The notes under the pieces were generated by a model. The model searched no databases and was not told the origin of the DNA. It saw only the letters and a list, made by a program, of their open reading frames with translations. The position numbers and the translations under genes are program-made. A stretch of DNA of 63,952 bases, counting the filler, from Gonapodya sp. JEL0774 (taxonomy: Eukaryota): assembly GCA_027604505.1 (NCBI GenBank). It is 4 parts of 4 records of this genome, joined end to end, with 100 filler letters (N's around TTAATTAATTAA, not from the genome) between each part and the next. Parts side by side here need not be neighbours in the genome. Positions count along the whole stretch, not along the records: positions 16,124 to 32,126 come from JADIIX010000290.1; 3 more parts are not named here. The stretch is one strand, 5' to 3'. Below are positions 1 through 63,952 of the stretch, piece by piece (position 1 is the stretch's first letter; each line of letters starts with the position of its first letter).

Positions 1-137
1 GAGACTAGCACAGTGACATTGTTTTCTTGACACCAGATTATTTTAGCCCTTTGGTACACTTATTTAATATAACAGATTAGAACAGATTACAACAATACTG
101 TAGGAAATTAAGGAAAGACTGCATCGCGATAACCAAC

Positions 138-1200
138 TCAATTTGCGGGCCCCCTCACATCCCCAATTGCCCTAGTGCTGGGAGCAGCTCTTGACATGAA
201 CGGGTTGGTGAATGACCTGGGGAGAGAAGGGGACGGACTCATGAGAGGGACCTCGACGGACGATGTTCTCGTCATGATTGGGATAGGGGTGGCGATCGGT
301 GTTGGGGTGTCTGACAAACACGCCATAGGAAAGAATCCCAACGTGTTCATAGTGGTGTTTAGACCCTGAATAGATGAAGGCTGGTGAGGCAGGAAACGGA
401 TCACGAGGCGGGACGTGCACATACCGAGCCCCAGCCATCTGCACACTGAAAATTGCAAAACACCATTTATCCGACAGCAAGCGCAATCGCCCCAATCTCG
501 TCGGGGTCAGAAGGGGTGAAGTTGGCGACAACGTGCATCAGCCGCTTGACGTCAACAGGGGTGGTCTGGGCATGGCTTGAAGGTTGGTGTCCTTGCAGGG
601 AGGCGATCTGCTGCTCGAGGCGTGTGGCACGAGAGGAGGTCTGGCTGGCAGACTGAGCCAGCTGAGAGGACAGTTGTGAGGCAGTCTGGTCGAGTCTCGA
701 GGAGAAAGAAATATTTTACTGAGATTGGAGCTCTCGATTAACACTTTTAAGGGTTTTCACTTCTTGTTTGAGGCGGTCGGTGTCGGCAAAGAGCCTGGTG
801 GTGAGTTGTTCCATCTCGGTCGTGAGCTGTTCGACCTGTGCTCGGAGGTCCTCCGCGCCTCTACCACGAGAGCTGACGACAGCGACAGTGGTCTCATAGT
901 CTACTTCAAGGCGCTTCTTGATGAGGTCCGCGCACCGGTTGTCATCCAGAGTCTTGGGCGCGGTCAGGAGGGTTGCTGAGGACACACCAAAGGCAAGAAC
1001 CTGAAATGCTCCACACACGCGGCATGCAACAAAAATCCGCTTATCGAAGTGCAATAATTTGTTCAACTGAGAATATATCATCTGCGGGGCGCTCACCATC
1101 GAAGTTGACGGCGGGCGCTTTGCGAAGCTCTTTTAGTGAGGGACTTTCAGAGGGGGCAGGATATTTGGTATGACATGGGGGGGTGGGGATTTGGGGCGGA
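138..1200 (-). pseudogene. Coiled-coil plus C-terminal SH3-domain gene, about 4 exons, with an in-frame TAA inside the SH3 domain; 5' end uncertain
   Basis: The spliced reading gives a coiled coil (LRAQVEQLTTEMEQLTTRLFADTDRLKQEVKTLKSVNRELQ), then the SH3-like MHVVANFTPSDPDEIGAIALAVG*MVFCNFQCADGWGS|GLNTTMNTLGFFPMACL. The stop is at 467-469. Confidence 0.6.
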
Positions 1201-1298
1201 GATGAGATTCCCTGGTGGTATTGCAAAGGGAGGCGCTGGTGTAGCGTGTTTACTGACGGAGCCGATTGTTCGCAGAAACCCATTGCGCTTAACCAGCC

Positions 1299-3646
1299 AT
1301 GAGGGGCGGCGACGCCCATACTCGAAAGAAAGTGACTGCTCTTGCTCTTGCCCTGCTCTCCTCTTTGGCGCTTGTCCCGCCAGCGGTCGGGACGGTCGTC
1401 GTGCTCCCAACAAACGACACTTACGTTGTGAGTACACTTCTCAACATGTCTGAAATAATGACCAACGTTGTTAAATCACCTTGTCGCAGGATCGCGAGGC
1501 TGCCTTTGGGTCTGATATCCCGGACGAGGGAATAACGGGTCGTTTGCTGCCCGCATCACTGTTTCACCCCGACGGGGCAACACACGGATGCGATCCAATT
1601 CCCTTGTATGAGCCAGAAGTATCAGCGCTTCCGGGACCAGGATCGATCTCATGGGACTCGTCGGTGGCCGCTCTTCGCGATATAGCTGACCGATTATGGT
1701 CCGATGACACAACCGCTACCGCTTTATCGCGACCCTCCCGCATTCTTCGCCGCCGGTTGCCCGTCTGGAAGCGAAACGTGCTATCCATTTTCGGAGTGTC
1801 CCAAGCGACTCTATTCCCCTCGCCGGACGACGCCACCCCGGCACACACCTCAACCCCTCCTCCGAGGACCCCAGCACTCCGTCCACCGGCAGGTTTCATC
1901 GCTCTCGTCGAACGTGGCGAGTGTCCATTTGTCGATAAAGTTCGCGCGATGCAGCAGTCTGGGGCGATAGCGGTCATTGTCGGGGACAATGCTCCTGGTG
2001 GAAATCTGGGTACGTGGGGAGGGCCTTTGGTATCTCACAACTCTTTCAGTCATGTTGACTAAGTCTCCTACACGCGCATGACAACGTTGCAACCACCCAT
2101 AGTCACCATGTACGCCCCTGGTGACAACTCGGACATCCTTATCCCTTCCGTGTTCGTCGCCCAGTGGGAGTACCGTGACTTGCGCTACCTCTCATCCCTC
2201 GCTGCCGAGCAGTGGATCAGAGAAATTATCGACAGTGGTTCTACCACGGGTCGTACGGGAGGGGAAGGCGGGGTATCTACCGAACCGGGGTCCGCCACCG
2301 GTGTCGTGACTCCCCATGCACCCCAACGCCCACCACACCGCCCTTCATCCCGCACGGGGCAAAAGTGGGGTGTCGATCTGCCTTTTGACACGGTCTCTCG
2401 GTCCACTTCTCCCCCAGGGTCCTCCGGTTCAGACGGAACCTTTCCTTCTGTCCTCGTCCCTCCAGGCCTCCCCATCCTCATCCTGCCAAGCACCCCATCC
2501 ATCCCCCTCCTCTCTGTCCTCCTCACAGTCGTCCTCGCACCTTTGCTCGTCCTGGGTATCTTGTCTGGGTACTACGTCATGCGCCGCGAGCAGAAGCGGC
2601 GGAACGACGTGTTGACCAGAGAGGAGGTGGACAGTTTGGGGTGGACGTACTATGTGAGCAAAGCGGGGACGCAGGGGAATCACTTGAACCGGGACTCGGT
2701 AGAAGATGATCGGGACTCGGTGGCGGAGGATGTGCCAGTCCCATCGGTCATCGCGAATGGTACCACGACCACCCATACAGTGGCAATCACCGTGGACCGA
2801 GTCGAGCCATCTGCTCCTGCTGGTTTGATTCCATCGGGTAGCCTGGACTCCCAGGACTTGATGGTTGTGCCGTCCTCGTTCTCCAGCGTGGGAACTGCAG
2901 CAATTGGCGAATCCGGCGGGGCAGGGAGGAGCGACAGTCCTGTTGTGCTCCCACAAGTGTCGGATCCGCCAGTTATATCATCCGCGACGCTACCTCTCCC
3001 GATTGCCACATGTAACGAGGCATCGTCATCGGCGACAATGTCACCTCGCACTCACCCGCACTTGCCTGTCATTCGCCCATCTCGCCCACCGACCCCACCA
3101 TCTCCCACCTCCTCCATGTCGTCTGAAGATCTCTGCGCGATCTGCCTGGACCACTTCTCTCCCGGGGATCGATTACGACCTCTCCCCTGCGGACACGACT
3201 TTCACCCACCGTGTGTCGACCAGTGGCTCATCGAGAGGAGGCGAGTGTGTCCGGTGTGTAAGCAAGATGCGGGACAGGGGAAGAGGAGGGGCACTCGGGG
3301 GACGGCGTGGTTCGGGTGGTGGCCCGGTGGAGTGAGAGGTGGTCAGGAGGGGGCCTTGGAGCGGGGCGAGGGGCAAATCCAGGCTGAAAACGGAACTCGT
3401 GCGTGGTCGAGACTGTTGACTGAGTGGGCGAACGAGTGGAGAAATCTATTGTTCAGCGGTGGTCCGTTGGTCAATTTTCAAGATCGGGAGGAGTCCCCAG
3501 GGGAGACTCAAAGGCTCCTCACTGGTGAAGGTGGAGAAAGGCAAGAGACCGATACAAACGTCAGGCAGAGTGTTCACGGATACGTCTCCTTTCCACCTGT
3601 CATTGTCGCGGAGGAATCTGCGAGACCAGGTTGGTCCACAAGGTGA
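1299..3646 (+). CDS. PA-domain / transmembrane / RING-H2 E3 ubiquitin ligase (RNF13/GRAIL/RMR-like), about 3 exons
   Basis: N-terminal signal-like hydrophobic stretch; PA motif IALVERGECPFVDKVRAMQQSGAIAVIVGDN; TM segment LLSVLLTVVLAPLLVLGIL; RING-H2 CAICLDHFSPGDRLRPLPCGHDFHPPCVDQWLIERRRVCPVC. Introns at about 1428-1489 and 2010-2102. Confidence 0.9.
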
Positions 3647-4101
3647 TTCTCGAGAGTCTCGTGAGTCTCGTGCATGTTATATGGATACCCACTGGGCGCG
3701 GGTGGGGTAATGGGTGCCAGGTGTGGTGCATCTTGGGAGGGCTGGACGAAATGTCACAGGTCAATATTTTGTGCGACGGCATGACTTCATGTGGGCCTGT
3801 GATGATCTGCAAGGCCGACCCTTCTGCGGAATCTTGAATCTCGGCTTTTCGAGTGACGACAAAAGTCTTCGTATGTAAAAGTGGTGTAGTATTGTGGACG
3901 GTGTATTGTACATAGGACTATCATTATCTACTGTTGATCGAAGTTTCCTCCATCATAGTCATATGTTTTCTTACTGTAATAAATAGTGGACAATTTGTTT
4001 CTGACCATTTTACCTCCGACTGGGTCGTTGTGGTGTGTCTATCACCCGTGCTCCTGAACCAAACTGGGACGACCGGGGTTCACGTCAAAGCGCTTTGAAC
4101 A

Positions 4102-6702
4102 ATGCTTTCATCGATCTTCTTCGCCAATGCTCGAAACTCGGTGGAATATTTCATTTGCATCACTAATCCAATCGTAGTATCGACTTCAGTGAGTGTTTGG
4201 GCCGAGTTCCATTGGGCTGGTCAGACATACCATTCGACATTTACCGCTCTCCTCACAGTGCTCGCCACTTCCGCCGCGGCAGCAACCGCCCCTCGCATCG
4301 AATCTTCAGTCGCTCCTGGAAACACGAATCACCGTTTCCCGGGTCTACCAGTATGGTGGCAATCCGCACTCTTTGTCATCGTCTTCTTCCTCGCCTTCTT
4401 CGGCCCCGGATTGCAAGTCATTGCCCCCGTCGTCTGGCTCCTTTATGCACTGTCGATATTTTGGGTTCGCAAGAGTATCCAAGCGAGGATCGTTTGGGAG
4501 CTCGCGAGGAAGAGAGAGGGAAAGCAAGTCACGGGAATCGAGCAAACCGCACGGATGTACTCCACATGGATCCCTCTGTACTTGACGACTTTCCTCGGAA
4601 CGTGGCTATGCTATATTGGTATTCTTAATGTTCACGTAGGTAGATGAGATTTAGAGATTCATTTGTTGCTCCGTTGTTTGACATAGCCGTCAAATAGCCA
4701 CCTTACTGGCAAGCTACCACGTACATAATCTCTCTCCTTGCCGCATTCGCTTTCACCGTTTTTATGATGTTTCCCCTCTCCGTGGACGCCGCTGTCTACA
4801 AACGAATCTATAGAGCGCATCTGTCGCAGGCACTGACCACGGGTGGCACGATCCCGGTATCAAGTGACTCAATCCTACTCTCGCTAGTGTTTGCATTGTC
4901 CAATGCTGGTATCTGGACCTTCTACGATGTGATTGGTCCTCTTGGCCACCAACAGAACCCCGCAGTTTCGCAGTATGCGATCACCCCGTTACTTCATCTC
5001 GTCTCACTCTTTGGGCTCTCGGGTATCACATTCACGATCAGCTGGGGTGCTGGCGTCCTGGCAGCCTTGCTTGTCGATTCTATTTGGGTGCCCAAGGTCG
5101 CACCTTCGTCCGGTTCGGACACATCGCTGGCAAAAGCTTCCGAGAATTCCATCGTGGGGTCTACAAATGCCCTGGCTTCTGTAGCTGGAGGGACTACTCT
5201 GGAGCTCATGCACGCTACCACCGCTGGGTCAGGTCCTGCACATCGATCGCACAACCAACCTCCGAGATCATACAGACCACTGTTTGCATTCAGTATGTGG
5301 TTTCTCTTCGTCATGTTATATGGATGTGCTCGGATGGAGACCTTCAATGGCATATTTTTCCGTAAGTATTGGGTCTCTAGAACCCACTTGCATTCGGCGT
5401 GCTCTGACTCGTTCGTTATACAATGTAACTCTTCAGAAATCGACCAAGAGACGATGGAGGACTCTTTCCCTCGTCTCCACGTGGGCTGTGTTATCAACAA
5501 CGAAGCAACTTCCCGCCCGAACTCGTTCACTCCTGAGACTTGGACGCACGATTGGATTTTCAACGCAACCGAAACATTGGCTCGACGCGGCGCCCAGCTC
5601 ATTCTGTGGAGCGAGACGGCTGCCCGTACTATTGGTGCCGCGGACGAAGCGCAGTTGCTCAATAGATCTATCACCATCGCAAAGAAGTACAACTTGCTAC
5701 TCGGCATTGCTTACTTGGCGGATCACGGCCTCTGTCGCAAGTGCAATGAAACTGACCGCGTGGCGTACGGATTACCCGCTGCTGGCCTGCCCAACCCTGA
5801 TCTCGATTCCAACAAAGTCACTCTCATCAACCCTGATGGAACGATCGCGTTTACGTATATCAAGTCTCACCCGGTACCGGCTGTAGAATCGAACGTAAAG
5901 GGTGGATCACAGGTGGTGCAAATCGCTGATGTGACCGTGCCAGGGACGACGAAGAAAATGCGTGTGACTGGAGCCATCTGCTTCGATCTTAGTAAGACTA
6001 GGTCGCATTTCAACGCCAGTCCGCCCATAACATAATTGTTATCGAATTTTTCGGCAAGGCTTTGATGACGTCCCCCAACAGGCTGGGTCTGCCGGTGTTG
6101 ATCTTCTTCTCGAGGTGTGACCGGATTCATATGAGTTGAAAGATGTGGTGTCTCACGCTCTGCTTTGATAACCTTCTCTATTGACAGCCATCCTACACAT
6201 GGAGTAAGTGATCATAGTATCGCTCTTCTATTTCGAATATGTGTAAACGTCCATCTCATTCAGGTACGATTCACCAATTCACATCGGAAATGGACACGAT
6301 CCCGTCCATAGCCAACGGCTTCACCAATCTCAGATGCAACAACGGCTACTCTCAAGCTGTTGGTCCTTGGGGAGAGCGATACTTTCGCGCATATGTGAGT
6401 ATCGAGTACGGGTGGATGGCGATTCTGAGTACTCCAGTTCTCATGTCTCCTCACATTGGTTCCAGACTTTAGTGGGCTCTACCGCGGAGGCCGTCATTCC
6501 GATCAAGCCCCATGTGAACACCCCGTATGCCAAATGGGGAGAAATGTTTGGCTGGATCTGCCTGGCGCTCACGCTTGTGGTTCTGTTCGGGGCAATGGCA
6601 CCCGTACCCATGCTTAAATTCCTGTCAGTGCCGATCGGGAAGGGCCGTTACTTTGACCTTGGTGGAGGCATCTGGAAGTGGGCTACAGGTACGAGGATCT
6701 AG
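4102..6702 (+). CDS. Multi-pass membrane protein with a C-terminal carbon-nitrogen hydrolase domain, similar to apolipoprotein N-acyltransferase (Lnt); multi-exon
   Basis: Multiple TM segments, including LFGLSGITF. Nitrilase-fold triad motifs ILWSETA (E), YIKSHPVPAVE (K) and GAICFDL (C). Lnt-like C-terminus TPYAKWGEMFGW followed by a final TM helix. Confidence 0.75.
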
Positions 6703-6940
6703 TCAGCGTTGGTTGTTACCACCCACACAAGCATGAAGTAGGAACAAGACATCATAGACAACCTAGAGAATGAGTGACGATCACTACGATTGTGACATTC
6801 AGTAAAGCTGTAAAGTCGATGAAATTACATAGCAGATATCACCAAGGTTCATACATCGCTGAACGAGCTACTATATTGCACGGATGGGAAACAGATGGTA
6901 GCAGCACCCAGGGTTCCAGGATAACCCGAGCTGATTTCCA

Positions 6941-9163
6941 TCAAGTTCTTCTCACGTTCTCACCTATATGATTCAGCTTCTCCGCATGTGGCACCTTCCT
7001 TTGGGTCCGGCAATCTCTCCCATACCAACAATCTGGCCGCTTCTCGTATTGGTCACGCACGTCCTGAGGTAGAGCAGCCCAGAACGCCGTTTTATCAAGA
7101 TCCCGTCGGTACTCGTATGCAAGTCCTGATAGAAGGCGATTTGCGCACCCTTTACACAGGTACGAGTCATCGGAGGGACGCAAAGCACCAGCGGGTAACG
7201 GTGGTGAGGCGCCCAAACCAGTGTAAGTACCATCCAGATACTTGGGGAGGACTGCGCGATAAACGTCCGTCATTGACGTGTTTGTGGCGGTGAGATAGGA
7301 GGAAAGCAATTTTTGCTCAGTGAGATTGAAGCCGAACGTGGATGGAAGTAGATGTGTCTACGGACGAATGTGATGAGGGGAAAAATCTCCGAAAAGAACA
7401 GAAAGAAGACCTAATCCAAATATGGGTGAGAACGCACAAACTCATGGTCCCCAATTTTCTTGAAATCAGTTGCGCAGGTGGGATTCGTGCAGCCACCTGG
7501 AAGTGTATAACAACAAAAGCGCTGAAAACACATACCACCTGACAGAAAATGCAAGATAGAATTACATCGTGGATTCTGATAAGTCCACCATGAATGAAAA
7601 ACAGCGACACGATATAACATCCAACTTACATTGCCCTTTCTTCGCTTCAATACCGTCTCTGGAAGGAAACTGTCGCCAACATTTGGAACAGTAAACGTGA
7701 GACTGACCGGGATTGGCGCATACGAAGCCGGTTCCGTTATTTGGATTGCACAGTTCGCATTGAAAGCCGGGAGCGCCATCGTCGTCTTCGTCCTCTTCAT
7801 CAGATTCCCCATCGGAGTCATCAGCATCATCGCCGTCCCGGATAAGACGAAGCTGTTCGTTTTGTGCAGGTGATTGTTTCCGGGCTCCGCATCAGTATGG
7901 ACCAACCTGTAACCAGTCGTACACCCACTCACTTCCCCAGTTTTGACTATGCCTCTCGTAACCATGTCAGTTTCTTCCTCAGCAGATCTTGCCTTATCGG
8001 GGTGTTTCGCCAAAAATCTCTCCGCGAATCTCTGTAAAGTATGGTCTCGGCCCACCGATGTAACAACGGTGCGGCATGTAGGACAAGGAACCCGGTAGTA
8101 AGTCTGGGAAGCGGGAGAAGCTGGTGGAGGGTGGTGACCATTTCCTCCTCGCGGGCGAAGAATAGCAGAGAAGCAAGCGTTCTGTATCGAGGCGAAACTT
8201 GAATGTGTTGAGGGGGCTCGATCGGCGACACGAAGGGCACTCACACAGAAATTATGACTACACGGATTACAATTGACCGGTTGGAAATAAACGTCGTGGC
8301 AAATCGCTGAGCAAATATACGGGAGGAATGATAAGCGACTTTGGGAGGGCAAGCACGCATTTGGGAGACGCACTACACATGAGGTCCATTTCTTCATCGT
8401 CCTCGTCTTTGCTTCCAGTACCTGTAGTGGTACCACTTGCCGAAGCTTCCCCGGAATCTGCAATCGTCTTCTGCTTTTTGACAGCACTGCCCGAACCAGA
8501 GCCGACCGAATCCAGTGCCCGTTTAGGTGCCCCCGTTGTTGCGAGTCCATTGGAAGTACTCTCTGCGAGTCTAAACACGTAGTGTGGAAAACGGGCATCG
8601 CCTTTCTTTGCCAGGGCGATAATATCACCGTCTCGTAGAATCCGAACAGAACCCTTGACGAGCTTCTGGTCATTCACGTAAGTGGGATTCGCACCGAGTG
8701 ACTCCAGAGCGACTGCCTTTCCAGTAGGGTCACGGGTGAGCTTCGCGTGGGTGGATGAAATGTTTTTGTTGTCTGGGAAGTGAAGCTTTGGGTGAGCTTC
8801 TGCAGTGCATCCAAACGAAAAAAATTGGGAAGGGTAAATGAGTGGCAGTCAAAAAGATATGAAAATGAATGTCTTGGACCCACCATCGCCCCTGCCAAAG
8901 ACGAATCGGTTCGTTCTCGCATCCAAGTCCAGGGAGGTCCACCGAACACTCGGATCGCCATTGCCGGCGGCTCGGCGTGATTTCACGCTCGTGGGGTCAT
9001 AATCAGCAGCTACTGCCACCAGACGGCCCCAGCATCGCCGTCCTAGATCCTTCAGTTGGAGATCTTGCTCCGGTTCGGCATCCGAAGTTGCTTCATCGTC
9101 TAGAAGCTCGTCTACGTCTAGGGTCCCCGAAGTCGTGTCAGCGTTATTGACATTTCCGGACAT
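6941..9163 (-). CDS. CHFR: CHFR-type E3 ubiquitin ligase (FHA, RING, Cys-rich region, PBZ zinc finger); multi-exon
   Basis: FHA motifs (FVFGRG; LRDGDIIAL). RING (C.AICHDVYFQPVNCNPCSHNFC...CPTCR). Cys-rich segment (CFQRFCCYTLPGGCTNPTC; LCKGC). C-terminal PBZ-like RPDCWYGRDCRTQRKVPHAEKLNHI. Confidence 0.8.
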
Positions 9164-9383
9164 TTTTGCGATGGAACTTGATGGGGAAAGCTCCCAGAGA
9201 TGTCACAGAAGAAACGTCCGAAGTCCGAACGTGGGGCTTGCCTTCATGTAGTGGAGGCCGCAGAACTGGAACAGGCCACATCTCCCTTCGATTGATGCAG
9301 TTTCAATTAAATTTGCATGACAGCTCGATTATTATTCTTAGATTCTAGTATTAAGATCCAACTCGACCCACCGGGCCCTCGCA

Positions 9384-11238
9384 TTACGCGCTGGATGGTT
9401 TTTCGCTCTTCAGTATGCGTCGAGCAACGAACACAATTCCAACGACAGACGCCACTACAAACGCAGTCAAGTGTCCGACTCCCATTGGAAGGAAAGCGCC
9501 GCTCTCCTTCCAGTTGTCGAACAACACGCCTCCCACCTTCGTCACGAGGAGCACCCCGACTGCCCCGAAAACGGAGTATACACCAGCGACAGAACCTCGC
9601 ACCGAAGGGTCCACATACGCGGAGTCAGTTGCGAGCGCGAGGGACGTCACGATCATACCTGAAAGGTGACACGTGGTAACTGTACATTAGATCGGGCACT
9701 CGGGCTTGCAGCTGACAGAGAGGCTCACCTGCCTCGCCCATCCCTACCAGGGATGTCCACGCAAAAGTGCGGCCACTGGTGGGATCTTGAGAAGCTACCA
9801 TCCCAAAGTACCCAACGGCGCCGATAAACCCAGACCAGCCGACCAGGGCGACGCGGGAGAATCGGTCGTTTGCGAGACCCCAGAGGAGAGCGGCAATGAG
9901 CGCTACGACCTGTGCAATACCTGACACCGACGATGCTTTGGAGTATGCTTCTCGGCAGAGCTCCTTTACGGCATCGGAGTCGCCGGGATTCAGGGAAGGG
10001 GGGCAAAGTGACTGCGAAATGTAGAATTTGGCAAACCACAATGGTAGGTAGAGGGTCAGAGAAAGGGTGTCACCCCGAGCCTGTGGTATCATGACAACAT
10101 GCGAAGATTTTGAGACGGAGTCTAACATCCAGAACATCACTGAATAATGAAAGCTTACACAAAACGCGCCAATATACCCGAGCAAAACTCGAACGTCTCG
10201 CATCGCGGATATTCCTTCCCATGCAATTTGCGAAATCGACTTTTCATGTCGGCTTTCCTTCTTCGTAGATGTGGACGGATTGGGTGCCATTGAATGTTCC
10301 ACAGTGATGTCCACCGCCGCAACCGAAACACCACTGTTTGAAGATTGTCCCAGAAGAGAAGTTTGAGACGACACTTCAGTGATTGAGAGGGGACGAGGAA
10401 GATCTGCGGCTGCAGAGTCTGCCAGGTTTCCGTCCTTTGTCTGCTTCAACCCAAACCACAGAACGATGGAAAAGACAAGAGCAACAGCGCCGACAACATA
10501 GTATGTGAGGCGTATACTCCTTGCATCGACCAAGCCTTGAGGGTCCTTGGAAAGGGAACTCGGCAAGCGGAGGAATACGAAGAGAGCGAGAAGGGCTCCG
10601 CAGGACGTGGTTACGCCAACAATTCCAGAGAGTTTCCCTCGAGTGCGGTCACTCGCAAAGTCCGCAAATACAGCTGTGAGCATGGTGGTAGCGGCAGACG
10701 CCCCAAGGGCTAAATGTCATGGACATGAGGGGCTCTATGTAAGCACCACACTCAAAATGATCCGGTGAGGGAGCCAAGTTTCCACCTACCGAAAACAAGC
10801 CGCATCAACAAGAGTCCAGGGTACACATTGGGCATGTGTACGTATCCGAACAGTGATATTCCAATCAAAAGATACCCGACCGAGTACACAAGTCGTCTTC
10901 CAATCTTGTCTGATGTCAGTCCCCAAACGTACACCTTGGAGAAAGTGTGGTGAAGATCGCATGCACCAGCATAACATGCTGGAGAGGCAAATACACACCA
11001 TTACAAGAGATAAAAGCTCGTCAAAGAACCCAAGATTTCCCGTCGTGTCGCCCAAGTTTTCTTTCGGTACTCCGATGATAGTGGTCAGAACGAACGATTG
11101 AGAACTCGAGAGAAAGACCAGGAAGTTGATAGTGAGGAGCGATGCCAGAAGATAGATGATAAAGTTGAGAACAGATGTCCCTGGGCCGAGTTCCAGGAAA
11201 CGCCCGGTCATGTGCCGAGTATCGGATTTCTCCGTCAT
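9384..11238 (-). CDS. Major facilitator superfamily transporter, multi-exon
   Basis: MFS motif A-like WGLTSDKIGRRLVY and WGLANDRFSR; about 12 hydrophobic segments across ORFs 10786-11319, 10752-10934, 9625-10683 and 9384-9656. Confidence 0.85.
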
Positions 11239-12293
11239 GTTCCGAGCAAACTTAGCGTGTCCTTTGAAATGGAGACGATGACTGAACCACGAGCTGCAGG
11301 TGACTGAATCAGCTGGCACGCTGAAGTGGTGGAGTCAAACCAAATGGGTGAGGTGGGGCCGCAGCTTGGATGATCTCATAGGGCAAAAACGCCGAACACA
11401 CGTAAAGTCAATTGGACTCTCAGCCGGACGCAACTGATTAATTCAATCTCTGCTGAATGGTTCCACGGGAGCAGTTGCGGTGTTGACTGACAGTGTACCG
11501 CGGCTCTATCGTGAGCATTCAGCAAACAAACTCAGATACATATTACATATCAGCCGTCCTTGACACATTGACACACTCAGTACGTTGTTTCCGTCAGACA
11601 ATCCTGCTCGACGGTAAGATGTTCCACAAAAGTTCAATCTTCACAGGATTTAGCGCAATGTTCTGATCTTTATAACAATCCAGTGACAAAATGCGTTGCG
11701 GTTTCTAACATCGCCTTGGCGATCCCGCCTGGAGTATCGCATTCCGACTGAACAACTATCGTCATATATTGCGACATAAAGCTAGCTCCTCTTAGTTTCT
11801 AATATATACATATGGTTACTGGCACCGCTTCTTTGTATTCACAGACAGTGCGGTTTGACACATCGGAGTCAATTATGTGGGCTTCTCCTTGAAATCATTA
11901 TACGGTGGTGAGACGAGAAGAGCATTGTGAGAAGTCTTGTCACGCGGTGGTTCTTCTTGGTACATCGGTGGATGGACAGGACGGGGCAGGGTCAGAGGTT
12001 CCCTCCGTACTTAGATGTAATGCTACTACACTTCCAAATACANNNNNNNNNNNNNNNNNNNNNNNNNNNNNNNNNNNNNNNNNNNNNNNNNNNNNNNNNN
12101 NNNNNNNNNNNNNNNNNNNNNNNNNNNNNNNNNNNNNNNNNTGTTTTCGTTTTTTGTTGCGGTACATGGTGATATGGTCTATCATCAAGTGCTGACTTCC
12201 ACGTCGGCCGCGTTGTTCGCTTGCTGCACCTCGCTGACCTGCCTTTCCGGAATTAGCACCGTAGTCTAGTCACCTCATCGCCACTTGACAATC

Positions 12294-15233
12294 ATGTCCG
12301 GAACTCCCAGCACATCGACTTCGAAACGCACCCAACTCGCCCCCTCCCCCATGTCGCCGTCGTCTTCATCTTCGGCCCCCGTACCACAACCCACGTTGTC
12401 GCCTCCCTCTTTCGACCCACCCACCTCGTCTCAACAGACCACTGCGTTCTACTACCGTATGGGAAAACCCGTCGCCATCGTTTCGTCATATCGCGGTGTG
12501 GACCAGACCCTGGCAGATGTCGATCCTTCCACTGCTGCGAAACTCCTCTCCCAACAACATGAAATCGATCGTTCCTTACTCCGTCCGCCGGCCGGTGGTG
12601 TCGCCAGACTGAGACAGGGTCGTGATAGTAAGACGTTCTCCAAGGTGAGTTCGCGACTAGTGGAAGAATGCGAAGGTTCATCGTTTACAGGAGGCGTTGG
12701 TCGAGCCCAAAAATTCTTTCGCGTGTCAACCTCGAATTTCGACCCATGGTGCTTTACCGGCTTCTTGTCGACTCAGTGTGTCAATCCTGGCTCAACACAA
12801 CCAAAACGTTCGGGAAGTCCGGATGTCTGGAGGACCCATTCGCGTTTGCCCAGACGAGTTCCTTGGATCCAATACTGGAAGTATCGCGGCTGATTTGATT
12901 CTTGTTTTCAGAGCCCATCTCCTCAGCCCGGTCACAAATATAAACCATCAGACGCTGGCTCCACCGTCTCTTCTTACGATTGGGAAGACGAGAGGCGCAG
13001 CAGTAGCGTAACCGACAGCGAATTTCAGGATGCCGGCGAGACGTTTCCAACCCCCTCGCCTCAATCAGACGCCGAAATTCTCAAGGCCATCGGTGAACGT
13101 GAAAGCGAGGCGACGCTTCCATCGCCATCTACAGATGTACCGGACCTCAGGAAGGCATCTGACACAGTAACTTCCGAGACCCCCATCGTGGATTCTGCTC
13201 TAGCGGTAGCCTCTGCATCCGCCACCGACGCGACACTGGTAACATCAATAGTCACTGACAGCAAGGCTACCGATGATGTACAAGTCCGAAAGAACGCAAA
13301 CCTGGATATTCAAACACCCACTATTGAGGTCCAACCACCGGCGACTTCAACCCCGCACACAGTTCAGCCAGGAATATCCGGAGGGCAATCCAGCATTCCC
13401 CCCTTTGCGTTCCCCAACCCATCCAGTGTTGCTGGTGCAGGATCTAGCACCCTTTCGCGACCGCCCAGCCCCACCAGAAGTGTTGCCAGTACCTTTAAGC
13501 GAAGTTACTCGGCGAGTAGCATACGAATGATGACTCGGGCAGTGGTGGGGCCTAGTGACTTTACCAAAGTCAGGATTCTCGGCCGCGGCGATTGCGGGAA
13601 AGTTTATCTGGTGGTGAGAGTCTGTCGTGACGACACTTTCATCCATTCTTTCCTTCATGAGATCGTGGCGATCGTGTTTAGAAGCAAAAGGGGACGTCAA
13701 ATCTGTTCGCCATGAAAGTTCTGTCGAAAAGTGAGATGATTCGACGGAATAAGATCAAGCGAGTACTCGCAGAACAGGAGATTCTCGTCACCAGCAACCA
13801 CCCGTTTATCGCGACATTATATCACACTTTCCAAAACGACAATTATATATTCTTCGTGATGGAGTACTGTGGTGGAGGGGAATTCTTCCGGTGAGTGGTA
13901 TCTACATAGTTAGTGTCCCCGATTTTGACTGTAACTGTGCGTTTGGATTTTCTAGAACCTTGCAGTCCCGTCCTGGAAAGTGTCTGCCCGAAGGCTCTGC
14001 GCAATTCTATGCCGCCGAGGTGGTAACGGCACTCGAATATCTTCACCTGCTAGGGTTTATATACCGGGATTTGAAACCAGAGAGTAAGTCACGTCGGTTT
14101 CCAGTATTTTCGTACAGGGACTCACCGATCGGTATGATTGCGCTACCGCGAAGACATTTTGTTGCACGCGACAGGTCATATCATGTTGACCGATTTTGAC
14201 CTGTCCAAGCCATCCGTTCTCCCTTCGAGTCCCAAGATTGTTAAATCCGGTAATGCATTTAGCAGGCTCATTGACTCTCTGACGCAGACGAGCATTGACA
14301 CCAAGAGTTCAGCGAGTATCAGGACAAACAGCTTGGTCGGAACAGAAGGTGAGAATCCACCGGATTGTTCACATCAAGATAAATTCCGTGGTCGTCAAGG
14401 CAAACGCACCTTCCGTCAACTGAAATGATCACATTTGTAGAATATATCGCACCCGAGGTCATCAAAGGATCTGGTCACACGAGTTCTGTCGATTGGTGGA
14501 CTCTCGGTATTCTTATCTATGAGATGCTCGTTAGTGACCTAATTGCACACGGTGCAATGCGTTTTGCTGTGTGTTCAGACATTAAATAACCTTTTATCTT
14601 TCTATGGCTGCGATAATTGCATTTAGTACGGTACCACACCCTTTAAAGGTGCCAACCGCAAAGCAACATTTCACAACATCCTATACAATGAGGTCACCTT
14701 CCCAGAGCAACCCGAAACATCAGCTTATGCTAAAAGTATCATCAAGAAGGTACGGGTACACAATCTTCTGAAATTTTGTCTAACTAAGCGCGAGTTTTTC
14801 AACACCAAACAAAGCTCCTCCACAAAGATGAACGGAAACGCCTGGGCTCCAAAGCCGGTGCAGCAGATGTCAAGGCACATCCCTTTTTCCGTAACACTGT
14901 ATGGGCACTGCTTCGGCATCAACGCCCACCCATTGTCCCTCGCATCAAGGACCAGTCGGACACCTCCAACTTCCGTAACATGCGTGACAGTGATAGTCTG
15001 GATCTGGATGCACCATCAATTGCAAGCGGTGCAACGAAAACACCGGAGCAAGAAGTCCCACAGGGTAGTCGAAGAAGGGTGAAGAAAGAACCACCGCGAG
15101 ATCCATTTATTGACTTTGACTCCGGTATGTCTTCTGGTTCATTTCATGTGGCATAGGTACTATCCATTGACAGGTTTTTGTTGACCTTCGAATCGCAGTT
15201 ACAATGCACAGAGAAGGAAATGACTACCGTTAG
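12294..15233 (+). CDS. AGC Ser/Thr kinase, Nrc-2/Fpk1/Kin82 (phototropin-kinase-like) subfamily, with a long low-complexity N-terminus; multi-exon
   Basis: [77 protein letters not shown] (DFD signature); [24 protein letters not shown]. Confidence 0.9.
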
Positions 15234-16123
15234 CAGTGTAAAGTGAATGTATTGTATTGTGATAACTGATATGTAATGCCATTATTTGTCCAATCACCAT
15301 ATGTCTAAAAGGGATGCATTCGTGTCGGGGTGTTGAATTGTCAAGGTCACTGACGTTGCCTTGAAGGACCTTGGATGAAGTATACGTATGCGACGCAGCT
15401 CTTTCCTGGGCATGCTATTGGATGCTGGGGCTCACGCAATGACGAATTGTTGTGGTTCGCGGCGGAGCCGTTGGGTTTCTGTCCCGAAACTTAGTATGTA
15501 CAGTGCACGCCACAAAAATACGAAGACACCCTCCCCCAATTCGGAAATCCCCCATAAATGCCTCGAAAAAGCTTAGAATATGTTAAATCCAGTCCCCTTA
15601 TACGATTTCCGCGCTTTCCGGAGGTCTCCGGACGTTTTTCCGTCCTGTACGGCTAATTAATGGTTTACCCGTTTACCCGCTCTGGCCATTGGCGGGACCC
15701 AAACACTAAAATGCGATTTATGTGCGATCGGCGGCCACTGTCAGCCGGGGAGTCGCCATTTCATCACAAGCAAACATTGTAGCATGTCATTACGAAGGTT
15801 TGGAACTTGTAGTGCAACTTTGATGTTCAAGGGTACGATGGGTTGGTGCATGTGCACTGTGGTGTACTGGGCACCTGGGGTGACCACAGTCCTGGGATGC
15901 CTGTAGGTAGTCATATATGTATTGTACGATCTAGACATACATCAGATCCCCGTCCTACATCTACCAGTCCGGTCCAGTACGGGACAGTACAATTGGGGGG
16001 ACGGCCGGCAGCATCTCGCATCCNNNNNNNNNNNNNNNNNNNNNNNNNNNNNNNNNNNNNNNNNNNNTTAATTAATTAANNNNNNNNNNNNNNNNNNNNN
16101 NNNNNNNNNNNNNNNNNNNNNNN

Positions 16124-19100
16124 CCTATGTGCGGACAGCCTATGTGCAGTCAGCCGCACATGGGGCACTATGTGCGGACAGCTGCACTGTGGCACAGCAC
16201 CTGCACTCTGCCCTCTGCCCCATTCCCCACGCAATTTTCCCTCTCTTCCACTTCAGAACGCTTCTGAACAAGCGCTCATCATGATTCAACATCACATAAA
16301 CGATTCTGAAGGAAGGCAAGTGGATCTGATGACTTTGGGGGATGGTGGAGTGGAGGTAGTGGATCTGGAACATCCATTGGGACAGATTGAGCTCCCCAAC
16401 ACATCATCACAGGCGGACCATCAAATCACTACAGATCGGGAAATTTCTAAGTGGTTTTGTGAGTTTTTGGGGCGATCCATGGTGTTTTTTGAAGCTCATC
16501 TTGTCTGAGTCTGGATTCACAGTCCTATACCACACTCCCACTCCCACAAACTATCCCAATTCATCCAAATCTCCCAGATTCAGGAAATCAGGTCAGTTTT
16601 ATGATGTAATAGGGGTCTGTGTGTCTGTCTTACACTGATGCCACCTTCTGTGTGCCACCACTTCTTTGATGATTCCATATTATCATACTTGACAAGTTGA
16701 GGCTTCATTGAAACAAAAAGGTGAGCTAGAATGCTTCTTATTGATTAGTGATACTGATCATCTGACACAAGAACCCTTGTGAAAGTACTCTGCAGGAAGC
16801 TAACCCTAATCTTCAAGAAATATGGTCAACCCAAACTTTGTGAACAAAAATGTCAGTGCCTTTCTTACTTCTGCATTTGCAATTATCTGTTACCCTTCTA
16901 TCCTTTACAGACTATCCATTCTTTTGATATTAAAGATGTGGCTGATCTCCTCTCACAAGTGGTCACTGGGGAACACCCATCATCAAACTGCTTGGGGTTG
17001 ACCAGATTGGAAGTGTCCAACTTACTACTCTTCAATTGCTGGGCAAAGTTCTGGCCCTGAAAATGCAGATGTCAACAAAGGCTGAGTATACAGTGGCAAT
17101 TGCAAGTACTCTGATTGGACGGGGCTACATGAACCAGAAGGAATCTACTCCTGTGGATGGCGATGCTGTTGCAGGAATCACCAACATTGTTACTGAGGTA
17201 GGTGTAACCTTAATGTGGTTGTGCATATTCTAATTGTATTATGCTCTCCATTGTACTGCCACAGATAATAAACCCCACACAGTGCCAATCCATTGTGGAG
17301 CAGATGAGAACCCTCAAGGTGGAACTGAAGGAAAAGCAGGAGAAGCATGCAGCAGAGAAGCAAAGGTCAGCACAGGAGACTGTTACTGCAGAGGGAAGAC
17401 CCAGCCAGATTCACAAGAAGGCCAAGACGTGATCATCAGCACCTGACTAATTCTGTGTGGGTCGAGTGGCACACAAGTAAGTAATATCTGGGTGCAGTGA
17501 TATCGATATCTGTTTGGATACCATGAGTGGCACTGCTTTTGTGTCCCCCAAATTTTCTGTTGGCTAGTACTGCTTTGGTCTGGTGCACTGGCATTCTTAA
17601 CCCTCCCTGCTGGTGCAATGGCATTTTTAACCAGTCCATGGTTAAATCAGTACACCAAGGTGGTTTAACCACCTTAAAAGTGACATTTGTAGACCATGGT
17701 ATCAACAGGGTTAAGTCCCATTTTAACCACCCCAACACCCTCCCCCCTTAACCCTGGCATAACCACAGTGGTATTTTACCTATTTAACCATGGCGTGGTA
17801 TTTCAGTGGTATGTTTGGGGTTAAATTTCACTTATCCATGCTAATACCATGCATGGTTAAGTCCCCGACAGCCCCAGTGTGCCATGGGCCTCAGGGCGAC
17901 AGTTTTACAGTACAGCTTTATCAAGAACAGGTATGCAGATTGTGAGACCAAAGACTCTAGGGTAAGTGATTATGAGGTGGTGTTGATACTCACTGATGAC
18001 ACATTCTGCGTTGTTGCACTGGAGCGAAAGTGAGGGGCCTGTTTGTGACCCACCATTGCACTGGAACTACGTCCTGTCGTACTGAGTGCAGTCATTTGCC
18101 AATTTTGATGTAGGTCAGCAGAGGATCATTGTTATGTGATGGAAGTCCATGCAAAACCGTCAGTCTCAGGCAGACGGTCCACCCATCCTTAAGTAAGTTA
18201 CAGTACAGGGTCTCTTTTTCCTTCTTAATCTGAGCCTTCAATCTTCTCACCCCCTGTTCCCCACAGATTTGCACCTGAAGTACCTGGAAATAGGCTTCAT
18301 TCCGAAACATTGACACCAGATTCGGAAAAATGCTCCTGTTTGACTGCAATCCTACTGGATTTCATGCTCCTTTTTCCTCACTTTGGAGACATTTCTGACC
18401 ATTTTTTCTTGGAGTTTTGAAAAGTCATCTGTAGAAGCTCGTTGTCAATCACATTCCATCTCCAATATAGGCAACCATCTATGCATCAAATGGATTGGCA
18501 CCTTCCAGGCACCAAGAGAGCATACAATCAACTGTGACATAGTAGTTCATTTGAATTCAGTATTCAGGTGAGCACTAGTTGGTGTTGTTACCTGAGCAAC
18601 AATGAGGTAACACTAGAAAGCAGGTTTACTCAGTGTATCTTGGATACAACTGTTGGTAGGTAGCTTTCAATGCCTAATATCCTTTTTAAGAGCAAGTTGT
18701 TGCTCTGGGTGCTTAAGCTACCCAGTATTTGAAACTACACAGGAGCCAGATGAGAATCTCAATCAGGAAGTTACAGAAGTAAATGTAACAAGGAGCACTT
18801 TGTGATAGATTTCACCGGACTGATTACTTGTGAACAGTAAGGACAATGGAACAGGTACAGAAACAGAGTTTACAAGTGTCTTGACTGGTTATGTCCGTCG
18901 GCCTGAGGCCGACAGGTTGCTACTCACATGTGATGAAAGTATGCAATGACCCTTCCAATGATAAATGTGATTCCCACCTCCAAACACAGCTGTTAGCACA
19001 TCTCACTCACTTCTCCGTCTTCTAGACCTGTACTGCAGGTCAATTAAACCAGTTTTGGGCTTGTCTCTCTGTATTGAGAATGAAGGGTTGAAGGCAACTG

Positions 19101-21272
19101 AAGTATTGGAGGATACTGATGACATTTCCTTGCACAAACATTTGCATGTCTGATAAATCAATACCAATAAAGGTTTTTCCATGACTTCTACTGTTGTTGT
19201 TTCACTGCAGTGCCAGTGTCTGTCAACCATTGGCTGACGGCAAAGAATGCATATAGTAAGTCCTCCTGAGGTTTAGCAATAATATGGAAAATCAACACAT
19301 CATAGGGATTGCTCTCAAGGTCCACTCTGACAAAAAGACAAGATGATACTCATTCAATGCATAAAATACCTTACCAGACCAAGTATAACAACAGTTTGGA
19401 TGAAAAAGCAAGTTTTTTCAAGATAATTCAAGGTGATCCCGTTGGTTTGAGACCGACAGTCAGAGGCCCTATAGAAAAATGCTTGATCTAAATTTTTGTC
19501 TCGAATCCCAGATTCCTTTGTTCCAAGTCTGTTGCTGTCTGCCGAGAGAGAGCTTCTCAAGTCATACAAGGGTCTCAATTGATGACACATCACTCACCTG
19601 CTGACACAGCATTTTGAACAAACTTCATCAGTAAGGTTGCCTCAAGATTCTCAGTGTCCTCTCCTTGCTTGGTCCAGGTGTGAGCCTCAAAAGATATTGT
19701 ACAACTTGTGAAAGCGGTTGAGAAGCGGAGACATGTCTTGTGCCCTGCTACCAGAGCCATTGTGATCAGGAGTCTCTGGGACTCTGTTGGCTATCTCCCC
19801 AACATTGACATTGAGGATGACAAAGATGGGTGACGAGGTGCATTGTATTTGATGGTCCTTTCAGAGAAGGCGCTTTTCCTTCGCTTCTGTAAACATCCGG
19901 AACACACAACAACAAACTTATCACTTAGCACAGCTTTAGCCAAGCACCACAACTTTCTAGGGACTTGAAATCCGCTTGGTGGGAGACTGTCACAACTATT
20001 TTTACATATAAGTACGGACCACACAGTTATGTTTCCTATTATAGTATTCTATATATAGGAGAATGAACTGTGTGGTGTGCACAACACAGTCTAACTTGTG
20101 TACTTGTTTTGGAGCTCAAAATACACCTCCAGTCGAGGTGTATGGTGGATGCCACCTAAGCCCACGTAAATGCCGCAATCAATCAACACCTCCAAAAACG
20201 GATTTGTTAAAATTAAATGTAAGTGTATATGGAAGCTATATGGAAAAAGCTATTTTTGTCTTGATTTGACCCCATAATCCCATTGAACTTGGCTCCCGTT
20301 CTCCATCCCAGAGCGGTTTCTGCTGCTCCATAGACTGTTTTCTCCATCTCGGACCAATTTAGGAGAGATTTTGCCTGTTATTTGTGATATGTCTTTGAGA
20401 AGTATATTTTACAGAGCAACCTCCCAACACCTGTTCCCAGACTTGAACACCATTGCATTTGCCCCCTGCACCACAGGTATCCACTGATTGCAATCTCTGA
20501 TAGTAGTATAATTGCTCCCAAATCCTTGTAGTGCTCCATACACTTTTGGAGATGGTAAGTTTTGCAACAATGAATGATAATCCTGCAGGCGTGCCGTTTC
20601 TGGCTGCAACTAGGTTGTCAGAGGCAGATGCCTGGGACTCAAATTAAGCACAAACTCTGCACAGTTGATGGAGCTCTCAGGAGTGCATGGATAGATGCAC
20701 AAGCACCTGATCAGGGGTGGCAAGGGTAAGAAGTTGGGAAAATCCATAGTTGGTGTTTTGAATCAATTTCATTTCTGAAAATCAGCCAAAATTAGTGATG
20801 TGTCCAAAGCAGCATGTCATTAACTTTACATCATCAGTCTTTGCACATGTACAGTAGTTGCCATTGATTCAGGAGGGAGCACTTCTGTCACCAAATGAAA
20901 GGGGACTGTATGATGATGCTCTTTGGGCATCTGATGACAAAAATATGTGTGTTGAGCCCACAGGCCAGCAAGTCAATAAAAAATTCCAGCTAGAGAACTA
21001 GCACAATGGTGGCGGTGCTATTTTTGAGAATATTTCATTGTCTGCAGGAACACTCATGTCAACTAAAAAAAACTACAATTAGTGAGTCTGAACAATTCAT
21101 AATCAATGAAATCTAATTGATTGCTATCATCCCTAATCTCCAACGTGGGGGATTCAGCTTCCAAAATCAGTTTCAACTTTTGTTCAGAGAGCAACATGGC
21201 ATGCCAGGGTTAACATCAACTAGGGCCATGGCAACAATGCCAAAAACCCACAATGGGACTTTGAGTTCATTC
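16124..21272. mobile_element. CpG-depleted, decayed repeat-derived region with fragmented intron-containing ORFs of unknown type (+ strand ~16200-17432, - strand ~18092-20030); possibly DNA-transposon remnants
   Basis: Abrupt shift to lower GC and few CpG, with many TpG/CpA, compared with flanking genes. ORFs are broken. Short repeats occur at 16124-16190 and 17590-17880. No recognisable transposase motif was seen. Confidence 0.4.
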
Positions 21273-21277
21273 GATTC

Positions 21278-21567
21278 TGTTATCAGTTTTCTGCTGTGAC
21301 AGCTTGTCTGGGCGCGGTCGGGCAGAGGTTCCCCCGTAGCGTAGTACTTATCTTGTAGAGTCACTGAATACACTTAGTTTCTCAGAGCTTATATAGTCTA
21401 ACCCTCGGTCTATTTTGTAATGTCCCCGAAGTACGTAAAGAGAAAATACTCCCTGTAAGTCCTAAAGTCCATCCGGTGTTTTGGACTTGCCCGAATGCTG
21501 TTTGTTTGTGGCGAAGGTGCTGGTGCACAATCCAAGCTTCAGTCGCACCAAGCTGCGACTTCTAACA
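21278..21567 (-). repeat. 3' LTR of the Copia element
   Basis: TGTTATCAG...CTTCTAACA, about 95% identical by eye to 25984-26274. Confidence 0.95.
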
Positions 21568-21599
21568 CTCCCCCAGCAGCCTACGACTGGTTTACAAGC

Positions 21600-24500
21600 T
21601 AAGTCTGAAGACACCTAGTCCCGCTCTGTGCTTCTCTAATAGTGGTCTAGCTAGAGGCTTAGTTAAGATGTCCGCAACATTGTCGACGCCGGGGATATGC
21701 TTCACTTCGACCCGTCCTCCTTGGACTTCTTCCCTAATCTACATCTCCCTCACATCAATGTGCTTTGTTCTCCCGTGAGAAATATTGAGGCTACTTGCTA
21801 TTTTGATTCCAGTTTCACTGTTGGAGAAAATTCGAATGGGATCACTGTTTGTGGTCAAATCCCTCATGAGGTTTCTCAGGTACGCGGCCTGACGGGCAGT
21901 CTCCGTCATGGCGTACAACTCTGCCTTAGTTGTCAATAGTGCCGCTAACTTCTGGCGCTTGCTCGCAAACGAAATACCCGTGCTTGCTTACTTAAATACG
22001 TAGCCAGAGGGTTACCTTCTAGTTGGGTCATTCTCCGCCCAATGCGCATCGGAGTATCCAACAATCTCCGCTACCTGCTCTGCAGTGAACATTAAACCGT
22101 AATCTAAAGTACCTCTAAGATAACAGAATATTTTCTTCACTCCCTCCCAGTGCCAAATGCTGAACTTGTCTTGGTATCTGGCATAGTAGCTGACTGCAAA
22201 GAGAATGTCAGGTCAAGTTCCCTTCGCCAGCCACATCGAACTACCAATTGCCTCGCGAAATCAAATGCCTTTGAGTTGGTCTAGATCATCTCCAGGCTTT
22301 CCGCTGTGATCTTTGTGGAGATTCTTTGCCTCCAACATTGGGGTCCTCGAGACCCTTACTCCTCCCAACCCGAAGTCTTCTATCATGTTACTAGCAAACT
22401 TCTCCTGATGAATAAAAATCTTCTTCTTGTCCAGCTTGAACTGCCAGCTGAGAAACGTTTCCGGCAGACCGATTTCCTTCATGTCAAACCGTTCTGCCAA
22501 TAACTTCTTCGCTTTCCCATTCCCTCCATTCCCCGCTTCTCTGCCATCAACATATTGTCTACATGAAAGAGTAAAGCATGAGTAGAGTCCAAACTAATAA
22601 ATAAACACAGATCTTTTTCCGCCGTCTTGTACCTGTTTTTCACCAAGAACTCCCAGAGAGTTTTGTTACAAAGAAGGGGGCTCCGCTGAAGTCCATATAG
22701 CAGCTTCTTCACCCTCACCTTCTCACCATCCTTCAAACCAAACCTATCTAAAATGTGCTTGGAATTTCAAGCAGGAGTTGAATGTTTACTCATTCATCGG
22801 GGCTAATTCTTTCGACTGTAAAAACACCGTGTCGAAGTCAACTTGTTTCATAACCCAACCGTTCTCCACTGAGAGTGTAATCATCATGCGCAGAGATTTG
22901 GTGTGAGCTACTGGGGAATAACTGTCAATTCCATTAGTGTTTGTTTCCTGGTAACCTCTTGCGACAAGTCTGGCCTTGTACTTCACTCCGCCCTGCGGCA
23001 CAGGTTTCTCTGTTAACACAAAACGAAGTTCCACCACCTTGTCGTCAACTTCCAAATCTTTCAACCTCTTGAACACTCGATATTTTTCCATCTTCACCAT
23101 CTCAGTTTCCACCGCGCCGAAATACTCTTCTGCAATGTTTTCTCTCACAACATTGATGCTCTCACCGGAAAAGTCCAAACAATTCACAGAGTCCGAGGTA
23201 TCTCCATAAAATTTCTGCTGAGCAGCGCGCCGAGGAATCTTGGTTCACGGAGGAAGAGTTGACCAGTTCCTGACATTGGTGGGTGCTCCAGTGCCTGAGT
23301 TGAAGGCTGACTAGGTTTCATCGGTGTCCCGACTTCCTACCCACCAACCAATACATCTCCCCCAGATAACCGCGCCGACCCGTCATCAACAACAACATGC
23401 TCCTTACCCTTCCATATACCGCCTCGAGGTTGAGGAAGGCTCCCCTCGTCGTCCATCAGGTCAGGCATAGTCGGGTCAGGTGTATCGTCGACAACCCCTT
23501 GAAGTCGATCCAAGAGAGAGACAGGAGAGAGCTGAAAGAAAGTTTTTTGAATGTGAGTTGCTTCATCGAAGACAGTGTCCCGAGTGCTTCCAGAGAATAA
23601 CTTTCCCGTCTCTCGTTCCAACTGTCGATAACCCTTCATCCCCTCATTCTCCGCGTACCCCACCATCACCAACTTCCGCGACTTAGAGTCCATCTTCCAA
23701 CGCTTGTTATCATGGATTTCAAGGTAAGCGCCGCAACCGAAAATGCGAAAGTGGCTCACATCCGGTTTCCTCCCCGTGAACACTTCCACAGGAGTCTTCC
23801 CAAGCTTCCCCACGAAAGTCCGGTTCCTCACATAAACAAAAGAGTCCATCGCCATCACCCAATACTTCTTAGGAAGACCGGATGACACGAGCAAGGTACA
23901 ACCACCCTCACCCACTGTCCTGTTGTGTCGCTCTGCGACCCCATTCTGTTCTGACGTGTCAGTCACCGTCTTGTAAACGTGCATGCCTTCCTCCTCCAAG
24001 CGACCTGCGAATGTCTTCCACATGAACTCGCCTCCCTTGTCCACCTGAACCACTCGGACCGTCTCTCCCGTGTACCTCTCAGCCCAAGTCCTCCAAACGT
24101 CAAACGCAATAGGAGCCTTCGCTTTTGAGGTAAGTGGCAAAGTCCATTCCATGTTTGAGTAGTCGTCCACTATCATTATCCAAAACAGTGCGTTCTCAAC
24201 CAACATAGTACTTGCCACTCCCGGATCCGTATGCACGAGACCGAGAACCCAAGTGGGGCGAGGATCATCAGACGCGTTCCAGTTAGAAGACCGGTAAGTC
24301 TGCTTTCCTTCCATGCATGGTTGGCAATCAACCGCAATGTCAGCTGGAGTCTTGACATTGACCCCACTAACGTGTCCACTACCAATTGTCTTCCAGACTC
24401 TTTCTGGCGACTGGTGCCCGAAGTGCCCATGCCAGAGCAGGGCAGGATCAACAGACAATACTGTATGAGACATGCTGATGAAAGCAGAATGTGGAGAATT

Positions 24501-24870
24501 GCTGAGGTGAGTAGGATATCCTCAGAGTGAATAGAGTTTGGTATCTGAGTTTTGCCGTCCTTCTTGATCGACAGGTCGTGGCCTTTTCCCACAAGCTCAT
24601 GGCCCTTGTCCGCAAAAACGGCATGCAACACAATCTTGGTGTGGGACTCGGGGACAAAAAAGGATTCGGTGAGTTGAATTGTCCCCATTGGCTTCCCAGC
24701 CTTATCCACCGCAGTCACACTTATCGTTCCAACACCCATCACAGATAGGGTCCCTCCCCCTGGAATCCTGACCTATGACCCCTTGACCGCCCGAATGTCA
24801 GTAAAGTCCGCCCAATCCCAGGACAAGCTCCAAGTGGCACCGGAGTCCCAGATCAGCTCAGTCAGGGGTC
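21600..24870 (-). pseudogene. Copia pol (protease, GAG-pre-integrase, rve integrase, RT, RNase H), disrupted
   Basis: Protease ELIWDSGATW (~24830-24860); LWHGHFGH...CQPC; integrase VQVDKGGEF and EQNGVAERHNRT; RT KYKARLVARGY, QVDFDTVF, LLYGLQ, FHVDNML; RNaseH TTKAELYA and RTKHIDVR. Confidence 0.92.
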
Positions 24871-24899
24871 GTTTCAGGTGAGTGCTGGTGTGACTGTGC

Positions 24900-25943
24900 T
24901 CAGATGAGTGTGAACACGTGATTGTCCATTACATTCACGAAATGAACGCTCTTGCCCTTCCCGCCACTGCTGCCCCGTCCACCCTCTCCACCGCCACCTC
25001 CACTGCCACCACCTCTCTTCGACCAGTCGCCACCTTGCCCAGTGTCCTTCTTGCTAGAACAATCGCACGCCATGTGGCTGCACTGCGCACACTTGTTGCA
25101 GTTGCCGGGAAATGGTTTGGAGTTGGAGCCTGACGCACTGGACCGAGGTGAGTTGTGCATACTCGAGAATGCCTTACTGCCGATCTCGTCCGCCTTGCCA
25201 CCTTCTGCCGCTAACTGATGTTCCCTCCCGACGAGCATCATCTGTAGATCCTCGACTGTCAACTTGCCGTCCTCCAGCCTGAACTCGGCCAATCCGACTT
25301 GGAGTCCGTACTCCGCAGGCAAACCAGCACTGACACACTTCAACACCTCGCTCATGTTGTACTCACGCCCTTGCACATTGCAGAGCTGGCGGATCAGACT
25401 ACCTTTCTCGGAAAGGTACGTAGTGATCGTCTCATCGGGCGGGAGTTCTCGTTTGGTGAGTTGCCGATGTACAGAGATGGTGTGAGATGCAATGTTGGGC
25501 CTAACTGTGTCAAGGATCGCCTTGCAGATGAGGTGGGAAGTATAATTGACAGGATCAGAAGGTAAGTGCTCTTGTATAGCAGCCAAAAGGGATTCATCAA
25601 TTGCGGCCATTAACACTACTTGCCCAATTCGGTCCTTCACCAGCCGCGCATCCAACTCACTAACTCTTGCCAGTGGTGTGGCATGCGTGGTGGTGACAGG
25701 AGCGGCAAGGGTTGCTGGAGTGGCAGAGAGGGACAGCATTGTGGATGCGGATGCGGTGGTAGTAGGTGCATCGGTGAGTGACCCGGGAACAGCTGCTGGG
25801 GGCTTGGGCACAGTCCCTTGAATGTACTCATGTACGCCTTGCTGCAGTGCAAAGATGCTAACAACTGTTTTCCAGCTGTGGAGATCTCCACCGATCTTGA
25901 GCTGTTGGTTGGCGGCGAATTTGATGGGGTTCCCGCCGAGCAT
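24900..25943 (-). CDS. Copia Gag (UBN2-like region plus CCHC zinc knuckle)
   Basis: 347-aa ORF starting ~40 nt inside the 5' LTR; ETITTYL...GLPAEY; knuckle CNKCAQCSHMACDC. Confidence 0.85.
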   Translation of the reverse strand: MLGGNPIKFAANQQLKIGGDLHSWKTVVSIFALQQGVHEYIQGTVPKPPAAVPGSLTDAPTTTASASTMLSLSATPATLAAPVTTTHATPLARVSELDARLVKDRIGQVVLMAAIDESLLAAIQEHLPSDPVNYTSHLICKAILDTVRPNIASHTISVHRQLTKRELPPDETITTYLSEKGSLIRQLCNVQGREYNMSEVLKCVSAGLPAEYGLQVGLAEFRLEDGKLTVEDLQMMLVGREHQLAAEGGKADEIGSKAFSSMHNSPRSSASGSNSKPFPGNCNKCAQCSHMACDCSSKKDTGQGGDWSKRGGGSGGGGGEGGRGSSGGKGKSVHFVNVMDNHVFTLI

Positions 25944-25983
25944 TGTAGGTGAGTTTAGAGTGCTACAGTTCGCACTGTAAATG

Positions 25984-26274
25984 TGTTATCAGTTTTCTCC
26001 TGTGACAGCTCGTCTGGGCGCGGTCGGGCAGAGGTTCCCCCGTAGCGTAGTACTTATCTTGAGGAGGTCACTGAATACACGTAGTTTCTCAGAGCTTATA
26101 TAGTCTAACCCTCAGTGTATTTCGTAATGTCCCCGAAGTACGTAAAGAGAAAATACTCCCCGTAAGTCCTAAAGTCCATCGGGTGTTTTGGACTTGCCCA
26201 AATGCTGTTTGTTTGTGGCGAATGTGCCGGTGCACAATCCAAGCTTCAGTCGCACCAAGCTGCGACTTCTAACA
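25984..26274 (-). repeat. 5' LTR of the Copia element (contains TATATAAG on the - strand)
   Basis: Direct repeat of 21278-21567, followed by TSD GATTC. Confidence 0.95.
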
Positions 26275-26766
26275 GATTCAACTGTGAACTACCAAATGGA
26301 GAGGTTGGAAAATAAAACTGTAAGGTAAACTGTGCCAGCTCTGCACTATGTCCGTCTTAAGAGATATACTGAACAGGCACAAACCAACAAGGAGAAATCA
26401 GATGTTGGTATCAACAAAACAGCCCATTTTCCCATGTAGTGTGTTGTGTATGAGAAAAGACAAGTTTGGAGTTCCAACAGTTTATGAGCCCACCTGCTCA
26501 TTAGAGTGTGAACTGCTGATCTCTCCAACGCAGGCGCCATTTTCCACTTTGTTGATTGCTTGTTAGTAGTGTAATGCACACCCTCCAAAAATGTGTGTGT
26601 CAACATTTTTGCAAACTGCTGTGGTCTGTAAAACATACCCCGCCCCTGAGTATGTTTATAATTAATGAGAGGTTGGGGCCGATGTGGGAAACCCCAGGGG
26701 TTCAGACTAAAACATGTCTATATATCCCACAGATGTGGTGGGATCATCAAAAAGCTGAAAAAGTAC

Positions 26767-26830
26767 TGCACAGAGACTCGAACTTCCTCCTCCGAAGAGA
26801 GCGCAACTGGAGTGCGCTGCCTTAGACCTG
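26767..26830 (-). pseudogene. Degenerate partial copy of the neighbouring tRNA-Leu gene
   Basis: CCTCCGAAGAGAGCGCAACTGGAGTGCGCTGCCTTA closely matches 26987-27022. The acceptor stem and D-arm are broken, and the anticodon position reads CCA. Confidence 0.7.
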
Positions 26831-26960
26831 ATCCAAATCATCACCCCATTAGAACCACACGTTGCATTGTTGAAAATGAGAATCACAGGGACCTTTGGCC
26901 CAATCTCGGCTCGAGATAGGATTGCCATAGCGTGAGTTGAGGTAAAGAATAAAAAACGTT

Positions 26961-27041
26961 TGCACAGTGTGAGATTTGAACTCACGCCTCCGAAGAGAGC
27001 GCAACTTGAGTGCGCCGCCTTAACCGCTCGGCCAACTGTGC
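26961..27041 (-). tRNA. tRNA-Leu (anticodon CAA), intronless, long variable arm
   Basis: GCACAGT-TGGCCGAGCGGTTAAGGC-GGCGCA-CTCAAGT-TGCGC-TCTCTTCGGAGGC-GTGAGTTCAAATCTCAC-ACTGTGCA. Paired acceptor stem, A and B boxes, and a T6 Pol III terminator at 26951-26956. Confidence 0.93.
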
Positions 27042-27109
27042 AGTTCAGTTAAATTGGGGTGAAAATTTATTTCAAGATTATTTTAGCAGAAAAAGTTTGA
27101 AGTACCTGG

Positions 27110-29141
27110 TTGCCAACCCCGATGGAAGCCTACCATCTCGACTCCACCGACACACTCGAGGTGTCTCGACACATCGAGACTCTCCTCGCCGATCACGCTC
27201 TCGAGGACGTGACGGATCTTTACGATCCGAAACAACCACGACCAGGGGTCTTCTACGCTCGACTTTTTGTCGTGTATCAGAAGAACAAGAGTCGGCTGAT
27301 CACCGACTACACCCCAGTGAATCCGTACCTCCATGTGCCCAAGTTCAAAATGGACACCGTACGCATTCTAAGAGAGATTGTCTCCTCCCGAACCTTTCAG
27401 TTCGGAGCGTCGATCGACATCAAGAACGCCTTTCCCCACATCGCGACCCGCGAGCAGGACCGCGAGGCCCTTCTCATTCTAGGGCCCGGGAACCGCGTTT
27501 ACCGCCCCCTCGCAGCGACGTTTGGGCTCGCGCCGATTCCGCTGCTTTGGACAAAGGTATTTATCTTGTTGTAGTGGTCCTCTCACCCAAGGATTCACCC
27601 TCCGCTCCCTTTCTGGTGTCCCCAGCTCATGAGGGTTGTACTCAGCATCCTCCGGTCGAACGGGATCCAGTCGTCGTTTTACATCGACGACGGGATCAAC
27701 TTTGGAGAGACCCATCTGCGCACAGCACTAGACCAGATCTTCTCCTGTCTTCTGCTTTTGTATCTGGGGTTTACAATCAGTTACCCCAAGATCATTCTCG
27801 CGGTGCACCGCCCCATTCACTTGGGTCTCATTTGGGATCTCAAGAAGGGCACTCTCTCCCTCACTCCCGCTCGACTTCGCTCTCTACGCAGCAGGGTCAA
27901 GCAGGCCATCAGGAAGGACTCCATCCCGCTTCGGCAGGCGGCGTCCATCCTGGGCACACTGCAGTCCGCTCACGACGCCCTGTCATACGCGCAGCTCCAA
28001 GCTCTGCCCCTGCTTCAGGCTTACAACCGTATCCTGTCGCAGCGACACAACTCTTTCCAGGGCTCTTGGAACAGGCTGTTGGTCATATCCCCAGCCATTC
28101 GCCACTCCCTGCAGGAGCTCTTACAACACCTGCATCAGTGGAACGGCGTCAGCTTCCTCCCGCCCAAGGTAGACTTGGTGATCACATCCGACGCCTCGGA
28201 AACGGGTTCTGGAGCGAACCTTCGCGCAGCGCCAGCGCTCCCCGTCGTTTCAACGACCACGTCAAAGGGAGACCAGCTAATTCGAACTTCAGCTCGCTGG
28301 ACAGCCGATCTCCTTATTCGGCACCTTCACACTCTGTTCACTCCAGCAGTCATTCGGGGCTGGTTTGCCAACCCATCCATACCGCTGACAGAGTTCATCC
28401 ACATCCAAGTCCTGGAGGCTATCTCCTCCTTCCTTGGACTGAAGGCTTTCGCGCGCGAGACTCCCCTGCAGGGGAAGACGATCCTTCTGCTCACCGACAA
28501 CACAGCTTCAGCCTACACCATGGCCAAGCAAGGTCGGTCGCGCAGCCCAGCACTGTCCCTGGTGGTCAGTCAGATGCTGGATTGGGTGCGCTCCCACGGG
28601 GCGACTTTGTTTGTGGAGCACATCCCTGGATCTCTGAACACGTTGGCGGTAAGTGTAGCCCTGCACGCAGTTGCTACCCGTGCTACCTTCCGTTCCCCCT
28701 GCGCCTGGACTGATTTTGTCATCTCTAGGATCACGACTCCTGTCTCCAGAGAGACATCCACGGCTGGAAACTCCACCTGTGTGTGTTTCAGTCTCTCAAC
28801 AGACTGTGGGGTCTGCACTCTGTCGACCTCTTCACCTCAGCCCTCAATCGCCAGATCCCAACATTCTGTAGTTGGGGTCCGGATCCAGAAGGGCTTGCTC
28901 CGAACGCCTTCTCGATCCATTGGGGGCACCCGTCCAACCTCTTCATCAATCCCCCATGGGTGCTCATCCCTTGGATAGTGAAGAAGCTCATCTTGGATGG
29001 GGGTACAGCAACTCTCGTCGATCCGTGGTGGCCCCTACTCCTCACGCTTGCGATTGACTCGCCCCGTCTGATCCCAGAGATTCCCCAGGATCTGACTACA
29101 GCCAGCCGCCCCCAGCAAAAATGCTCGCATGGAGGCTATGC
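27110..29141 (+). CDS. DIRS pol: reverse transcriptase, RNase H and DNA N6-adenine methyltransferase; predicted introns 27557-27625 and 28649-28728; probable frameshift near 29110
   Basis: RT: FYARLFVVYQKNKSRLITDY, SIDIKNAFPHI, ATFGLAP, FYIDDG. RNaseH: ITSDASETG, HIQVLEA, LLTDNTAS, EHIPGSLNTLAD. MTase: WGLHSVDLFTSALN...NAFSIHW...FINPPW. Confidence 0.88.
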
Positions 29142-30632
29142 GTCAACGATGGGAAGCAGCAGGCGTACCTCCGCTCGTTGCCCAGTCACTCGCAACACAT
29201 GGAGCGAGAAAGTCAGAGGCAACAACTGCAGGTCGCAGAACAGAACGGTCTCGATCCCTATCAGGAACCTGTCCCTAGTTGGTTTGTCTACAATGCCTAC
29301 CGCTTAACAAAGGCAGGTTCACGGAAGAAAGCAGACGGCTGGAGCCGCTCAACGCAGCAAAAGTACCTCTCCGCCCTCATGACCCAAAGTCATCCGCCAC
29401 ATTGGTCAATCACCCACTGCTGAAGGAGTTACAGTGCGTGACCGCCAATGTTGTACCCGGTCGGAATGCGTTCGACATGGAGCACACGTTTGATCCAATC
29501 TACATATTATCCTACATCGATCGTTTCAACGTAGATCCTTCTTCGCCTATTCTGAGCAACGACGAAGTGAATCCCTTCCAGCTCCAGCTTCGACTGATCG
29601 TCCTCCTCGTCCTTCTAGACGCCCGACGACCAGCCGACCTTACGCATATCCTTTCCAACCGGTGCAGTGTTCGTGCCGACAAGGTTTCACTTTTCTTCAC
29701 TGAGCTGAAGAAGCAGGAGAAAGGCTCACATGTGATCACCTACGCGGTCGATCCCACTCTGCCCCCACATCGCAATCTCTGTGATATCCTCACAGCCCAC
29801 CTCCGAAACCTGTCACAAGTTGAGGACTCTGTCACAGATCCCTCGGTGCTCATACGCTGCAAGTCGTCGGATGGGACTGGCTCTCTGATCGCCCGGGCTG
29901 CCACACCCAACACCATGCTCTCCTGGATCCAGAAACTGGTCCTCACACCCGCCGGATTCCCTGAATTCAACGGGTATGCATTGGTGAAGGCCGCTGCTAC
30001 TACGGTACCCACTCGCAGCGGCCCAGGTCAAGAGCCATCGGTTACCCGATGGAAGTCAAAGTTTGTCGCCTTCCGCCACTACGTTAAGAGTGGCGCGCGC
30101 GTCTGGCCTCCAGTCCACTTGCGGGAGGACAAAGATGAACTTCGAGGTAAGTTCAGTGTCAGAGTTATTCCAGCTCGCATGACCTTTGTTCTTTGGGAGG
30201 TCGCATGACCCCCTTCTCTTCGTCCTAATCAAAGGACGAAGTTTCGCTGAGCGAAAGCGAAGCGGGGCTTCATTCTTTTGATTTTAAGAAGTGAAGGGGG
30301 TCATGCGAGCTGTCCCACCCGCCCAACCACTCTCTCTGACACCGCTTGTTCCCTTTTCAGATCTTCTGAACGGCGGTAAGACGATAGCAAGCGCCAGGGT
30401 CTTTGTGCGCTCTAAGCCCACGATCAATCCCACCCTTGGCGCTGGTACCGTCTCGGCTTCTTCAAGCCGGGCGCATCGTCTCTCCAGAGTTGCTGAGAGC
30501 AACAGCGACGAGGATCTAAGTGATTCAAGTTTGTGAGTACTCACACTCCCCTTGTTTTGCTACATAACCTGACCTTATGGCTTCTCGGTCGGCAGTTATG
30601 TTGAGATTCCCGTACGGAAGGGTAGACCCTGA
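29121..30632 (+). CDS. DIRS tyrosine recombinase (frameshift near 29385; predicted introns 30147-30360 and 30533-30595)
   Basis: N-terminal STQQKYLSAL...NHPLLKEL; catalytic-Arg box LLVLLDARRPADL; C-terminal TRWKSKFVAFRHY. The spliced C-terminal tail is inferred. Confidence 0.75.
30171..30312 (+). repeat. DIRS internal complementary region (ICR) with nested hairpins
   Basis: 30201-30216 pairs with 30293-30308. Hairpins are CTTCGTCCT/AGGACGAAG (30218-30241) and TTTCGCT/AGCGAAA (30242-30256). 30258-30312 is the reverse complement of 31084-31136 with a few mismatches. Confidence 0.8.
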
Positions 30633-31521
30633 CTATGTTAGTTAGTGTCTCGCTGTATCTACCCGTTTGGAATATACCTAGCTCTGTGCACTCTATCTGT
30701 GATTCTGTGCACACCCCTTACTCAGGTACTCTGCCAGAGTTTTCTCATTCATTTCTAGGTTTGGGTAGGCTCTCCCGCCACCAGGCGGTGACATCAACTC
30801 GGCAAGTCATACCGTCTTGATGCACTTGGTCGTTGTCCCTTGGTCAACTGGTCGCCATTTTGGCAACGCCTCTCTTTCCAAGCCTGCGGCTTGTGTCTCA
30901 GGGGCCCAGTCGGGATAAATGACCGAGTGGGGAGGTCTCTATTGTTTTTCACTATGTGCACCGGGCCGTGCACACAACCGCGATTTTGCCACACACTTTG
31001 TGTGTCGCAAAATACAAACCATCAACTCACCCCTCTTTGGGAGTTTTCCCTGACCCGAGTGAGGCCCGGCAACCTTTGCCGAGCAGCTCACATGACCCCT
31101 TCACTTTTTAAAATCAAAGAATGAAGCCCCACTTCGTCCATTCTCGTCCCGGAATTGCTTCATGTTCTTGAAGTACTCCATCATGACCAACCGCTGCTCT
31201 TCTGCTGCTTTGGTGAGCTTTTGCTGATATGAAGGTAAGCCGTGCTGACCAATGAGACCTTAATCCAAGTCCAAGTAGTTCCTTTCAAATATCCAGGGTA
31301 GGGATTTGATCGACTGGAGGTGGTCCCAATTGCCCCCTGTCTGGACAATCTTCGTTGGATACACTGGCGAGGCAATTGTAGGATTGATGTGGTGTTTCTA
31401 CCTAAGATGTGCGAGTGTGTCACGGTTGGTACTTATAAAATCAGTTCGACGAGTAAAATAGCCATCAGTACTGCACCAAAGTTGATGTGATGCATGGGTT
31501 CCACACCAATGATGATGGGAC

Positions 31522-31793
31522 TCTTAGAAGTCGCAGCTTGGATTGAGGACCAGCAGATTTGCCGCAAACAACGCCATTGGTGCAGGACCAAAACATCTGA
31601 TGGACTTTAGGACTAATGGGGAATATTTTCTCTTTATGTACTTTGAGGACATTAAGAAATGGGCGAAGGTTAGACTCTATAAGCTCTGAGATACAAAGCG
31701 CATAGAGTGACTCTACAAGATAAATACTACACTAAGGGGGAACCACTGCCCGACCATGCCCAGACAACATGTCATTGCAGGAAACTGATTGCA
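31522..31793 (+). repeat. Diverged solo LTR related to the Copia family at 21278-26274, in opposite orientation
   Basis: Blocks TTAGAAGTCGCAGCTTGG, GATGGACTTTAGGACT, GGTTAGACT.TATAAGCTCTGAGA and GGGGGAACC.CTGCCCGACC match the reverse complement of the LTR. Flanks GGGAC/GAGAC resemble a 5-bp TSD. Confidence 0.85.
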
Positions 31794-32645
31794 GAGACTT
31801 AGTGGTTCCACGCTGACAATTGTGTGGGGTGCAGTACCCCTCCCCCCTCCCCACACCAATATACCAACTTACTTGAGTGTGACATCTCCGGGTTCATCAC
31901 AAGTTATGTTGAAATGATGAAACCTACTGAGATGAGAAAGCTAAAGCACGTGGCTTTCAATCCAGCTCTGCAATTCTGGTACATTGTCCACGTTGAACAA
32001 TGTCGCCCACTCTGGACTCTGAACTGTGGAGGAACTCCATTGTCAGGGGCTGACAATCACCGGATATATGGACATTATATTAAGTTGAGTTTTCCATCGG
32101 ATTCCAGAACATTTGTCTGGTAGAACNNNNNNNNNNNNNNNNNNNNNNNNNNNNNNNNNNNNNNNNNNNNTTAATTAATTAANNNNNNNNNNNNNNNNNN
32201 NNNNNNNNNNNNNNNNNNNNNNNNNNCATTTGACACTCGGCTCTGGAATCGTTTCCCATGCCATGTAGATTCCCGTTAAGGCTCCGCTCCCGCAGGTGAT
32301 GTGCAACGCGATTCTTTCAATCGTGAACTCAAAATACAACTACCGGGACGAGAACTTCGCCAACGATCAGAGTACACTCTACTCATGGGACTGCGTCTCG
32401 GGATAGTAAGGTTTGAAGATACTGTATATTCCACGCTACCGCAAATGTTCCAACGTGACGTGGACGACAAATACATTCCTCTGTAGGACCAATCAACTAG
32501 ACTTCAGTTTCGCATAGGCATAGAGTCCACATACGGTAGCTTTGCGACTATAATGTCCGTACAGAATGCCGGACGTTTCTCAACCAAAGAGTACCTGGTC
32601 GACCTCGAGAGTCCCTCACCAAGTCACGAGTCCGACTGACAGTCA

Positions 32646-33005
32646 TCATTCATACACGTGCACCAGAGAGTACACCAGAGTCCAGAACAGCACAAACGAC
32701 AGTGCGTTTGCGGATACCTCGTTCAGCCATGGTCCATACCAGCTGGAAAAATAAACCTCCTGACTTCCGCCCACCATGATCAGCAGGATGAGCGCAGTAA
32801 CTACCACCGACGACGCCAGGTAGAATGCAAAGCCTGCAAACCCCGTGAGACCCAGAATGCCCGCGGCCATGCCAACGACGGCAGCCGACGAAGAGCAGGC
32901 AGAGGAGATGACGGCTGCATTGTGGCGGACAGAAACGTCGAAGTAGACGGGGTTTGAGAGTGCTTGGTATGTAGGCGACGGCGCTGGGGTTGTAGGAGAC
33001 GCCAT
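32646..33005 (-). CDS. EMC6: ER membrane protein complex subunit 6
   Basis: Intronless 119-aa ORF with VRHNAAVI, GMAAGILGLTGFAGFAFY and LSFVLFWTLVYSLVHVYE. Confidence 0.9.
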   Translation of the reverse strand: MASPTTPAPSPTYQALSNPVYFDVSVRHNAAVISSACSSSAAVVGMAAGILGLTGFAGFAFYLASSVVVTALILLIMVGGSQEVYFSSWYGPWLNEVSANALSFVLFWTLVYSLVHVYE

Positions 33006-33403
33006 CTTAGTTTCGAGAGGTTGTTCCAGGACCCGGCTTTGTGGATCAAGTTCGTGTGTGCACGTCCTCCTCCAGTGGCACTCCAGCACGAGCGGGTTCA
33101 AGAACAGGGAATGCGCGTGATCCAATAGATATGTATTCTAACTGCGATGGTTGATGAGAGTCTTATCAGCTCTTTTAGTTTGGTTTATTTTGGGGGCATG
33201 AAGAATGAATTAGATCTCAAAACCGAGCCCCGATGTCTGCATTCTACATACAGTGCCATAGATGCACGAATTGCTTGCGAAAGTCATCTTTTCCGACAAT
33301 ATTTATTGGTAACCAGGAACGCAGAGAAGTTCGGGAATCAGCTCAGCAGCACTATTAGTTTTCTCTTGACATCCAGTACTGACCACATACCAGTACCTTC
33401 ACA

Positions 33404-35690
33404 ATGACCCCCGAAATTTCGAAAAAGCGGCCTCGAGCGGACGCTCAATCTTCTACTGGCACTCAAGTTAAGACATCTCAGCGACCGCTGAATCCCCCTT
33501 TGGCGCAGAAGACCGCAACGATCGGAAAGGACAATACGGCGCACTTGGTGAAGAGGTTCAAGAAGAAACATCTTACGTTGGCTGCAGCTCTCGCGAATCC
33601 TTCCGCACGAGTGGAGGATGTCCCGTCCAAACTTCCGAATCCATCCGCGGCTCCCCCGAAAGCCCCATCGTCAGTTCCTCCACCTTTGTCCGTGAAGGTC
33701 GATGACCTGACGAGCTTGGTCGCCTCTGTCAAAGCAAAGGCTCTGAAATCAACTGATGAAGATTCGAAAGGAGAAAATGAAGGGGATAACGTTCTAATTG
33801 GAGCTGAGGGCGCTGAAGAAAGTGGAGATCAGGTTACATTCGAATCGCTGGTAAGTTTCCTCCTCCATCGCGATCTCAGGCTCAATTAAAATGAAGCACT
33901 TTCCACCGCGAACTCTGCTCAGGGAGTTATTCCACAAATATGCGAGTCCTGTACCCAGCTCGGGTACAAATCCCCCACACCCATTCAACGAGAAGCCATA
34001 CCTGTCGCTTTTGAAGGTGAGAACTTCCCAAGCGCCTTTTAGACTGCCAAGAGATCTGAAGGTTCTTGGAACCTTCAATTTGAAAGGCCGCGACATCATC
34101 GGTCTAGCTCAAACGGGGTCTGGAAAGACCGCCGCGTTCGGCATTCCCATTCTTCAAGCCCTTTGGAAGGACCCGAAACCCTTTTTTGCCGTCATTATGG
34201 CCCCTACACGGTATGCTGCTTGCTTGCCTGTGATATGCGCTTGCCTCGTCGAACGCTCATGACTATTACCACCAGTGAACTCGCCCTACAGATCTCATCC
34301 AACATCTCCGCCATTGGATCTGCTCTGGGCGTCAGGTGCGCGGCCTTGGTCGGTGGAATGGACATGATGGAACAAGCAATCGCGTTGTCGAGGAAACCGC
34401 ATGTGGTAGTGGCTACACCAGGAAGACTGATCGATCATTTGGAAAACACGAAGGGTTTCAGTCTGAGGAGTTTAAGGTTCTTGGTGAGTGTTGATTCGCT
34501 GGTGACTCGAAGTCTGGGTTCCTCCATGAACGCTCGTAATCACACCATGCACCTCCATGTCCAGGTCCTCGACGAAGCCGATCGGCTGCTCGATCTTGAC
34601 TTTGGTACCGAGATCGATAAAGTTCTTGCCGTGAGCCCCCGCGAGCGAACAACCTTTTTGTTCAGCGCGACAATGACAAGTAAAGTGGAGAAGCTTCAGA
34701 GGGCCAGTCTTAGGGATCCTGTGAGAGTCGAGGTTGCGGGAAAGTAAGTCGAAGGGCGTTAATTGGAACAAGACAAACTAACTCATGATGATTCTCTTTT
34801 TCTTTCCGTAATATCCATCAAAGATACTCCACCGTCTCCACTCTCCTCCAATACTACATGTTCATACCCTTTGCTCACAAAGAAACGTACCTTGCCCACG
34901 TCCTCAATTCCCACGCCGCCTTATCCACTATCGTTTTCTCTGCTACAGTCATCACTTGCCAACGTCTCTCCCACACGCTCCGCAACCTTGGGTTTCCTGT
35001 GGTTGCATTACACGGCGGCATGTCCCAGCATAAGCGGCTAGGCGCGCTGGCGAAGTTCAGATCGGGGGACAAAGGAGTATTAATCGCGACAGATGTGGCC
35101 AGTCGAGGACTGGATATTCCGAGTGTGGATTTGGTAGTAAATTATGACGTGCCGGGCACTGGGAAAGATTATGTGCATAGAGTGGGAAGAACAGCGCGTG
35201 CGGGCAAGGGAGGTGTGGCAGTGACATTTGTAACGCAGTGAGTTGTCAGCCTGATTTACTCAACTGTTGACATCAAAGCGCATATACCCATCTATGATTT
35301 TCAAGATACGACATTGAATGGTATCAACGGGTCGAAGCAGCCCTCCAAAAAAAGCTTCCTGAGTTTCCTCATGACAAGGAAGAGGTGATGGCCCTACACG
35401 AGCGAGTTGGCGAGGCTTTACGACATGCCAACATGGTAAGTGTTCTGTTGAATATCATTTCGCACTGATACTGACTTTGCGTGTTCGCATTTCACTCACA
35501 GCAATTGAAGGAAGAGATGGCTGCAGGGACACATAGACGGCGAGGTGGTGCACGGCCAGATGATGATGATGGCGAGGAAGGTGGGGCTCTGGTCAAGGGA
35601 ATGAAGAGTGGAAAAGGCAAGTTTGAAAGGAGAAGCAACAGTGGTGGAAGGGGAAAAGGTGGTGAGGGGAAGGGAAGAGGCAAGGGTTAG
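33404..35690 (+). CDS. RRP3: DEAD-box rRNA-processing helicase Rrp3/DDX47; multi-exon
   Basis: [83 protein letters not shown]. Confidence 0.92.
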
Positions 35691-35860
35691 TGATTTATGA
35701 ACGAGAATTAGTAGCGCAGCTGACGAAGGACTTTTGCATGCGCCAAAAGTGGAGGCTGCGCCCTTGAAGACCGATTATCTAGACGCGAAATCTATGTGTA
35801 TCCTTACATTTGTGAATGATAATCTACTGTGGTGGTGTATACGGCTGCTCTACCCTGGCC

Positions 35861-37718
35861 TCACGCAGCAGCCCTCTTGAACAGATAATGACCCACAAAC
35901 CACTCAGAACCACCGTTATACTTGAACAGTTCACTGCATGCCACGTAGAACACCCTCCACCTGTTCCACCATGCGGTGGCGTCTCCATCACCCCTTTCTT
36001 GGCTTTCCTTGTAAGCGGTTTCGAACACGGGCATGATGGTGTCATGGTGTGCATCCATGAGGCGGAGCCAAGATTCCAGAGTGAGAGAGTAGTGTCGACC
36101 GTCAACGGACCAGCGGTCAAGCAGGTGGAGGTGGGCGGGGAAGTGAAGGAAGAGGTCGAGGGAGGGCATGGTTCCCTACGGCAGACATCGGAGTAGACGA
36201 GTGTCATAAGTAGAGACGATCGAAAAACCTCTCGCCAGACAAAAGACATCTGAGCGTACCCCGGTGAAGAAGTATTTCGCCATCCAACTGTTATCCTCCC
36301 CTGCGTCGAAATGGTAAGGCCATTCACGGTGCACAAAGACGTGCACAAAGAGACGGCCGGTTTCTGTAAAAGCAAGTATCGTTAGCATCGGGTGCTCAAA
36401 GAACTCTTTGGTGATGCCAAAGCCCTGTGGCATCACTAAACCAATTAACATTGGGCTAAAATCGTGCTAGACAGCCCACCTGGTACAAGCCAACTTGACA
36501 CTTTCCGGAAGAGCTCCTCATAATTCTTCATGTGCTCAAACATCTCGACCGACACAATCCGATCGAACCTAAATTTTCGGTCGGGCCACACGTCTGATGT
36601 CGATCACGGAGCCTCAAACTTCTGTAGGGTCCACTCACGTCAAACCCCCAAGGTCTTCCAGCGTCACCAAATTCGCATCTCGAGTAACGACTTTCACGTT
36701 CTTGAAACCCCTTTGCACACACATGGATTCGATATGTTCGCGCTGGGTCGCGGAGTTGGAGAGGGCTGTGATGGAGGAGTTAGGGTAATGCTATTTTGTT
36801 GGTAGGTAAGTGTAAAGCAGTTGGGGTTTCCGTGGGAAGCCGCAAGAGAAATTCATTTGAGGACGGCGCACGACGCAAACCTCAGCAAGATAAAGACAAA
36901 GACTCCCCCATCCACATCCTAAGTCCAACATTCGCTGTCCATCCTTTAAGTCCGCCCTCTCTGAATAGCACGCTAGCATGCGCTCCTCGGCGTCATTGAG
37001 TGCACTGAGAACCGCTTTAGTGTCGGACGGAAGGACAAACTCAGGGGAAGGGTAAAGACACGACGAGTACTTGAGACGGCGGCCAAGTGAAGACAGAAAG
37101 TATGGAGTGGGAACCTAAATGGAACCCGGAGGAGACGAGAGCGTGTCATCGAATAATGAACGAACCTGCACGCCATTCCAGTCGAGGATGACGATTTCAG
37201 CACGAAGAGATCACACAACTCCAAGCATCCGCGCCAAAAAGAATTGACCATTTCCATGCTGAAATTAATTGCCTCCGGCCTTATTGAAAATAAACCCATT
37301 CTGAAGCGACATCCGGAGGCCAGCGCCATCATAGCAAGATTTGAAGAGCCAGCGCCTTATCATCTGGCCCCTTTGAAATTGCTTCCAAATAACAGCATTT
37401 CCCTCTCACTCCATGCTCTGCTTTCCCGAGGTTGATCGCCGGCTGACGGCCATCAATAATCCCCACCGTTAGAAAACGGATCGTACTGCAATTCACCTCG
37501 TAGTGCTGCTGGTTGGCTTCTTTCGTATTAATCGCGATCGATTCAGATTTTTTCAAAGAGTTTATGAATTCGCGTTTCGCGCCATCCAGCGTTTCAATGT
37601 CGGTTTCAGACCAGCCCCGCACACGGCCAGCAAGAAGATGCCTGATGCCCATTCGAAGCATCCAGTCTGGAAGCAGCCCTTTGTCGATTAGAGGCTCGGC
37701 GAGATCCGTTAATGGCAT
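35861..37718 (-). CDS. SAM-dependent methyltransferase of the cyclopropane-fatty-acyl-phospholipid synthase / coclaurine N-methyltransferase family; multi-exon
   Basis: IAINTKEANQQHYE; LDLGCGWGS; FDRIVSVEMFEHMKNY; SWMAKYFFT; WSVDGRHYSLTLESWL; WRVFYVACSELFKYNGGSEW. Confidence 0.9.
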
Positions 37719-38023
37719 GGCAATTTTGCGATGGTTTCAGTTTGGTGGGATACGACCCATGCAGACTAACCCGTGTTGGTCATTATTTGTAATATGTGTG
37801 CCTGCCTTACCCTGATCACGAACGGGGGCGTTTGAGTATCAAGAGCCAAAGTGGCGGCCTCGCTACTAAGAAATGACTTGGTTTTTGGACACGATTGGCG
37901 GATTTGTTTGCCTTGTTTGCCTTTCTCCACTGAACCTCCATCGTGATTCCAATATACAATATCCACTACACAGTCTCCTTCGGCAAATGGCCTCTAGCAC
38001 ACCTCGCGGGGCCAAATGATGCT

Positions 38024-40676
38024 CTAGAACTCAAAGTCTACGAATTGTTTTAGAGTAAAGAAAGTTTTCCTGTCATTTGAGGTTGGGTGCGTTCGTTCAA
38101 CAAAGAAATTCTCACCAGTCCTAAAAGCGTGCAAGTCAGTTCCGGGATGGCACATCTCAGATAAATCTCTGCGTTCCATCAGAACAAATGTCCTCCTAGT
38201 ACCAGCAAGGGCGAATGACCGTTGAGTTCACTGTGCTCACGTTTTGTACGTCATCATAGAACACCACTCACCTCAACGTATCCCACAAGTTTTGACTAAT
38301 ATTTCGCTGATGCGCAGTCGTGGCAGATCCATCGCCACCGACAACGTGCATGGAGAGTGCTCCCAAGAGGTGCTCTGCGGCCTCTTTGTAGACACCAATG
38401 TTGATACAGGAGACCTTTTGAGACAAGAACGAATCTGCAATCAGCCCCCGCTACCTATGAACGCCGAATAAAAACGACTAACCCCGAGATTGTATCGCCC
38501 CCTAACAAACGCAGGTTTGATCTCCAACGCTTTGTAGTACGCCTCGATCGCCTCCTCGCTCTTTCCCGAATTGGCAAGCGTTGCTCCCAATCTGTTCCAA
38601 AGGACGTAGTCTCCTGGCCTGGCACTGAGCGCACTCGAAAAGCAGTCCACAGCCTTGTCGTAATCCCCTGCATTGTAAAACAGGACACCAAGCCCAACCT
38701 GGACATCCGGGTCAACCTGCTGGCTTCGAGCAGCGGATTGGAGGAATAAGTTAGTAATGCGGTCATGGTAATCTTGTGGGGTAAGAGAGGTGGAAGCTTT
38801 GTCGGGAAGGGGGGTGGCGGCCACTATGTCGGGGTACCGAGTGGACAACCAGCGGTACAGGGTGGAATAGGCTTGCAAGTCATGACCTTCGTTGGTGTAA
38901 GAGACGGCGAGGGACTGTCATACACAAGGAGAGGTTTTACGTCACAATCGAGTCCATTCCCTTCCGCCAAGTCAAAATTAAAAATTTTCGTCCTAGATCC
39001 ACCCACCATCAACGCAGGCAAGTTTCCATTATCCTCTTTTACCGCCCTCTGTAATGCGGCGATCGCGGGATCCTCCTTTTCGTTCTCTGCCTGAACCTGC
39101 CCAAGCAACATCCACGCTCTCGCATCGTTGGGATCCTTCTGTGCTGCGGCCTCAAACGCCAGCGCCGCCGCTGAAAGCTGTCCTCCTTCATTCCAAAGGC
39201 GAAGTCCTTCGGCAAGGGGATCAGGGTGGTTCAGGTAAGGATTGTCGGGTTCGAACGTGTACGGTTGCAAGGGCGCAGTTACGGGGTCGGGGTCAAAGAG
39301 ACCGGTCATGTCGTTGTTTCCCGATCCACCAGGATAGTAATCGTCAAATTCTTCTTCCCACGCCTTGGGCTCGACCATGCCCGCGTCGCCGTGCTTTTGC
39401 CAAATCTCGTTGAATCGTTCCATGAACGCATCCTCGGATTCCCCAAAGTTGATACCTTCAGCCTGAGCGAATTCGGCCTCCCACGATTGTGGCTCTACTT
39501 CAACAGCCTTTCCCTTGCCCTTGTCCTCCACGGCGACATTCTCGGCCTGGGCGAACTGGGCCGCCCAGTCTTGTTCCGAGATTTCGGGGCCTTGGGACTG
39601 GGCACCGCCATGCTGGGCGAATATTTGGTCAAATTCACGGAAGTCTTGCGGCATGGGTTGGGCGGGTTGCTGACGGAGGAACTCTTGTTGCCAATCTGGA
39701 TTCGGCGGTAGTCGGAGTGGAAGCAGGTTCGGGGTGGCAGGTTTCAACCACTATAGCCAATCACGAACTTACCAGCAGGCGGTGCCCCAACAGGACCTCT
39801 GAAGTGCTCCTCAAAAGCCCTCATCATGTTGGGATCCTCCATCCTCCCCGGCACCGGACCAGCTTGAAACTCCCGAGCCCAATCATCCCCTCGAAATATT
39901 CCCATGCCCGGTCCTTGCCGTTCCATGACATTTTCAAGCTCGGAACGCATGTCGCCGAACTTGAACACTCCTGGTGGAGGGCGCTGGCCGATGAGTTGGG
40001 GTTGGTTGAAGAACTCCTCCACCATCTGTGTTAAAGAGATCGGTTTGAGCAGGTTAGAGAATCAATGTGGTTAAATGGAGTAAAGCGGGAAACTGGTGAA
40101 ATGTGACCCCGTTCCAGACGACAACTATGGTGTTCAACCGACTTGAGTCCATCCTCCTCCCGCTTCCCGCTACGAAGTGTCATAGTATCATCATTGATTC
40201 ACAGAGCAGCGTCCTTTCATAGACGAGTCGTTATACCGTCTGTTTTTCCGTCACGGGACACCGACACCATCGACTCCTTTCTTGCGTCATTTCCGAACAC
40301 ACCCGAACTCACGTCTTCTTTGAAGTCTCCCATGCGGCCAGGCCTGGCAGATGGGCCGGCATGTTGAGGACCCGAGAACCGGTCCTTGATGGATTCGAAA
40401 CGTCAGTCGGGAGATGGTTCCGAATGCGGAGGAAGGAAGGTTTCGGCATCACCATCACGAAGACAAACGAAAGCGGAGATAGGTTAGCGGAGCAAACGAA
40501 CAAACTAGCAAATATCAAAATGTCTTCTGCATTCGTAAAGAGCCTGTTCCGCCTTCGCCTTGTTCTCCGCTCACCTGTTGGGTGCTGCGATCCTCATTAA
40601 ATCTTTTCGTGAGTCCCATCAGCGGATTGACGGGTCCACAATCAGCGCCGCCTCCGACAAGGTTGTTTAGCGACAT
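38024..40676 (-). CDS. PEX5: Peroxisomal PTS1 receptor Pex5; multi-exon
   Basis: N-terminal conserved Cys (GADCGPVNPL); repeated WxxxF motifs (WAREF, WQQEF, WAAQF, WEAEF, WEEEF); TPRs (LWNRLGATLANSGKSEEAIEAY); ends DFEF. Confidence 0.95.
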
Positions 40677-43600
40677 GGCTTGGTGAAGGTGGGTTCCAGA
40701 ACGGTTGCAAGTACTTTCCGGTTCTGTGGGTGGGAGGAAGTTGTCGGATGTTATACAAAGGATACGGTGCACGCAACCTAAGAAGACATAACGAAATAAA
40801 CACTGCTTGAAGGCAGCTCAGACAATCTCTAAAAATTATTATATTTAGATATCATAGCTTAGCAGCAAGCCAGGGTACCACCAACAACCCCACCGGCCGT
40901 TTTCTCTGGCATAAAAGGAGCTACGACGGGCCACACGCTCCATCGAAAGCACTAGACTCTACGAGCTTATTGGTGACCACGGTTCCAACTTTCAACAAAT
41001 CCACAGTGAAAATGCTCCAGCTCCCCCATTCAGGACGTGGTCCTCCTCCACGCACACTCGCACCCCGTTCCCATACCGCTTCCGAAAGGTTGGGCTTGAG
41101 AGTCATAGATCTCGAAAGAAAGCAAAACTTCGCCCAGTTTGGACGAGATACTCGTTATGTCGTAGTCATGAAATGGCCCCTTCAAACCTACAAACAGAGC
41201 GGAGCTTTAGTGACCCAGCTCTCCAACGCATACAAAGCGAGCCACGAGCGTGTGACTGAGAGTCACTGCTATCGTCTCAGTCGATGACGAGGCTTGGAAA
41301 CTTGACCATCCTGTGCTTTGACGTTCTAAACGATATTTCTCCACATTGTGAAACTTGAAGTCGATACGTCACGACTCCACGAGACTCGTGCATACACAGA
41401 TTTCAATCCGTTTTCCACATGAAGGCACTGGGGTTCCTCGTTTCGTTATCGTTTCGAACTCGGAAAGTTCCGTCGTTAACAGCGGTAGGGGCTGAGAACA
41501 ACGGTCCACGATACGTGCGCGAGAGTGCAAAGGGCGCACAGGATGGTACACGTACTTGTGAAATCTCAATCAAAAGTCCTGGCTGTGTCTCCTGTGCAGT
41601 CCAGACGCGTCCTCCGTGGCCCTGCAAAATACTCGCCAAAAGTTGGCATGTCCCATGGCGGGCCGCCATCCGCGTGATATATCCTTCCTTACGTTACGTC
41701 CAATCTCTGTCCTATATGAGCGTATCTCGAACCAGATGCCGGTTCAGTCGACTTGGAACCAAGGAACCGAACGTTTCCCTAAGCTCGGGGTATCCGCACT
41801 AGTTCCTCGTTCCATGCGATATACGTTACCGATGATGATACCCAGTATCACACGGTATCGCACTTTGGGATAACGTTTGCCGACGCCGGGGGAGACCCGT
41901 GCTCAGCCGCATTGTTAGTGAGCACAGAGGTTTGGCACAGGCTCAACTCAAACTTCTCCGCCCCCCGGGATGGAATCCAGTCAAAGCAAATTGTCTCAAC
42001 GGTCCCGAAACGTTCGCGTGGGGTTGCGTTTGAAAAAATATGTCCACGGAACCCGCCCTGAAAATCACACAGACTCCAATCATTTTTTTGTTTTGACCGA
42101 CGAGTAATGTCTTTGCTCTGATGAGGCAGTCACGCATGTTCCAACATCAATGAAGTGGTTGAGTAGGGAAAGTCCAGTGTTTCAACGTACGGGGCAGCTC
42201 GTCTGTGCGTTGACGTCACTCGCCCAGTCCCCGGCCCCTTACACGCCGATCTGCTCCCTAAAACAGGAGACGCTCGCTCGCAAGTACATTTTCAATCGAA
42301 CGTGGTGCTCCGGGGGCGGATATCTCTGTGCTCCTGCGAGTAAAATCGACCTAGCCACACGTGTTCAAAGACAATTACAAGAGTTTCCTCGACGTCCAGT
42401 CAATGTAACAAGAGCTGAAGGGAAGAGCGAGAAGAGCAAAGTTCAACCAGTGTTCACTTCAACTGTTTCAGAACGCGAATGCTTGGGATCGTAGGATCGA
42501 TGATAGTCAACCATCCCATCCAATCAACTCATGCCAACGCTCATCTCCAACGATATCCCGGAGCAGGCTAACTCTACTCCAAGATATCAGTGAAGGCCGC
42601 ACCTGCGAGGGCTCGTACTCAGGACTTGGAGTGGATCAGTGTAGGTGACGTCCATTATGGAAATGCTGGCTGGCAACAGTGCACAGACTAGAAGTTCATA
42701 ATTATGTTTACTTCACACTCTACCAACAGATCATCACGATTACAGGATAGATATAGACTTTCTGGAAAAAAGGCAGTGGCTGGTAGGGGACATTGTCGCG
42801 TTCATTCTGAAATACTCAACTGGTTCGAGTAGTAAATACTGCAGTGGACGACATACAAGTGATGCGACACCGCCTGGTCATTGACAACTACGTGGGGGGA
42901 TTTTCGTGTGTATGAGAGTCGTGGGGATATGAAGCAAGAGAATGTGGATTAGTTCGAAGCTCAGAGCATGACCGACCGCATCGATTCAAACAAGTCCAGT
43001 CACAGCAAAATATGTCTCCCGCCGTCCGTCCCAACGGGAACTGTCTGTATGATGGAAGACGGTACCCTTTCTGGAACGCTCAGGTGGGAGCAGCTGCCCC
43101 CGAGAGGCGCGTATCGATGTTCTCCGGTTGCGGCCAAGACAGTGCCACTATGTATGATACATACGGGCACGCTCGAATTGTGCGGAGGTAGATGCGTTAT
43201 CGACAGGTGAACGTCCTGTTGTTTTCTCATTTCCATTCGAATATCCACTTCCCTCCACAGGAGGGGCAAGGGACGGGCTGCAGTCTCTGACGATAATGAA
43301 GTATGTAAACTCACTATGCCATTCAATTTTGCTAAGATAGTGGGACTCGAAAGGGCGGGATGGCGGGCCCAACTTGTGGTAGAGCGAGGGAACTTACGAT
43401 CCCGAACTGAGTGACGTGTGTCCGCTGATTGCACCTTGTTGCTGTGATGGTGGAGATGCGGCGAACAGACTATATGGAGACAATCATGGAATGTTGTTGA
43501 GCGTGAATGAAGAAACAAGTATGAGGCTTTGGTCCGTCCTTTGGTCCAAGCTCGATCCACCACGTATAAACCAAATGGCGCTACAGCATACTTCGCTCAA

Positions 43601-43770
43601 ATTCAGCGCTATAGCAACTGAATGTGCCATATCACTACTTATTTCCGAGTAAAAAAATTTAAAACGTTTGATAAAAGTACATGATCAAATTTCCTTTACT
43701 GTACTATGCGCATATATGACAAAAATTTGGAATCACATTTTCAGACTTGCACGCAAAACTCCCCTTCTCG

Positions 43771-44830
43771 TCAATACATTGTACCTTTTCTCGCCTTCTT
43801 GCACGTTCCACACCCGCAGTCCGTCGCACCAGGTCTCAAAGGTTTGAGGTGGAGCGATTTCATGTGCCGCGAAAGGTCGAACAGGCGCGTGAACCGCGTG
43901 CCACACATCTGTCCCCCGATGCGACAGGGTTGTGTGCATTGAAATGGTTGCCGCTCGACGGGGATGTACTTCAATTGCGATCCGGTGGAGGGGTTCATGA
44001 CAGGTTTGGTACGGCGATTGACGACGTTACGATGGGGTACCGTTCCCGACTGCATAGAAGATGTTGGATTTAGGGGTTGTGGCGTGACATTAATAATGAG
44101 ACTGGAAACCGGAGGAGGGTTGGGTATCGGCAAAGAACGCGTCGCTGGGATGGTGCTTGTTCGTGTGGATGTGGATGTGGCAACCACGAGAGTGGTACCG
44201 AAAGCATTGTTGGGATATTGCGCGACAAGCTCGGGAAACAACACTTCCGCTCGGGATTCCTGCCAGCCATCAGGGTCACTGTGAGCGGACGAGAGGCCGT
44301 CAGCAAATGAGTACGGACAATCATGTGAGCACAACCGACCGGTGATATCGGACTCTTGGTACACCCTGTCGTTCGATATCGACGCAAGGCATCGACACTC
44401 TGGAAATAGGAAGGGATCGATGACCCTCATCATGAAATCCAACCGTAAATGGACAACCCACCGAGTGTGCCGCAGACGGGGCATGGTGGGTGGATGTACG
44501 ATGACGGTCGTTCGGCTCCTGAAAACCAGGAAACAAACGAGAGTGTCAGGTGTCTGTCGTTATCAAGAGCGACTATCATGGCCAAAGGATGGCAACCCAC
44601 CGCTTCGCCCTTAAAAAGATGGTAGGGGATAGAGCTTGGTCGACAACAATGGTCGGCAAATAATCGAGAGAGCTATCAACACGGAGACTGCAATATGAAC
44701 AAAGGCCCTTGTTCCCCGACGCAAGCCATCGAAAGTGAACGACCACTCACTCGTTTGAGACTTCCGACCCCGAAAAGTCCCCCAACTCGTCGTCAACGTC
44801 GGAAATGTCGTCTCTATAGGTGTCTCGCAT
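43771..44830 (-). CDS. C2H2 zinc-finger protein; 5' exons uncertain
   Basis: RQPFQCTQPCRIGGQMCGTRFTRLFDLSRHMKSLH near the C-terminus, preceded by a Ser/Thr/Pro-rich region. Confidence 0.55.
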
Positions 44831-45914
44831 GAGGGTATCGACGGGTGATTCGGTCGGGCCGTACGAGCTCTTGGGGACAGTGTGGCCGAGAGACTCGGAC
44901 GAGGATCGAGTGGACGGGCGGGGTGAAGCGACCTGGAGAGGAGTGTGGTTGTGGCAAAGCATAAGTTCGTAGATCTATGTAAATGCTTGTGAATTATAAA
45001 ATCCTCGTGCTCACCCTGGACGACACGGGAACGTTCGAATCTGTTGCATCTGGCGAGGGAGGACGACGACCGATGCAACGGGCCCGCCGTGAGGCCGAGT
45101 TGTCGATCGCACGGGAAATACAAAACAAGCAAAGTACCAGTCTCTTCCAACATGGCAAGGTCCATGGACGGGGATCGCCCGTCGGCGCGCTCCGATATAC
45201 CCTCGAACCCTTCTCCACCGAGACGAGACGGCATTAGAGACCCATCACGGTACCAAAGCCCCACCGAAACGTCGAAAAAAACTTACCGGCTTTGTGTCCT
45301 GTCCCAGCGACCTGTCCTTGGCCCACGATGTCCCGCTCGGACGTTCCGTCAGTCTGTTACGCGTTTCCCATCGGAAAATGATTTAATGCCACCAGCCAGG
45401 CATCACCGACCGACCAGGTCCGCACACGCACCTGTACCGCCTCTGATTCATCCATCATGATTCGTTCCTGTCGAAACCCGTNNNNNNNNNNNNNNNNNNN
45501 NNNNNNNNNNNNNNNNNNNNNNNNNNNNNNNNNNNNNNNNNNNNNNNNNNNNNNNNNNNNNNNNNNNNNNNNNNNNNNCCGCGTGCTCCTGGAAACCCGA
45601 CAACCGCGCTCAGATGTTTTCTTTCGGCAGACGTAAGCCGCAGCGACCCTCACACCATATGGTTCGCCACCTCAATCCACCTAGCTTCTGTTCGAGGTTT
45701 GCAGATGCAGGATGCTCTCTTCGGTACCAGTTTGATTTGCAGTCCTCCCCGTTCTGCTTTGTCGGCGAGCCTGCAACAGGTGCCCCGTGCGGCGGCGCTG
45801 GAGGCAAGGACAAGAGTGTCGCAAATATTTGTGTTTCGGGCTCATTCGTGCATGTCAAAAATGTACCATTGAACAAAAGGAGCAGAAGATGGGTGGTATA
45901 TAAGCGAGTATGAT

Positions 45915-48180
45915 TCAGCGAGCCCTCCTTCTCTTCCCCAACACTGTGAATCCTCTATCGTCATGTTCATCACTGTCGGACCCCTCCTCTACGCCGGCCC
46001 CACGCTTGGCCGGAATCCTCGCCACATCTTGCACTGCTTCTTCATCACTTTCACCGAAGCCTCCCGTCGCCCCTGACTGGGGCTCCATGAACGTCGCTCC
46101 CACCGCTCTCCCGCTGGTTTGGAGTGTCGAGCTTGAACCGGCGGCGTTTGTTAGATCCGGTTTTCCACGACTGCCTGTCTTGTAGGCTTGTGCCATGCGA
46201 TCGATGTTTGCCTTACGGGCGTCATCGTGGACCACTATTGGAGCGGGATAGTCCTGACGGTAAGCGATTGATCCAAAGTTATTACACGAGGCATTTCACA
46301 ATCAGTGAATACGCCAAAGTACTTACGGTGCCGACAGTGCATCTAGCGAGTGACTGTACCGAAGCAGGTGCCGTCCACTAGATTGCATCACGTTTTTCGA
46401 GATTGTCCCTTGGATCCCAACAACAGATCAAACCCAGACTCACCGGTTCCCACACATACTTCTCAGGTAGACCCACAATCTCTTTGACGTATCGTTTCGC
46501 GTATATGCCTTTCTTGTCGTACTTTTTGGCGAACGAGACGGGATGGTAGACACGGAAGTACGCGGTGAAGAATGCCGACGAGCTGAGTGGGTCCACCCGA
46601 AGTTCTATTTGAGCATCTTGCAAATCATAAGACCAAGCATGCGCTTTTGTTCACCTCAACCAGAGCCAGTTTCCGACATTCAGGGCATGGTCCGCGTCGA
46701 GCAAGTACTCCTCGAAAACCTCTGCACCACGCTCCCAAGAAATGTATAGGTCTGCATTCGAAAAGATATGGAAGTGCACTCGACATAAACAATAGCATCG
46801 TGTCACGACGGTGCAGGTGCGCGTACCTCCCCTTGTCAGAAAACACGCAACCGCATGTCGTGCGAGATGGTGAATCCATCCTTCTAGTCGGAGCTGCCGC
46901 CTAAAGACATGAAAAATTCCAGCGGGAGCTTCATTGATGTGAACGAGTTCGATGGATCAAGACACGAACCCACATCACCCCGTCGATCCATGGGTAGCCT
47001 GTCCTGCCCATTTTCCATGCCTCGAAATCTTCCTTCGCCCTTCTCTCATCCTCCGTCATATCAGTGGGGGCAACTTTGCCCTCAACAATTTTCTTTCCCC
47101 TGTCCCCCGCCAACCTCCATGGAACTTGCAAGCACACCGGGTTCCCTTCCATTGTTGTCCAGTTCGGAGTTTTCGCACACACAGCATGGTAGAATTCGCG
47201 CCAGAGCAATTGACCCAGCAGGGACTCAGGAGGTTGCGTGTGGGATTTGTGGCGGCGGTAGATCTCGAGGATGCGGTGGTAGAAGGTGAAGGGCGAAAGG
47301 GTGCCAAACTTAAGGTAGGGCGACAAAATTGTTGTAGAGGCTGAAGGATGTATGGCGGTGGGAGACGTTGAAGGCTTTGCGAACTGAAATTTCGTCCGAA
47401 ACTGTTTAGTATTCTTGCTCCGCCGAGAGATTCCTTTCCACCGCCTCCCGTTGCTGACTGACCTTGGCAACATCTGTCTCCTTTCTCATCCATTGATCCA
47501 ATCTCTGAAGTGCTTCTGTCTCTCCACCTTTATGTGGACTCCGCTCCCCCTCTGGTGGGTCACTTAAACCGAGTTCTGCCAAGTTGGGCAGAGAAAAGTC
47601 TCCGGTTGGACCAGAGACGACTGTAGCAGATATGGCCGGGGGAAGGGTGGAAATTCCGGAGATCGGTGGGAGAGATGAAGGAGGAGGGTAGGGCTGACGA
47701 CGCTCGGGGAGCTTGGCAATAGCCTTTGATTAAGTTTTGTTCCATGAGAAGTTGGTCCGGGAACATCACAGGGAATCTGGAAATCAGAATCTCACATTCT
47801 GAAATCCTTTCATCGTAAGTGGCGGCTTCCCTCCTGCGACCTTGCATAATTCGTCGGGATCGTAAAGAGTGTGTCCTGTTAACCCTACGAACTCCACACC
47901 GGACAGTGATTGTTTCAGTTGGGCGTCCCTCCGAATGCTATAAGGATCTGTGAAGTCTTTTTCGTAGAATACATGGGAAACGTTCCAATGACGCACGAGC
48001 TCGGGCAGATAGGCGATTGGATTGCCACGGACGACAAGCAGGCGAGAACCTAGGACTACCGAACGAAAGTTAGGGGGTTATTGAATCCACAAATTGTGCT
48101 GCGTGGATTTCAGTTCACTCGGAGGACCAACCTTTGAATCGCTCATCCAGATCCGCCATCGATTCGAGTCTCCATTACGG
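45915..48180 (-). CDS. (6-4) photolyase / animal-type cryptochrome; multi-exon, with the N-terminus lost in the assembly gap
   Basis: [95 protein letters not shown]. Confidence 0.92.
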
Positions 48181-48941
48181 NNNNNNNNNNNNNNNNNNNN
48201 NNNNNNNNNNNNNNNNNNNNNNNNTTAATTAATTAANNNNNNNNNNNNNNNNNNNNNNNNNNNNNNNNNNNNNNNNNNNNATGGGGGGGGGGGGGGGAGG
48301 GGGGGGGATACATGAGTCCTTAGCGCGACTGGGTGCCGGGTTGGGTTAGCAGGCAAATTACTCTTTTCCTGGTCCCCCGGTCGGGCAGGACGGGGTGGGA
48401 CGGTGGGACGCTGGGAGGGTCCTCGAGTGGACGGGTGGACTGTATACTGCAGACGGTGGCCATGGTCCGATTTGGGAGGGCAGAGAGAACAAGGGGTTGG
48501 ACAGGATTGACGGCCGGGGTGGTGGTGTCGGGCCGACGAGACACTGGACTCACCACGTATATCGCAACACGCGGTAGGATCTGGGATCTGGGATTGGTCG
48601 TGGTCGATGGTGTGCCGAGGTGGAGCCGTAGAGGTGTCTTGTGGTTGTGAGATGAGGGTCGTTTGTGGCGGTTGTGGCGCCCCCTGGGAGGGGGAATGGG
48701 TTGGGGGAACGGAGACGGGATGGATGGGCCATCGTGCAAACCGCACGGCCCATCGTGCACTGGTATTGCGGAGTCTGGGGTGGACCAGACCCGGACCGCC
48801 ATGACCATGTCCGAAACGGGTGTGGTTGGTGACTGGGGGGTACCCGCCTGTGCCCCGCCCTCCCCCCCCCCTATATTGTTGACAAATTCTACCTTCACAA
48901 CGGAGTAGAAATTGCTGTGCACTTTCTTTGTACTTTGTCTC

Positions 48942-50695
48942 TCAAGCAATTTCGGGCATTGCTCCCGATTCCCCTCGTCCAAAAACTCTGCTTCCCTCCG
49001 CAGTCCCGACCACACTCGTGTACCTCTCCGTCTCCTTGGCAGATTTCATCTTCTCCAGCTCCTGCGCTGCAGCCCTGTCCAGGTATCTTTGGAGTCTACG
49101 CTTGAGATCAACGACACCATCAACGATGGGCAAAGTCTCTCCGGCCGCATCTATCCAGTTGACGTTGGTGGAAACCACTTCACGTGAGGTAACCGAGTGG
49201 ACAAAATCATGCACTCGTTTGTGGAACGTGGCGGTTTGGGGGAGGAAGGAGAACAGCTCAAAGATCTGCGAGTAATAGTAACCATTTACATATTGACAGA
49301 AACCCGTCAAGTCATTAATGCTAAAACCATTCAACTCACATGAAACTGCTCCTCATAAATATCGACTTGCACGCATTCCCCTGCTTCGATCCTCCTGATA
49401 AAGAAGGCGAGGTCCTCCCCAAGAATTCGATCAACCGTCGCGAGCGCAGTAATACAAGGGGGCAGGTGACGTTCCTTGGGCTCGTCAAAGATTGGAGAAA
49501 CGAGCGATGTGGTCAAAGCATCAGCAGGGGCATATAGGCTGATCGCTGGGCATGGGGTGAGTAAGAATCGACGGCAACATACATTGGGCACAGATATAGA
49601 AGTAGCTCGCCTTTGACTCCACCATGTGAAACGATATCGATCATAAACTCGTCTTTAAGTGCAAGAGTGGGAGACGCGTTGGTGAGGTCGACCCACTTTG
49701 AGGGTTGGTTAGAAAGATTATCAGGAAAAGGCGTAAACAGCGGGATAGCAAACAACGAGCTCGGTGGGAGCTGACCACAAAAGACTTACAGGGGCGATCG
49801 TAACTAAACCAGCAACTTGCGGTATCACATCTTGATCACGGATGTACATTGCAGTTGCGAAAGTCAAGTTGCCGCCCGCTTTTGAAGCATAGGAATCATC
49901 AAGTTCACCGACGAGAACCCCGAAAGAGATTGGAGTAAGTGTCAAACTATCTCCATCCCACTCGGCTCCACTCAAACCTACTCACCAGAGTCGCCCCCCA
50001 AGCATACCTTGCTTGCCTCAACATCACTCGCTAATACGAACCTGTATGCGTTCACTGCGTCGACAATGGGCGCCGGGTACCTGTATTCGGGTGCCATGCG
50101 GTAGTCTACCGAGAGGACACGCATGTTGCTGAGTGCCAGAGAGGTGGTGATGGAGCGGTGAGTTCGTGGAGACATGATGGTGTAGCCTCTGAGTGATTGT
50201 GTGGACAGAGCGATGTCAAATGAGAAGCTATGACAGCGAAAACATTCACAGCTCACCCTCCATGGAAATAAATGAGCACTGGAGCATCTGCAGGGAGCCC
50301 CTCTTTCTCGATCCACTCTGCTGGGAACCCTCCTGTTGCATCTTCCTCTAGACCCGTCACCGGAGAACGGGGTATTTGCACTTGAGTTATTGTCACTCCG
50401 TCGGGAGTGGGATGAGCGGGTTCTGTGTTGGAAATCTCCCTGGGGATACAAGAAAACCCGAGCTCAGACAGGATTTCACTACTGAGTACGTGGAAGCCTC
50501 TAACCTAACTTGATGGATTGAAAGCACGCTCGTGTCGATGGCATCCTTCATAGCCTTCAAGGCGGCGATCTCCCTGTGAGTTGGAGGGGGCACTGTGAAA
50601 ACCAAATCTACCACCAATAACAAGATCAAGAGTCAAGCTTAAGAAACGTACAGCTCAGACCAAGATGCTGGCGCAGCAAAGCTTTTGTCGGTCAT
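48942..50695 (-). CDS. Alpha/beta hydrolase, hormone-sensitive lipase (GDXG) family; multi-exon
   Basis: VLIYFHG|GY; VDYRMAPEYRYPAPIVDAVNAY; CLGGDS|AGGNL; SPLVSPIF-like segment; QFHV. Confidence 0.85.
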
Positions 50696-51709
50696 CACCT
50701 TAGTGCTAGTTGTGTGCCGTGTGATTTGGGGTTGTTTTCGCGACTATATATATCAGTTCTGAAGGCCACAGCATGTCAACGCAATCATGAAGGCAAAATT
50801 TTATACGCGCGGTCCGCAGACTTCCGAAGCATCGGGGCAACTACATGTCACGCGGTCGGCTAACCCTAGCCATGATGATGCTGCCTTGAGGGTTTGGGGA
50901 CAGGCCCTCCCCCAACATCACCGAAGCTCTTGAAGACCCACTGATTTACCTCTGCCTTCCACGATCCAGCTTGCCGGAAGAGCTGGGCCCCCCCCCCCGC
51001 GCCCCCCCCCCGCGCCCCCCCCCCCCCCCCCCCCTCCCCCATACTGGATGTTAAACGCAAGGCCTAAGCCGTAAAGCTAGCGCTTTTGTTTTTGTGAACT
51101 ACAGTGCAAGGAGATTCGAGGAGGAGTTCTGAGTTGATCAGAAATGTACTGCAAGAACTACACATCTACAGAAGCGAGCACTGTGCAACGCGAACAACCA
51201 AAGCAACAAGTTGCGATGAGAAAAACCGGGCCGTTGTGCAGGGGGCCGAGTGAAGGAGTCGGGGTGTGGGGTGTGGGCAATCCCTGAGGTTGGCCATTAC
51301 GAAACGATTATGAGATGCGTGGGGGTGCAGGGGAGATGAGATGAAGCGCAAATGCGTATTGCGTTATCGAGTATGTAATGTTCACATAAGAAATCGATCG
51401 ACAATTATGAGACTATTACGAGATAAGGGTGCAAGGGTCCGATCATCTCGACACAGGTACCTCATCCCCCTCATAATTTTCCTTCGTTTATTACACACTC
51501 TGTTCCTGAGGTTTTATCGGGCCGAACCCGAGTGTCGTGTATGTAATAGTTTGATAAGCCAATAAAGTATTACGAGAGCCATTGGGCGATTCACTTAAAT
51601 AGACGGTCGTCCCGTTCGTTTTCCGTCCGTTCGCTTCATCACTCATTTCCAAAGGTTTTTTTTACCCATCTTCGCACCTTCTCTAAGAACACTCCACACT
51701 TGCTTAAGA

Positions 51710-53411
51710 ATGACGAACAAGACTCGCGTGTTTCTTACCGGCGCTACAGGTACGTTTCACCACATGATGTCCAACCGAACGGAATGTCCAAAGCCAACGC
51801 ACTCACTTTGAACACAACCACCCCACCCCCACCTCATTTTCGATCCCCTGCTCGTCCCAGGCTACCTCGGTGGTCAAATCCTCGTCGACTTCCTCGCTCG
51901 CAAAGATGCCGACAAGTTCGTCGTCGCCACTCTGGTCCGGGGATCCGACAGAGCTGCCACCCTGGAAAAGCTCGGGGCGGTGCCCGTCTTGGGGGATCTG
52001 AACGACTCCGAACTCATCAAGAGAGAGGCGAGTGTAAGCGATGGTGAGTTTTTTTCTGTTTCTCTGCGGGTTTTGGCGGTGACCACGTATGGTGAGCTGA
52101 CCAGCGATCTGCTCCAGTTGTTATTCATGCGGCCGACGCTGACCATGTCCCAAGTGCGACGGCTATCATCGAGGGCCTCCGTGATAGGAAGGTAAAGACA
52201 GGGAAGAAAGGTATCTACATTCACGTGAGTACCTGTTTCAGTTTGTTGTTTGGATCCAATGGGATGGTCGGTGTATCTACCATCCTCCAAATCTTCATTT
52301 GATTAGTGCTGTGATTACAAGAGCTAGCTACTAATACACACGTGCTTGCGTGCACATGTCACCCTCACCCCACAGACCTCGGGTTCTGCAATTTGCTGGG
52401 ACATCTCCTACGGCAAATACATCTTCCCCAAGATATACTCGGACCTGGACGTCGAAGCCATCGACGCTTTACCGGACACAAATCTGCATAGGAACGTGGA
52501 CCTGATCGTGAGGAGTGCGGGAGCGTCGGGTGATGTGGACACGTACCTCGTGATTCCTCCGACGATTTGTGAGTAACGATGGTCCAACTGACTGGGCTAT
52601 TTTACACATGGTCTGGAGCATCTGACCCAATCTTGTTTTCGTTCTTGGTTGTTTTTTTTAAGATGGAGTGGGCGCTGGTACGTCTGCTGATCCACACTCG
52701 AAGTTGTGTCTCTCGATCAAAATGTCCAATTCCACACCCTGCTCCCACTGACCGACCCCTCACAGGCCCGTTCCACAAGACGTCTATCCAGATCCCGGCT
52801 CTGATCCGCGCGGCGATCAAGGCTGGCAAGTCCCAGTATGTCGGAGAAGGCGTGCCGAGGTGAGAACCGAGCCCTCGCCCACGATCCTCTCTTTCCATTG
52901 AAAAAATAGTTTCTTAGTGTGTGCTTCATGGTTTCGTGTCTTTCTTCAGATGGTCCAAAGTCCACGTTGCGGACCTATCGAACCTCTACTCGCTCATCGT
53001 GGATCACGCACTGGCCCACCCGGACCCGTCCACCCCGCACCAGTTTCAAAACTACTACTTCAGCGAAACGGGAGAGTACTCGTGGAAGGAGGCGGCTGAC
53101 GCCATCGGGAAGGAACTGGTACTCAGGGGAAAAGTGAAGAGTGGAGAGAGCACGTCGTTTGAGAACGAGAAAGTTGTCGGGGAGTTGCTGGGCCCGTACG
53201 GGATGGTGGTGTGGGGGTCGAACTGTGAGTCTCGCCGCGATGAGTGTCAGGGCTGCATCACTCAATCATCATCATTTGGTTTTACTTTTATTTTGCAGCG
53301 AGGACTGTTGCCGACAGAGCAAGAGCTCTGGGATGGAAACCGCTCCATGGGGCTGACTTCTACAAGTCGATCGGGGAGGAAGTTGAATACATCATCAAAA
53401 ACGAAGCTTAG
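51710..53411 (+). CDS. NAD(P)-binding atypical SDR / epimerase-dehydratase family protein; multi-exon
   Basis: MTNKTRVFLTGATG|YLGG; YIH|TSGS; VIPPTI|YG; GPFHKTSIQIPALIR; WSKVHVADL; ARALGWKP. Confidence 0.88.
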
Positions 53412-53604
53412 ACTGTAGGCCACTGAGAAATTTATTAGGGAGAGACTGTAGGTGGGAACATTTGTAAAAGGATTTTATAGAACAAAAGTTTACGTCCTAA
53501 AACCTCGCAAGTAACGTAAATGCAGAACTTTCGGCAAAGATACTCTCAGAACTTCCACTAGACGAGTCGAAGACCTACGAACCTGGTAAAAGACCTGGAC
53601 TTCT

Positions 53605-55566
53605 TCAGCTTAAATCGGACGGCCGCAACTCACTGTCGATGACCCCCGTCCCCTTGGACACACCTCCCTCGTCCGAGTCCGCTTCTTTGCTCCTTACCAG
53701 ATACCCAGCTTCTTCGTTGAGGATCACCTGGTCTCCCTTGCTGATCCAAACTCCGAAAATGCCCAACTCACTCACTGCTGCGACATGAGACGACTTGCCC
53801 GAGCGAACAAATATAGATGGGTGTGCTGGACAGTTGATTCGGTCCATGAGAATGAAAGCACGGTGGGAGGTTGAAGGAAGGGAGGCGAGAAGTGGTGGGA
53901 TTGACCGACCATACACGTTGTTGCCTGACAAAGGTGGGTTTCAGGAGTACACACACGACAATGAGCCGCAGACTCGCCATCTCCCAGATAACAACGTGTC
54001 TCTCTCACCTCCACCTTCTCTCTGTGGTTTGAGTACGTAATTGGTGGGGTTCTCTATACACTCCCTCACCGTTTGCCGAGACAATGGAGTTTGGTCGATC
54101 GGATAGAGTCCCGCCATCAGCGAACGCAATAGAGCAGAAGAAGACGCATCGCCTGACAAGAGCCTATCAGAGTCATTGGTGAGCATCACAACTTGCGCAT
54201 CGCACAAAAAAACCTTCCAAACACACAAACCTCTCCACGACCCCCTTTTCAGACAACATTTGCTGTGCTTTCTTCGTTCCGACAAGCTGCATTGCGGCGC
54301 TTGGGCAAGTAATGCACCTGCCACGTTCGAGGAGGAGGCGGGCGTGCCAGCAAAGGTCTTGGTGATACTCGTAGTCCGAAGGAGAGTAGCCCGCTCGAAA
54401 ATAGGCGACCGTTATTTCATGGGACTTACTGCAGGTTATGTGAAGAGAAAGAGTTGGAAAAACGGGCGAAGGGAAGGCAAAGTCTCGCAGGTGAGCCTCA
54501 CTCACAACAGGACTCGTCGCTCAAATCCGACTGTGATCGCCTCACTTCCAATTTCCTGCAAAGTACCGCGCACGACTTTGACTCCGTGCTTTTCCCACAA
54601 CTCGTGCTCTATTCCACGCTGGTCGAACATGTTCCATTCATTTGGTTGCACAACAAACAAGACGGCTTTTGAAACGAGATCAACAATGCTGGCAGAACCT
54701 CCCACAGCAAAGGGTGGCTCCGTTCGTGTGATTCCACCTCCGCTAGAAAGGTACAGGGAATGAGCGGTGGCGATTGCGGAGGGGATTGCGCTCCGCGAAC
54801 TGTTTGGTGGTATAACTTGCGGATGAATCTCTCGAATGAGTGGATGATCAGAAAAACGTAAGGAAATAAATCTAAGAGTACCACACGGGGTTAGTGTGTC
54901 TCGAGTGGAAAAATTCGGATTCACACCACTGGCATATGTACCTGTGCATATCCGCGGCGAGAGACCCCAGATGGCTGAGACCGGCCGCAAACGTGTTGAT
55001 TTCCACATTTTTCAGTATAGGAGGTATCTCCTTTGAGCTGTCATGAAGCATATAGTCGACGCGATGGATTGCGAGCTCCACGTTCTGGAAAAACGCCGAA
55101 TGGCTGATGTAGTGCGAATGTTACTTACGATACTATGCGAGGGAATTTCTCACCAGAATTCGTTCTGAGACGGGAGAAGCTCTGTATACATCGTGAATGC
55201 GTTGGGTAAAAGCGTCGGTCCCCTCGAGCCTTTTGAATGGTGTGAAATGGTTCGAGGTGTGAACTCATAAAGCAATCAACTGGCATGCATGAAAACTCAC
55301 TGGTCGACAATACTATTCACAAAATGTTCGTCGGCAGCCGCGGCGCTCATTAGCGAGTTCCAGGCTGTCTGTGCCCTCACCACATACTGGAATTGATTCC
55401 GTGACAAAGGGGATGGAAGTAGGGCAAATGGAAGATGGAGGGCTGCGAAGCTCGAATCATCAACAAGAAAGGGGCGGCGAGCGAGCCCATGCAACAGAGC
55501 CCAATCGACAGCAGATGCAATGAGGGAATCGATATCATCCGATTGACCAGTCCGGTTTTCCAGCAT
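53605..55566 (-). CDS. GSH2: Eukaryotic glutathione synthetase; multi-exon
   Basis: HLPFALLPSP; LAIHRVDYM; VEINTFAAG; VQPNEWNMFDQ; VAYFRAGYSPSDY; QLVGTKKAQQ; YVLKPQREGGG|NNVYG; SELGIFG; EGGVSKGTGVIDS. Confidence 0.93.
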
Positions 55567-56071
55567 CTGTTCGCGGTAAACGATGAAACGCGCATGATAA
55601 AGTTTGCGAGTTGCTTTTTAGACGCGGAGCTGCTCGGAAGAAGGAAGAAGGTTCAGAGTAAAATGGGATTCGGATGGGTGTGGGGAAGTTCCGACGGAAA
55701 AATCCAAGGAATGCACAATTCACACATCCAAAAAGAGAGAGGACACGCAAGTGAAGCAATATCACTCCTACTTCTCAAGTCATCAGCCAGTGGTCCCGGC
55801 TCACAATATCATGTAGCTGGTAGAAACTCCCCCTACCACGTTCCCGCCAACTCAGGAGGCCAGCTCCACTCCCATTGTGTTAATTATTCAGACTTGGATG
55901 TGTACTGTGCGAAAGAACAACGGCAATCACATATTTGTGGATCTAGCGCATCCAAGTTTGTAAAGAATATACATAAGAATTCTGGCGTCCAAACACCAGA
56001 ACATAATTTAATCCGAGTCCTGCGCAACAGGGATTTCACTCTGCATTCTAAACTCCCGACAAAATTCCCCG

Positions 56072-59000
56072 TCATTCGATGATCTCCTTCATTGCCGGGC
56101 ATTCCCATACATCGCTTGGATCCCTGCAGTCAAACAGTATAAAACGACATTCAAACGTCACTGACTTCCCAACGCGCGAAGAATCAAAACTATCACAAAC
56201 CTGAATAGCTTCCATATCCCTCTTGGAACACCATCAAACGCTTTCTCCATGCGTTCCCGCAATCGTTCAGGATCGAATACGTGCGGCGATCGAGAAGGAG
56301 AATCCCCATGATTGGAAGTGGCTGAGACGTCGCGGATGAGAATGCACCCAACTTGCGAAGGGAAATTTCGGTAAGTCGAGGCATAGATTCTGTATGCCGT
56401 TGGCAGAGGCACGTGAGCAACGTAAAAAACATCCGATGATTTCAGTCTTCCAATCACCCACTTACCCAGCATCATCCTCTCCAGAATCGCCGACTAGGAT
56501 GAACTTTCTCCCCGGAAACTGACCCATCATCTCTTTCACTTTTGCCTCCTTGATTTTCGGTCCTCCCCCACCCATATCCCACCTGGTACTCTCAGACAAG
56601 CCAAACCGTCTCAAATGCATGGTACCAGGCGGGAAGCCATTTGTAGCGAGAAATTCCGTGAGGTGCGAATGGAGTTGATGAGGAGAGGAAGAAACGTAGT
56701 GGATAGAGGCGCCTTTCGCATGTATCCTTCGGTAAACCTCAGCCATACCGGGAACCGCAAACCAGGGCTGAGATAAGGCGGTAGCGAGTAATGCACGGGT
56801 GCCGAGGGCAATGTGCGAGATTTTGACAGTGTCGTCGAGGTCCGAAATGAGCGAGAGTCCGCTTGGGGGGATGAGGTACAGGGGTGCGGTGACAATGAGC
56901 CCTAATATAGGCAGGGAAGTTGAAGGATCGTGCAGATCTGCAATCAGGCGACCACCATCTCTACGTACCTCTACCTGGCCTAACTGTTCCGGATTCCAAG
57001 ACAACAGGACGTCCACTCTCCCACCTTCCACCAATTACCGTCTGTTCAGGCCCACATATCCGTGCGATGTCTAGCCCACTCAATCTAGTTTTCCCTTCCA
57101 ACCAACCCGATGATGTGGACTGAACTTCGACACACGTGAGGGAAGCCCGAATGGGAATGATTGTTTGATGTACTGACGACGACGATATACCAGAGATTGT
57201 GGTCGCAGCGAGCGAAGGTGGACGCGTGGGACGCTCGTTTGTTTGACCCTCCGAGCGCACCTTACCACCCTGAAGGTTTAAGTCTGCTAATCTTCCGTTC
57301 TCCTTCGACGCAGTCAATGCTGATGCCAACGGAGTATCAGCTGTTTCATGAGCATTCTTGACATTCAACCCTGCCTCCATCGTTTCGGATTCTCCCAGCG
57401 CTGTGCCAGCCATAGTGACGGCAGATTCTCCAGACATTACTGCAGGCACAGCCAGACCTACAGGTGCGAGCAGTAGGGAGTCCGGTTCATTGTCAGATGA
57501 GGGGACGTCAGCCGATCCACTCGATGATTCGAGGCTGGCAGAGTTGGCTGGTGTCCAGGGGACCTCCATGGGCGGCATAGGAGCATACGCAGCAGGTACC
57601 TTGAGGCCTTTTAATTTTCGCAACGAACTGAAAGACGAGGCTGACAACGACCTAAAAGACTCTTTTGCCGTCACAGACGACTCGGATAATGAAGGAGAGC
57701 GAGGAGTGCCGAGAATGCGGCGGAGAAAAGAAGGGGCGGAGGACGAAGCAATGAAGGAAGGCACCGAGAGGTCGTGCTGGGTGTCAGGACGTGAAGCGGT
57801 GGGATGGGGATGATACATTGTTTCTTCACCAAAGAGCCAGGGCTCGTAGGGAGTAGCGGGACTGAGCGAACTCGGATTCGATGGCAATCTAGGTGTGAAG
57901 GCAATGTTGATGAAAACGGAAGCGTTTGGTACGGGAGACGCCAGAAATCTGGCCACAACAACTCTAGTATGAAAACTTTAGTCCTCCAGTAAGAACTGAA
58001 TGAGAAGACGCACCGATCCATCCTGCCCAGGATTCGCTCTCTCGTGTTCGGAGTCACCAAAGCTCCATCAAGAGGTGGCATGGGTTGATCCTCTGGAGAA
58101 AAGACATTGGGGTGCGAAAAGGAAGACGATGAAGACGGCATTAGTCCGACGACGAGCGGACCGAAGATCGTTGCTGCCTAGAAGATTGGTTATAAGGGAT
58201 GTAAGGTCAGGGTGAGTTGAAGGGAGTTTCAACGGACACGTCGAATGATGGTGGATGATATCATCAGAGATACGGTAACAGAACTCACCGGACCAGCTGG
58301 TGGCTGTGGGGATGGGTAACGATGAATCAATCAAAACTACCTACGATTCCTATATAACTCTGCACCTTTTTAAAAGTCCATCCTCGAATTTCAAGCTCCC
58401 AATCATCTGAATCCGGCAAATAGTACCCATAGGTGGGGTAAAGGACACTAGTCACATGCACAGGTTTGTATGAAATAAAAAAAAAACCCATCTCGGTAAC
58501 ATTGTAAAACGAACCAGTTGTTCGGCAAAGAAGGAGGTGAGAAATCGAGTTCGACAGCGTATGTGTTGCAGACGCTGAGAGACTGATCCTCAGAGACAGA
58601 CGAGGGATTAAAGAGCAAGCGAATTCCAGGGGCAAGAACGAGCGAGGTCGTTGGGGAAACCGTACTTGTGCCAGAGGGCGGTGGGGCTAACGAGGATGTT
58701 TCCGACATTTGGGTGGATAAGGCAGCGAGTTCTGCAAGTTTCGAGCAATCAAGGAAGTCATTTTGCAAAATCAAAGGGGGAGTAGTGGAGGGCCGGGCTG
58801 CTGGGGTGCCCGAGTGCACAGAGGGAGTGGAGCTTGTGGAGTGCGCGGATGGTGTTGGTCGTGCAGAGAAGAAGCCAAAGTAGTCTGAAGGGTCGCTCAG
58901 CTGAGGTGACGTACTCACATCCAGCTTCTCGGAGCCAGATGTTGACACTGTTGCGGCCGGGCTCGACAACGCGTGCTGGTGTGTGATTTGAACAACTTGA

Positions 59001-59215
59001 GTTGTTGCTGCAGTCGCCGAGTAGTGCCTTCCACCAAAAAGACTGCGCATGGTCCGCCGAATGTGAAAGGGAGATTCCACACGTGGTGATGCAGAGGCTT
59101 GTGGCAAGCGGGATGGATCGCCATTGTCAGACAAGTGATTTCTCGCATTCTCCAAAACTCCCTCCACTAGAAGTGGTGGATGTGGATTCAATCGCATTTC
59201 CACGGCCTCGTTCAT
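56072..59215 (-). CDS. App1-family phosphatidate phosphatase (DUF2183) with a long low-complexity N-terminus; multi-exon
   Basis: VLYPTYGY...WELEIRGW; LISDLDDTVKISHI (DxDxT); PGMAEVY; HYVSSSP; FPGRKFILVGDSGEDD; CILIRDV. Confidence 0.85.
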
Positions 59216-59990
59216 TCCCAAATCTGAATCTCGTTTGCTGAAGTGGTGGATATAGATAACGAAGAAGGCCTTGAGGATTTGGTCGGAGAAATTTCGTGTG
59301 CAGTCGGCCCCATCCTATTCGATTCCCAAGCGTTCATTTCAAATACAAATAAAGATCGTGCTAATAATTAATCCTCGTCAGTCAAATTGTTATGGGCAAT
59401 ACTTAAGGTCACGAAAACTCTTTGATTCGCTGGGTGAGGACGCCGAGCGTAATCAGCCCTTCCCGCCCAAGGTTGCACGCTGTGCGTCTATGTAATCTGG
59501 CCGATGATAAAAGACCGCTGTTGTGGGACGCAGCATGAGCTCTGGTTTCTTTCAAAGTACTCGATGCGTACTGTGTTTTGAGTGAAATATTTTCATACAT
59601 AACCGATTGCTGACTCTTACGGCTGAACACCGAAATGGGCTTTGTGAAGTCTCTCACATACTTGAGGGTTTCAAAATACTCCAATCCAAAAGTGTATATT
59701 GGCAAAAACGGCGCGGCATCAAATCGCCGCAACTGTGTGTTCGCAAGACGCGACTGCGTGGTGTTGTGTCTATAGGTGTCTGGGACAAACAAGATGCTTA
59801 CATAGTCACGGTATACGCAAACGCTTATGAAATGTTTTTGCGCTATCTAGGAACGTGGTATTTTCCGTCAGGCTGTTTAGTGTTCTTGGGAACTGGCACT
59901 AGCATTTCGTGGGTACCTTGACATGTGCACAGGGAGGTGGTAGGGGGCAACCACACCACAACAACAGGAGATTCTCCGAAAAGCACGATC

Positions 59991-62900
59991 ATGCTCTGTT
60001 TTGCATCCTGTTTCAGGTCACACTCACCTCCTCCATCAAAATCTGTGTCCCATGTCCTCCTCACTCCCCTTCAACCCAAGACTGCTCCTACCGACCAGGA
60101 CTCCACTGTTGCTAACCCTGCCCAAGACCTGTCGAATGTTGACGCTCCCGCCCAGGTACTTGTCGCAACCACCTCCCTTGTTCTCCCCAAGAAAACTTCA
60201 ACGAAAGCCCAAGGGACTGCTAGAGAAGACCAGGCTCAGCTTAGACCGATTGATGAATTTGAACGCTTCCAAGCCATGGTTGTGACCAAACTTCCGCCTT
60301 TGTGGGAGATTGAAGCGAAGGACATAACATGCACATGGCACCCCAAGAAGGACAAAATCGGTGAAGGTGGATATGGGACTGTTTTCAAGGGAACGTGGCT
60401 CGGCCACTTACCTGTGGCTCTCAAAACCGCCAAGTTCCAAGATGGTTATGATGGAAAGGTGAGACTCCTTGATGCCCTTCCCGATGACCCTGTGTTCACC
60501 CATTAGGAGCAGGCTTTTGACCGCGAAGCGTCTCTGTGGTTTCGATTGTCATCACCGCACGTTCTCAATTTGCACGGCATTGCCAGAACAGCCGATGCTC
60601 TGGTCTTTGTGTGTCCCATCCTCGAGAATGGAGACGTAAAGCACTATCTAGATCAAGAACGGTTTTCAAACATGCATGCGCGACACCAAGAAGTGCTGAA
60701 GCTCGTGAGTTGCTACTTCCGCGCTATCTCCAGAGGCATGTGTTCTTGTTCTCAGTCTCCGTCGCAGCTTCTGCATTTCGCTCGGGGTATCCAATATCTC
60801 CATGAACGGAGAATTGTTCATGCCGACATCAAGCCACCAAATCTTCTGGTAGATGGCAAGGGCCGAGGAGTTATTGGAGACTTCGGAGTGTGCAAAATCC
60901 TCCCTCAAACAGGCGTTCCCGCACCGGACGGGAGCTCATCAATCGACCCCAATGACCTTATTGATGAAATCACTGGGAACCGTGGGGGGACACCTCGCTA
61001 CATGTCTCCCGAGCGTCTACGTGGAGAAGGCACCACGGAAAAGGACGACGTCTATGCATTTTCACTCATTATCTATGAGGTAGAGAGGAGGATGCGATAT
61101 TAACCTGTGAACTTCATTTACTTATTGTGGAATCTACAGCTGTGGACTTCCAAAAACGCCTATGATGAGCTTTTACTCCTACCGAATACGCAGAAAGATC
61201 TGATTTATCAACTTTTAACCTCGAGTCAATCATACCTCCGCCCTCGAGTAGACAAAAGCACCAACATGCCCGTTGAGCTTGAACGGCTCATGGAACAGTG
61301 CTGGGCATATCACCCAGACGATAGGCCACTCTTTGTTGAGATTGTCAAGAAGCTAGAAGAGATGGTGTGAGTTTCTGTGTGTTGCATTGCTTCCTTAGAG
61401 CACACTTTCATCAAAACGGTTGCTCCAGGCCACCAAGCCCAGACCACGCTGTTCAGGACGCAACTATTGCGGAACTAGATTCGCCATCAACGTTGGCTGC
61501 AGTCTTCGAGCTTGCTGGAAATTTGAGATACGGTCGTAATGGAAAGCAGCAAGATCTCTGGAAGGCGGCTTACCTGTATGAACGTGCTGCCACAGAAGGA
61601 CATGAGCTGGCGCAAGTTGAGCTCTCTTTCTGCTACGCTCGTGGACTCGGGGTTATCCGAAAGGATCTAACTCAAGCGTTCACGTGGTGCCTTCAAGCAG
61701 GCAACAGTGGCAACATGTTGGCACAAAATACACTGGGAAGGTACTACTATTATGGAGAAGGAGTCGCACCCGATTTCTCAGAGGCAGTCAAGTGGTGGAG
61801 GAAAGCTGCAGACCAGGGGTACCCTAATGCGCAGACCAACCTTGGTAACTGCTACAACAAAGGAGAGGGTGTGGAGAAGGACCTCAAAGAGGCGGTCACT
61901 TGGTACGAGAAGGCAGCAGACCAGGGGTACGTGGCTGCACAGCTCGAACTTGCTAACTGCTACTACAATGCGCAAGGCACGGATCAGGACTTGGTAAAGG
62001 CGGTGGAGTGGTACAAAATGGCCGCAGATCAGGGATATGCGGCTGCGCAGTTCAATCTCGGTAACTGCTACAATTACGGGCAGGGAGTCGAGACGGACAT
62101 GGTTGAGGCGGTGAAGTGGTACAGGAAGGCCACGGAACAGGGACATGCGGCTGCGCAGTTCAACCTCGGTAACTCATTCTTCAACGAACAAGGCGCCGTG
62201 AATTTGACGGAGGCTGTTGAATGGTGGAGGAGGGCTGCAGACCAAGGCTTTGCCTCTGCACAGTTCAACCTTGGTGTTGCCTACGCAACCGGGCAGGGAG
62301 TAGGAGTGAACTTTGGAGAGTCAGTTGTGTGGTTCAGGAAGGCGGCAGATCAGGGCAACTCCTATGCGCAGGTTGACCTTGGTAACTGCTACTACAACGG
62401 GCAGGGAGTGAAACAAAACTTTGTTGACGCGATCAAGTGGTACAGGAAGGCCGCAGACCAGGGCGAGGCGGCTGCACAGTTCTACCTCGGTGTTGGCTAC
62501 GCAAACGGACAGGGTGAGGAGAAGGATCTCAAAGAGGCGGTCACATGGTACCGGAAGGCCGCAGATCAGGCCCACGTGGCTGCACAGCTCGCCCTTGGGA
62601 ACTGTTACTACAACGGGCAGGGTGTGGATCAGGACTTGGGAGAGGCTGTGAAGTGGTTTATGAAGGCTGCAGACCAGGGATATGTGGCTGCGCAGTTCAA
62701 CCTCGGTGCTTGCTATGTGAATGGGCATGGTGTGAAGCAAGACTATCGTGATGCAGTGAAGTGGTTTGGGAAGGCCGCGGACCAGAATCACGCAGCTGCG
62801 CAGTTAAACCTCGGTAACTCTTACTACAACGGGGTGGGTGTGAACAAAGACTTGGGAGAGGCGGTAAAGTGGTTTATGAAGGCTGCAGAACAGGGGAAGG

Positions 62901-63688
62901 TGGATGCCCAGTACATGCTTGGTGTGTGCTACGCGAATGGGCACGGCGTGAAGCAAGACTATTTCGACGCCGTGAATTGGTACAACAAGGCTGCCCAGAA
63001 AGGCCATGCAGTTGCGCAGTGCAACCTCGGCAGCTGCTATTATGAAGGTTTGGGTGTGAAGAGTGACAAGGCTGAGGGTGTAAACTGGTGGAGAATGGCA
63101 GCAAACCAGGGCCATGCCATTGCTCAGCATAACCTAGCAGAATGTCTCCGATGTGGTCGAGGTACCGATCGAAAACTGCAGGAATCTCAGAAATGGTTCA
63201 GGAAAGCGGCTGACCAAGGATTGAGTTTCAGCCAATTTAACCTTGCCTACTACTTTTACTTGCATGGCCTTGGTGTTACCGAATGTGACCTTGTGGAAGC
63301 TGAGGAGCTCTTTGTAAGGGCAGCTGATGGCAACCATATCAAGAGTCTCGGTGTGTTGTATGAACGTGGATGGGGCGGAAGAGCAAAGGACGAGGAGAAA
63401 GCAATTGAACACTACAAAAGTGATCTCAGCGAGGAATCCAAGACTTTACTTGGGACCATGTATGAGGAGGGTCGCGGTGGATTAGAGCGTGATTTGGCAA
63501 AGGCAGTGGAGCTGTACACGAAGGCGGTGGAGGAGGCTGGGGACCAAGTTGCGCAGGCTCACCTGGGACAGATGCATGAGCTTGGCCTGGGTGGAGTGCC
63601 GATGGACCTGTCCAAGGCAATTGAGTTGTACAAGTTGGCAGACACGTCAAAGTCTCGGGAAGCACTGGCCCGCTTGAATGAAAAGTAA
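59991..63688 (+). CDS. Tyrosine-kinase-like protein kinase fused to about 19-20 Sel1-like repeats; multi-exon, start uncertain
   Basis: KIGEGGYGTVFKG, VALK, HADIKPPNLL, GDFG, GGTPRYMSPE, DVYAFS, CWAYHPDDRP; then 36-aa repeats AQFNLGxCYxNGxGVxxDxxEAVKWYRKAADQG. Confidence 0.93.
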
Positions 63689-63952
63689 TGTGTTGCAAGC
63701 AATTGTAACTTGCATTGGCATTGAAATTCCTGAACAACCAGCAACCCACGTCATGGTGTCACATGGGACTCAAGACTGTTGGAGTTCTGGGAATAAATGA
63801 AAAACACTATTTAAATAGTTGGATTTGCAGTGCTAGGCTTACTAGGGGTGTGTGACTGTGATACACTTTATTGACCCCCTCCAAACTGCCTCAAACACTC
63901 CCAACCCACTCCCAATATGTAGTAGAATGTTTTTTGTGAGGGGGCAAGTACA

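Follow-up and report, generated by a model that had tools for sequence, protein, structure and literature searches.

The stretch of DNA from Gonapodya sp. JEL0774 that was analysed here (the window, 63,952 nucleotides with its filler letters) holds, on its plus strand between about 27120 and 31136, a remnant that can be classed as a DIRS1-like retrotransposon, 5′-truncated and decayed. Public proteins that carry the label Gonapodya sp. JEL0774 agree with the window to 99.6-100%, in keeping with a host of this kind. The domains follow each other on this strand in the order RT, RNase H, a methyltransferase-like region and an overlapping recombinase (Table 1). The RT and RNase H are of the DIRS type, with pairwise E-values of 1e-14 and 6e-17 against the animal pol P0008, and the start of the first RT exon is the same in a second copy, P0007. 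The methyltransferase-like region behind the RNase H matched the Pfam family Dam with an E-value of 0.013, under the curated cut-off. Pfam gave no match for the window's own recombinase stretch, and the predicted model of its relative P0011, which is 46% identical, matched Cre (E 6e-5, probability 1.00). The copy in the window must be regarded as dead: the gag ORF and the left terminus are absent with its 5′ part, the recombinase, which overlaps the methyltransferase, carries two frame changes within its first third, and the methyltransferase has deletions compared with intact relatives.

The layout of RT, RNase H and methyltransferase with an overlapping recombinase is that of DIRS-1 from Dictyostelium, of the fungal RoDIRS1 and of AmDIRS1/2, as given in the available parts of PMC3266345, PMC7192593 and PMC3783388. 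An identity as a Ngaro or PAT-like element was considered and ruled out, since the split direct repeats of such elements are missing between 22000 and 34000 and the internal-to-terminal match is inverted. YR retrotransposons had not been found in two chytrid genomes (PMC3783388).

Table 1. Features of the DIRS1-like element, in positions of the window
Feature	Position	Strand	Remarks
RT exon 1	27122..27556	+	32% identity to residues 543-671 of the intronless animal DIRS pol P0008
Intron 1 (within RT), phase 0, 69 nt	27557..27625	+	GT..AG ends
RT/RNase H exon 2	27626..28648	+	27% identity to P0008 residues 672-964
Intron 2 (separating RNase H from methyltransferase), phase 0, 80 nt	28649..28728	+	
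Methyltransferase-like exon of DIRS type, partly deleted in comparison with P0021	28729..29307	+	36% identity to P0008, 44% to P0021
Tyrosine recombinase coding region up to donor	29129..30146	+	46% identity to intact relative P0011
Predicted intron 3, 214 nt, phase 1, holding the ICR	30147..30360	+	donor GTAAGT at 30147
Hairpin block, 142 nt	30171..30312	+	-96.7 kcal/mol, z = -8.69, 0/200 shuffles as stable
Putative left ICR	30194..30256	+	core in common with right ICR and right terminus
Right ICR	30254..30312	+	complementary to right terminus
Branch-like CTGAC, pyrimidine tract and acceptor AG	30336..30360	+	no other AG between 30309 and 30360
Predicted tail exon, low complexity	30361..30532	+	open solely in the reading frame that follows from the phase-1 donor
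Candidate intron 4, 63 nt	30533..30595	+	GTGAGT, CTGAC at 30569, next AG at 30595; sequence signals only
Right terminus of element	31084..31136	+	apparently ~4 nt short of the junction predicted from the ICR

Introns in the Conserved Coding Regions

The exons that flank intron 1 align to the adjacent residues 671 and 672 of P0008, an exact join, and across intron 2 residues 964/965 of P0008 and 492/493 of P0010 are contiguous. The position of intron 2 can also be followed outside this genome, where metagenome relatives at 56-59% identity, seen as unspliced translations, break at the intron-2 codon: two of them stop after 11 residues, and two others carry an in-frame insert of 30 residues ending in Q. 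The codon is the same in relatives whose intron sequence is unrelated. The gene models of the Gonapodya copies P0007 and P0017 leave the RT at the intron-1 donor, and that of P0014 reads through the intron-2 sequence. Taken together, the alignments show that introns 1 and 2 are inserted exactly into conserved protein sequence. From the end of candidate intron 4 to the right terminus (30596-31083, roughly 490 nt) there are further GT..AG pairs, e.g., 30655-30725, without homology support.

The Hairpin behind the Recombinase

In the description of the replication signal of DIRS elements, the ICR, a core of 10 nt or more is common to both ICRs and the termini (PMC3266345, in the part of its text available), and the hairpin block behind the recombinase fits this published anatomy. 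Its right half, at 30258-30312, is complementary to 31084-31136 in 50 of 55 columns (E 3.7e-13). The two halves meet at the hairpin centre in AAA (30254-30256), which would correspond to the circular junction. The core was seen in three of the four expected places, namely the left ICR, the right ICR and the right terminus; since the element lacks its 5′ end here, the window offers no partner for the left half of the hairpin. An ICR behind the recombinase that is complementary to the 3′ end, with a shared core and AAA at its centre, is what the accessible descriptions report for DIRS1-like elements.

No Rfam family scored above its gathering threshold for the hairpin. A loose hairpin pattern returned 19 viral loci, which have no similarity to the element and were taken as chance. 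At the 5′ edge of the hairpin (30171-30184) the ICR core occurs for a third time and forms a small side stem. At 31132-31140 the bases of the right end also match the predicted sequence of the left terminus over 9 nt, either by chance or as a trace of end-to-end recombination.

A Predicted Intron around the ICR

The initial annotation of this locus had proposed that the hairpin lies entirely inside a phase-1 intron of the recombinase gene, with a donor, a branch-like CTGAC and an acceptor, and that its right half pairs with the element's 3′ terminus. Both the complementarity and the containment were confirmed, and the coordinates of the predicted splice signals proved right as well: removal of the 214 nt joins the recombinase to a tail exon of 57 codons that is open in the recombinase frame and has stops in the other two. 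Judged from a single copy, the splice signals exceed chance to no more than a moderate degree: about 4% of 50-nt stretches in the window would contain a GTRAGT, and 11% of shuffled tail exons are open in the recombinase frame. It is the relatives that give the prediction its weight. The public gene model P0002, a spliced model of this locus, has the same 30146/30361 junction, but it also bridges a frameshift with a splice and was therefore rejected as independent support. P0007, the gene model of the second copy, departs from the recombinase at the codon of the intron-3 donor.

Without the 142-nt hairpin, intron 3 measures 72 nt, and the introns of the neighbouring host helicase gene measure 65-81 nt (n = 7, picked by eye). 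If the hairpin folded out, it would leave an intron of host size and hide the internal AG at 30234, and the spliceosome would therefore use the acceptor at 30360. A different role for the donor has to be weighed here. The conserved GTRAGT might serve as a U1 snRNP site that blocks premature 3′-end formation or retains the RNA in the nucleus, the ICR being spliced out rarely or never, or it might be spliced to 30234. Such a role would have a parallel in the U1-dependent inhibition of premature termination of full-length EVD RNA (PMC5580714, text available in part); the AG at 30234 would yield an intron of 88 nt, and conservation was seen for the donor only. Against this, the branch-like site, the pyrimidine tract and the AG that follow the hairpin restore an open frame, and the predicted fold leaves no base of the AG at 30234 free (unpaired probability 0.0); splicing to this AG would still cut out most of the left ICR. 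This second role of the donor seems improbable, and the splicing of intron 3 from 30147 to 30360 is probably real, with an acceptor and a tail exon that are known from this copy alone.

A Probable Donor in Diverged Relatives

Among 1.84 billion representatives, a word search gave six matches and a profile search 13. The relatives used are 34-55% identical to the window copy, and the ten that were aligned with it are 28-83% identical among themselves. These proteins seem to come from gene calls that took no account of splicing, so that their tails would read into the intron. Left out of the donor count were P0002 and P0007 as spliced models (the former of this very locus), P0004, P0005, P0030 and P0032-P0041 as near-duplicates within clusters, P0026 and P0029 as fragments that fall short of the site, and P0031 as a distant protein with no anchor. 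A tree with good support for one of eight branches served solely as evidence that the rows have diverged.

In the alignment, conservation of the recombinase ends at E-L-x, just before the donor codon. The residues that come next are G-K-F in the window copy and S-E-F, S-E-S, S-E-Y, R-E-Y, S-E-Y, S-E-end, S-E-L, S-E-F, S-E-K and C-Q-end in the ten relatives. Compatibility with N/GT RAG T at the donor codon (the slash marks the exon end) was found in 9/11 rows, i.e., the window copy and 8/10 relatives, in the pattern (S/R/G)-(E/K)-(F/Y/S/L/stop); this is a compatibility of peptides and not of bases, and P0023 can be included only on condition that its last residue is followed by a stop. The two rows that do not fit are one base off. 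The next best column of the alignment reaches 4/11, and the background is 26/3312 tripeptides; as the rows are related, the count does not amount to nine independent trials. Conservation of the donor had been set as a check by the initial annotation, and to the extent that unspliced peptides can reveal it, it was found.

The same column could be read as protein conservation, the S-E-hydrophobic residues belonging to the last helix of a recombinase that ends near 30208 and has no intron 3, so that the ICR would lie in an ordinary 3′ untranslated region. That all conserved recombinase residues stand before the donor would agree with this, as would the prediction of a helix through the read-through residues and the levels of only 4% and 11% for the splice signals of the single copy. 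It sits badly with G-K-F in the window copy, R-E-Y in P0006, S-E-S in P0011 and the end of P0023 right after S-E, with read-through tails that vary from 2 to 34 residues and differ in frame within one cluster (P0024 versus P0033), and with the two other well-supported introns of the element; an element without intron 3 is thus quite improbable. The substitutions, S/R/G in the first position, E/K in the second and F/Y/S/L/stop in the third, are better read as tracking the bases of a donor than amino-acid chemistry. A phase-1 GTRAGT donor ahead of the ICR appears to be conserved across a diverged clade.

The sequence behind the donor could be followed in some of the relatives. Between P0003 and P0011, 51/60 residues are identical before the donor, 2/2 at the donor, 0/13 after it and 7/7 at the start of the ICR, which has the form of a fast-changing stretch with a nucleotide element under constraint on either side. 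A degenerate ICR motif derived from these tails was discarded as circular and replaced by the window's own 15-mer at 30194-30208, the first bases of the ICR, with a control. Three tails are too short for this test. Among the eight testable ones, four contain the 15-mer with at most one mismatch, in two reading frames and 48-62 nt after the donor (47 in the window copy), and a fifth fits with two mismatches; in P0006, P0022 and P0027 it is at background level, with four mismatches. None of 205 control windows reached one mismatch, and three reached two. Since 4/8 tails and 0/205 controls fit, the order of donor and then ICR is probably shared at least with the group of P0003, P0011 and P0013 and with the group of P0024. 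Protein alignments and a degenerate recombinase pattern, which has one match in the window, recovered no DNA of the relatives from the metagenome, viral and prokaryote collections.

Splicing and the Recombinase

The conserved tyrosine lies 22 codons ahead of the donor. In the predicted structure of the spliced protein, pLDDT is under 50 from residue 335 on, i.e., in the tail exon, and this tail is accordingly predicted to be disordered. The last helix of the recombinase is predicted with or without splicing and runs through the read-through residues. With the tyrosine before the donor and a tail that is predicted to be disordered, splicing is probably not needed for an active recombinase, and unspliced RNA, to go by these models, may also make a working enzyme.

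A Possible Gate on Retrotransposition

In DIRS-1, deletion of the ICR left cDNA synthesis intact and abolished new insertions, which makes the ICR essential after first-strand synthesis (PMC7192593, in the part available). An RNA spliced at intron 3 would for this reason be a dead end: having lost the ICR, it would still be reverse transcribed but could not finish. Only RNA that retains intron 3 would complete retrotransposition, spliced RNA would act as messenger and unspliced RNA as genome, and selection would work against copies made from fully spliced RNA. A working gate of this kind, with the ICR in the predicted intron and RNA with intron 3 alone able to propagate, is a proposition with about even chances. 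Two claims of the initial annotation come out changed. The DIRS1-like identity, the anatomy of the ICR and a donor that looks conserved support its splicing-gated retrotransposition, but splicing is probably not required for the recombinase, as the tyrosine precedes the donor. Its second claim, that the separation of messenger from genome RNA explains why the element keeps its introns, holds in so far as RNA without the ICR would be a dead end, yet such a gate would force the retention of intron 3 alone.

Introns 1, 2 and 4 would be kept only if the copied RNA were unspliced throughout. We are therefore less sure of the gate as the reason why the clade keeps its introns: introns 1, 2 and 4 would be protected only if splicing were largely all-or-none. 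Intron retention as such does not need an ICR gate, since Penelope-like elements keep introns after retrotransposition without having an ICR, a feature whose significance is called unknown in the available text of PMC8557442. Intron 3 might accordingly be real and the gate a by-product, if Gag or RT captured unspliced RNA in an earlier sorting step, as Penelope-like elements seem to do, and if the ICR were intronic only since it must be non-coding and lie just behind the recombinase. Introns 1 and 2, which are retained though free of the ICR, speak for this, as do the introns of the Penelope-like elements (PMC8557442, accessible part) and the fact that an unspliced marker intron was carried into DIRS-1 cDNA, where the authors read it as competition between splicing and retrotransposition (PMC7192593, sections available). 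What a by-product would leave without a reason is the persistence of the donor right before the ICR in lineages that are 28-50% identical, in front of a tail that looks disordered; on the whole this explanation seems rather unlikely. The wider form of the gate hypothesis, in which an old DIRS1-like clade of early-diverging fungi or of other eukaryotic microbes has made the spliceosome a switch for its replication and passes its introns on through RNA, can be put forward as a tentative and somewhat doubtful extension.

Essential signals in an intron are familiar from retroviruses. In MLV and HIV-1, the packaging signal lies behind the splice donor, so that an essential intronic cis signal limits copying to unspliced RNA; this gate acts at packaging, whereas the one proposed here would act after first-strand synthesis. 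The retroviral arrangement is not universal, as RSV carries the packaging signal in spliced and unspliced RNA alike (PMC5035971, in its available part). The separation of translated from copied RNA by splicing also has a parallel in the Ty1/Copia elements BARE (PMC3735527) and EVD (PMC5580714), both known here from partial texts, in which splicing removes the coding potential of pol and favours Gag; in the DIRS element, by contrast, splicing would take out only a non-coding replication signal and leave the reading frames intact. Penelope-like elements share the retained introns, and differ in their RT clade, in their integration enzyme and in having no ICR, and the available text of PMC8557442 proposes no intronic cis signal.

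Compared with the DIRS1-like elements described so far, the element in the window stands apart in having at least two, and probably four, short introns with the ICR inside a predicted one, about 770 nt from the ICR to the right terminus, and a recombinase without a Pfam match. Papers by Goodwin and Poulter and a review by Poulter and Butler reportedly mention introns for some YR retrotransposons, so the presence of introns in a DIRS element may not in itself be a novelty. The words “intron” and “splic” have no occurrence in the main texts of three DIRS surveys (PMC3266345, PMC3783388 and PMC9210276). No description of an ICR inside an intron was found in the literature searched, in so far as its texts were available, and the accessible portions of PMC13465315, PMC12477816 and PMC3212892 have nothing on this arrangement.

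If the proposed gate is true, an essential non-coding signal in an intron would be a simple selective filter for unspliced templates, and messenger would be split from genome RNA with no reading frame touched. An ICR gate might help to account for the introns that this element has retained. The idea is directly testable, as a retrotransposition assay for DIRS-1 exists in Dictyostelium.

The Recombinase Clade and the Genomic Surroundings

The conserved donor marks a clade of divergent recombinases that looks undescribed. Tyrosine recombinases usually carry an H-x-x-R motif. In this clade (29960-30000 in the window; P0003-P0033), Y-x-L-x-K stands in its place, a placement that follows from the alignment; the fold is Cre-like, and the R, K, W and Y are retained.

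A tRNA-Leu(CAA) gene occupies 26960-27042 on the minus strand, and the DIRS remnant begins some 70-80 nt upstream of it, which possibly reflects a tRNA-proximal insertion or merely the end of a deletion. A tRNA-like fragment of 52 nt, 87% identical, is found at 26773-26824. The remnant is also neighboured by a Copia-type element on the minus strand (21276-26275), the LTRs of which are 95% identical, and an inverted copy of this LTR, about 80% identical, lies on the far side of the remnant at 31521-31796.
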